A stretch of DNA of 41,290 bases from a virus (IMGVR_UViG_3300020045_007920:1-41290); one strand, 5' to 3'. Shown: positions 1-41,290, numbered from the stretch's first letter. The notes: generated by a model not told the origin, from the letters alone. Translations and numbers: made by a program.

Positions 1-121
1 AGCAAAACAGGGGAATAAGATTGATATAGCCGTCTGAATACTCACAGCGTCATTATCCTCTAACTGTCTCCACACGTTTGTCGTGGTAGGCTTTATTTCA
101 AAAACATTCTTGAACGTGTCA
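1..121. repeat. Terminal direct repeat, left copy (circular overlap)
   Basis: Bases 1-121 are identical to 41170-41290. The primase/VapE reading frame runs through the junction without a break (...ILFPCFA|KVGKEM...). Confidence 0.97.
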
Positions 122-1146
122 TAGCGAAACCTGTTAGTGAAGTTCATGTGGTCCCGTAACACACGACAGATGTTCTCTGTGTTCTGCACAATTGTCTTTT
201 CCCCTTTGGTATTGAAGCCTACCAGTAGGTTAAGTTCAGGATTTTCTTTTTTGACTTTCATCTCTGCGGTCTCATAGACTTTGGTACACTTAGCTATAGC
301 TCCTTTGATAGTCCTGTCTCGGTAATCTTTCCTGCTTTGCACCTTCTCCCTCTGTCCTAATGGGGATGATAACCACAAGCGTGCCATCTGCGTGGCGTTC
401 TTGCCTGTCCAGAACGCTAGATGTAGGCACAGTGCCATGTCGGCTGATGACTCGTCACCTTTGTAAGCGGACGTATCGCCATTGTACAAGGCTTTGGTCT
501 TGGCACTCTTAGACATCTTCACGATGATCTCCTCGTCTGATAGGTTGTCGTTGCCTGTGTTTGCTTGCACAGGGGGGTGCTGTGGTGCCTCTGGCGGTGT
601 CTGTTTGTCCCACGGATAGCCTATGATAGCGAGTAGGGCTTGTGCTTGCTCTGGGGTGATTGTACGCACCTCGTGGTCACGATACGGCTCGTTGGTCACA
701 GTGAGGTAGCGGAGATCGTTATACAGCTCATAGGGTGCTTTCTTGTGGGCAAGGAGAGTGATAGGGGTAGGCATGTCAAAGAATAGGTGCAAACCTGTTT
801 TGCTTGGGGAGATTTCGGTGTAGGTGTGGGCTTCTTTGATGAATAAGGTGATGATGTCTTTCTTTTCGTGGACGATTTCACCGTTCTCTAGGCAATGATC
901 TATGTCCACACCTAGAAGGGTTTTAGTGTCGGGGAAGAAAAGTCCTAGTCCTGAGAAATTATTAGAGCCGTTATCGAGGGCTTGAGCAACTTCATCATAA
1001 GTTCTCCACGTTTTTGGATCGTTGGAGGCTGAGCGTTTTGTTTTGGTTAGGTAAGGTACTTTTGTTTTCTTACCTTTCACAAGTTCGTACCGCCAGTTAG
1101 TCCACTGCTTCGATTGTCCGAACTTTTGTACGAGTTTAGTTGACAT
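1..1146 (-). CDS. N-terminal part of an NrS-1-like primase-polymerase fused to a VapE-type helicase; continues across the contig end to 40144 (723 aa in total)
   Basis: Not in the ORF track. Manual translation from ATG 1146 gives MSTKLVQKFGQSKQWTNWRYELVKGKKTKVPY...SNDPKTW...LLGVDIDHCL...YTEISPSKTGLHLFF (AEP DxD and SxSxxGxH motifs), then a helix-bundle segment DESSADMALCLHLAFWTGKNATQMARLW. 1146+1026 nt = 724 codons, in frame. Confidence 0.88.
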   Translation of the reverse strand, partial: MSTKLVQKFGQSKQWTNWRYELVKGKKTKVPYLTKTKRSASNDPKTWRTYDEVAQALDNGSNNFSGLGLFFPDTKTLLGVDIDHCLENGEIVHEKKDIITLFIKEAHTYTEISPSKTGLHLFFDMPTPITLLAHKKAPYELYNDLRYLTVTNEPYRDHEVRTITPEQAQALLAIIGYPWDKQTPPEAPQHPPVQANTGNDNLSDEEIIVKMSKSAKTKALYNGDTSAYKGDESSADMALCLHLAFWTGKNATQMARLWLSSPLGQREKVQSRKDYRDRTIKGAIAKCTKVYETAEMKVKKENPELNLLVGFNTKGEKTIVQNTENICRVLRDHMNFTNRFRYDTFKNVFEIKPTTTNVWRQLEDNDAVSIQTAISILFPCFA

Positions 1147-1252
1147 GTTTTATTTTTGTTTGCAAGCAAAAAATACCACAGAAAGAATCGGCAGAAACTA
1201 TCTGTGGTATTTCTTGACTACAAAATATTAAACTACGTTGCCGATTTTTCAT
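1136..1252 (-). CDS. Putative 38-aa leader ORF overlapping the primase start
   Basis: ATG 1252 lies 8 nt after TATACT (1266-1261). Translation MKNRQRSLIFCSQEIPQIVSADSFCGIFCLQTKIKHVN*; the stop at 1136-1138 overlaps the first primase codons. Confidence 0.35.
   Translation of the reverse strand: MKNRQRSLIFCSQEIPQIVSADSFCGIFCLQTKIKHVN
1171..1212 (-). promoter_or_regulatory. 12-bp perfect hairpin (terminator/attenuator-like) in the primase leader
   Basis: AAATACCACAGA (1171-1182) pairs with TCTGTGGTATTT (1201-1212) around an 18-nt loop; ends in a U6 run on the minus strand. Confidence 0.6.
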
Positions 1253-1355
1253 GTAGTGAAAGTATACACCTATATGAAAAATGTGGAAAGTGGATAACTG
1301 TTACAGCAAACTACGACTTGCTCGCCAGAACGCAGACTATCATATGTGTTGTTAG

Positions 1356-1559
1356 TTAGAACGGTATGTCACATGCGCATAGCTCGGTAGAGAACTTGAA
1401 GCCGTGTTCTGTACAGTAGCTACCTAGGCTGGTGATCTCTGTGAATAGGTCTGTGATAGCCTTGGTGCGAGTATTAGAGAACACCTGATAGTATTTGCCG
1501 TTTATCTTGGTGCGTGCCATGTACCAGTCATGACGGTTATATATGGGGGTGATGTACAT
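1356..1559 (-). CDS. Small hypothetical phage protein
   Basis: 67 aa, tightly packed in the minus-strand small-gene cluster. Confidence 0.65.
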   Translation of the reverse strand: MYITPIYNRHDWYMARTKINGKYYQVFSNTRTKAITDLFTEITSLGSYCTEHGFKFSTELCACDIPF

Positions 1560-1561
1560 GT

Positions 1562-1855
1562 TTATAATCCTGTTACGCTAATAATGTGGTCGTAGTGACG
1601 GTCAAAGATTTGTTGGGCCGTATTCCCGTAGTGAGTTTCCTCTGTAGAGTGATTGCAACTATTGATACGTCCTGAGCAATCTGCGCTGATATTGAGCTTT
1701 TTACAGTCTCTAACTGTGCGCTTATGAGCAAGCTCGCACACGTCTGCCATGTCTTTGCATGCTTTTACACTTTCGTTATCTTGCCGTACGTTGCACCCTT
1801 CATACTCACAATAATATGTGCCTGCGCTTAATACTGGTGATAGTTTGTTAGTCAT
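1562..1855 (-). CDS. Small Cys-rich hypothetical protein
   Basis: 97 aa, 1-2 nt from its neighbours. Confidence 0.65.
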   Translation of the reverse strand: MTNKLSPVLSAGTYYCEYEGCNVRQDNESVKACKDMADVCELAHKRTVRDCKKLNISADCSGRINSCNHSTEETHYGNTAQQIFDRHYDHIISVTGL

Positions 1856-1856
1856 G

Positions 1857-2030
1857 TTATTTGATTGTTGTTAGTGCGCTTTGTAATGCGTTTATGTAGC
1901 CAATATCGTATGCCATGAGTGGTGACATGTCCTCTATCTCTGTGCTTTCACATTCCATAAAAGATATTTCGTGGTCTTTTTTGAATTGTCGCTTATAGTA
2001 GGTGATGTCCTTTTGGAGTTCTTTGGTCAT
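1857..2030 (-). CDS. Small hypothetical protein (57 aa)
   Basis: Manual translation MTKELQKDITYYKRQFKKDHEISFMECE...; fills the gap between neighbours exactly. Confidence 0.6.
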   Translation of the reverse strand: MTKELQKDITYYKRQFKKDHEISFMECESTEIEDMSPLMAYDIGYINALQSALTTIK

Positions 2031-2035
2031 GTTAG

Positions 2036-2239
2036 TTAATAGTTATGTATGTAATGTGTTGGTGTCTGGTGCTTGTGGAATGTCACAGTTACGAACGCTT
2101 TACCGTCTGTTTCACGGACTAGTGAATACTTGAAACCTCTACCATTTTTTACTGCATATGAGCCACTAGGGTCAATGCCTTGTGCCTTACAGAAGGTTAG
2201 AAGGTCAATGTGAGCTAGATTTTGTAGGATTTGTTTCAT
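2036..2239 (-). CDS. Small hypothetical protein
   Basis: 67 aa, operon packing. Confidence 0.7.
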   Translation of the reverse strand: MKQILQNLAHIDLLTFCKAQGIDPSGSYAVKNGRGFKYSLVRETDGKAFVTVTFHKHQTPTHYIHNY

Positions 2240-2241
2240 GG

Positions 2242-2433
2242 TTATTGTGGGTAATTACCAGTTGATAATATACAATTTTCGTTAATCAGTTCGTCATTTG
2301 TGTCTCTGTCCTCCTCGTACAATCTTGCACAGCCGTTGTCACGCCTCCATTCCATAAAGAGTAGTAATGCCTCTGTTAGGTTCTGTGTCCACTCGTCTAG
2401 GTTGTTCGAAAATATGTGGTATGTCTTGTACAT
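2242..2433 (-). CDS. Small hypothetical protein
   Basis: 63 aa, operon packing. Confidence 0.7.
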   Translation of the reverse strand: MYKTYHIFSNNLDEWTQNLTEALLLFMEWRRDNGCARLYEEDRDTNDELINENCILSTGNYPQ

Positions 2434-2437
2434 ATAT

Positions 2438-2746
2438 TTATTGTGTTAGTAGCTTATAAAGTGATTGTGGTGTTGTAACTATCTCCTGATTGTCGAATGT
2501 CACGGTTTCAATGATAATCACTCGCTCGTTCTTATCATTCAGTGCGTTTATATGAGTAAAGAAGTAAGGTGATGTGAAACTATGGTAGCCTCTCTGTTTG
2601 ATTGTCTTAGCTGTATATTCATTGTTAGCTTTGGTATTTACAGGCTCGACATCTATCGTGGTCAAGGACATTTCTGCGGTTGCCTTTTTCTTGAGCTTGC
2701 CTGATTTTAAGTATTGGCTAGCGTTGTATATGGTTATCTTGGTCAT
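2438..2746 (-). CDS. Hypothetical protein
   Basis: 102 aa, operon packing. Confidence 0.7.
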   Translation of the reverse strand: MTKITIYNASQYLKSGKLKKKATAEMSLTTIDVEPVNTKANNEYTAKTIKQRGYHSFTSPYFFTHINALNDKNERVIIIETVTFDNQEIVTTPQSLYKLLTQ

Positions 2747-2753
2747 ATGTTTG

Positions 2754-3110
2754 TTATTTAGTTTCTGTTAATTTTTCTAGTTTGTCCTCTAACTCTGCTA
2801 TACGTTGTTCCTGTGCATCTATACGATCCTGTAGGCGTTCAAATGAGCGAGCGACGGAAATGGCTATATCATCTGTATTCTTGTATATCATACGCTCGAT
2901 TACTTCTATATCTTTTTTAGTCATATATTTAGTTTCTGTTAATTTTTCGAGTTCTACTGATAAGGCAATGAAATGATTATCAATAGTGTTGCATGTGATT
3001 GGAATAATATCGTAAGTAGTTTTTAATGTGTTGATATCCTTTTGCAATTCTGTGAGAGATTTTTTTAGTGGGGTTAAGTTTTTGTTTGGCATGATGTTGT
3101 TTGTTACCAT
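2754..3110 (-). CDS. Coiled-coil hypothetical protein containing LEKLTETK twice
   Basis: 118-aa ORF with a heptad-rich C-terminus; the true start may be a downstream Met. Confidence 0.65.
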   Translation of the reverse strand: MVTNNIMPNKNLTPLKKSLTELQKDINTLKTTYDIIPITCNTIDNHFIALSVELEKLTETKYMTKKDIEVIERMIYKNTDDIAISVARSFERLQDRIDAQEQRIAELEDKLEKLTETK

Positions 3111-3156
3111 ATCGCCTTGCCATGTACTAACTAGGACACAGCAAGGCGGTAGGGAG

Positions 3157-3300
3157 TTAGGTTGTGATAGTTAATAATAGAGCGAGTGCGAGAGTTGCGA
3201 CGATAGCGAGAATGATAGAGTGTTTGACGAAACGTGAGGCCTCTATTTTTTCTTGGAAAGAACGATAGTCACGTGAATGTAGATGATCTATTGAGGGCAT
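3157..3300 (-). CDS. Small membrane protein (47 aa)
   Basis: ATG 3300 lies downstream of a sigma70-like promoter; C-terminal hydrophobic helix IILAIVATLALALLLTITT. Confidence 0.6.
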   Translation of the reverse strand: MPSIDHLHSRDYRSFQEKIEASRFVKHSIILAIVATLALALLLTITT

Positions 3301-3344
3301 TTTTATTATGCTGTTATTTTTTGATAAATGTTCGACCTGTAGAT

Positions 3345-3373
3345 AGTCTAGCAAGCTGGTTGCTAGAAGTCAA
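3345..3373 (-). promoter_or_regulatory. sigma70-like promoter with a palindromic operator in the spacer
   Basis: TTGACT (3373-3368), 17 nt, TAGACT (3350-3345); palindrome TCTAGCAA-N5-TTGCTAGA at 3347-3367. Confidence 0.65.
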
Positions 3374-3403
3374 GAGGGGAAATAAAGGGGGGGGTGGGGA
3401 TAA

Positions 3404-3571
3404 CTATTTATTAGAAAAAAGTCGAGAATGTTCTTCCCTAACAAGAAATCTAATCACAGAGGATACCGAAACTTCTAGAACTTTTGAATAATAATTCAAA
3501 AGATCGTCAAACTTTTTAACATCTTCACCTGATAAAATTGTTGTAACAACTCTTGGGGCTTGTGTTTGCAT
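3404..3571 (-). CDS. Ribbon-helix-helix (CopG/Arc-like) DNA-binding protein, 55 aa
   Basis: Manual translation MQTQAPRVVTTILSGEDVKKFDDLLNYYSKVLEVSVSSVIRFLVREEHSRLFSNK*: strand-helix-helix pattern with an SxSxVIR helix-B start; has its own promoter. Confidence 0.6.
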   Translation of the reverse strand: MQTQAPRVVTTILSGEDVKKFDDLLNYYSKVLEVSVSSVIRFLVREEHSRLFSNK

Positions 3572-3601
3572 TGTATATATTTTAATTATTTATATAATAT
3601 A

Positions 3602-3629
3602 ATTATAGATAAAGGGAGTTGAAAGTCAA
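3602..3629 (-). promoter_or_regulatory. sigma70-like promoter of the RHH gene
   Basis: TTGACT (3629-3624), 16 nt, TATAAT (3607-3602). Confidence 0.7.
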
Positions 3630-3630
3630 T

Positions 3631-3912
3631 AATTACACTACCTCCCCCCTAAATTACACTACCCCCCCAAAATAGGTAGTGTAGCACAGAGTGGCTTTGT
3701 TTAGCGGTTGTTTGGAAATTGCTCTACCTGCTCTACCTGCTCTACCTATTTTGCTACATGTTGCTATAGAGATTATTTATTTTATAGTAACATGTTACTA
3801 AAATGGTAGTGTGAGGTAGAGCAATTATGGTTTTCACGTTCGTGTTAAGCCACGAAAAGGTGCTCTACCCCCCCCTATTTTAGGTAGAGCAGGTAGAGCA
3901 GGTGATGTAATT
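3631..3912. repeat. Iteron-like direct and inverted repeat array; candidate replication origin
   Basis: TGCTCTACC at 3720, 3729, 3738 and 3861; its reverse complement GGTAGAGCA at 3815, 3883 and 3892; AATTACACTACC at 3631 and 3652; GGTAGTGT at 3675 and 3805; palindrome TAGTAACATGTTACTA at 3785-3800. Non-coding, at the divergent strand switch. Confidence 0.7.
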
Positions 3913-4074
3913 GGTTTTTTACCTTTTTTGAGTGTTTTTTACATTCTAGCAATCAGCTAGCTAGAACTTTTTGGACATATAATATATCCTCTCCGTGTTT
4001 TTCAAACTGTCCTAGCGCATTTTATGAGGTCAAAAATATGTTACACTGTTTTTATTATTAGTAACTATAAAAAT

Positions 4075-4233
4075 ATGAGTAACAAATTTGTGGTGACATT
4101 GATTGTGACAATCTTGTTTTTGTTTTTAGGTGTAGCGATTTATTATGAGAGAAAAAATAACGCTAGCGATCCTGTAGAAGTTCCCATAGCAAGTGAGCCG
4201 TTACCTTTTTATCCGTCTAATGGAAAAGAATAA
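4075..4233 (+). CDS. Small membrane-anchored protein
   Basis: MSNKFVVTLIVTILFLFLGVAIYY N-terminal TM helix; start revised to ATG 4075. Confidence 0.65.
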   Translation: MSNKFVVTLIVTILFLFLGVAIYYERKNNASDPVEVPIASEPLPFYPSNGKE

Positions 4234-4238
4234 AATAT

Positions 4239-4499
4239 ATGAAAAAAATATTTGTAGTGTTAGCAATTTTCTTAGTCGTGTCCGTTCCAGTGTTTGCATA
4301 TGTTGGCGGTGTAGTTGTGTGGACTTTCGATAACCCTGCAATTGGTTATCAAAAAAGTGGGGACGTTGTAACTGATATTAAAGAGATTGAAATAGGGCAG
4401 GTGAAAGTTTATAAGATTATTGACGGCAGTACTGTTTGTTACAATTCTGTGTCTGGCACTGTTAGTGGTCTTATCACTTCTATTAGTTGTGTAAAATAA
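4239..4499 (+). CDS. Small secreted protein (Sec signal peptide)
   Basis: MKKIFVVLAIFLVVSVPVFA signal peptide; two C-terminal Cys. Confidence 0.75.
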   Translation: MKKIFVVLAIFLVVSVPVFAYVGGVVVWTFDNPAIGYQKSGDVVTDIKEIEIGQVKVYKIIDGSTVCYNSVSGTVSGLITSISCVK

Positions 4500-4506
4500 T
4501 AAATAC

Positions 4507-6186
4507 ATGTCAAAAGAAACACGAGTGATTGCTGGTAAAAAAGCGTTGGATATTATTAAAGTGGGTGTCAATTTGATTAACGATGCTGTAAAAGTTACGT
4601 TGGGACCAGAGGCGGGTACTACTTTAATGTATCGTACATATAATCGTGGTCCTAGAAACGTGGATGACGGTTATTACACAGCCGAGGTTATCGAGCCAAA
4701 AAATCCAGCGATAAAATTAGCATCAGACTTTTTCAAAGAGGGTATCAAAAAAACTAATCAGCGAGTGGGTGATGGAACGTCTACAACATCTGTGATTGGT
4801 GGCGCTCTATTCAATGATGTGTACAATCGTATGTATGCCAAATCATCTGGCTGGAGTACTAAGAAGTCAAACGAGGGGACATCACAAGGTAGTCCCATGA
4901 TATTAAAGAGGGAAATATTAGAGGAGGCTAAAAAGGTTAAGGAAATGATTAGAGCAGTCTCAAAACCTGTCAAAACTTTGGCAGACATAGAGAGGATTGC
5001 CATGATTTCGCTTGGAGATAATGAAGAAACGGCTAGGATCGTTGCAAAAATGGTGTGGGAGCTAGGGGTGGACAGTTCTGTGGACGTTGTAGAGGGTTAT
5101 AAAGGCGAGATTGAAACCGAAATGTTAAAAGGTTTTAGATTTCCTGCAAAAGTGTGTGGCAAAGCGTTTGTAAACAAGCCAGAACGCTATGAAATGGTTA
5201 TAGAGGACTGTCCAGTAGTGATAACAGACTATAAGATTGACAACGCTGGACAGATAGGTGTGCTTATTCAGAAGTTGGGTACACCAAAATTGGCTATCAT
5301 AGCTCCAGATTTTTCAGAAGATGTGCTAGTAGCTATGGTACTGTCAAGGAAAAACAATCTTAGTATTTACCCTGTTAAGGTGCCGTCACTCCGTACTGAT
5401 CAGTTCAAAGACTTGTCAATATATGCAGGCGCAAACTTCATCAGCAAGGAATCGGGTAACAAGATTGAAATGATAAGTAGTGTTGACCTAGGCTTTTTTG
5501 ACAAGTTGGTAGTCAAAGATACGGAGGCTAGGGAGGATGCAACTATGACAGGTGGCAAGGGTGAACGTAGTCAAGCTGTTAAAACACGTATTAAGGAGTT
5601 AGAAGGACAGCGTGACACTGAAACTAGAGAAAACTTTAAGAAGCTACTAGAGAGGCGCATAGCGTCTATGGCTTCTGCAGTAGGTGTGATTAGAGTAGGC
5701 TCACCTACTGATGCAGAAACATTGCCACTCAAATTGAAGATTGAGGACGTTGTCTACGCATGTAAGGCCTCTCTACGTGGTGGCTACGTCAAAGGCGGTG
5801 GACTGTGCCTACTTGAAATAGCCAAGGACTTGCCAAAGGATCACATACTGAAAGAGGCACTCATGGCTCCATACAACCAGATACAAGAAAATGCAGGGCG
5901 TACTTTAACTATAGGTAAGGACATTATTGACCCTACGGAGGCGGTCTACTATGCGGTGGAACACGCTACGTCTGTTGTGGCTTCTCTAATCACTGTTAAA
6001 AATCTTATTCCTGAGTATGATGACGTACAGCCGGGTGAGGGTTACCAGATGATTGCTGAACAATTAAAGATTATGGCAATCAGTGACAGAATACACAAAG
6101 GACAGTTACAAGAATCTCAAAGGGAGCAGGAGATGGATGCCATGGGAGGACTTACTGTGGAGGAAAAAATAACTTTGGAGCAGTAA
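4507..6186 (+). CDS. groEL: GroEL-like chaperonin (Cpn60 family)
   Basis: 559 aa with VKVTLGP, VGDGTSTT (GDGTTT variant), LLERRIASMASAVGVIRVG, KLKIED, GGYVKGGG and IIDPT motifs. Confidence 0.93.
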   Translation: MSKETRVIAGKKALDIIKVGVNLINDAVKVTLGPEAGTTLMYRTYNRGPRNVDDGYYTAEVIEPKNPAIKLASDFFKEGIKKTNQRVGDGTSTTSVIGGALFNDVYNRMYAKSSGWSTKKSNEGTSQGSPMILKREILEEAKKVKEMIRAVSKPVKTLADIERIAMISLGDNEETARIVAKMVWELGVDSSVDVVEGYKGEIETEMLKGFRFPAKVCGKAFVNKPERYEMVIEDCPVVITDYKIDNAGQIGVLIQKLGTPKLAIIAPDFSEDVLVAMVLSRKNNLSIYPVKVPSLRTDQFKDLSIYAGANFISKESGNKIEMISSVDLGFFDKLVVKDTEAREDATMTGGKGERSQAVKTRIKELEGQRDTETRENFKKLLERRIASMASAVGVIRVGSPTDAETLPLKLKIEDVVYACKASLRGGYVKGGGLCLLEIAKDLPKDHILKEALMAPYNQIQENAGRTLTIGKDIIDPTEAVYYAVEHATSVVASLITVKNLIPEYDDVQPGEGYQMIAEQLKIMAISDRIHKGQLQESQREQEMDAMGGLTVEEKITLEQ

Positions 6187-6199
6187 TATGTTATAATAC

Positions 6200-6343
6200 A
6201 TGACAGTTATCAAATCTCTTGTCAAAAAAACCCCACACGGATACCCACATCGTGTTCACCGTTCAATGAAAGGACGTAATAAAAAGTACGGCAAGAGTAT
6301 CAAACTGTTAAGGTCTAAAGGTATTATAAAAAATAAAGAGTAA
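6200..6343 (+). CDS. Small basic hypothetical protein (47 aa)
   Basis: MTVIKSLVKKTPHGYPHRVHRSMKGRNKKYGKSIKLLRSKGIIKNKE*; follows TGTTATAAT at 6189. Confidence 0.4.
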   Translation: MTVIKSLVKKTPHGYPHRVHRSMKGRNKKYGKSIKLLRSKGIIKNKE

Positions 6344-6352
6344 TCAACTATC

Positions 6353-6517
6353 ATGCAAGCATCAAGAGCATCAAAAAATCTTATATACTCAGGTGGAGCA
6401 TCAATGGCGAGGTCTTTTGTAAGTGGTCTAAAAAAGGTCAAAGAAATGTATGTTACCAACCATAAAAAGAAACAAGATGCAGTTAATAAATATGGTCGTA
6501 CTGCTATCGGATCTTAA
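6353..6517 (+). CDS. Small hypothetical protein (54 aa)
   Basis: MQASRASKNLIYSGGASMARSFVSGLKKVKEM...; ends 5 nt before terS. Confidence 0.5.
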   Translation: MQASRASKNLIYSGGASMARSFVSGLKKVKEMYVTNHKKKQDAVNKYGRTAIGS

Positions 6518-6522
6518 ACACT

Positions 6523-6933
6523 ATGCCTGCAAAGTCTAGTAAACCAACATTGAAACAACGATTAGCTCTAACTGCTTATCTAAGAAATGGTGGCCATATG
6601 ACTAAGGCTATGGAGGAAGCGGGCTACTCTCCTACCACCGCTAAAAGTCCTGGAACTAAGTTAACTCAAAAACCAGGCTTCATAGCATTGTGTGAAGAAA
6701 TGGGATTGACTGATAGTTTGCTTGTTAAAGCACTTGTCCAAGATATTAAGAAAAAGGCAGGAAATCGTAGAGCGGAATTGGAACTTGGTTTTAAAGTCAA
6801 AGGACACTTGAGGGAGAATGAGCCAGTAGGAAACACTTATAACACATTAAATGTCTTTACCGCAGAACAAACCAAACGAATTGCCGAAGGAGTACTTGAT
6901 GGTAATTCAACAATCGAGACAGAATTTGATTGA
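6523..6933 (+). CDS. terS: Terminase small subunit
   Basis: HTH-like TLKQR...YLRNGGHMTKAMEEAGYSPTTA; directly upstream of, and overlapping, terL. Confidence 0.8.
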   Translation: MPAKSSKPTLKQRLALTAYLRNGGHMTKAMEEAGYSPTTAKSPGTKLTQKPGFIALCEEMGLTDSLLVKALVQDIKKKAGNRRAELELGFKVKGHLRENEPVGNTYNTLNVFTAEQTKRIAEGVLDGNSTIETEFD

Positions 6934-9097
6934 TTACTCGATTGCTACGAACCCACAATACGTGCCTAATTGGCATCACAGAGTTATTGCACACCAACTG
7001 GAGAAAATTGCGGAACATGGAGATAGGGATTATAAAATCCTTATCGTGACTGTCCCACCCCGTCACGGAAAATCACAAGAATGTTCTATTGACTTCCCTT
7101 CTTGGTATCTTGGGAAGAATCCTAATAAGGAAATTATCACAGCCTCTTATGCAGGAGAGTTGGCGCAGTCTTTCGGAGGCAAAGCGAGGGAGAAAGTGGA
7201 CTCTCCTGCACACAAGTTGATATTCCCGGAAGTCTCGCTAAAGGAAGATGAGAAGGCTAAAGGAAGGTGGAGGACTAATTTAGGGGGGTCATATCTCTCT
7301 GTGGGTGTTGGTGGACCTATAACCGGTTTTGGCGCGAATTGTTTATTGATCGATGATCCGACAAAAAATCGTGAGGAAGCGGAAAGTTCTACCATGCGTG
7401 AAAAAGTGTGGGATTGGTTTACCTCGACTGCCTTCACTCGTTTGTCACCTAATGGGGTGGTTGTTTTAATTATGTGTATGACGGGCGATACTCCGGTTTT
7501 AATGGCAGATGGAACTGAACGAGCGCTACGCGACATTCGACAGGGTGATAAAGTCGCGACATATGATAAGGGTAAGCTGGCCACTTCAACCGTTCAAAAC
7601 TGGCAAAATAATGGTCTTGATAGAATCTTGAAAATCAAGACGACTTCTGGTAAAATAGTTAGATCGAATAAAAGACATCCGTTTCTTACTTATTTTAATG
7701 GAGAACTAAAATGGACACGAGCACAAAACTTAACTACAGCGTACAAAATCGTAACCGTAAGGGGCAGTGGGGAAAATGGAAAGGGAAAAAGTGCTTTAAG
7801 TGCGACCTACCAGTCGCTTGCAGAGGATACTGTGCTTCCCACTATGGCAAAAAAATGTGGGCTGATGGACATCGTCCGCCGTCAGTTAATAAGGAGTCAT
7901 GTCGTCAAAGGCGGATTAAGAATCGCTACGGCATTACGGTTGAGGAATATAACAAGCTTTTTGAGGCACAGAATGGACGATGCGCTATTTGTAATGAACC
8001 ACCAGGAGAAAATGTGCGTGCTCATTGGGGAGGAAAACTCTGTATTGACCACTGCTACAACACCAATAAAGTCAGAGGACTTCTCTGTAATGACTGTAAT
8101 CTTGCGGTCGGTTATGCAAAAACTGAAGTTACTGCTCTTGCTATTGCGAAATACATCAAACTTCACTCTTGAAGACATTGTTTCTATTGAAGAAGACGGG
8201 GTTGAAGATGTATTTGATATTCAAATTGAAAGGACAGAAAATTTTATCGCTAATGGGGTAGTAAGTCACAATACTCGTTGGCACATGGATGACTTAGCGG
8301 GACGCATCCTGGCTCATCCAACACTCTCTAAGCGTACCAAACTTATTCGCTTACCCGCGATTGCAGAGAAGGATGATAAGTTTAGAAAAGCCGGTGAACC
8401 TCTCTGGCCGACACGATACGACCTTGCTTCGCTGGAGGAAATAAAGAAGACTATTGGACCATACGATTGGGCAGCTTTGTATCAAGGCTCCCCTATTTTG
8501 ACGGAAGACCAGGAGTTTAGGACTGAGTGGATAAAAACTATTGATGAGGATGAAGTGGAGTCCATGTCTACCACCAACTACCTAACTGTGGACACCGCCA
8601 TGAGTAAACTCACACAGTCGGATTCATGCGGTTTCTGTGATAACTCGGTGGATAAGGAAAACTTCTGGAACATTGCGGCATGGGGGGCGAAACTTAATCC
8701 AGAGGAACTTGTGGACACTTTATTCGCGTTGCATGAAAAGAGAAAGTACACAGCCATAGGTCTTGAGAGGACTATGTACACGGATGGATTGAAACCATTT
8801 TTAGAATCTGAGCAGAGGAGACGTAACCGATTTCTACCTATTGTGGAACTTAAACATAATCAGACAGCAAAGGAGATTCGCATCAGAGGGCTTATTCCTA
8901 GATATGCGAGTGGTTCGATCAGACATATCAAAGGGCGTTGCAAAGCTCTTGAAGAAGAACAGGCATACTTCCCTAACGGGTTACACGATGACGTTCTCGA
9001 TGCTACTGCTTATCAGAGTCAGATAGTAACCGAACCAGAAAGTACGGTGTACATCCATGGAAGAAGTAGAAAGAGTAATTTATTACTTGATTGGTGA
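6851..9097 (+). CDS. terL: Terminase large subunit (748-aa precursor; 482 aa after removal of a 266-aa intein)
   Basis: Walker A VPPRHGKS, Walker B LLIDDP, coupling motif rebuilt by splicing (VVLIM|TRWHMDDL), nuclease motifs LTVDTA and HDDVLDA. Confidence 0.95.
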   Translation: MSLPQNKPNELPKEYLMVIQQSRQNLIDYSIATNPQYVPNWHHRVIAHQLEKIAEHGDRDYKILIVTVPPRHGKSQECSIDFPSWYLGKNPNKEIITASYAGELAQSFGGKAREKVDSPAHKLIFPEVSLKEDEKAKGRWRTNLGGSYLSVGVGGPITGFGANCLLIDDPTKNREEAESSTMREKVWDWFTSTAFTRLSPNGVVVLIMCMTGDTPVLMADGTERALRDIRQGDKVATYDKGKLATSTVQNWQNNGLDRILKIKTTSGKIVRSNKRHPFLTYFNGELKWTRAQNLTTAYKIVTVRGSGENGKGKSALSATYQSLAEDTVLPTMAKKCGLMDIVRRQLIRSHVVKGGLRIATALRLRNITSFLRHRMDDALFVMNHQEKMCVLIGEENSVLTTATTPIKSEDFSVMTVILRSVMQKLKLLLLLLRNTSNFTLEDIVSIEEDGVEDVFDIQIERTENFIANGVVSHNTRWHMDDLAGRILAHPTLSKRTKLIRLPAIAEKDDKFRKAGEPLWPTRYDLASLEEIKKTIGPYDWAALYQGSPILTEDQEFRTEWIKTIDEDEVESMSTTNYLTVDTAMSKLTQSDSCGFCDNSVDKENFWNIAAWGAKLNPEELVDTLFALHEKRKYTAIGLERTMYTDGLKPFLESEQRRRNRFLPIVELKHNQTAKEIRIRGLIPRYASGSIRHIKGRCKALEEEQAYFPNGLHDDVLDATAYQSQIVTEPESTVYIHGRSRKSNLLLDW
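7475..8272 (+). mobile_element. Intein in TerL (Cys1 to His-Asn, +1 Thr)
   Basis: Block A CMTGDTPVLMADG, block B VRSNKRHPFL, block F EDVFDIQIERTENFIANGV, block G SHN|T; 798 nt. Confidence 0.93.
7711..8172 (+). CDS. Endonuclease VII-type (His-Me finger) homing endonuclease, overprinted in an alternative frame inside the intein
   Basis: RYGITVEEYNKLFEAQNGRCAIC...LCIDHCYNTNKVRGLLCNDCNLAVG plus an N-terminal CFKC...GYCASHY Zn motif; GGAG at 7700-7703, 7 nt before the ATG; frame offset +2 from terL. Confidence 0.88.
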   Translation: MDTSTKLNYSVQNRNRKGQWGKWKGKKCFKCDLPVACRGYCASHYGKKMWADGHRPPSVNKESCRQRRIKNRYGITVEEYNKLFEAQNGRCAICNEPPGENVRAHWGGKLCIDHCYNTNKVRGLLCNDCNLAVGYAKTEVTALAIAKYIKLHS

Positions 9098-9102
9098 TTT
9101 AT

Positions 9103-9285
9103 ATGTGGAAATATTCTAAATACGCTGAACAATGGTCAAAAGATAAATATCCTAAAGGATTAAGGAGGTTTTTATTTATGGTATATATGAAATATGGTTT
9201 TTTTGATATTTGTTTATTTGTGAGAGGTAAGAAAGAAAAGTTTAGAAGATTCTTAAACAATGATCCTACGTATCGGAAATTTTAA
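9103..9285 (+). CDS. Small AT-rich basic hypothetical protein between terL and portal
   Basis: 60 aa from ATG 9103. Confidence 0.45.
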   Translation: MWKYSKYAEQWSKDKYPKGLRRFLFMVYMKYGFFDICLFVRGKKEKFRRFLNNDPTYRKF

Positions 9286-9291
9286 TAACTA

Positions 9292-9300
9292 TGTTATAAT
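9292..9300 (+). promoter_or_regulatory. Extended -10 promoter TGTTATAAT; likely leaderless portal mRNA
   Basis: ATG 9308 lies 7 nt downstream. The same motif occurs at 6189, 11256, 18810, 29517, 29657 and 29925. Confidence 0.65.
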
Positions 9301-9307
9301 ACAGCAC

Positions 9308-11245
9308 ATGTACGGAGATACTACTAATTCAACAATATCTGCTTATCAACCAAATGATGAAGTTTTAGCGTTCACTGCTCAATGTAAAAAAGATTACGGA
9401 GAAGGGGAGCGTATTCTAAATAAATCATGGAGAGAGTTAAACAATCGTAGCGTCATTCAAGACACTGAACGTGGCAATCTAATGTTCAATGCTTTTGTTG
9501 ATGAAGATATTGAAGATCCCAACGAAGCATGGAAGTGGAGAGGGACACGTTCTATTGCAAGAAATAAAGGGATAGCTATGCATGCTAACCTGACGGCTAA
9601 TTACCTTCTCCCTGTGTTCTTGGCTCAAAATGAGGATGATGATATTGATCGAGATTTCTCGGAGATTATGCGAGACATTATTGAGTGGATGGCTTTGCCT
9701 AATAATTCTAACTATCAATCATCGTTTCTTTCTGTGGTTTTTGGAATGATACAAAATCCTGTTACATATCTTGGAGCTGAATATTGTGAGGTTTTTCAGA
9801 CTATTAAAGAGAAGCAACAGAATGGTGAGTATACCAAAAAGGAAATATTAGATGAAGTATTATCTGGTTTTCAAGCTCCTGTATATTCTCCGTTAGAGGT
9901 TCTTATTACAAATGCTCATGAGCGTAACACTCAACGGCAGAGAGTCATAATCAAACGCAGATACTGTGAACGTTCAGAGCTTGAGGCGAAGTATGGAGAA
10001 CACGTAAATTTTGGATATGTGCAGAATGGAATTAAATCTATTTATAATTCAGATGAGGGTATTTTTTATGATGTTAAGGATGATGATCACCCTAATTTAG
10101 TTGTTGAGGAAACGGTGCTAAATAGACGTGATGATTCAGAAGTTTGTTTTGTTAATGGTATTTACATGGGTAATGAGAATATTGAGAATAACCCTATTAA
10201 GCATAGGGATAATCGTGGTGCACCAAAATACAATGTCATTCCGTTTGTTTACCACAGAATTGGCGAACATTTCTTTTATGGTAAGTCTATGATGAACGCC
10301 TTGTCTTGGGATAATGACATGTACGATGCCATGACGGAAGTAGTGATGAACAGGGCTTTTCTTGAAACAGAGATGCCTATTGCGGTATCAGGTTCGGACA
10401 AGATTGACAGTGATGTGATCTTCCCTAATTCAGTTGTGTCATTCAAAAATGAGAACGTAAAAATTCAACCACTCCTTCCAAACTCTAATATGTCTGCTGG
10501 ATTTAATGTTCTTCGTGAAACAGAAAAGTCTTTGAATGACAGTTCTCTTAATGAAACTATCTCAGGACAGAATCCTGCTTCTGGAACCACAGCTTATAGT
10601 ATCTCTCAAGCTCAAGCAGCTTCAAAGAAACTTATTTCTGGTATAGGAAAATCATTAGCTGAATCTATGGTGCAATATGGTGATTTGATGAAGGATATTG
10701 CGATCAATCACATTACGGTGCCGCAAGTGGAGGAATTGATAGGGGGTGGAATGAAATTACGCTATAGAACATTTTTATTAAATAATAAGGATATGGGAGG
10801 TAGGAAATTAGATAAGAGAATAAAGTTTGACGAATCTCTTATTGGTCTTGAACTTACTGATGATGAAAAGATGGATAGAAGCATGAAACTACTTGAGGAA
10901 TCTGGTTATCCTGATAATAAAGAAGCGGTCATTTATGCTAATCCTGAATTGTTTGCAAAATTTAAATATCTCTCGAAGGTGGATATTGAGGAGATGTTTG
11001 TAAAGAATCAAGAATATTACCAGCCATTAATACTTTCTCTTAAGCAAGCGTTAGTGAATGATCCGTATGCTAATCAAGAAGCCCTCACTCGTGAACTTAT
11101 GTATGCGTATTTCCAAAGTAGGGGGGAGAATTTTATTCAGAAGCAGCCAATCGCACCAGTGCAGGGAATGGAAGGGTCAGACGCTTTGAGTAAGCAGGTT
11201 CAAGGTCGAGCAAATTCAAGTGTTGCTAGCGCAGTTGCACCATAA
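9308..11245 (+). CDS. Portal protein (P22/podovirus-like)
   Basis: About 645 aa after terL; ...HFFYGKSMM...AMTEVVMNRA...ETISGQ...TTAYSISQAQAAS portal-like pattern; start revised to 9308. Confidence 0.8.
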   Translation: MYGDTTNSTISAYQPNDEVLAFTAQCKKDYGEGERILNKSWRELNNRSVIQDTERGNLMFNAFVDEDIEDPNEAWKWRGTRSIARNKGIAMHANLTANYLLPVFLAQNEDDDIDRDFSEIMRDIIEWMALPNNSNYQSSFLSVVFGMIQNPVTYLGAEYCEVFQTIKEKQQNGEYTKKEILDEVLSGFQAPVYSPLEVLITNAHERNTQRQRVIIKRRYCERSELEAKYGEHVNFGYVQNGIKSIYNSDEGIFYDVKDDDHPNLVVEETVLNRRDDSEVCFVNGIYMGNENIENNPIKHRDNRGAPKYNVIPFVYHRIGEHFFYGKSMMNALSWDNDMYDAMTEVVMNRAFLETEMPIAVSGSDKIDSDVIFPNSVVSFKNENVKIQPLLPNSNMSAGFNVLRETEKSLNDSSLNETISGQNPASGTTAYSISQAQAASKKLISGIGKSLAESMVQYGDLMKDIAINHITVPQVEELIGGGMKLRYRTFLLNNKDMGGRKLDKRIKFDESLIGLELTDDEKMDRSMKLLEESGYPDNKEAVIYANPELFAKFKYLSKVDIEEMFVKNQEYYQPLILSLKQALVNDPYANQEALTRELMYAYFQSRGENFIQKQPIAPVQGMEGSDALSKQVQGRANSSVASAVAP

Positions 11246-11289
11246 ATTATTAACGTGTTATAATATACACATATCAGTAACAAACTATT

Positions 11290-11646
11290 ATGCCATTACT
11301 ATTAGAAAAATATCAGTGTGGAAATGAGGAAAAATTTAATCGAGCAGTATTTGGTACTACAGGCCGAGGAGGTGGTCTCGTAGGAGGTGTAGGAGAAAAT
11401 GCTACAGAGGAAGCTAAGCTCGCTGAGTATGATCGTCTTGGTGGTCTTATTCTTGAGGGTAAGATGAAGGTTGAAACAGGTTCATTCTTTGATTTTACGA
11501 AGAATAAACCTCGTGAAAAACCAGTAATTGTCTATGCCTTTAGAGATGATGAAGGAAAAATATCTGTTCCAGAGGGTACAGAACTTCCTTTGGAGGCAAG
11601 ACCTGATGTCGGAAAGACTCCTAAGAAGAAGAAAAGTAAAGAATAA
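11290..11646 (+). CDS. Hypothetical head-module protein
   Basis: 118 aa after promoter TGTTATAAT (11256). Confidence 0.75.
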   Translation: MPLLLEKYQCGNEEKFNRAVFGTTGRGGGLVGGVGENATEEAKLAEYDRLGGLILEGKMKVETGSFFDFTKNKPREKPVIVYAFRDDEGKISVPEGTELPLEARPDVGKTPKKKKSKE

Positions 11647-12011
11647 TGAAAGCCATTCTTCTTAGAAAGTTGATTGGGTTTTTGGCAAAAGGAGAACGAG
11701 AAGTGATATTGACAGAGTTGGTAAAGAAGCACTTTAACACCATAAGTAAGGAAGACATCTTCAAAATAGAAGGTAAAGTGTGGACATTTGAAGGGCGTGA
11801 GCTTGAGGATAGCGAGAGGGAAATGATTATTGCTCAAGCTAAGCAAATTCAGAATATGTTCACATGGAAGATTTTGGAAAAAGAAGTCATGTGGAGAGCT
11901 AATAGGGAAATGTACTTAAAATCCACAGATGTTTTCGGAATTACTATGGGGAAGAGTTGGCAGTATGTCTTTGATATAATAAACAGTAAATTGAAAGATA
12001 TTGTGGGTTAG
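11646..12011 (+). CDS. Hypothetical head-module protein
   Basis: 121 aa, TAATG-coupled to the upstream gene. Confidence 0.75.
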   Translation: MKAILLRKLIGFLAKGEREVILTELVKKHFNTISKEDIFKIEGKVWTFEGRELEDSEREMIIAQAKQIQNMFTWKILEKEVMWRANREMYLKSTDVFGITMGKSWQYVFDIINSKLKDIVG

Positions 12012-12111
12012 TGTTCCAAAGTGTCTCCTAGGTATAGGAGCCACGAATGGGATACAAACCCCCTTACTAGAGGTACTAGATGCGATAAGCTTATAAATTA
12101 ACCCGCAAGGG

Positions 12112-12846
12112 ATGTCTGACGAGACAGTAAAAACGATAAATATGCCCGAACCTATAAAGGATGTGGAAACTACCAAAGTCGAGGAATCTACTAAAGTAGA
12201 AACTGAAACTAAGGACGATGTTGACACTAACAAGGACACTGACACAGGGATTGATTATGATGCAGAGATAGCGGAGGAAAAAAAGAAAGGCAAACCTGAT
12301 CCTGAAATTGCCAAAAAGGCATTTCTTGATAGGCAAGCTAAAAGAGAAGCCGGTGAAGAGGGAGAATCAGAAGATGATAAGCCTCTTACTCGGAAAGATA
12401 TTGCAGAAGTTGAATCTCGTTTGGAGAAGAAACATTTGAATACTCAAGCTCTTGCCATCGCTACACAATTTGCAGGTTCCGTAAAGGAAGCTGAACTAAT
12501 TGTTGAGAAATGGAAAAATCGAACTTTTCCTCAAGGACTCTCGCTTAACGATCAAATAGAAGAATCTTTTGCTATTACTCACCGTAAGAGAATTATTGGT
12601 GAAAGGAATGAAGCTCTTAGGGCGTTGAAGGGACGAAGTGGAGTTAATGATAACCCCGCTGGTGCTCATCACGATTCTCAAAAGGGTGGAGGACCTGAAA
12701 TAGCAGGGATTGATAAAGCGGCAATTCTTGCTTCTGGTTTTAAGTACAATGAGACTAATCGAAGGTTTGAGAAAAAACTCAAAAATGGAGATACTCTCAT
12801 TCAAGACCCTAAAACTAAACAAACTTCTATAGTTAAGAAATCGTAA
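12112..12846 (+). CDS. Putative capsid scaffolding protein
   Basis: Acidic low-complexity N-terminus, helical core, positioned between portal and capsid. Confidence 0.65.
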   Translation: MSDETVKTINMPEPIKDVETTKVEESTKVETETKDDVDTNKDTDTGIDYDAEIAEEKKKGKPDPEIAKKAFLDRQAKREAGEEGESEDDKPLTRKDIAEVESRLEKKHLNTQALAIATQFAGSVKEAELIVEKWKNRTFPQGLSLNDQIEESFAITHRKRIIGERNEALRALKGRSGVNDNPAGAHHDSQKGGGPEIAGIDKAAILASGFKYNETNRRFEKKLKNGDTLIQDPKTKQTSIVKKS

Positions 12847-12932
12847 TTATGTTAACACGCATACAGGCTTAGTCGGCCTTCTATGTAAACCTCATGCTGA
12901 TTCAGGCATGAGTCAATTAACCTAATTTTTTT

Positions 12933-13463
12933 ATGGCACGAAATGATCTTAAAGTTGTGGGTCTTGCTCAAACCCTCCCTCGTAGGATTGCAGCGGCAGT
13001 TACTCGTTATGAAGTAGGTGAACCTTGTCATCGTACAGATACAACCTATTCATCTGGAGTAGCTTCGGCAAACACATGGGTATTGGCAGCTGCTGATACA
13101 CCAGTTATAGGAACTCACATTTTTGGAGGTGTATTTTCATCTCAGTGTGTACCTTTTCAAACAGGTACAGTTGTAGCTCATACTGCTCAAGCAGTATTGC
13201 CTTTACCTGGTATTGGATTGCTTCGCGGACGTGCGGAAACTATTGCTTCAGTAGACACTGATGCTGAACTTTTGCTTATCATCAATGACGTAACACTTAT
13301 TGATTACAACGCAACAGGCGCAGCTGATGGTGGACAGCTTTACACTATCAAAGAAGTTGCTTCAGCGGATACTTCAGGTCTTGAGATTGTTGGTGGTAAT
13401 CCAGCAACAAGCACTCTTGATGTCGTTGTAGATGTTCGTTGCTTCCGCATAGATATTTCCTAA
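12933..13463 (+). CDS. Putative capsid decoration/cement protein
   Basis: 176 aa, beta-rich, immediately upstream of the major capsid gene. Confidence 0.55.
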   Translation: MARNDLKVVGLAQTLPRRIAAAVTRYEVGEPCHRTDTTYSSGVASANTWVLAAADTPVIGTHIFGGVFSSQCVPFQTGTVVAHTAQAVLPLPGIGLLRGRAETIASVDTDAELLLIINDVTLIDYNATGAADGGQLYTIKEVASADTSGLEIVGGNPATSTLDVVVDVRCFRIDIS

Positions 13464-13505
13464 TTAGTCTATTAGGAAACTTATTATTTAATTTTATTCA
13501 TTACA

Positions 13506-14468
13506 ATGAACCCAAATGGTGGCCATAGTGGACTATTAAGTCCAGATGCTGTCAAGACAGCAATTGATGGAGTAGCATGGGAAGAGTTTACTCGTGAAAC
13601 TCAGCCAGGCTATCTGTCAGCAACAGATCCTTTCTTCTTCAAGCAGGAAAACAATGGGTATGTCAACGTCTATGACGTAGGCTCCAATGTTGGCGCGTTT
13701 GAGAAAGTGGGAGAACAGGAAGTTATCAATAACACTAATACTCTTATTGGTAATACAGTTACAAAGTTCTCACAGAAATATGTGAAGCAGATTCCAATTT
13801 CTGATGAAGCTTTTAGAGACGATCGTCATTCAGTACGTGCACAGCTTGGTAAGCAAGTTGGTGATCGTGCTCGATATACGATTGACAAGTTTGGACTCCT
13901 TGAGTCGTACGGAGATGCGTTTGCTGGTGCAACAAACACCACGGATGATGCCGTAGCTTTGGCTTCAAACAGTCACGTTACCCTCGGAGGTCTTACAGTA
14001 GACAATCTTGAGACAGGCGCTCTTACTCCTGATAACTTGTGGACAGCTACAGTTAGTCTTGCTGGACAGAAGGGACAGGACGGTGAACTTGGTTCTCATG
14101 TCTTCGAAGGCTTGGTTACACCTTTCCTTCTTTATAAGACAGGCAAGGAAGTTATGAACTCTCAACTTCTCGCTAATAGTGGTGAAAATAACATTAACGT
14201 GTTTGACACTGATTATGGTGAGGTTAGATTGGCAGCTTCAGCTATTCTTGGATCCGCTTTCAACTCGGCAACGAACGCTAACACTTCGTATCACCTTGTA
14301 GGACGTAATCATCAGATTACTCGTCACTCATTCTACGGATTGGTAACTTCGATGCTTAACCCAGAGCAGACTACTACAGATTCTTATGTTATGAGATATA
14401 AGTTCCATGAGAGGACATATCCAAAGACATGGACAGGTTATGTAGGCTCTAACGGTTCAACTGCATAA
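13506..14468 (+). CDS. Major capsid protein (HK97 fold, Mu gpT-like)
   Basis: 320 aa; EKVGEQEVI...KYVKQIPISDEAFRDD...DAVALASNSH...WTGYVGSNG pattern and synteny. Confidence 0.8.
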   Translation: MNPNGGHSGLLSPDAVKTAIDGVAWEEFTRETQPGYLSATDPFFFKQENNGYVNVYDVGSNVGAFEKVGEQEVINNTNTLIGNTVTKFSQKYVKQIPISDEAFRDDRHSVRAQLGKQVGDRARYTIDKFGLLESYGDAFAGATNTTDDAVALASNSHVTLGGLTVDNLETGALTPDNLWTATVSLAGQKGQDGELGSHVFEGLVTPFLLYKTGKEVMNSQLLANSGENNINVFDTDYGEVRLAASAILGSAFNSATNANTSYHLVGRNHQITRHSFYGLVTSMLNPEQTTTDSYVMRYKFHERTYPKTWTGYVGSNGSTA

Positions 14469-14493
14469 TTATTATCACTAATCACAATCAACC

Positions 14494-14961
14494 ATGAATT
14501 CAAATAAATCTTTGTGGATTGCGGTGGTTGTGGTAGCAATCATTGCAGTCGGTGGATACTTCTTTCCACAAGTGGCTCAGTTACTTAATCTCGGCCGTGT
14601 AGGTACTCAAATGCCTAACGGAGTTACTATAGGTTCTTCGGGTACAAATAACAGAAATGTTATTGATGGGACTTGTACTCTCATTGTTCAGGCAGGTACT
14701 CAAGTGGCGTCAACTACTGCACCTTACGATTGCGCTGTAACTGGACTTACATCTAGTTTCACAAGCACTCTTGCGCAGTTTTCGACCTCAACCGCCTTTA
14801 CGACAAGTCAGGCATTCGGTTTCGTTATTGTAGGTTCAAAAGCCTCGACTACGGCGGGTTATCTGACTGTACTTTTGCTTAACGCAACTGGTGCAGCAGC
14901 TAATGCATCGACATTGGGATATGCCTCTACAACTTCGTATCACGCAGTTCAAACTCAATAG
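14494..14961 (+). CDS. Membrane-anchored Thr/Ser-rich protein
   Basis: N-terminal TM LWIAVVVVAIIAVGGYFF; repeated ASTT/STST. Confidence 0.8.
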   Translation: MNSNKSLWIAVVVVAIIAVGGYFFPQVAQLLNLGRVGTQMPNGVTIGSSGTNNRNVIDGTCTLIVQAGTQVASTTAPYDCAVTGLTSSFTSTLAQFSTSTAFTTSQAFGFVIVGSKASTTAGYLTVLLLNATGAAANASTLGYASTTSYHAVQTQ

Positions 14962-15003
14962 CCTATACACTCTGGGGGTTATGCCCCTAGAGATGTGTAG
15001 GTT
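14960..15003 (+). terminator. Long hairpin after the capsid block (terminator or processing site)
   Basis: AGCCTATACA-CTCTGGGGG...CCCCTAGAG-A-TGTGTAGGTT, about 19 bp with G-U pairs; no clear U tract. Confidence 0.45.
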
Positions 15004-15028
15004 AGAAATTAAAAATTAATTAACTTAA

Positions 15029-15667
15029 ATGAAATCTTATAAATACTCAATTTTAGGAACAATAATCATCGCTATAGCATTGATTATTGTTGGAATACCA
15101 GCTGTAAAAGCAAATCCAATATTTTTCCCTGCTTCCGTTCAAACTTCAACAGCCACAACATCTCCGACATATATCTTGACAGGTAGAGCAACAAGTACAT
15201 CTTTGGTTTATGATTCATTTGGTAGGAATCCAAACGATCCAACTATCCCATCTGGAAATACCACAGGGTCGAGCAATGCCCTTGTGATGGTCGAAATGGT
15301 CGCCTCTACTACTCCGGGTTCAGCATCACTTCAGATATTTCCTCAGTATTCTACAGGATACAATGGTATTGATTGTTACAACATCCCAACAGCATGTGAA
15401 TGGTTTGAGGATGGTGGAGTACAACCAAACTTTGCAAGTACCACAAAATTGTTTGATATAACAACTACAGGATTCTTTACAATGAACTTCTCTTCGTCTA
15501 CTCCAGACAAGAGGGCACTTCCCTTGTCAGGAGCCGCAACTTCAACTAGGGCGTTCTGGATAAATACTCCAGTTAGATATACTAGATTAGTTGTTGTTTC
15601 ACCTGTCGGAGCTACACCTGCAACTTTCTGGATACAGGTGCAAGCAACTAAAGAGAGGGCAGAATAA
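15029..15667 (+). CDS. Secreted Thr/Ser-rich protein
   Basis: Signal peptide ending VKA|N; several ATST/ASTT motifs. Confidence 0.8.
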   Translation: MKSYKYSILGTIIIAIALIIVGIPAVKANPIFFPASVQTSTATTSPTYILTGRATSTSLVYDSFGRNPNDPTIPSGNTTGSSNALVMVEMVASTTPGSASLQIFPQYSTGYNGIDCYNIPTACEWFEDGGVQPNFASTTKLFDITTTGFFTMNFSSSTPDKRALPLSGAATSTRAFWINTPVRYTRLVVVSPVGATPATFWIQVQATKERAE

Positions 15668-15672
15668 CTATA

Positions 15673-16857
15673 ATGTCAAAAACCGTCTCACAATTAAAGG
15701 ACAGCGTATCAGGTGTTCTAACTGGAATAAACCTTACCAATGTCACCGGACTTGATGAGGCGGTAGAACGTGCTGTTAGGGTTTTGGTACAGAAAATCTA
15801 TATTCCTGAAGCTTCTGGTAAACAAGGACTCACCCTTTATGGCGGTGTCTATGACTATGCAGCACCCTCGACTATCTTCGCCCAGAACCTCATAGACTTG
15901 CGCCCGCAAGGGATTTCAAGGTCTGTCTTAGACAAACTCAATAGGACACGTCAAGAGACATTTGATAGGCATAAAGGACTTTTACCTAGTGGATATAAGG
16001 TGACTTTTGAGAACAGAAATGGGACAAACGTAATGCGTGTAGACCAAGCGAAAGCTACACAAGCCGTCACTCTTGATCGGATGAATGATACAACTGGCTG
16101 GACTTTGGCAGGTTCAGGTTCCTCTTTAACAGAAGATAATACTGTTTACTATGAATCTCCAGGGTCACTTCGTTTCTCTGTAGCAGGAGCTAGTACGGCT
16201 ACCCTAACCAAAGCTATTACTTCTCAAAGTATCGCTAGTTATGAGGACGTCGGTGTGGCTTTTCTTGCCATTCGTGTTCCACTAGCTTCTTCTCTTACAT
16301 CCTTATCTCTCAAACTTGGTTCAAGCGCGTCAGCGTACGACACCGTGGCTACTGTTACAACAGGATTTGTGGACGACTTTGAGACTAACGAGTGGTTCCT
16401 AGTACCATTTGATTTTTCAAACTCAACTTCTACTGGAACTCCAGATTGGAGCGCTATAGATTACGCACAAGTCTCTATTGCTCATAGTGCGTCCATGACT
16501 AATGTTAGGGTTGGGAAACTCTTTATAGGGCTTCCTTCACCGCATGATGTGCTATTTGGTTCTGCCGCTATATTTAGCACGTCTACAGGATTGTCGGAGA
16601 CGATTACAACTGACAATGATACGATTATCTTGAATAGTGCTGCTTACACGCTTCTTGAATTTGAGACAGCTAGACAAATCGCTTTACAACAAGGATCGAA
16701 AGCCAAGGCGCAGATTGCATTGCTTACCGATACTTTGGAGAATCCTGTCACTGGATTGTACCCGAATTATCAGAGTGATAATCCTAATGAGAATGTAAAG
16801 GTCGCAGGTAGATATGGGAGTGCTCCACGCACTAAACGGTATTCACGAAGATTTTAA
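15673..16857 (+). CDS. Virion structural protein (putative head-tail adaptor with a beta-sandwich insert)
   Basis: 394 aa; synteny; PDWSAIDYAQV carbohydrate-binding-like segment. Confidence 0.55.
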   Translation: MSKTVSQLKDSVSGVLTGINLTNVTGLDEAVERAVRVLVQKIYIPEASGKQGLTLYGGVYDYAAPSTIFAQNLIDLRPQGISRSVLDKLNRTRQETFDRHKGLLPSGYKVTFENRNGTNVMRVDQAKATQAVTLDRMNDTTGWTLAGSGSSLTEDNTVYYESPGSLRFSVAGASTATLTKAITSQSIASYEDVGVAFLAIRVPLASSLTSLSLKLGSSASAYDTVATVTTGFVDDFETNEWFLVPFDFSNSTSTGTPDWSAIDYAQVSIAHSASMTNVRVGKLFIGLPSPHDVLFGSAAIFSTSTGLSETITTDNDTIILNSAAYTLLEFETARQIALQQGSKAKAQIALLTDTLENPVTGLYPNYQSDNPNENVKVAGRYGSAPRTKRYSRRF

Positions 16858-18803
16858 TGGACAATTTTAATTTCGATATAATTTCTGATTTTCCTGGGTA
16901 CAACTCCTCACAGGAACGTACCAATCTTAAAGCTGGATATTTGGTGCGCGGAAGCCAGAATGTGTATAGAAGACACTCGGGTACTATTGCTTCACGTCCT
17001 GGACTTAAACTTAGGGGAGTTATAGATTCCACTGATGCAGGTGTAGTTGCAGAATTTGTATATAATACTTCACAAGGTAGAACTTTACCTTTGCGTGTAT
17101 GTAATAATAAGTTACAAGTGGAATTTGAGTTGGTTTGGTATGACCTTGTAGAGACTTCTACTTTGGCTTCACCTGCCGCTACACTCACTCGTTTTGTTTT
17201 CTCACCTTGGTGGGAAGTTGATGAACAGAAAGATAGATTGGTAATGGTGCGAGGTGATACTAATGCGCTTCATTGGAGTGGGGGTATTGCAAGAATAGCG
17301 TCTGCGACTGTTGACACCATAACTAAATCAGGAACTGAGACATGGGAAGGTTTAGGATTTGCTTCTTCTATTGCAGCAGAAAAAAAGATAGTTATAAGTG
17401 GAGTTGAGTATACATATACAGGTGGGTCTGATACTACAACTTTGACGGGGGTAACTCCTGATCCTTCGGCTATTGTTGCAGATACTATAGCAATTCAACC
17501 AGTTTTCGTTCAAACTTTAGTGGATGAAATTGCTGACGATGATTTTGTCGCAGACTTCCTTGCCGTAATAGGAAACCAGATGTGTTATGGTTCGTATACT
17601 TCTAAGATTATTCATATATCAAATGACGTAACGTCAGGCGGCCGTGTTGGTTTTTCAAATTTACTCAATACAGCAAATGACCAAGTAATTGGAGAAGCTG
17701 ATTTTGCCGTTCTTGATGATGTGGCAAATGGGATGATAACTAGAAATGGAAAGTTGTATGTTTCCGCAGGCTCCTCCGATTGGTATGAAGTATCTCCAAA
17801 CACTGTTCCTCCTGTAGCTATACCTTTTTACCACGATGTTCCAGCAAGTAGTGAGGCGTATGTTATTACTGAGGTTAAGAAAAGAAAAGGTAGTGGACTT
17901 GCAGGTCTTTTGGCGCATGAGTTTGCTTGTATCGTAGGGGATAATATCTTTTATGTATCAAAAGATAATCAGTTGAGAGTGGTGGGTACCTTTACCCAAA
18001 TCGAAGGAACTAATTTTCCAGTCGTTTCGCAATCGATCTACAAAGAATTGCAAGATGAAGATTTTACTGATGGACATATCAAGTCATCGGGGGATACCGT
18101 TTATATCACTGCTCCGACCTCAGGTCGTCACTGGATGTATCAAATTAAGGAAGATGTTGATGGTGTAGGCCAAATTACAGCACAACGTACATGGCAACCT
18201 CCTCAAGTGGCAGGTATTTCTCGTTTCTCTGAAATTGATGGTATTCTCTACGGTCATTCAAATCATTTTCCTCAGCTTTATCAAATTTGGGATACTAATC
18301 AGTGGCACGATGACGATCCTTCAGAAGAAGATATTTCATACACTTGTGTAGCTCGGTTCTCTTACATGCACACACCTACCTCAAAAGGTGGAATAGACCG
18401 AGTTGGACTCAGCAAGTTTGACCGTATCTATTACGAGGGTCTAATAGCTAATGGCTCTATTCTTTATGGCAAAGCTTATCTCGACTACAAAGGAGCTACA
18501 GATATTCAGGATTTTGAGATAAATACTATTGATAGTCCTGCTACCTTCTTCCTGGGTGGCCAGGTTTCAGGTATAGGTACGGATTCACTTGGCGTGAATC
18601 CTCTTGGAGACGGGATAGTCGAGGAGTCGAGCGATCAGGCGACATTGAGCAAGTTTCGTGCAATTTGCCAGGCTGTACCCAAGGATGCGTTTGAATACGA
18701 GTTGGAGGTTTATAGTGTGGATTTAGAGAGTCGCTGGGAACTCATTGCGTTAGGAGTGAATTTGGCTAGTTCAGAGAATAATCCGACATTTATAGGAAAA
18801 TAA
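16857..18803 (+). CDS. Tail nozzle / DNA-stabilisation protein (P22 gp10 or T7 gp12-like beta-propeller)
   Basis: 648 aa, beta-rich; N-terminal FPGYN...SQNVY...GTIASRPGL pattern typical of this class. Confidence 0.65.
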   Translation: MDNFNFDIISDFPGYNSSQERTNLKAGYLVRGSQNVYRRHSGTIASRPGLKLRGVIDSTDAGVVAEFVYNTSQGRTLPLRVCNNKLQVEFELVWYDLVETSTLASPAATLTRFVFSPWWEVDEQKDRLVMVRGDTNALHWSGGIARIASATVDTITKSGTETWEGLGFASSIAAEKKIVISGVEYTYTGGSDTTTLTGVTPDPSAIVADTIAIQPVFVQTLVDEIADDDFVADFLAVIGNQMCYGSYTSKIIHISNDVTSGGRVGFSNLLNTANDQVIGEADFAVLDDVANGMITRNGKLYVSAGSSDWYEVSPNTVPPVAIPFYHDVPASSEAYVITEVKKRKGSGLAGLLAHEFACIVGDNIFYVSKDNQLRVVGTFTQIEGTNFPVVSQSIYKELQDEDFTDGHIKSSGDTVYITAPTSGRHWMYQIKEDVDGVGQITAQRTWQPPQVAGISRFSEIDGILYGHSNHFPQLYQIWDTNQWHDDDPSEEDISYTCVARFSYMHTPTSKGGIDRVGLSKFDRIYYEGLIANGSILYGKAYLDYKGATDIQDFEINTIDSPATFFLGGQVSGIGTDSLGVNPLGDGIVEESSDQATLSKFRAICQAVPKDAFEYELEVYSVDLESRWELIALGVNLASSENNPTFIGK

Positions 18804-18827
18804 TTATTATGTTATAATATTACCAAC

Positions 18828-20609
18828 ATGGAAACATTCTTCAAGATTTTAATAGCTCCAGTTATCTTTGTTTTATCATCTGCGGGTTATGCAGTTACTC
18901 CACAATCTACTTTTGATACTTTATCAAAAGAAGTTTCAGAGTTAACTTCAACTGTTGAGTTACAAAAGTCTCAAATTGAAAAAACAGAACAGAAATTTGG
19001 TGCTTTTACTACAACCTCCGCTGGCACCTATCGTCTAAGCAACTCAATCAGTTCTACAGCTACAACTATCAATCTTTCGTCATTCAAAGAGCCTATCTCA
19101 AACATTGCTTACACCATGACACAGCTTGGGACGACTGTGGTCTATGGAACACTTGATCCACAGAATTCTACTAAGAGTGAAACAATCTCATTTACAGGTA
19201 TTACGCAAAATGCTAACGGTACAGCACAACTTACTGGTGTCACCCGTGGACTTTCACGCTCCCCTGGGGTATCAGCCTGTACCGCTTCCACGACTCTAGC
19301 TACCTCTCATTCAGGTCAGACAGTGTTTATCCTGTCAAACCCTTCTTGCTTCTATAGTGAGTTTGCGGTTAAGAGGAATGATGAAGTGGTAACAGGATCA
19401 TGGACGGTGCCGGCCCCATTATCCGCTGGTAATCCAACAACAAAAACATATGTTGACAGTCTGGTAAATGGTGGTGCAGTTTCTTATGATAAGATTGTAG
19501 TAGCTGGAACAGCTGGAGAAACTATAGATTACGCTGGTCAAGTTTTGTATTTAAAACAATCTGACGCTAGGTGGTACAAAGCTGCGACTACAATTGCCGA
19601 AGCTTCAACTACTATAATTGGTTTAGCCCAAGGTTCTGGAACAACTGGGGTGGCGATTAATGGAGGAGTTCTTCTTTCAGGGTTAGATTCAAATCAGGCT
19701 TCTCTTACTGAGGGTGTAAAATATTTTATGTCCAGTACGGCAGGAGCGACAAGTACCGCTACTTCAACTCGTATTCTTGGTATTGCTAGAAATGCCACGA
19801 CTTTGTATTTTAATACTAGTTCTATTATTGAAGGATTCAAAACTACTGATAATACAATAGAGGGTAGAAATACTTTTATAGGAGCGACGACAACTTTCTC
19901 AAACGCAGCAACTAGTAGTGTTGTTATTACGGCAACATCAAGTCTAAAGTTGGGTGCATTCCCCGCATACAATATTGGTAAAAATATCAAGATCATCACG
20001 ACTACAGGAACATCTACATTCACTGTTCCTTTAGGAATTTCTAAAATATTTGTTCAGCTAGTTGGTGGAGGTGGTGCTGGTGGTGGATGTGTATCTGGTG
20101 GAGCGGGGCTTGAATCATCTGGCGGTGGTGGCGGTGGTGGCGGATATTCACAAGAAAATGTAGATGTTACTGGTACGTCTAGTATAACTGTATTTGTGGG
20201 AATTGGAGGAGTGGGCAATAGTTCCAGTGGAACAGTAGGAAGTTGGACAACCTTTGGAGTAAATGGATTTTATCTTTCCGCAACACCTGGAGGTAATGGG
20301 GATGAGGCTGGAGGTAATGGTGGTGGGGTTGGATCAGGTGGAGATTTAAACCTTCCAGGCGCACCAGGTGCAAACGGGCTTGCCGATACAGATATTGGAA
20401 CAAGTCAGTACATTGCTGGAGGTGGAGGACATTCAATGTTTGGTTTTGCGCCGCCTTCCCAACCTAAATTACCTTCATCGGGAAATGGAACATCTGCTGA
20501 TGTTACAAATAATGGGTACGGAGCTGGAGGAATGGGCGCATATTGTACAGCATCACAAACTTCAAATGGTGGAGCTGGAACACAAGGTTTAATTGTTATC
20601 ACATGGTAA
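18828..20609 (+). CDS. Tail fibre/spike-like protein with a hydrophobic N-terminus and a glycine-rich C-terminal domain
   Basis: ETISFTGITQ...LTGVTRG, NPTTKTYVD, TFTVPLGISKIFVQLVGGGGAGG...GGAGTQGLIVITW. Confidence 0.7.
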   Translation: METFFKILIAPVIFVLSSAGYAVTPQSTFDTLSKEVSELTSTVELQKSQIEKTEQKFGAFTTTSAGTYRLSNSISSTATTINLSSFKEPISNIAYTMTQLGTTVVYGTLDPQNSTKSETISFTGITQNANGTAQLTGVTRGLSRSPGVSACTASTTLATSHSGQTVFILSNPSCFYSEFAVKRNDEVVTGSWTVPAPLSAGNPTTKTYVDSLVNGGAVSYDKIVVAGTAGETIDYAGQVLYLKQSDARWYKAATTIAEASTTIIGLAQGSGTTGVAINGGVLLSGLDSNQASLTEGVKYFMSSTAGATSTATSTRILGIARNATTLYFNTSSIIEGFKTTDNTIEGRNTFIGATTTFSNAATSSVVITATSSLKLGAFPAYNIGKNIKIITTTGTSTFTVPLGISKIFVQLVGGGGAGGGCVSGGAGLESSGGGGGGGGYSQENVDVTGTSSITVFVGIGGVGNSSSGTVGSWTTFGVNGFYLSATPGGNGDEAGGNGGGVGSGGDLNLPGAPGANGLADTDIGTSQYIAGGGGHSMFGFAPPSQPKLPSSGNGTSADVTNNGYGAGGMGAYCTASQTSNGGAGTQGLIVITW

Positions 20610-20616
20610 AAATACT

Positions 20617-22455
20617 ATGCCATTAAAAACAATCGAACAACAAAATGCAGAGTTCATAAAGAACAACCCCCAGTATAGTTATTCTGTACCGTCTCCTTAT
20701 GTTGCACCAAAAGCACCTGGGTCAGCAGAAGCGGCTGCTTTGCAACAGAAGTTAGATATGGAGAAGTATTTTCCAAAATCTCCTGTTTCTACAATCAACA
20801 CTAATAATGCGGTAACAAATCTGAACAATCAGAATAGTTATCTTAATACTACGTACCCACAGACTGCTACTCCAAATGTAGACACCAAACCTACAGAGAC
20901 TAAAGTTGAACCCAAAGCCTATTTTGCCAACGATATGGGTCAAGAGGCAGAGTTTACTCAAGCGCAGTTGGATGATGCTAAAAATACAGGCTTTCTTACA
21001 AGTGGTGGTTACACTCAAGTACGCACCGAGGGTCCGAACTTTGACACAGGTAGAGTGTCAGGATTAAGAGATGATGTAGCAAGTGTAGATAAAGAGATTC
21101 AAGATGCTATAACCTCTCTCAAAACTTACAACCCATCAAATGATCCTGATTTTATTCAGTATCAAACAAATCTTGAAGCAAATTTGAAGCGTACTTCTGA
21201 TTTAGTGAAACAGGCAGGAGAAAATACTGCCCAATCCCTCGTGACTGCTTTGGGAGGTCGTATGCGCTCAGGTGGAGCAATTAAACTTAGGGGTAATATC
21301 TTACAAGATGCTCAATTGAAGATAGGTGATTTGAATTTAAAAGAACAGGATGCTCTGTTACAAGCTCGCATAGCTTTTAAAGATAAGAAATATAGTGAGT
21401 TTAATACCTTGGTAAATAGTCTTAGGGAAACACGTAAGGATAAAGCGGATGCTTTGCAAGATTATAATAAGTCTATTACGGAATATAATAAGGAGCTTAG
21501 GAAAGCTGTGGCAGATAAGATAGAACGTGAAGCAAAAGTGCAGGAGAAACTTACTTCTGATATAAATGGCATATTATCTGATGTTGGCAAAACTGGTGCA
21601 CCAGAAGAGGTAATTAACGCAATTTCTAGGTCTACTTCTGTAGCAGAAGCGGTTAAAGCAGCGGGAGATTATCTTCAGGCTGGTACGGGGATTGTTGGAG
21701 AGTATAATTATTATAAAAAAGACGCTGTTTCAAGAGGCCTTCAACCTTTATCTTTTGATGAGTATCAAACTAAAGATACTAACAGGAAAGTGTCTATTGC
21801 AAAAGCAGCAGTCGATGGGACAGGTTTGGACTTCAGACAGCAAGCCGTGTTCAATAGAATTGTGGATAAATATAACGCTTCTCCTGCGATTAAAGCTTTG
21901 GATAGGGCAAATATGTTGAAAAATATTCTTGCAGAGGCTGAGAAAAACCCAACCAGTGCAGGGGCACAACTGAACTTGCTTTATTCTTATATTAAAGGTC
22001 TTGATACCGATAGTGCTGTACGAGAAGGTGAACTTGATCTGGTTAAATCTGTATCAGACTACGTTAGTAAGTATCAAATGTCTTTTAACAAGATTCAAAA
22101 CAGTCAGGCGGTATCTACAGGAACACTTAAAGAAATGATTACTGGAGGTAAAAATCTTGTTAGTTCTATTGAAGATACTGCCAAAAGAAAAAAGAAAGTT
22201 TTTGATGCACAAGCGAAAAGCAATGGGACTCAAGTGTATAGCGCATGGCAGCAATTTGATACTGATATTTCATCAATTGGTAATACATCTGATGAGATTA
22301 CAAGTAATCAAGAGGAGGCTAAAAATAAGGTAATCGAATACGGGAAAGTTAATCCTCAATTACAACAGGAAATGCGAAATCTTTTAATTGAGATTCAAGA
22401 TGACATTGGTCGTCCTTACACTTATGATGAGGTAGCTCAAATATATAATCTTTAA
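20617..22455 (+). CDS. Putative DNA ejection / internal virion protein
   Basis: About 612 aa, alpha-helical, LDTDSAVREGE motif; start revised to 20617. Confidence 0.55.
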   Translation: MPLKTIEQQNAEFIKNNPQYSYSVPSPYVAPKAPGSAEAAALQQKLDMEKYFPKSPVSTINTNNAVTNLNNQNSYLNTTYPQTATPNVDTKPTETKVEPKAYFANDMGQEAEFTQAQLDDAKNTGFLTSGGYTQVRTEGPNFDTGRVSGLRDDVASVDKEIQDAITSLKTYNPSNDPDFIQYQTNLEANLKRTSDLVKQAGENTAQSLVTALGGRMRSGGAIKLRGNILQDAQLKIGDLNLKEQDALLQARIAFKDKKYSEFNTLVNSLRETRKDKADALQDYNKSITEYNKELRKAVADKIEREAKVQEKLTSDINGILSDVGKTGAPEEVINAISRSTSVAEAVKAAGDYLQAGTGIVGEYNYYKKDAVSRGLQPLSFDEYQTKDTNRKVSIAKAAVDGTGLDFRQQAVFNRIVDKYNASPAIKALDRANMLKNILAEAEKNPTSAGAQLNLLYSYIKGLDTDSAVREGELDLVKSVSDYVSKYQMSFNKIQNSQAVSTGTLKEMITGGKNLVSSIEDTAKRKKKVFDAQAKSNGTQVYSAWQQFDTDISSIGNTSDEITSNQEEAKNKVIEYGKVNPQLQQEMRNLLIEIQDDIGRPYTYDEVAQIYNL

Positions 22456-22459
22456 TAAA

Positions 22460-24235
22460 ATGCTTACTCCTGAACAGTTACAATCAGCTCGTCAAAGACT
22501 TAATGTTCCAATAACAGCCACAAATCCTGTGGTCAATAATGTTGCCTCTGAATTAGATTCACAATGGGGAGGAGACTCAACAGTTACTCAACCCACTAAA
22601 GAAAAGGGTATTATTGGTACGGCTACTCAGTCTATTTTAGGTGGAGCGGCCAGTATGGCACAGCGACCTGGAGAACTTGTTGGAGTAGGCATTGCCAAAG
22701 CTGCTTCGTCTTTAACAGGAAAACCTGAATACTACGATAGAGCATTGGCTGAACTTGATCGTCCAGGCAAAACCGCTATCGGTACTGATATAAGACCTAT
22801 TTCAAAAGAAACTCCTAAGTCCGTGGCAGCACAAGCACTAGGAACTGTGGGACTTGGTTTAGGACCAGTTTTTGGTGGTGCAGCATTAGGGGCTTCTATG
22901 GGGCTTGAGAACGATGGAGGAGCAGGAGAGATTATTCTTGATACGATAATTGGAGCATTGGGAGGGAAGATACTTGATGTCGGTTTTAAGGCGGCCAGTC
23001 CGTATATTACAAAAGCTGTGGCAAAATACGGCACACCTGTCATAGAACAATTGCAAAAGACTTTGCCTGATTATGCAAAGCCATATCTTGATACCTTAGT
23101 TACCTCTGGTAAAAAGGTAGTACAGACAGAAGCCGATAAGGCATTGATGCAAACTTCTCAAACAAGTATAGAGGATGCTTTGGGATTTGTTAAAAAAAGG
23201 AATCCTACACCTGTTGAACTAAAAGATGCTTTTGTAGAAGGCAGGACTAAAACAGTAGGTAAAAAGCAGGATATTATTACAACTCCTCAGCAACAAAGAC
23301 AGGCAGAGGCACTGCAACCGCTTGTCGAAAGTGGTGAATTGAAAATGAGTAAAGATGGATTACCTACTCCCGAGCAAAGAGATGTGATTATTCAGAGGGT
23401 GGAACAGTTGAATCAGGGTGTAAAACAAATGGTTTCAAATCCTAAGAATAATCAATCTTTTGTTAAAAAACAACTTCGTCAGGTTTTGGAAGATACTAAA
23501 AAAGATTCTTCTGTTATTTTTGCTTCTGATCCGAATATTGAAAAGGTGTACAACGCTCTTATTGAAGAAGCCTATAAATCAGTGAAAACCAACAATGTTG
23601 AAGGACTTCTTGAGGCTCGACAATCGTTTGATAAATTACCTGCAGTCAAGAAGCTTCTTGATGGATTACAAGGTGCGACTGGAGAGAACCTAAAGAGGGA
23701 GGCCGTGCTTAATATCAGAAGGGGCATGAATAACTTTGCTGCGGATTTGTTAGACAAGGCGCAATCGGCAAGCATAATGAAAAGACTAACTCCTAAACAA
23801 GCTAAAAGTTTGATTGAAAAATCAAAGAAATTTGCCAAGAAGGAAGATTTTGTGAAATATGTAAAAGAAAATATGGAGTCTTTCAAGGATTCAGGCCTTA
23901 CCTCTAGCACATCACGAAAGACACAGAAAGGGATGAATACAGAAAATCAGTATACTACTTCCTTATCAGACGATCTAGGTGAATTGTGGGATGTAGGCAA
24001 AGTTTCCCCAAATGCAATGACCGGAGAACTCTTCATCAAAACACTTAGAAATGAATCCGACTTACTTGGAGCCGTCCAGTCCATGTCAGATAATTATCCT
24101 GAAACATTTGTAGAAGCAAATAAGACTTTCTTCCAAAGGAATCCGACTCTTAAGAAATCTTTGATTTGGGGGGCAGGAGGACTTGGAATGGGTTATCTTG
24201 GAAGAAATGCGCTTGGTGGTCTAATCCCTGAATAA
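22460..24235 (+). CDS. Putative DNA ejection / transfer protein
   Basis: 591 aa with Gly/Ala-rich hydrophobic segments (LGTVGLGLGPVFGGAALG) and a hydrophobic C-terminal tail. Confidence 0.55.
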   Translation: MLTPEQLQSARQRLNVPITATNPVVNNVASELDSQWGGDSTVTQPTKEKGIIGTATQSILGGAASMAQRPGELVGVGIAKAASSLTGKPEYYDRALAELDRPGKTAIGTDIRPISKETPKSVAAQALGTVGLGLGPVFGGAALGASMGLENDGGAGEIILDTIIGALGGKILDVGFKAASPYITKAVAKYGTPVIEQLQKTLPDYAKPYLDTLVTSGKKVVQTEADKALMQTSQTSIEDALGFVKKRNPTPVELKDAFVEGRTKTVGKKQDIITTPQQQRQAEALQPLVESGELKMSKDGLPTPEQRDVIIQRVEQLNQGVKQMVSNPKNNQSFVKKQLRQVLEDTKKDSSVIFASDPNIEKVYNALIEEAYKSVKTNNVEGLLEARQSFDKLPAVKKLLDGLQGATGENLKREAVLNIRRGMNNFAADLLDKAQSASIMKRLTPKQAKSLIEKSKKFAKKEDFVKYVKENMESFKDSGLTSSTSRKTQKGMNTENQYTTSLSDDLGELWDVGKVSPNAMTGELFIKTLRNESDLLGAVQSMSDNYPETFVEANKTFFQRNPTLKKSLIWGAGGLGMGYLGRNALGGLIPE

Positions 24236-24237
24236 CC

Positions 24238-25077
24238 ATGCTAACCACTGCTCAAAAGTATAACTTGAAGAAACGTAATCCGAATTTTTCGGATCTTTCC
24301 ACTGAGAGGGCGCAAATTTTGAGTGAAATAAAAATGCTGCTAATGGAACATGAAGGTAGGGTAATGACAATGGTGGATGAAAAAATCAACGGTATTAAAC
24401 TACCTGACTTAGAATCAGTCTTACAAACTATTAAAGGGAATGATGGAGAAGATGCTGATGCGGAAGATATTGCAGAGTGTCTTATGATGATGCCTGAGTT
24501 TATTGCCCTCACTAGAGCCAATGATGGTAAGACACCTTCGTTAGAGGAATTAAGGGCGTTGATAATACCTCTTATTCCTCCACCAGTTCCAGGAAAAGAC
24601 GGAAAAGACGGGGTGACTCCCAGTGTGGATGTAGATGAGATTATAAGGATTGTAGTATCCCTAATTCCACCACCTAAAAATGGGGAAGACGGGACGAATG
24701 GATCACCTGACAAGCCTATCGAGATTGCCGACAAGTTAAACACCCTTGAAGAGAAAGTTGAAATGAGAGTAATTAAAGGTCTAGCTTTAGCCCTAAAAAA
24801 TCTTCAACGTGCGATTAGAGAGAAAGGAGGGGGCAGGCAAATTGCTGGTAGTGGGGCAACGACAGGTGGGTTAACCAAACTCGAAGCTACAGGTACGGTT
24901 GACGGATTAACAAACCCTACTCCAAATCGAGTATTCACTTTCACTACTGCACCTGTAATAATATACATCGACAGTGTCCCTTATCAGAAGGTGCAGAGTG
25001 ATGGCACAGTTATTTGGACAGGAACGACGACAGTTACATTAATAAAAGCACCTAATTACGACGTTTTTGGTCTATAA
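24238..25077 (+). CDS. Protein with short collagen-like Gly-X-Y repeats
   Basis: LIPPPVPGKDGKDG and LIPPPKNGEDGTNG repeats. Confidence 0.7.
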   Translation: MLTTAQKYNLKKRNPNFSDLSTERAQILSEIKMLLMEHEGRVMTMVDEKINGIKLPDLESVLQTIKGNDGEDADAEDIAECLMMMPEFIALTRANDGKTPSLEELRALIIPLIPPPVPGKDGKDGVTPSVDVDEIIRIVVSLIPPPKNGEDGTNGSPDKPIEIADKLNTLEEKVEMRVIKGLALALKNLQRAIREKGGGRQIAGSGATTGGLTKLEATGTVDGLTNPTPNRVFTFTTAPVIIYIDSVPYQKVQSDGTVIWTGTTTVTLIKAPNYDVFGL

Positions 25078-25079
25078 AT

Positions 25080-26348
25080 ATGAAAAAAATACTTATCACA
25101 TTGTTTGTAGCTGTAGGATTGGTAACAGTCACGCCCACGGTTTTTGGAGCGCTGACTTACCCTTGGACAGCCACTACGACCACTCCTTATGTGGTATACC
25201 CTGCTCCGTTTAATGGAACTTTGGCAGGCGTTCAAGCTCCATTTTTTATATCTACAAGTACAACGGCTACATCCACTTTCGCCAATGGAATTAACATGTC
25301 TGATGGTTGCTTTGCACTTGATGGGGTTTGTATAGGCGGTGGTACTGTTTCTTCTGGCCTACAAGGTCAAGCCGCTTTCTATCTTACAAGTGGCACTACA
25401 GTAACAGGTACGTCATCGTTAGTTATGGACACAACGACAGGAAATATTGCTATCGGAGAAACAGCTAGCCCTGCGTCCACGCCTAAATTAACTGTATCAG
25501 GTGACGATTCTGGGACTAATGGTGTAATTTACGCATTTAACTCTAATACCTCAACAGGAGGGGCTGTTATAGGTGAAACTGAATCGGGGGCATATGGGGC
25601 ACTTGGATATCAAAGCGATAATTGTGGAGTGCTGGCCATCTCAGGCACTATATCTTTAAGAGCAGGTTGTGGTACTGGATTTGGTCTCCGTGTAGTAGGG
25701 ACTAGTGTCTTTACAGGAAACGCAGATACCCCTACGCTTGTAATAAGACCTTCGGTCGCACAATCAGAAAACGTACTTGGTGTGCAAAATAATGCAGGAA
25801 CTTTGAGCCTTTTTTCCGTCCAACCCGATGGAGATGTATTCTTCAATCAAGCACTTGCTTATGTAGATTCTACTGGTAAATATACAGGTCCAAACATCCA
25901 AACGACTTCTGTGGGCGCAACTTCAACATTTGCTGGAAGTGTAGCTATAGGTACTTCAACAAGTAATTCTTTCCTAGAAGTAAATGGAGGTTTCCATACA
26001 GAGGAGCAAACACTCTCGACTAGTACGTCTATGTCAGTTAATTTTTGCTCATTGAATACTAGCAACAAGCTCCGTATGGGGGTTGGGAGTGCAAACATAA
26101 CGTTCACATGGACAAACTATCAAGCATGCGTTGGTAAACAGATTGATGTTACTGTCCAGGCTCCAAATATAGGTGTAGTTGCTTCGACAACCTTCACGGC
26201 GACTGTATCTACTGATTATATATGGGATGGTTATTTGAATCCTGGAAACAACACGAACATAGGCAGTGTTGATACCTTCACATTTGAGTCCATCACGTCA
26301 ACATCAACAGCAATGATTCGTGCCTACCTAAAATCATCTAACCCATAA
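25080..26348 (+). CDS. Secreted Thr/Ser-rich surface or fibre-like protein
   Basis: Signal peptide MKKILITLFVAVGLVTVTPTVFG; STSTTATSTFANGINMSDGCFALDGVCI; GNIAIG and VAIGTST fibre-like repeats. Confidence 0.75.
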   Translation: MKKILITLFVAVGLVTVTPTVFGALTYPWTATTTTPYVVYPAPFNGTLAGVQAPFFISTSTTATSTFANGINMSDGCFALDGVCIGGGTVSSGLQGQAAFYLTSGTTVTGTSSLVMDTTTGNIAIGETASPASTPKLTVSGDDSGTNGVIYAFNSNTSTGGAVIGETESGAYGALGYQSDNCGVLAISGTISLRAGCGTGFGLRVVGTSVFTGNADTPTLVIRPSVAQSENVLGVQNNAGTLSLFSVQPDGDVFFNQALAYVDSTGKYTGPNIQTTSVGATSTFAGSVAIGTSTSNSFLEVNGGFHTEEQTLSTSTSMSVNFCSLNTSNKLRMGVGSANITFTWTNYQACVGKQIDVTVQAPNIGVVASTTFTATVSTDYIWDGYLNPGNNTNIGSVDTFTFESITSTSTAMIRAYLKSSNP

Positions 26349-27097
26349 TGAAAAAAATATTACTCACAATTCTAGCTTTTGTTGTACTGGCGACACCGCA
26401 TCAGTCTCACGCCTTGATTACGAGTGGTTTGCTTAATTGGTACACAATGAATCAAAGAGAGATGCATGGTGGTAGATTGTTTGATCTGGCATCGACCACC
26501 GCAAATCTAACACTCACAAATATTGCATCAACCACGTTCTATACGATGGGGAAACTTCGACAAGGTTTCAACTTTGATGGTTCAAATGATTACGCTAGAA
26601 CAAACATACCACCGATTCAACATGGGCCTTCACAACCCTATACCTTTGCATTTTGGATGTATAAGAATGCAAACGTAGCCAACCAAAGCAATCTCTTTGG
26701 AGGTAACGGAGGATCATCAAATGCATGGATAACATCTTTTCTTCACAATGTTACAGGGACGATGTTCTTTCGTATGTGCAAAGAAAATGTAGACTGCCGA
26801 GATACTCCAATATCAGGAGTGCTACCTCTTCGAACTTGGATACATGTTGCAGGCGTATATGATACTTCGAACACACACTTAACTTTGTATATCAATGGTG
26901 CATCAACTACTTCACGAGTGGCGAATCTAACCGGTGTTACGACAGGAACATCCCAAGCGATGTTTATTGGTTCATATAAAACACCATCCCTCCATTTCAG
27001 TGGTCGCATGGACGAAGTAATGATCTGGGATAGAGCATTGTCACAGCAAGAAGTAAAAGATGTGTTTCGTTATGGTGCATCTAAACACGGACGATAA
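26348..27097 (+). CDS. Secreted LamG / concanavalin A-like lectin-domain protein
   Basis: Signal peptide; FNFDGSNDY, WIHVAGVYD, LYING and FSGRMDEVMIWDRALSQQEV. Confidence 0.88.
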   Translation: MKKILLTILAFVVLATPHQSHALITSGLLNWYTMNQREMHGGRLFDLASTTANLTLTNIASTTFYTMGKLRQGFNFDGSNDYARTNIPPIQHGPSQPYTFAFWMYKNANVANQSNLFGGNGGSSNAWITSFLHNVTGTMFFRMCKENVDCRDTPISGVLPLRTWIHVAGVYDTSNTHLTLYINGASTTSRVANLTGVTTGTSQAMFIGSYKTPSLHFSGRMDEVMIWDRALSQQEVKDVFRYGASKHGR

Positions 27098-27101
27098 ATA
27101 T

Positions 27102-27371
27102 ATGAACGACCACTATTATCAAAAAGATGTGATTGACCTCAAATTAGATTCTGTTCACACCCGTTTTTCAGCCCAAGATAAAGTGTTGGCACAGATACTA
27201 GAACAGACAACCAAAACTAATGGACGGGTAAACAATTTGGAAAATGGAGTTAGGACTCAAGGCGATGAGATTAAGAAATGGAAGAACTACATTACCGCAG
27301 GAGTTGTTGTTGCAAGTGCTATGGGTGCGCCAGGAATGTTTGCTATAATAAAGACACTACTAGGAATATGA
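27102..27371 (+). CDS. Coiled-coil plus C-terminal TM protein (XhlA/holin-like)
   Basis: QTTKTNGRVNNLE followed by a TM helix; start revised to 27102. Confidence 0.6.
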   Translation: MNDHYYQKDVIDLKLDSVHTRFSAQDKVLAQILEQTTKTNGRVNNLENGVRTQGDEIKKWKNYITAGVVVASAMGAPGMFAIIKTLLGI

Positions 27372-28216
27372 AACCTCAAATAAATTACACAAGGATTGCT
27401 TCTAACTTCGTTTATCCAGAGATTTCTCACGAGGACTATCGTTTCGGTGTTCAATTAGACGGTAAAGTATTAAGAGCTGACGGTGACTGGCGTGACTTCG
27501 TTCCACCGAGTGAAGACCAGAACGTAAACGGGGTTGAGAGTTCAGCATGTTACGTAGAAGCGCAACAACACGCCCTTGCTACTCTCCAAGAAGAAGAATT
27601 TAATGAAGCTGATAACAACTACGCCTCTGCTTGGAATGTTATTAACTCTGATGGTACAGAACAAGGTGGCGACCCTATCAAGGGCGCACAATCTATAAGA
27701 CATGATGGGCTTGTTCCTGAAAACCTTTTACCTTTTACAGACAAAATAAAGACGTGGCAAGACTTTGCGTCCTTTAAGGTTCGTGGTAATCCTGACTTAT
27801 GTAAAAAAGTAGGTCAAGAATGGTTAAAGACGTGGACACCTGCATGGGAGATTGTTTTTGAGCGTAATGAAGATGTAAAGGTCAAGTACACGAAACTTCG
27901 TCAAGCTCTTACGAGAGGCCCTGTACCTATAAGTGTATGCGCTTGGTTTGAACGTGATGGCGTGTATTTCAAGCCTGAATATGCACAAGATAATCATTTA
28001 ACGCTTTGTGTATACGTTGATGAACAGAACAGACCATACTTCTGGGACACCTATTCACCGTACCTAAAAATAGGTGAGCCTTTTTATGACAGTGACTTTG
28101 CCATGCTACTTAGTTTGAATAAAAAAGAAGAACCCGTAAAACCAATAAAAGTATCTTGGTTTACTCGCTTTATCAATTTCTTTGCATTTCTTTTCAAGAA
28201 ACCTTCCTATGTTTAA
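27368..28216 (+). CDS. Papain-like cysteine peptidase
   Basis: DWRDF...EDQN...SSACY (Gln and Cys), DNHLTLCV (His), YFWDTY (Asp); ATGA-coupled start at 27368. Confidence 0.6.
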   Translation: MKPQINYTRIASNFVYPEISHEDYRFGVQLDGKVLRADGDWRDFVPPSEDQNVNGVESSACYVEAQQHALATLQEEEFNEADNNYASAWNVINSDGTEQGGDPIKGAQSIRHDGLVPENLLPFTDKIKTWQDFASFKVRGNPDLCKKVGQEWLKTWTPAWEIVFERNEDVKVKYTKLRQALTRGPVPISVCAWFERDGVYFKPEYAQDNHLTLCVYVDEQNRPYFWDTYSPYLKIGEPFYDSDFAMLLSLNKKEEPVKPIKVSWFTRFINFFAFLFKKPSYV

Positions 28217-28475
28217 AAAACTTTTACATAAATTAGCTGGCTGTACGTGGGAAGTGTCTACTGATATTTCTAAAGTCATATGTATACATTGTGGAGCGAT
28301 TGAGAATTGTTGCCCTGACCAAATAAATCATAAAGATACTTACATAAAGTGTAGGGGACTTACAAAACCCTTGAGAGGAGATTCTTATAATTCTCTTAAA
28401 GAAAATGAATGGTGTCCTCATTGCACAAAATATGGAGCATCTAAAAGTTGCTCGAAACATTCAATACCTCAATAA
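28209..28475 (+). CDS. Small Cys-rich (Zn-binding) protein
   Basis: CIHC and CPHC pairs. Confidence 0.55.
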   Translation: MFKKLLHKLAGCTWEVSTDISKVICIHCGAIENCCPDQINHKDTYIKCRGLTKPLRGDSYNSLKENEWCPHCTKYGASKSCSKHSIPQ

Positions 28476-28476
28476 T

Positions 28477-29043
28477 ATGAATATACCAACAATGATTGTG
28501 TTACATTCGAGTGATGTTAGAAAGAGTATACAGCCCGCTCAATTCAACTCCATTAACAACTACCACAAAGAACAGGGTTTTCCTGTTTCCTCTTTAGGCA
28601 TTTACGTTGGGTATCACGCACTAATTGAACAAGGCAAGGTTATTGAGTGTCGTTTACCTACAGACGAAGGGGCGCACTGTAATCAACAAAAGAATGGTAA
28701 GTCAATCAACTTCCAGTCTTTAGGTGCCTGTGTCTCGGGTGACTATGACGTAGAGAAGATGTCTCCAGAGGACTACGATGCCCTACGTCAACAAGTGTGG
28801 GCATGGCAAGCTAAGTACAACATTCCTAATTCAGAGGTCTACTTCCATAGGCACTTTAATACGCTCAAAACATGCGCTGGCTTGCTTCTAACTGACGAGT
28901 GGCTAAAAGGACTACTAAAGCAACCTAACGCCGTTCCTAGCGCAACCTGTGTAGCGGAAAAGGCTGAATTAGAGGTGGAGTTATCAACGTGGAAGCGTGC
29001 GTATCAATGGATAGACGATATTTTGAAATCAAAGTTTAAGTGA
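28477..29043 (+). CDS. Endolysin, N-acetylmuramoyl-L-alanine amidase (Amidase_2 / T7 lysozyme-like)
   Basis: IVLHSS, VGYHALI, GAHC, SLGACVSGDY and FHRHFNTLKTCAG (His/His/Cys Zn ligands). Confidence 0.88.
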   Translation: MNIPTMIVLHSSDVRKSIQPAQFNSINNYHKEQGFPVSSLGIYVGYHALIEQGKVIECRLPTDEGAHCNQQKNGKSINFQSLGACVSGDYDVEKMSPEDYDALRQQVWAWQAKYNIPNSEVYFHRHFNTLKTCAGLLLTDEWLKGLLKQPNAVPSATCVAEKAELEVELSTWKRAYQWIDDILKSKFK

Positions 29044-29128
29044 CGTATAGAGTTCGGAGTAGATTAAAGAGCCTAGCTCTGCTACTCCGCACCCTGTACA
29101 GCACAGGATTAGTACATTGAAAGGAGTT

Positions 29129-29362
29129 ATGAAGATACCCATACTGTCTTTTAACTACAGAAGAAATCGCCCTCCACTTGTTGGAGTTTACGTGCCAAGG
29201 ATTGTGAACAGGAAAATGAAACTTCCAAAACACACCGAGAATGTTCTAGTTTCCGAAGGCCGTTACAAGACACTCAATCTTGTGGCCATTCATAAGTTTG
29301 GCGAAAGATGGATTTACGTTCATCGTTGTCATACCCCAAAAATGAAATGGGGTTGGCGATGA
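29129..29362 (+). CDS. Small basic hypothetical protein
   Basis: 77 aa from ATG 29129. Confidence 0.45.
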   Translation: MKIPILSFNYRRNRPPLVGVYVPRIVNRKMKLPKHTENVLVSEGRYKTLNLVAIHKFGERWIYVHRCHTPKMKWGWR

Positions 29363-29482
29363 AAAGACGATTAGACCCACCACCTATCCTACCTCGACCA
29401 AGGATACGGAAAATTCCTTCACTTCTGTATCTTCTCAAACTTAAATTACGAACCCGCCTCAAGTGAGGAAGGTTTGCTACCG

Positions 29483-29517
29483 CCGTAGATGCTGGTCACA
29501 TCTACGGTTTTCTTTTT
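29483..29517 (+). terminator. Intrinsic terminator
   Basis: CCGTAGATG-7 nt-CATCTACGG followed by TTTTCTTTTT. Confidence 0.8.
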
Positions 29518-29528
29518 GCTATAATATA

Positions 29529-29650
29529 AGTTCGTGCAATAGGCACATAATTCGCAATCAACTCCTACCAAGGAAGCACTGAGTGTAGGTGTTTACAATC
29601 ATTGAACTCTTAGGCTCATGAAGACCTGTTACTATCGAGACAGGTTTTCT
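29529..29650 (+). ncRNA. Candidate small RNA (about 120 nt)
   Basis: Bounded by TGCTATAAT (29517) and hairpin GAAGACCTGT/ACAGGTTTTC (29620-29649); short internal stems; no credible ORF. Confidence 0.35.
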
Positions 29651-29690
29651 GCTAAATGGTATAATAGGGCATATAAGTAATCATATTTTT

Positions 29691-29882
29691 ATGCAAAAAT
29701 ATAGCTCAATATACGCCTCGATTATCGTTGTGATTATAGGTTGGTTTGGTCTAGCAGGGTATGTCACTGATACTGAAATTGGTGCTATCGTTGATAACAT
29801 CATCATACTCATTGGTATCATAAGTACCATTTACAACCGACACAAACAGGGTGACGTTACTGTTCTAGGCTTTAAGAAATAA
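29691..29882 (+). CDS. Putative holin (2 TM)
   Basis: 63 aa, two hydrophobic helices, basic C-terminus RHKQGDVTVLGFKK; near the amidase. Confidence 0.65.
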   Translation: MQKYSSIYASIIVVIIGWFGLAGYVTDTEIGAIVDNIIILIGIISTIYNRHKQGDVTVLGFKK

Positions 29883-29900
29883 ACACGTTATCCCCAACTT

Positions 29901-29925
29901 AAGGCGTGCGAAAGTGCGCCTTTTT
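29901..29925 (+). terminator. Intrinsic terminator
   Basis: AAGGCGTGC-GAAA-GTGCGCCTT followed by a T run. Confidence 0.75.
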
Positions 29926-30043
29926 GGTATAATTGTAGTATGAATGACCTCGTAGAAAAGTGTATGTATTGTGATAGAGAACGTAGTAGTGGAACTGCAT
30001 GTTGTGAAGCACATATGCACGACCGTAATCGTGAGTTAATTAA

Positions 30044-30250
30044 ATGTTCGACAAAGAATTAACTAGAGAAACATTTATTGAAAGTAAAGTTAAACGCTAT
30101 TGTTATTTTTGTTCTGCGGGACTTGCGAACGGAAATTGGTATAAAAATACCACAGCCAGTTGTAAGAAATGCTTAAATGAATTAGACAAAGAACTTTTTG
30201 ATATAAAGATGGATACAAGAAGAAAAAGTTACACCTCTACCTACTTGTAA
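30044..30250 (+). CDS. Small Zn-finger-like protein
   Basis: CYFC...CKKC; preceded by a 40-aa Cys-rich ORF at 29940-30062. Confidence 0.55.
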   Translation: MFDKELTRETFIESKVKRYCYFCSAGLANGNWYKNTTASCKKCLNELDKELFDIKMDTRRKSYTSTYL

Positions 30251-30346
30251 CCCTATTTCTTTAATCTCTTAATAATCATCATGGCGTGAGCGAATAGGAC
30301 TAAGGCTCCACCACTATGTTGCTTGTGTAGTTAAGTAGGGGCATAG

Positions 30347-30724
30347 TTATTTTTTTAATTCTTCTTTATACCTATTGCACGTTTGGTATTGTTCGTAGGT
30401 TAGGCTTGCAACTGGAGATGTACACCACTCCACCCATTTTACTTTACACTCTTTGAAACCTGCTATGGATTCAGGTGTGGATGTAGATTGGAAGTTAGCA
30501 TATTCGATGACGTACGCTTGTCTCCAACAACCATCCTCATCAGCACGTAATGAATACTCATATACTGGATATATGCGTACACTTTGCTCGTAGACTTTGA
30601 GCTGTTGTTTAGAAGGCACGCGCGGGCCAACTAGGATCACCCACCAAAGTAACGCGCCAAAACCTCCTACTAATGCCATAAAGATAATTACTCCTATCCA
30701 CAACTTTTTTGTTTCTTTGTTCAT
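30347..30724 (-). CDS. Membrane-anchored hypothetical protein
   Basis: N-terminal TM helix; four Cys. Confidence 0.7.
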   Translation of the reverse strand: MNKETKKLWIGVIIFMALVGGFGALLWWVILVGPRVPSKQQLKVYEQSVRIYPVYEYSLRADEDGCWRQAYVIEYANFQSTSTPESIAGFKECKVKWVEWCTSPVASLTYEQYQTCNRYKEELKK

Positions 30725-31022
30725 ATACTTTTATCTTACTCCATTATGTTTTTAATGTCTTCGACAATTGCAAACAAGAGCCCAAACATGATTAATATCG
30801 CCCCAATGACTGAAACAACCCTTAAATTACTATAGATAGATGCCATCCCCATTGCTATACATGTTCTCATGTTATATGTTTATTATTATCAATAATAGCC
30901 TTTAACTCACCCACCTTCCCACACTTGGTACATTGACCTGTTGCTGTTTTGGCATCATCTGACCCCCCCCAATGTATTTTGCCTGTTCAGAACAGCATTT
31001 GCTGATGTAGTAGGAGGACATG

Positions 31023-31730
31023 TTATTTATCTCCATAACGACCTCTAATCTCATCTGCGACCTTCTGGGCATCTTCTTTGGTAGCATAGGAACCTAGGAA
31101 AGCCTTTCTACCCTCTAACTTATTATTATTGCCAAACTCCATAATGTCTCCTTGTCCCGTGATAAACCAAGTCTTTTTTATTACAGAGTATCCTGCTTTT
31201 TTAACCACCTCTATCGCTTCATCAATCGCAAAGGGTTCAAGAATCGCAGAAGAATCAGGGTTTAACGAAACCACTGCACGAGCACGGAGGCCGGAGTGGG
31301 AATCCGAAACACTGTCCCAGTCGACGTACACCCTGCGAGCGTCAGCGCTCCAGCCCACGCTCGGGACGCCGCCGCCCGAGAACCGCGAGCCACTACAGAG
31401 TGTGACGTTGTCGACATCCAAATGCTTACCAGTCTCCTCAAAATACTGCAATTCCATTATCAAACGTTCACGCAATGTGATACCTTCAACACCTTCTTTT
31501 TCTAAATTTTTTGCAGATTTGTTTTTATGTTCCTCATCAGCCTCAACTTCTTTTAGAAAGTATCTAGTAGTAGGTTGTTTTGGTGATGGAAAGTCCTTGT
31601 CTAGTTTTTCTTTGTCATAATAATTCCAAACATTAAACTTCTTTTTCATCTGTTCCATGATTTCAGAAGTTGTTAACTTTCCATCGTCAATAATTTTGAA
31701 GTATTTTGTTTTGTCGAATGTTTTAGTCAT
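31023..31730 (-). CDS. DGR-target-like protein (C-type-lectin-like variable region located internally)
   Basis: GITLRERLIMELQYFEETGKHLD..TLCSGSRFSGGGVPSVGW...VYVDW...SGLRARAVV; the segment 31266-31391 is GC-rich and A-depleted on the coding strand. Confidence 0.65.
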   Translation of the reverse strand: MTKTFDKTKYFKIIDDGKLTTSEIMEQMKKKFNVWNYYDKEKLDKDFPSPKQPTTRYFLKEVEADEEHKNKSAKNLEKEGVEGITLRERLIMELQYFEETGKHLDVDNVTLCSGSRFSGGGVPSVGWSADARRVYVDWDSVSDSHSGLRARAVVSLNPDSSAILEPFAIDEAIEVVKKAGYSVIKKTWFITGQGDIMEFGNNNKLEGRKAFLGSYATKEDAQKVADEIRGRYGDK

Positions 31731-31731
31731 G

Positions 31732-32022
31732 TTATTTACTCTTTAAGCTGTTAATGTAAGTGGTGAGGTCGAAGAGCGCAGCGTTGTATGGTCCAACGTC
31801 TCGTCTTGACCTTTTATCTTCATCTTCATAATCAGATTCCATTCTTTTATTCCCCTCCACCCACTCCTTAATATCTTCTAGGTCTTGAGTTCGGATAGAG
31901 GTGATGAAGTCTTTGGCATATTCAACATCAACGCCTGAAATATGTTTAACACCATCTCTATCTATTTGGACAAACGTTTCTTCAAACCTTTCTTCTACTT
32001 CTTTGTTGGTTAAATATGGCAT
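31732..32022 (-). CDS. Hypothetical protein
   Basis: 96 aa, operon packing. Confidence 0.7.
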   Translation of the reverse strand: MPYLTNKEVEERFEETFVQIDRDGVKHISGVDVEYAKDFITSIRTQDLEDIKEWVEGNKRMESDYEDEDKRSRRDVGPYNAALFDLTTYINSLKSK

Positions 32023-32187
32023 GGTTTTAGTAAAATCTTTTTAATTCTCTGTGTAATATTTTGAAATATACCCACCTATACCACCTTGGCGCATGATGAC
32101 ATTTCCAAATGTATATTCGACCACTTTTGGAAAGTTTCATTTCACAGTAAGGTGGGTCGCATTCGTTGTACGTTAGGCATGGTGTTC

Positions 32188-32445
32188 TCATTTCTTTATC
32201 TGCTCAATTAGTTGTAATATGGTGTCGAAAGTTTCTCCATACACTAAAGGGTTTTTCTCCACCTCCTCTTTCAACGTATCGAGGACTTTGATGATGGATG
32301 AGGAGAGGAATGATTTGATTAAATCTACGTCGAAATCAACAGGTTCGTAATCTTCTCCAACATCTGCAAGGAACCCTCCATCTGCGGCAGTTTTTGTAAT
32401 CTTCTCATCAAAACTCTTTTCTATCTCTTGAATAGGGGATTTCAT
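32188..32445 (-). CDS. Hypothetical protein
   Basis: Start revised to ATG 32445 (MKSPIQEIEKSFDEK...), immediately after the upstream stop. Confidence 0.65.
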   Translation of the reverse strand: MKSPIQEIEKSFDEKITKTAADGGFLADVGEDYEPVDFDVDLIKSFLSSSIIKVLDTLKEEVEKNPLVYGETFDTILQLIEQIKK

Positions 32446-32446
32446 G

Positions 32447-32650
32447 TTAGTTATGTCCTGTCGGAAAATTAGTAGTTCCGCCAGAGGATGTAATATGCCA
32501 ACATCCTCCTGTACTTCCACAAATTGGACATCTGTAAGGTTGTTGATGAATATACTGTGGAATAATTGGATAATGCTGAATGTATTGTGGACGTTTCTCA
32601 AGTTCAGCAATTCTTTTTTCTAGCTCTTTAATTTTTTGTTCAATTTCCAT
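32447..32650 (-). CDS. Small coiled-coil / Zn-ribbon protein
   Basis: KIKELEKRIAELEKR...CPICGSTGGCWH. Confidence 0.7.
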   Translation of the reverse strand: MEIEQKIKELEKRIAELEKRPQYIQHYPIIPQYIHQQPYRCPICGSTGGCWHITSSGGTTNFPTGHN

Positions 32651-32683
32651 ATATCTTTATATTTACTTTAGTAAGGTGTGGGG

Positions 32684-32906
32684 GAGACGAACTAGGAACT
32701 GTGGGCATACTTGTTGGAGTATTTGGCTAGAATCTTATTACAGACGATTACCTCGCCCACAGTTTCTAATTCATCTCTTGTAATGATGGGGAGTTGGGGA
32801 AGGCTATGTGAGATATAAAATCCCCATCAGACTGCCGAATTTAATTGGGAACGACCCATGGCATTAAGTCATGTGATGACATCTTGCTCCCCCAACTCTC
32901 CACCAT
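32684..32906 (-). ncRNA. Two tandem long-stem structured RNA elements
   Basis: 23-bp stem 32684-32706/32755-32777 and 20-bp stem 32783-32802/32887-32906; two of the three imperfections in each are G-U on the minus strand. Confidence 0.45.
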
Positions 32907-33292
32907 ATTGTTAATGTACTTTACTCATTACACCAATCATATACATCCACCACACTCTGCCTCATGTTGTAATTTTTTGGTTTCTTACCATACCTTCTTT
33001 CACGGTCAACCCTCTCCTTTCCGCACACGGGGCACATCGTGATATGTTTGAAGTACCAATGTTTCTTTTCTATTTTAATATTCTATTATCTTAATAAGTA
33101 TCCATTCGACGACTTTCTTGATAAACTTGATTGTTTTATTGAGCATTCACTTTTTAACTACTTGTCTTTTCACTTCTCCTGTATATCTACAGATGACAAC
33201 GTATACAATAGCGATTCCCAAGTCTTCGGTGTCAGTTACCTCCCACCAGTTAACTGAATTGATATTTTTTTCTTTTATTATTGGATTTATGC

Positions 33293-33505
33293 TCATGGCA
33301 ATATACTTTTAATTAACTTTATAATACTAACTTTCTTCTTTACTCTCGGAATACTCATGAGGGGGCGGGGGTAGTCAGGGAGATTTTTCTCGTCCTCCGC
33401 TACCCTAATCTTCCTCCACTTCTGACGTTCCATATCCTTAATGACTATCTTGGTAAGACGTTCTGCTTCGTCTCTAATCCAAGCCTGTTCAAGTGCGGGT
33501 GTCAT
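33293..33505 (-). CDS. Hypothetical protein
   Basis: MTPALEQAWIRDEAERL...; coupled to neighbours. Confidence 0.6.
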   Translation of the reverse strand: MTPALEQAWIRDEAERLTKIVIKDMERQKWRKIRVAEDEKNLPDYPRPLMSIPRVKKKVSIIKLIKSILP

Positions 33506-33506
33506 T

Positions 33507-33650
33507 TTACATTTCAAATAAATCTAATAATCTCTCAAGGAACTCACTTTTACTTTCGTTTGTTTCACGCCTCCACACTTTGTTAAAGCGATCAGCCGTC
33601 TCTTTATGTACTAATACTGCTTTCCACTCTTGTTTATCGTGTTTGACCAT
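33507..33650 (-). CDS. Small RHH-like DNA-binding protein (47 aa)
   Basis: Manual translation MVKHDKQEWKAVLVHKETADRFNKVWRRETNESKSEFLERLLDLFEM*; first gene after the promoter at 33795-33822. Confidence 0.5.
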   Translation of the reverse strand: MVKHDKQEWKAVLVHKETADRFNKVWRRETNESKSEFLERLLDLFEM

Positions 33651-33664
33651 TTTTGTTGATTAAC

Positions 33665-33776
33665 TATTAAAAAGAAGAACGCCCATTACTCACGATCCTC
33701 GATATAGAGCGTAAGTCCGCCGAAGCAGTAACCCTCCAGTCGTCTCCCGTTTTTGCTTGCGTTCCTCTTTTTAATA
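33665..33776 (-). ncRNA. Structured leader RNA closed by an 18-bp stem
   Basis: 33665-33682 pairs with 33759-33776 (one G-U on the minus strand); internal CUGC-UUCG-GCGG hairpin. Confidence 0.45.
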
Positions 33777-33794
33777 TTCAATCTTCTATACTTT

Positions 33795-33841
33795 AGTATA
33801 TACTAATTAGTATAGAGGTCAAATGTGGGACATGTGGATAA
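33795..33841 (-). promoter_or_regulatory. sigma70-like promoter with a palindrome and an upstream DnaA-box-like motif
   Basis: TTGACC (33822-33817), 16 nt, TATACT (33800-33795); palindrome TATACTAATTAGTATA at 33799-33814; TTATCCACA at 33841-33833. Confidence 0.65.
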
Positions 33842-33842
33842 C

Positions 33843-34208
33843 TCAAACGACCAAAGTAGCTATCTCTTTGGCCCTTGTAGCGGTTAGTGATCGTCTTTTT
33901 GACATCCTATCCTCGTTCACCCAATCGTTGATGTCTATCAGGCAAAAGAAATCTGGGTACTTAATAACCACGAAAGAATCTACCGAAGCAAGACAAAACC
34001 CGTCAAAAGGATTCTGATAGCCTACGTCTGGTATCTTGTATACGAGTACCCCATTCTTGGCATTCTCCAAGGCGGACACTTGATGTGGGACTACAGCGGA
34101 GAACGGGACCGAGTTTGTTTTAGTAAGTTTCAACTCAAAACAGCACGTCCTCTTATAAATTGTCTTCATCCACTTATTAAATGTTGACTGGAAGTTTTTT
34201 TCTTTCAT
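33843..34208 (-). CDS. RecU-like Holliday junction resolvase (PD-(D/E)XK fold)
   Basis: EKNFQSTF...CFELKLTKTNSVPFSAVVPHQVSAL...KIPD...NPFDGF. Confidence 0.65.
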   Translation of the reverse strand: MKEKNFQSTFNKWMKTIYKRTCCFELKLTKTNSVPFSAVVPHQVSALENAKNGVLVYKIPDVGYQNPFDGFCLASVDSFVVIKYPDFFCLIDINDWVNEDRMSKRRSLTATRAKEIATLVV

Positions 34209-34387
34209 TTTCTTTCGTGAGGGAACGGTTTGTAATAACTTATCGCTCTGATATCCAACAAATTCAACACGCCTTTATCCGTCAAAATCTTATTCTTCTT
34301 ATGTTCCCTATACTTGGCAATAAGCTGACTACCATCCTTAAAAATAACTCTAATTTTAGCACCCGTGTAAAAGGAAGTGTGAATCAT
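34205..34387 (-). CDS. Small hypothetical protein
   Basis: 60 aa, ATGA-coupled on both sides. Confidence 0.7.
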   Translation of the reverse strand: MIHTSFYTGAKIRVIFKDGSQLIAKYREHKKNKILTDKGVLNLLDIRAISYYKPFPHERK

Positions 34388-35535
34388 CTCTTATATAAGT
34401 TAATCTGAAAATCCTCTTTTCTTTTAATTGAATCGTACACCGCTTGATCCACACTGTCACCTTCCGTTAAGAGATACACAAAGGTGGTCCGGGATGGTTT
34501 ATTCATACGCAAGAAACGACCGTTCATCTGCTCCCAAGAAGTATAACTATATGACATCGAGGCGTAAACACATACAGGAAAACTCGGAAGTTCAAAACCG
34601 ATACCACAGTCCGCTTGGATGAGAACGACTGCTCGATCAGCCTTTTCAGCCGATAGGACTATCGAGTCCCTGTCTTTAACATCCCCACGGATGATTGTAG
34701 GGGCATGTTTTTTGAGCAATTCAGCCAAAACATCTATCTGAGCGTTGTATCTACAAACGATAGCGATTTTTGGATTCTCCTCAACGAGTGAAACGATCCT
34801 GTCGTTCTTATCCCCTTGCTGTTCAATCTGATGCTCGGCCGTAAAGCGGACAATGGGGAGAGGGTCGTACGAATCTTTAATAGCCTGTCTTTGGCTTGAA
34901 TTGAGAGCAAAGTATTCAGGTTCACAATGTTGTTGCAAAGGTACATCCATTACATCAGCAATGTCCACCACTGACGCAATCTTCTTTGTGAGTTCAGCAA
35001 GCTGTTTCTCGCATCCTTTCTTCGGGACCGGCACAATACGGGGACCGAAACGAACTTGGTTAAAGAACATATAGTTAAACTTCTGCCAGTCTAGTTTGTA
35101 ACCGAGGTAGTAAGCAAGATTGTAAATGTTCCAAGGGCTGGAGGTGTGGACTGTGGCAGAACACGCTAAAAATCTTTGTACCTTATGTATTTTCAAGTAA
35201 TCACGGAGAGCTTTAGACATTTGTGATTTAAAGTGGGGAGTCAAAAAACCCGAATGAATTTCGTCACAAATTACTTGATCGTACTTCTTTAAAATTTTAT
35301 AGTCCCGTCTGAAAGTTTCTTTGGATATTACGTCTATCTGTATACCCCACTTCTCCATTTCTCTTTTCCAATTAGTCGTCAATGCTTTTGGCACAATGGT
35401 CAAAGTCGATCCTTTATAAAGTTTACTCCACTCTAAAGCCGTCCTAGTTTTAGAAGTGCCGCAAGACCATACCAAACAGGATTTATTTGGATTTTGTCCA
35501 AGAAAATAACGTTGATGTTCAAAAAGCGATTGCAT
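34384..35535 (-). CDS. Superfamily 2 (SNF2-like) helicase
   Basis: LFEHQ (Q motif), CGTSKT (Walker A variant), ICDEIH, SAT, GIGFEL and QMNGRFLR. Confidence 0.85.
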   Translation of the reverse strand: MQSLFEHQRYFLGQNPNKSCLVWSCGTSKTRTALEWSKLYKGSTLTIVPKALTTNWKREMEKWGIQIDVISKETFRRDYKILKKYDQVICDEIHSGFLTPHFKSQMSKALRDYLKIHKVQRFLACSATVHTSSPWNIYNLAYYLGYKLDWQKFNYMFFNQVRFGPRIVPVPKKGCEKQLAELTKKIASVVDIADVMDVPLQQHCEPEYFALNSSQRQAIKDSYDPLPIVRFTAEHQIEQQGDKNDRIVSLVEENPKIAIVCRYNAQIDVLAELLKKHAPTIIRGDVKDRDSIVLSAEKADRAVVLIQADCGIGFELPSFPVCVYASMSYSYTSWEQMNGRFLRMNKPSRTTFVYLLTEGDSVDQAVYDSIKRKEDFQINLYKR

Positions 35536-36136
35536 TTATTATTTTAGTTAAGTTTGTCATAACCTCTTTATTTTTAAATCTATATACTGTCCATCCATTT
35601 TTTTCTAAAAATAAAGTTTTTTTTCGATCCTGTTTTTGTCTTTCAAGAGCTGAGTGACTACTTCCATCAACTTCAATAGCAATCTTTTTTCCAGGGTTAG
35701 CTATATCAATTTTATAGCATGTCGGATACTTATTTTTAGAAATTTTTCGTAAATGTGTAGCAACGGAATGTTCTCCGTACCACCCATTACCTAACGCCGA
35801 CAAAAGTATCCTTTGGGGGGCAGACATTTCTTTACCGTTACCTCCCCTAACCATAGGTCTAGTCCCTAACATTTTATTAGTAATCATTATTTTTTCTTTG
35901 ACCCCTTTCATCCATACAGGATTATTTTTCTTCATTCTTTTAGCAGATTCCTCTTTTCGTAAACAGCCGCAACTTCTTGTATATCCCTTAACAAGACTAT
36001 GTTTATAAACATCTTTTATGTTTCCACAAATACATATACATTTAAAAAAAATCAATTTTCTTCCACTAGAGAAACTTCTGTGAAAAGATTTTAATACCTT
36101 TAATCGCGCGAACCGCTTATTTATGAATTCATCCAT
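35519..36136 (-). CDS. Free-standing homing-type endonuclease with a DUF559/Vsr-like nuclease domain
   Basis: N-terminal CICICGN...TRSCGC; C-terminal IDIANPGKKIAIEVDGSSH...QDRKKTLFLEKNGWTVYRF; ATG 36136 lies 6 nt after TATAAT (36148-36143). Confidence 0.8.
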   Translation of the reverse strand: MDEFINKRFARLKVLKSFHRSFSSGRKLIFFKCICICGNIKDVYKHSLVKGYTRSCGCLRKEESAKRMKKNNPVWMKGVKEKIMITNKMLGTRPMVRGGNGKEMSAPQRILLSALGNGWYGEHSVATHLRKISKNKYPTCYKIDIANPGKKIAIEVDGSSHSALERQKQDRKKTLFLEKNGWTVYRFKNKEVMTNLTKIINAIAF

Positions 36137-36186
36137 GTGTACATTATACACCTAAGACTAAATAATGCAATAATACATTACTTTGC

Positions 36187-36495
36187 CTATTCTTTACTCT
36201 CCCTATACATTCTAAATAGCATTGCATAATTGGCGAGATCACTACAAGCATCCAGTAACGATTCATCTGTTACCTTAGCTTCACGGTTAATGAGATTCTT
36301 AATGCGTGAAATTTTATCAGTGATTCGCACAATGAAGCCTATCTCTACAGGTATGCCTAATGAGGCACACACTTTGAAATTAAAGAATGGGTCATCCACA
36401 TTCGAATAGTCACTATTTTTCTTACGCACTATCTCTACGTTGTTGGCGTACAATTCCTCTAGTCGCTTCAACAGGTCTGCTTGTGTTTTGATCAT
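36187..36495 (-). CDS. DUF1599 / nucleotide-modification-associated domain protein
   Basis: KKNSDYS...DPFFNF...VRITDKISRIKNL...ESLLDACSDLANYA. Confidence 0.75.
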   Translation of the reverse strand: MIKTQADLLKRLEELYANNVEIVRKKNSDYSNVDDPFFNFKVCASLGIPVEIGFIVRITDKISRIKNLINREAKVTDESLLDACSDLANYAMLFRMYRESKE

Positions 36496-36644
36496 AATAA
36501 TATGGTTAGCCCTGCCCACCACATTGATGGGCAAAGGTAAAATACTACGGCTCAATCTCTTTGTCTTCATCCCCTGTTGGTTCTACGGGTTCTGGGATTA
36601 CTTCCTCACCTGCTTCGTGTTCTAATTGTTCGTTGGACATAGTT

Positions 36645-37472
36645 TTAGTCTAATGCTTTAGTGGCATGGCTAGTAATAGCATCCAATTCTTTATCTGCTT
36701 GTGCATCGGCTTGACCTGAACCCAAAAAGAACTGCTTGTCCTTTTCTACAATGTCCTTGAGAAGTGTTTGACCTTCTGTCACTACTTCAAACTCATCTGT
36801 GTTGATAAGCCTCTTATTCTTGAACGTGAGCTTACAGAATGTATTATCCCCAAACGTATCCTCGACACTACCTAGTGTTGTGATCACACTGGAAGGGTTT
36901 ACTGACTTCTTATAAGTCATGAACTCCCACTTTGATGACTGACTGATGTTCGCTTGGTGTAATACTCCCTCGTAAAGCACATATAGGATAGTTTCATCCT
37001 TTAACTTTGATGATGGCTTACCTTTAAGGGTAACTGCTGGGAACATTGCCTGTAACTCTGCCTGTGTTCCACGTTTTACCACCTGTTTATCAAGATAGAG
37101 AGGTAGGATTTGGTCCGCAGTATCATAGATAGGTGTTGAATAGAACTTCTCCAATGAAGCGTCATACATGCGAAGCTGTTTGCGGTGGAAAGCAATGATT
37201 ACGTCCACTGTTGCATCATCTATATACTTTTTCGTCCAAACTTTCTTACCTTCCTCATTTACCTCACCCTCGTCTGATTCAGTGTAGAAAGTTCCAGCCG
37301 ACTGGACAACTTTAATCTTCTTATTCTTGCCAGTGCCTTCACTCTCGGTAATATCCTTTGACAACATCCCGAAGCGGGGAAGTTGAAGGCGGTTAGATTC
37401 CTCTGGTACTGGGTAGGCGGCGTTTAACACCGCCAACTGTTCCTCATTTATTTCTTGTGTTTTTTTAGACAT
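36645..37472 (-). CDS. Replication/recombination-module protein, possibly ssDNA-binding
   Basis: 275 aa, beta-rich, acidic tail, next to a nuclease; function inferred from context only. Confidence 0.55.
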   Translation of the reverse strand: MSKKTQEINEEQLAVLNAAYPVPEESNRLQLPRFGMLSKDITESEGTGKNKKIKVVQSAGTFYTESDEGEVNEEGKKVWTKKYIDDATVDVIIAFHRKQLRMYDASLEKFYSTPIYDTADQILPLYLDKQVVKRGTQAELQAMFPAVTLKGKPSSKLKDETILYVLYEGVLHQANISQSSKWEFMTYKKSVNPSSVITTLGSVEDTFGDNTFCKLTFKNKRLINTDEFEVVTEGQTLLKDIVEKDKQFFLGSGQADAQADKELDAITSHATKALD

Positions 37473-37576
37473 GTTATTTAATTGTTATTTTATAATTATC
37501 AGTATTCACCGACCAAAGACACTGAAGCCGTAGGTACACGACCAAGTATAAACCTACGGTTTCAAAGTCCTTGAAT

Positions 37577-37891
37577 TCATACCTTTATGATACCTAAATC
37601 ATATTTCCTGTGACAAGAAGGACATAATTGTATCCAATCTTCAAACTTTCTTGTGTACTTTTCTCCCCTAATTGCCCATTCATACCTCTTAGGTTTAAAA
37701 TAAATAATTCCATTTTGATTTGTTTTTGGATAAACACATTCTTTGTATTCACACAAACGTGCTTTCCCGAAAGTTTTGTTAACCCACAAATGAATACCTC
37801 GATATTTTACTGCATCACCTTTCCAGTGAGAAGACTTCTCTCCTGTAAAGTGGGGTGGTCTTGACCATGTATTTTTTCGTCTAGTAGTCAT
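37577..37891 (-). CDS. Small HNH-like endonuclease
   Basis: GEKSSHWKGD...IHLWV...CEYKEC...WIQLCPSCHRKYD. Confidence 0.7.
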   Translation of the reverse strand: MTTRRKNTWSRPPHFTGEKSSHWKGDAVKYRGIHLWVNKTFGKARLCEYKECVYPKTNQNGIIYFKPKRYEWAIRGEKYTRKFEDWIQLCPSCHRKYDLGIIKV

Positions 37892-38507
37892 ATATTTGAA
37901 CGTACCGCTCCATCTCTTTTACCGCCTCATTTATTCTTGCGCCAAACTTCAATATATCAGACATCGACCTTTTTGTATCAAACCTATGAACTTCAATAGG
38001 TTGTTTGAATTCAATACGGTAATCATCTCCTTTGAAGTCTCCATTTTCTTGAGGAATTTTAACAGTAGGTATCCACTCAAGAAAACAATCAACTTCCTCT
38101 GGTCTAATCTTGCTCGTAATATAATTACATAATAAATAAAAATCCAACTGCCCATGCTCATCAACTCTTTTTTGATTCCACTCTTTAAACCCACTCTTAT
38201 ACTCTGCTAGTTTTCTTTTCTCTAATGGATCAAAACCATCAGCAAATCCTATAAGTTTGATACCATTAAATACAACTTCAAACTTGTGTTCACGTGCGGG
38301 TAACATTGTTACTGGAGCAAGAGGTTTTCCATCTTCGATACTTTTAGCTAACCGTTTCCCAAAAACCATTTCAGGATTTTCCTTTGGTTTTTCTTCTAGG
38401 ATATATTTTTTATACCAATCTTCCTTGCTGTATTCCCACTGCGACAAACTCGACCAACTCAAAGGCCTCTTCTTGGTAAACTGTTTAATTGAAAACTTTT
38501 TAGACAT
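37881..38507 (-). CDS. PD-(D/E)XK (RecB/Cas4-like) exonuclease
   Basis: LSWSSL...FGKRL...LIGFADG...LAEYKSG...QLDFY. Confidence 0.75.
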   Translation of the reverse strand: MSKKFSIKQFTKKRPLSWSSLSQWEYSKEDWYKKYILEEKPKENPEMVFGKRLAKSIEDGKPLAPVTMLPAREHKFEVVFNGIKLIGFADGFDPLEKRKLAEYKSGFKEWNQKRVDEHGQLDFYLLCNYITSKIRPEEVDCFLEWIPTVKIPQENGDFKGDDYRIEFKQPIEVHRFDTKRSMSDILKFGARINEAVKEMERYVQIYDY

Positions 38508-39082
38508 TAGCGGTAATTTATTGGCACCTGCTGTTCTTCTAACTCCACTCCTGCAATCGTTTTCCCTGCTTTGAGATCAGCCAACAGCTTACTCTCCATT
38601 ATCTCCCAGTATTCATCTGGTATAAGGGAGATGTCCACAACCTTTAACACCTGTACTGTGCGAAACTTCACGGTGCCTGCTTTGGTTTCGATACCCTCAT
38701 TATCTGGTAGGACAATAGCCTTGGTCGCTTCATCGAAGGATATTTCACCTTTGGCTAACTGTTCGGCGACCTTTGCTTCTTCTTCTTTTTGTTTCTTTGC
38801 AATCTCGGTTTGGTAGGACGACATCTTTTGACGAATAGCTGTGATAGCTGTCTCTAGGATAATCTCCATCGGCTTCCAACGTGAGCGTTCCGCTTTCAGT
38901 GCTTCATTAAGGGGCTTAGTAACTTTCTCCTTCTCCTCGGTGATCTTGTCATTGGCAATGTTAAGCTCGGATAGGATACTTACCGCTTTGGTTAGCTCTT
39001 TTGGAGTGGAGATAACGAGAGCCTTCGCTTTCTTAACTATTGGTGATACTTCCTTCTGTATTATTGTTATTTTGTTGGTCAT
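38507..39082 (-). CDS. Coiled-coil protein with a Gp157-like C-terminus
   Basis: KEKVTKPLNEALK...VVDISLIPDEY...AGKTIAGVEL. Confidence 0.65.
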   Translation of the reverse strand: MTNKITIIQKEVSPIVKKAKALVISTPKELTKAVSILSELNIANDKITEEKEKVTKPLNEALKAERSRWKPMEIILETAITAIRQKMSSYQTEIAKKQKEEEAKVAEQLAKGEISFDEATKAIVLPDNEGIETKAGTVKFRTVQVLKVVDISLIPDEYWEIMESKLLADLKAGKTIAGVELEEQQVPINYR

Positions 39083-39236
39083 GTTTTTGTTTCTTTTTTA
39101 ATAATCGTCTGTTTCTCTGTCTAGCTTTGGCGGACTTTAGTTGTATCTTCCGCATGTGTTCCACACTGTTGGGTTTAAGAAGTCTGGCTCTTTTACCTAA
39201 ATCAGAATACCATTTTGATATAATTGGATCGGTCAT
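39033..39236 (-). CDS. Small basic protein, candidate regulator
   Basis: 67 aa, Lys/Arg-rich; preceded by a TAGCAA-N5-TTGCTA palindrome. Confidence 0.55.
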   Translation of the reverse strand: MTDPIISKWYSDLGKRARLLKPNSVEHMRKIQLKSAKARQRNRRLLKKKQKHDQQNNNNTEGSITNS

Positions 39237-39290
39237 GGATATATCCTAGCATACTAGCAATTAGATTGCTATCCACAGGTGGGGATAATT

Positions 39291-39938
39291 TCATAATCCA
39301 ATTTTCTTCATGTAATCAAAATAAGTCTTGTCAATCTCGAAGCCAATATATTTTCGCCCTAGATTTTTGCACGCAAGAAGTATGGTACCACTTCCTGCAA
39401 ATGGATCTATTACTACCCCCCCCACAGGTACAGTAAGCAAGATTATTCTTTCTGCCAGTTTATATGGTATAGGACAAGGGTGTGGATTATCTTTTTTACT
39501 TACGTTCTTTACTTGATTTATCTCCCACCAATCGTATAGTTTTGCCTGTCTGCCATCGGCTATTCTTTTTGCAATACGTTTATCGGTGGGATTTTTATAT
39601 GGTTGTCCGAGTAAAGACATATTTGGCTTGCAATTCCACCATGTTATTTGCCTATGTTGTTTTGCGGTATTGCTGTTATATACCCACGCTACAGATTGTT
39701 CGCACCAATCAGCGTTCATAACTTTTGAAATAATATTGGCTGTTTCTTCTGGGTATGAAATTATTACAGATTGATACCCACCAAAAGCATCCTGTAGCAT
39801 CTGGCTATACTCATCTAAAGTTAATTCATCGGAATATTCTCTATAATGGTACCCTTGATTGTATGGAGGATCAGAAATGACATAGGCATTGCCATCAAAC
39901 TTATCTAAATGATTTCTAAAATCGTCGTGAATTATCAT
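39291..39938 (-). CDS. Orphan DNA methyltransferase (N6-A/N4-C, beta class)
   Basis: SDPPYN...HPCPIP...VIDPFAGSGT...YIGFEID. Confidence 0.92.
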   Translation of the reverse strand: MIIHDDFRNHLDKFDGNAYVISDPPYNQGYHYREYSDELTLDEYSQMLQDAFGGYQSVIISYPEETANIISKVMNADWCEQSVAWVYNSNTAKQHRQITWWNCKPNMSLLGQPYKNPTDKRIAKRIADGRQAKLYDWWEINQVKNVSKKDNPHPCPIPYKLAERIILLTVPVGGVVIDPFAGSGTILLACKNLGRKYIGFEIDKTYFDYMKKIGL

Positions 39939-40147
39939 TGGAGTAATTTACTTACCATTTCAAGAGTGACATCCCTGTAATATTTAGCCTTGTTATTTTT
40001 GATAACTCTAACTGTTCCTGTAGTAAACCAGTAGTCAAAAATATCCCCGTCTTTTTTGTATCTCAAATAGTATTTATCAGGCTGGACTTCGGCTAGTTCC
40101 CAACTATGATCACTTAGGGTGCATTTTAATATTTCTATATCAATCAT
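39935..40147 (-). CDS. Small hypothetical protein
   Basis: 70 aa, ATGA-coupled on both sides. Confidence 0.7.
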   Translation of the reverse strand: MIDIEILKCTLSDHSWELAEVQPDKYYLRYKKDGDIFDYWFTTGTVRVIKNNKAKYYRDVTLEMVSKLLQ

Positions 40148-41290
40148 GAGTTTAAGTGTGTTATTGCGTTCATAAGGACATCATCTGCTACTGATGGTTC
40201 GGGATCATCTCTAAACCATCTCCATGCACGAACACCGTCGCGCATAACATTCTTTTTTTCAAGTTTCAGATGTGTTTTTAACACATCTGCTATGGACATT
40301 TCGTCCCATTTTGTCATGGCTTTCATAGGATGACCTGCGTAAAGGGCATCTCTATAAACCTGATGAGTAGTAATACCCTCGTTTCTATTGTCTGATGTTA
40401 GTTTATTGAAGTACCAGTCAGCAATTAAACCTGAGTTTGGGTCTTGTATCCTTCTCGCCTCCTGCGCTTCTCTAGTCTCCTCCTTAGGAAACTCGTATAT
40501 GGTTTCCTTTTTGTTTACCACACGGTGATATGCCTCTGCGAATATTTGGTTTCTATTCTTCTCTAACCACTCTACGTTAGCCTCTGGTAAGACTACTGTC
40601 ACAGGTAGCCATCTGCGGTTGCCTGTTTCGTCTTTCAAGTATTCCGTCTGGTTCGTGGTCATGGCAAAAACACATCTGCGTGGAAAGTCTTGCGTAGCTC
40701 GCTCGTATGGCGTACGGAAACGATCGTTTTGCATGGTGATGATAGCTTTCATGCGTTTGACTTCTGTTCGGGTCAATGTCTCACCCTCTGAAAACTCAAT
40801 AATAGACTTGCCTGCAAACTGCATAAAGAAGTCCTTAGAATCCGTAGACATAACCGTCTCCGTGTGCCAATCTCCACCTAGTATTGAGAGTGACGTAGAC
40901 TTTTTAGCTCCCTGCTCGCCTTCTAGTACCAGTACGAAGTCGAACTTACAACCGGGTTCTACAAGCCTCTTCACCATGCCTTTTATCCAGTTGGAGCCTA
41001 CTGCACGATGATACTTGTCATCTGGCGCACCATAGACAGTGGATAGCCACGTATCTAAGCGTGGTTCCTTGTCCCACACGAGGGCTTTCATGTAGTCTAT
41101 TGCTGAATCTATAGCGTTTTCCTTTGATACCTTGATGATTGCGTCATACACCATCTCTTTACCTACCTTAGCAAAACAGGGGAATAAGATTGATATAGCC
41201 GTCTGAATACTCACAGCGTCATTATCCTCTAACTGTCTCCACACGTTTGTCGTGGTAGGCTTTATTTCAAAAACATTCTTGAACGTGTCA
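40144..41290 (-). CDS. C-terminal VapE-family P-loop helicase domain of the primase-polymerase (continues from 1-1146)
   Basis: WDKEPRLD...PGCKFDFVLVLEGEQGAKKST...IIEFSE...FRTPY...FPRRCVFAMTTN..YLKDETGNRRW. Confidence 0.9.
   Translation of the reverse strand, partial: DTFKNVFEIKPTTTNVWRQLEDNDAVSIQTAISILFPCFAKVGKEMVYDAIIKVSKENAIDSAIDYMKALVWDKEPRLDTWLSTVYGAPDDKYHRAVGSNWIKGMVKRLVEPGCKFDFVLVLEGEQGAKKSTSLSILGGDWHTETVMSTDSKDFFMQFAGKSIIEFSEGETLTRTEVKRMKAIITMQNDRFRTPYERATQDFPRRCVFAMTTNQTEYLKDETGNRRWLPVTVVLPEANVEWLEKNRNQIFAEAYHRVVNKKETIYEFPKEETREAQEARRIQDPNSGLIADWYFNKLTSDNRNEGITTHQVYRDALYAGHPMKAMTKWDEMSIADVLKTHLKLEKKNVMRDGVRAWRWFRDDPEPSVADDVLMNAITHLNS
41170..41290. repeat. Terminal direct repeat, right copy (circular overlap)
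   Basis: Identical to 1-121. Confidence 0.97.

Follow-up and report, generated by a model that had tools for sequence, protein, structure and literature searches.

Introduction

The closest described systems are inteins with an "endonuclease VII-like HEN in frame 3", reported in 2025 (bioRxiv 10.1101/2025.01.02.630785). The preprint regards the architecture as rare and names four phages: Affeca, Keitabear, Sedona and Angelicage. An intein at the same type of site was described in 2016: the TerL6-f intein of mycobacteriophage clusters B3/B4 (Chandler gp6) lies in the ATPase coupling (C) motif and spliced in a reporter (PMC5050341). The available text of that paper mentions neither a second frame nor a trial of the nuclease activity of the Chandler intein. 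On the nuclease side, the nearest described group is the DHHRN family, with F-CphI and the motif of T4 Endo VII (PMC6083498). F-CphI is a free-standing enzyme. According to the same source, the second histidine of the motif (H43 in T4 Endo VII) is conserved in most family members, not in all, and the H43T mutant of T4 Endo VII is inactive.

A second same-strand frame has been used elsewhere. It is found in a cyanobacterial dnaX intein with an out-of-frame HE (bioRxiv 10.64898/2026.09.14.751524), which is LAGLIDADG-like and lies in another host gene. It is also found in the hidden HNH of ShiLan (PMC11855218), nested in an in-frame insertion that has no splicing domain and again belongs to a different host gene. 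Control of nuclease synthesis has been described for T4 I-TevI, I-TevII, I-TevIII and segB and for Aeh1 mobE, where a stem-loop masks the ribosome site and a nearby promoter skips the 5′ arm (PMC2988022). That control was shown experimentally and relies on T4 late promoters.

Here, we analyzed a contig of 41,290 bp from an uncultured phage (40% GC, terminal repeat of 121 bp), which as a whole is referred to as the window. Affeca, Keitabear, Sedona and Angelicage were the top tblastn matches for the nuclease found in it and among the top matches for the intein. These four Gordonia phages share the host gene, the insertion site, the +2 frame and the nuclease type with this locus, at 52-54% identity for the nuclease and 39-42% for the intein. 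Unlike them, the present copy comes from an uncultured phage of 40% GC and carries Tyr116 in its nuclease. The architecture, the nuclease type and this very family were already published in 2025, so the locus itself is no discovery. What it adds is the breadth of the family, a connection to a splicing experiment already published, a fixed start codon and a predicted promoter-hairpin switch. We consider it highly probable that the locus is a terL intein with an overprinted endonuclease VII-type gene in the +2 frame, in which the intein likely splices and the nuclease, likely made as a separate protein, would cut empty terL and thereby spread the element.

The terL intein

The terL gene (6851..9097, + strand) codes for a terminase large subunit precursor of 748 aa (Terminase_6N; phrog_38, E 9e-90). 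A first-pass annotation had assigned an intein of 266 aa to the coupling motif of TerL, which was confirmed. The intein occupies 7475..8272 (+), which corresponds to precursor residues 209-474, and its frame contains no stop codon. Its ends are of the class 1 type: Cys1, His265-Asn266 and a +1 Thr (8273). The N-extein (6851..7474, +) comprises the ATPase domain up to the residue preceding the coupling-motif Thr, which is the TerL6-f C-motif site of PMC5050341. The C-extein (8273..9097, +) begins with Thr-Arg-Trp-His, and the product after predicted splicing has 482 aa.

The N-terminal splicing region (residues 1-99; 7475..7771, +) has a Hint fold with AF2 pLDDT of 81-97 per block, and the C-terminal splicing region (8156..8272, +) contains Asp248, His265 and Asn266. 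Between them lies a stop-free linker (residues 100-227; 7772..8155, +) that is predicted to be disordered. In the AlphaFold model of the intein, both ends form a confident Hint fold and residues 100-220 have pLDDT below 50; a Foldseek search with this model led to DnaB inteins (E 4e-10). The central part of the intein had been described as free of any recognisable motif, and a Pfam search of its frame over 7790-8176 indeed gave no match. C1, H68 (block B), D248 (block F) and N266 were unchanged across 38 aligned inteins. The usual block B consensus of inteins is TxxH; in this intein block B reads NxRH.

The Chandler intein is 38% identical to this one over its full length and likewise holds the nuclease in +2, where it starts with GTG. 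The present comparison thereby assigns it to the family described here. By analogy with this relative, the intein of the window likely splices. Ribosomes on terL could traverse the whole intein frame, as can be read directly from its codons, and the intein would then splice out, with the disordered linker of about 128 aa discarded and a working terminase formed.

The nested nuclease and its catalytic core

Profile searches of both frames, suggested in the first-pass annotation, gave Pfam Intein_splicing (E 1e-17) for the intein frame and Pfam Endonuclease_7 (E 1e-18) for the +2 frame. The latter contains, as had been proposed, a complete gene for an endonuclease VII/DHHRN-type protein of 153 aa (7711..8172, +). 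The third frame is closed by 16 stops across the nuclease. A phmmer comparison of the nuclease with T4 Endo VII gave E 2e-7. The structure model had a mean pLDDT of 87, and its top Foldseek matches, both weak, were T4 Endo VII (E 0.008) and Hpy99I (E 0.09). The earlier proposal that the nuclease starts only after the N-terminal splicing region has to be corrected, because roughly the first 20 codons are shared with the Hint fold, from Trp80 to about residue 99 (pLDDT >80). At the other end, the nuclease stop codon straddles intein codons Leu232-Glu233.

The protein has an N-terminal CCCH motif (C28, C31, C41, H44) and a core of C91, C94, D113, H114, Y116, R122, C126, C129 and N130. It thus shares the CxxC...DH...R...CxxCN core of the DHHRN family (PMC6083498), with D113, H114, R122 and N130 as the equivalents of T4 D40, H41, R54 and N62. 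These four residues and the four core cysteines were present in 66/66 members compared. It differs from F-CphI in being nested in an intein, in its N-terminal CCCH motif and, for this copy, in lacking the second histidine. The zinc and DH motif noted earlier stands, with one refinement at the second histidine: position 116 is His in 63 of the 66 members and Tyr here (D113-H114-C-Y116). Judged by its motif, the nuclease family fits DHHRN, and this copy is a variant rather than a canonical member.

The tyrosine occupies the position of T4 H43. Since the H43T exchange inactivates T4 Endo VII, the nuclease of this copy may by analogy be weakened and have little or no cutting activity. This raises a second reading, in which the architecture is the same and the nuclease is produced, though with poor cutting or none, so that this copy has lost homing and is heading toward a mini-intein. 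In addition to the substitution itself, a weak hairpin in this copy and the decay stages found in the family (both described below) speak for it. It is opposed by the remaining core residues, the start codon and the 10/12 promoter, all of which are intact in the Tyr116 copy. Moreover, Tyr stands at the same position in a second element (L084), and a histidine conserved in most rather than all DHHRN members (PMC6083498) also weakens the case. We regard the loss of homing by this copy as possible, at clearly less than an even chance.

Family survey

Related loci were collected in two ways. In a search of viral contigs with the nuclease, the best 80 of 237 related stretches were used; an intein search added 5 loci and five cultured phages were added, giving 90 loci, of which 5 were cut by contig ends. 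All 86 complete inteins (85 loci and the one in the window) shared the coupling-motif site, had an intein frame free of stops and carried nuclease sequence in +2. An early nuclease stop was present in three records of a single element (L081-083). In none of these five cultured genomes is the nuclease annotated, because it is hidden within terL.

To avoid selecting on the nuclease, the second search was performed with the splicing domain alone. The best 80 of 477 viral matches were taken, together with 37 genome matches, 14 of them close. In this set, 95 family loci were examined (L102, L107-L200), and 92 were complete. In each of the 92, the nuclease sequence lay in +2; in no case was it in the intein frame. 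Both frames were intact in 84 by script and in 1 more whose start was checked separately. The others comprised one early nuclease stop (L188), four mini-intein records (L147/153/157 and L174; 164 and 169 aa) that kept nuclease remnants, and two records with a broken intein frame (L170, L176). The last two were excluded from the mobility, tree, promoter, hairpin and operator tests. Three unrelated inteins (L206, L218, L222) were left out of the family counts.

The two sets overlap and together contain 178 complete records, or 123 non-redundant elements. The question of whether homologous inteins keep both frames open, raised in the first-pass annotation, can be answered for this set: the nuclease was in +2 in 178/178 records, and the intein frame was open in 176/178. 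Canonical inteins have an in-frame HEN; in the present family this arrangement occurs in 0/178 complete records. The architecture thus occurs in 123 or more distinct elements. It also reaches into genome bins from several phyla, in records that bear the labels Anaerolineae, Gallionellaceae, Sulfuritalea, Oribacterium, Dysosmobacter, Mycolicibacterium, Opitutaceae, Caulobacteraceae and further ones. Among uncultured phages, the family is common rather than rare. Two family loci carry a second intein, which has the same layout with an HNH nuclease.

An assembly artefact, in which two compensating indels shift an in-frame nuclease out of frame, is excluded at the level of the family by the same frame relation in all 178 complete records, finished genomes of cultured phages included; for this copy, its probability is negligible. 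A check of sequencing reads turned up one run, with a 0.06 share of words; it consisted of short contig pieces from relatives, with no indels recorded and no coverage across the locus, and so bears neither on this copy nor on expression. No family locus had an in-frame nuclease. In-frame fusions appeared only as two protein records, P0123 among 7 longer matches and P0098 among the 120 near-length matches listed. Both are one-member clusters from a single contig, which makes sequence error or a pseudogene just as probable as a genuine state. The decay route seen in the family leads through stop codons and deletions to mini-inteins. Given this route and just two single-contig fusion records, the proposal that out-of-frame nucleases move into frame at a later stage has little support.

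Selection on the two frames

The conservation in the nuclease frame that the first-pass annotation had anticipated was observed. In 47 pairs of at least 75% identity, the median pN/pS was 0.19 for the nuclease frame, compared with 1.66 for the intein frame. Over 121 core codons of 66 nucleases, entropy by nuclease codon position was 0.81, 0.68 and 1.55, with the peak at the third position. Selection hence acts on the nuclease frame. When nucleases were recoded synonymously, 197 intein-frame stops were expected over 66 elements and 0 were seen. For the copy in the window, 3.6 stops were expected, and only 2% of random synonymous recodings left the intein frame open. Judged by these substitution patterns, the linker in the intein frame is a by-product of the nuclease frame and is only kept stop-free.

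Probable start codon and ribosome site of the nuclease

The nuclease start is formed by the third base of codon 79 (Lys79 here) and the first two bases of the Trp80 codon. At this invariant Trp80 position, ATG or GTG was present in 123/123 non-redundant elements. Residue 79 is variable (K, E, Q, R, T, I, V, S, A). Among 67 elements, where a synonym ending in a pyrimidine was possible for codon 79, the codon ended in a purine in 19/19 cases vs 8.9 expected (nominal P 3e-7, with relatedness ignored). The corresponding base was C or T in all four unrelated inteins in which the motif was found.

The own ATG and GGAG claimed for the nuclease were both found. A Shine-Dalgarno-like GGAG (7700..7703, +), supplied by codons Gly76-Glu77, lies 7 nt upstream of the ATG, and the nearly invariant Gly76 yields a Shine-Dalgarno-like run across the family. 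The family value of -5.7 kcal/mol is modestly stronger than that of recoded sequences (-5.1 kcal/mol), and this copy is not above the null. From this conservation, we infer that the nuclease would initiate at the ATG/GTG of the Trp80 codon with the Gly76 Shine-Dalgarno. The fixation of the start within an invariant Trp80 codon appears to be a new detail.

The fixed start bears on another way of making the nuclease, namely a programmed -1 frameshift from the terL frame that fuses it to the N-extein and the N-terminal half of the intein. A G GGA AAA heptamer does occur in the intein frame of this copy, 72 nt past the ATG, and the P0123 record is a fusion of this kind. Slippery heptamers, however, occur in 37/67 elements at scattered positions, which makes frameshifting unlikely, and ATG or GTG is kept in 123/123 elements; P0123, for its part, is a single cluster member from one contig. 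We therefore judge frameshifting very improbable.

Predicted promoter

A sigma70-like promoter for the nuclease is predicted inside the intein at 7628..7656 (+), with the -35 box at 7628-7633 and the -10 box at 7651-7656. It has 10/12 matches and an extended -10 TG in this copy. Across the family, a score of at least 9/12 was reached by 37/120 elements vs 14.3 expected, and 24 of these were at a single position. The Gly codon that supplies the -10 T ended in T in 86/120 elements (32 expected), while control Gly codons ended in T in 22/120 and 15/115. A second synonymous base of the promoter boxes was also biased, with 86 of 116 vs 47 expected. I-TevI has an operator-like copy of its homing site over the promoter; no such copy was found here (best 16-mer match 10.05 vs 10.01 for controls; 40/120 elements).

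Predicted hairpin and switch

A stem-loop is predicted in the RNA at 7645..7703 (+), with an outer stem that pairs the Shine-Dalgarno sequence; it is weak in this copy and strong at the family level. The inner stem spans the Asn-x-Arg-His-Pro-Phe-Leu codons. For the 55 nt preceding the start, the MFE was -16.1 vs -11.3 for recoded nulls (n=105). The inner stem showed paired changes, with 66 Watson-Crick pairs vs 46.7 in shuffled data, and 41 vs 29.6 (82 elements). Native arms outpaired GC-matched swapped arms in 94/120 elements and in 46/64 divergent representatives, compared with 24-30 of 64 for arm-swap controls at four offsets. RNAalifold, applied to 105 ungapped sequences for a single consensus, returned no structure, probably because there are two pairing registers; folding of each sequence and swap tests were used instead.

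With a transcript starting about 48 nt upstream of the ATG, the ribosome site became cheaper to open (5.0 instead of 8.8 kcal/mol), and a scan of start points had a local minimum at -48. In nulls the cost went from 7.6 to 7.5, a shift of 0.1 against 3.8 in native sequences. The promoter position, the transcript start and the hairpin arms were picked after the data had been seen, and the sequences are related, so the P values are optimistic. Of four cultured actinophage members tested, three (L088-L090: Chandler, phi1_186018 and Vincenzo) showed the switch in reverse. In the window, the hairpin has -8 kcal/mol and is no stronger than shuffles (z +0.95; swap rank 0.47), and the predicted switch amounts to just 1.2 kcal/mol. 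This weakness is one of the points in favour of lost homing in this copy.

Taken as a prediction, the stem-loop would mask the ribosome site in the long terL mRNA, and the sigma70-like promoter within the 5′ arm of the stem would give a short transcript with the ribosome site freed. Such a geometry has been reviewed for T4 I-TevI and Aeh1 mobE (PMC2988022); here, it is predicted only, involves a sigma70-like promoter and lies within splicing-domain codons. The -35 and -10 boxes fall in residues 52-61, and the stem-loop covers the block B His-Pro-Phe-Leu codons. We consider it an even question whether a full expression cassette of promoter, stem-loop switch and start is contained in the codons of the splicing domain. 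If it is, about 100 nt would encode a catalytic fold, a promoter, an RNA switch and the start of a second gene together. Such a cassette would also account for a stable out-of-frame state across a large phage family, as opposed to a passing stage on the way to an in-frame fusion. The promoter and the hairpin are predictions at the family level and appear to be new details: the main text of bioRxiv 10.1101/2025.01.02.630785 gave 0 matches for a start codon, promoter, hairpin or frameshift analysis, and the promoter, hairpin and start claim is likewise absent from the main text of bioRxiv 10.64898/2026.09.14.751524. As to how hidden nucleases are translated, the positions of the start, ribosome site, promoter and hairpin offer a precise and testable answer.

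Mobility

Among 16 relatives of the N-extein of this TerL, 15 were empty at the site. The Affeca region was matched by 99 phage records, 6 of them with the Affeca intein allele; among the 60 matches listed, 12 had a Fosterous-type allele and 42 an empty-site span. Affeca and Fosterous have exteins that are 99% identical, with splicing domains at 69%. Conversely, L001 and L013 share 45% identity in the exteins and 88% in the splicing domains. Strongly discordant pairs thus occur both ways, and the splicing domains were more alike than the exteins in 98% of pairs from 115 elements. Extein and splicing-domain trees rejected one another (AU p 0.002 and 1e-6), a test that is supportive only, since it was run with fast trees on 40 of the 115 rows and with 2000 replicates, at which the program issued a warning.

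These data bear on the view that the nuclease has been domesticated by the phage, as a resolvase or as an aid to packaging, rather than serving in homing. Among its relatives of known structure, the T4 Holliday-junction resolvase is the nearest, and the nuclease is located in a packaging gene, as such a role would suggest. Yet close phage relatives do entirely without the nuclease, which moves with the intein across divergent terminases and decays in some lineages; the extra N-terminal CCCH motif and the conserved insertion site also argue for a homing enzyme. Domestication is accordingly very improbable.

The element sits at a single site in very divergent terminases. Together with nuclease-frame selection, the stop-free linker and the empty alleles, this supports the dual-coded mobile element proposed in the first-pass annotation. 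As far as the analysis reached, none of the findings that the annotation had named as counter-evidence turned up. The empty alleles and the discordant identities are indirect pointers to a possible site-specific cleavage of the empty allele. In a co-infection, the nuclease would cut the empty coupling-motif site, and repair would copy the intein in. The bases of the +1 Thr codon and of the next Trp and Asp codons were invariant among hosts, which fits a target in conserved codons, though protein constraint predicts the same. In the cultured Gordonia phages, empty alleles are ~96% identical to Affeca, and the empty terL of Fitzgerald is 795 bp shorter than that of Affeca. Such near-identical empty alleles make homing directly testable in these phages.

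Shortened and lengthened members of the family

The related intein loci, which were collected from viral contigs, genomes and cultured phages, vary in length. Four of them are mini-inteins that have arisen by deletion, with a length of 164 aa in L147, L153 and L157 and 169 aa in L174. In each, the start of the overprinted nuclease gene is retained together with a C- or N-terminal remnant of the nuclease. These retained parts mark the four loci as decayed forms of the family rather than pre-invasion ancestors. The longer subfamily (L034, L036, L071, L090 and others) comprises inteins of ~296-341 aa with nucleases of ~184-236 aa, which carry one or two additional N-terminal Cys-rich repeats. The intein frame is not closed across the added DNA in this subfamily.

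An additional intein was observed at another, upstream site within the same terL gene in L030 (1113-2096) and L077 (906-1907). The +1 frame of these second inteins is open over 286-307 codons and, judged by eye, reads like a zinc-finger HNH nuclease. Thus, the terL genes of L030 and L077 appear to hold two different overprinted nucleases each.

Plasmid, archaeal-bin and fusion records

A nuclease match with 56% identity (H81) lies beneath a terminase gene in a Streptomyces plasmid record (NZ_CP108377.1:77935-78297); this match probably belongs to the family, with a phage-plasmid as its carrier. Another member, L189, comes from an archaeal bin, where its contig is 3.9 kb long. It is similar in length and flanks to the viral locus L116, and the contig is possibly a misbinned phage contig. 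In two database protein records, each derived from a single contig, the nuclease is joined in frame either to the C-terminal intein half and the C-extein (P0098) or to the N-extein and the N-terminal intein half (P0123). Such fusions may represent an error or a pseudogene, or else a rare intermediate on the way to a split intein.

Other genes and ends of the window

The window carries a 121-bp terminal direct repeat (1-121 and 41170-41290), and the contig therefore probably represents an entire phage genome that was assembled as a circle. For most structural genes of the plus arm, no PHROG match was found. A GroEL-like chaperonin gene (4507-6186; Pfam Cpn60_TCP1, phrog_5725) is located immediately upstream of the terminase genes. 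The minus arm encodes a helicase (34384-35535), a DNA methyltransferase (39291-39938) and a primase/helicase (40144-41244), all on the minus strand. The start of the helicase gene is overlapped by a free-standing ORF (35519-36151, minus strand) matching an HNH endonuclease PHROG (E 4e-13).
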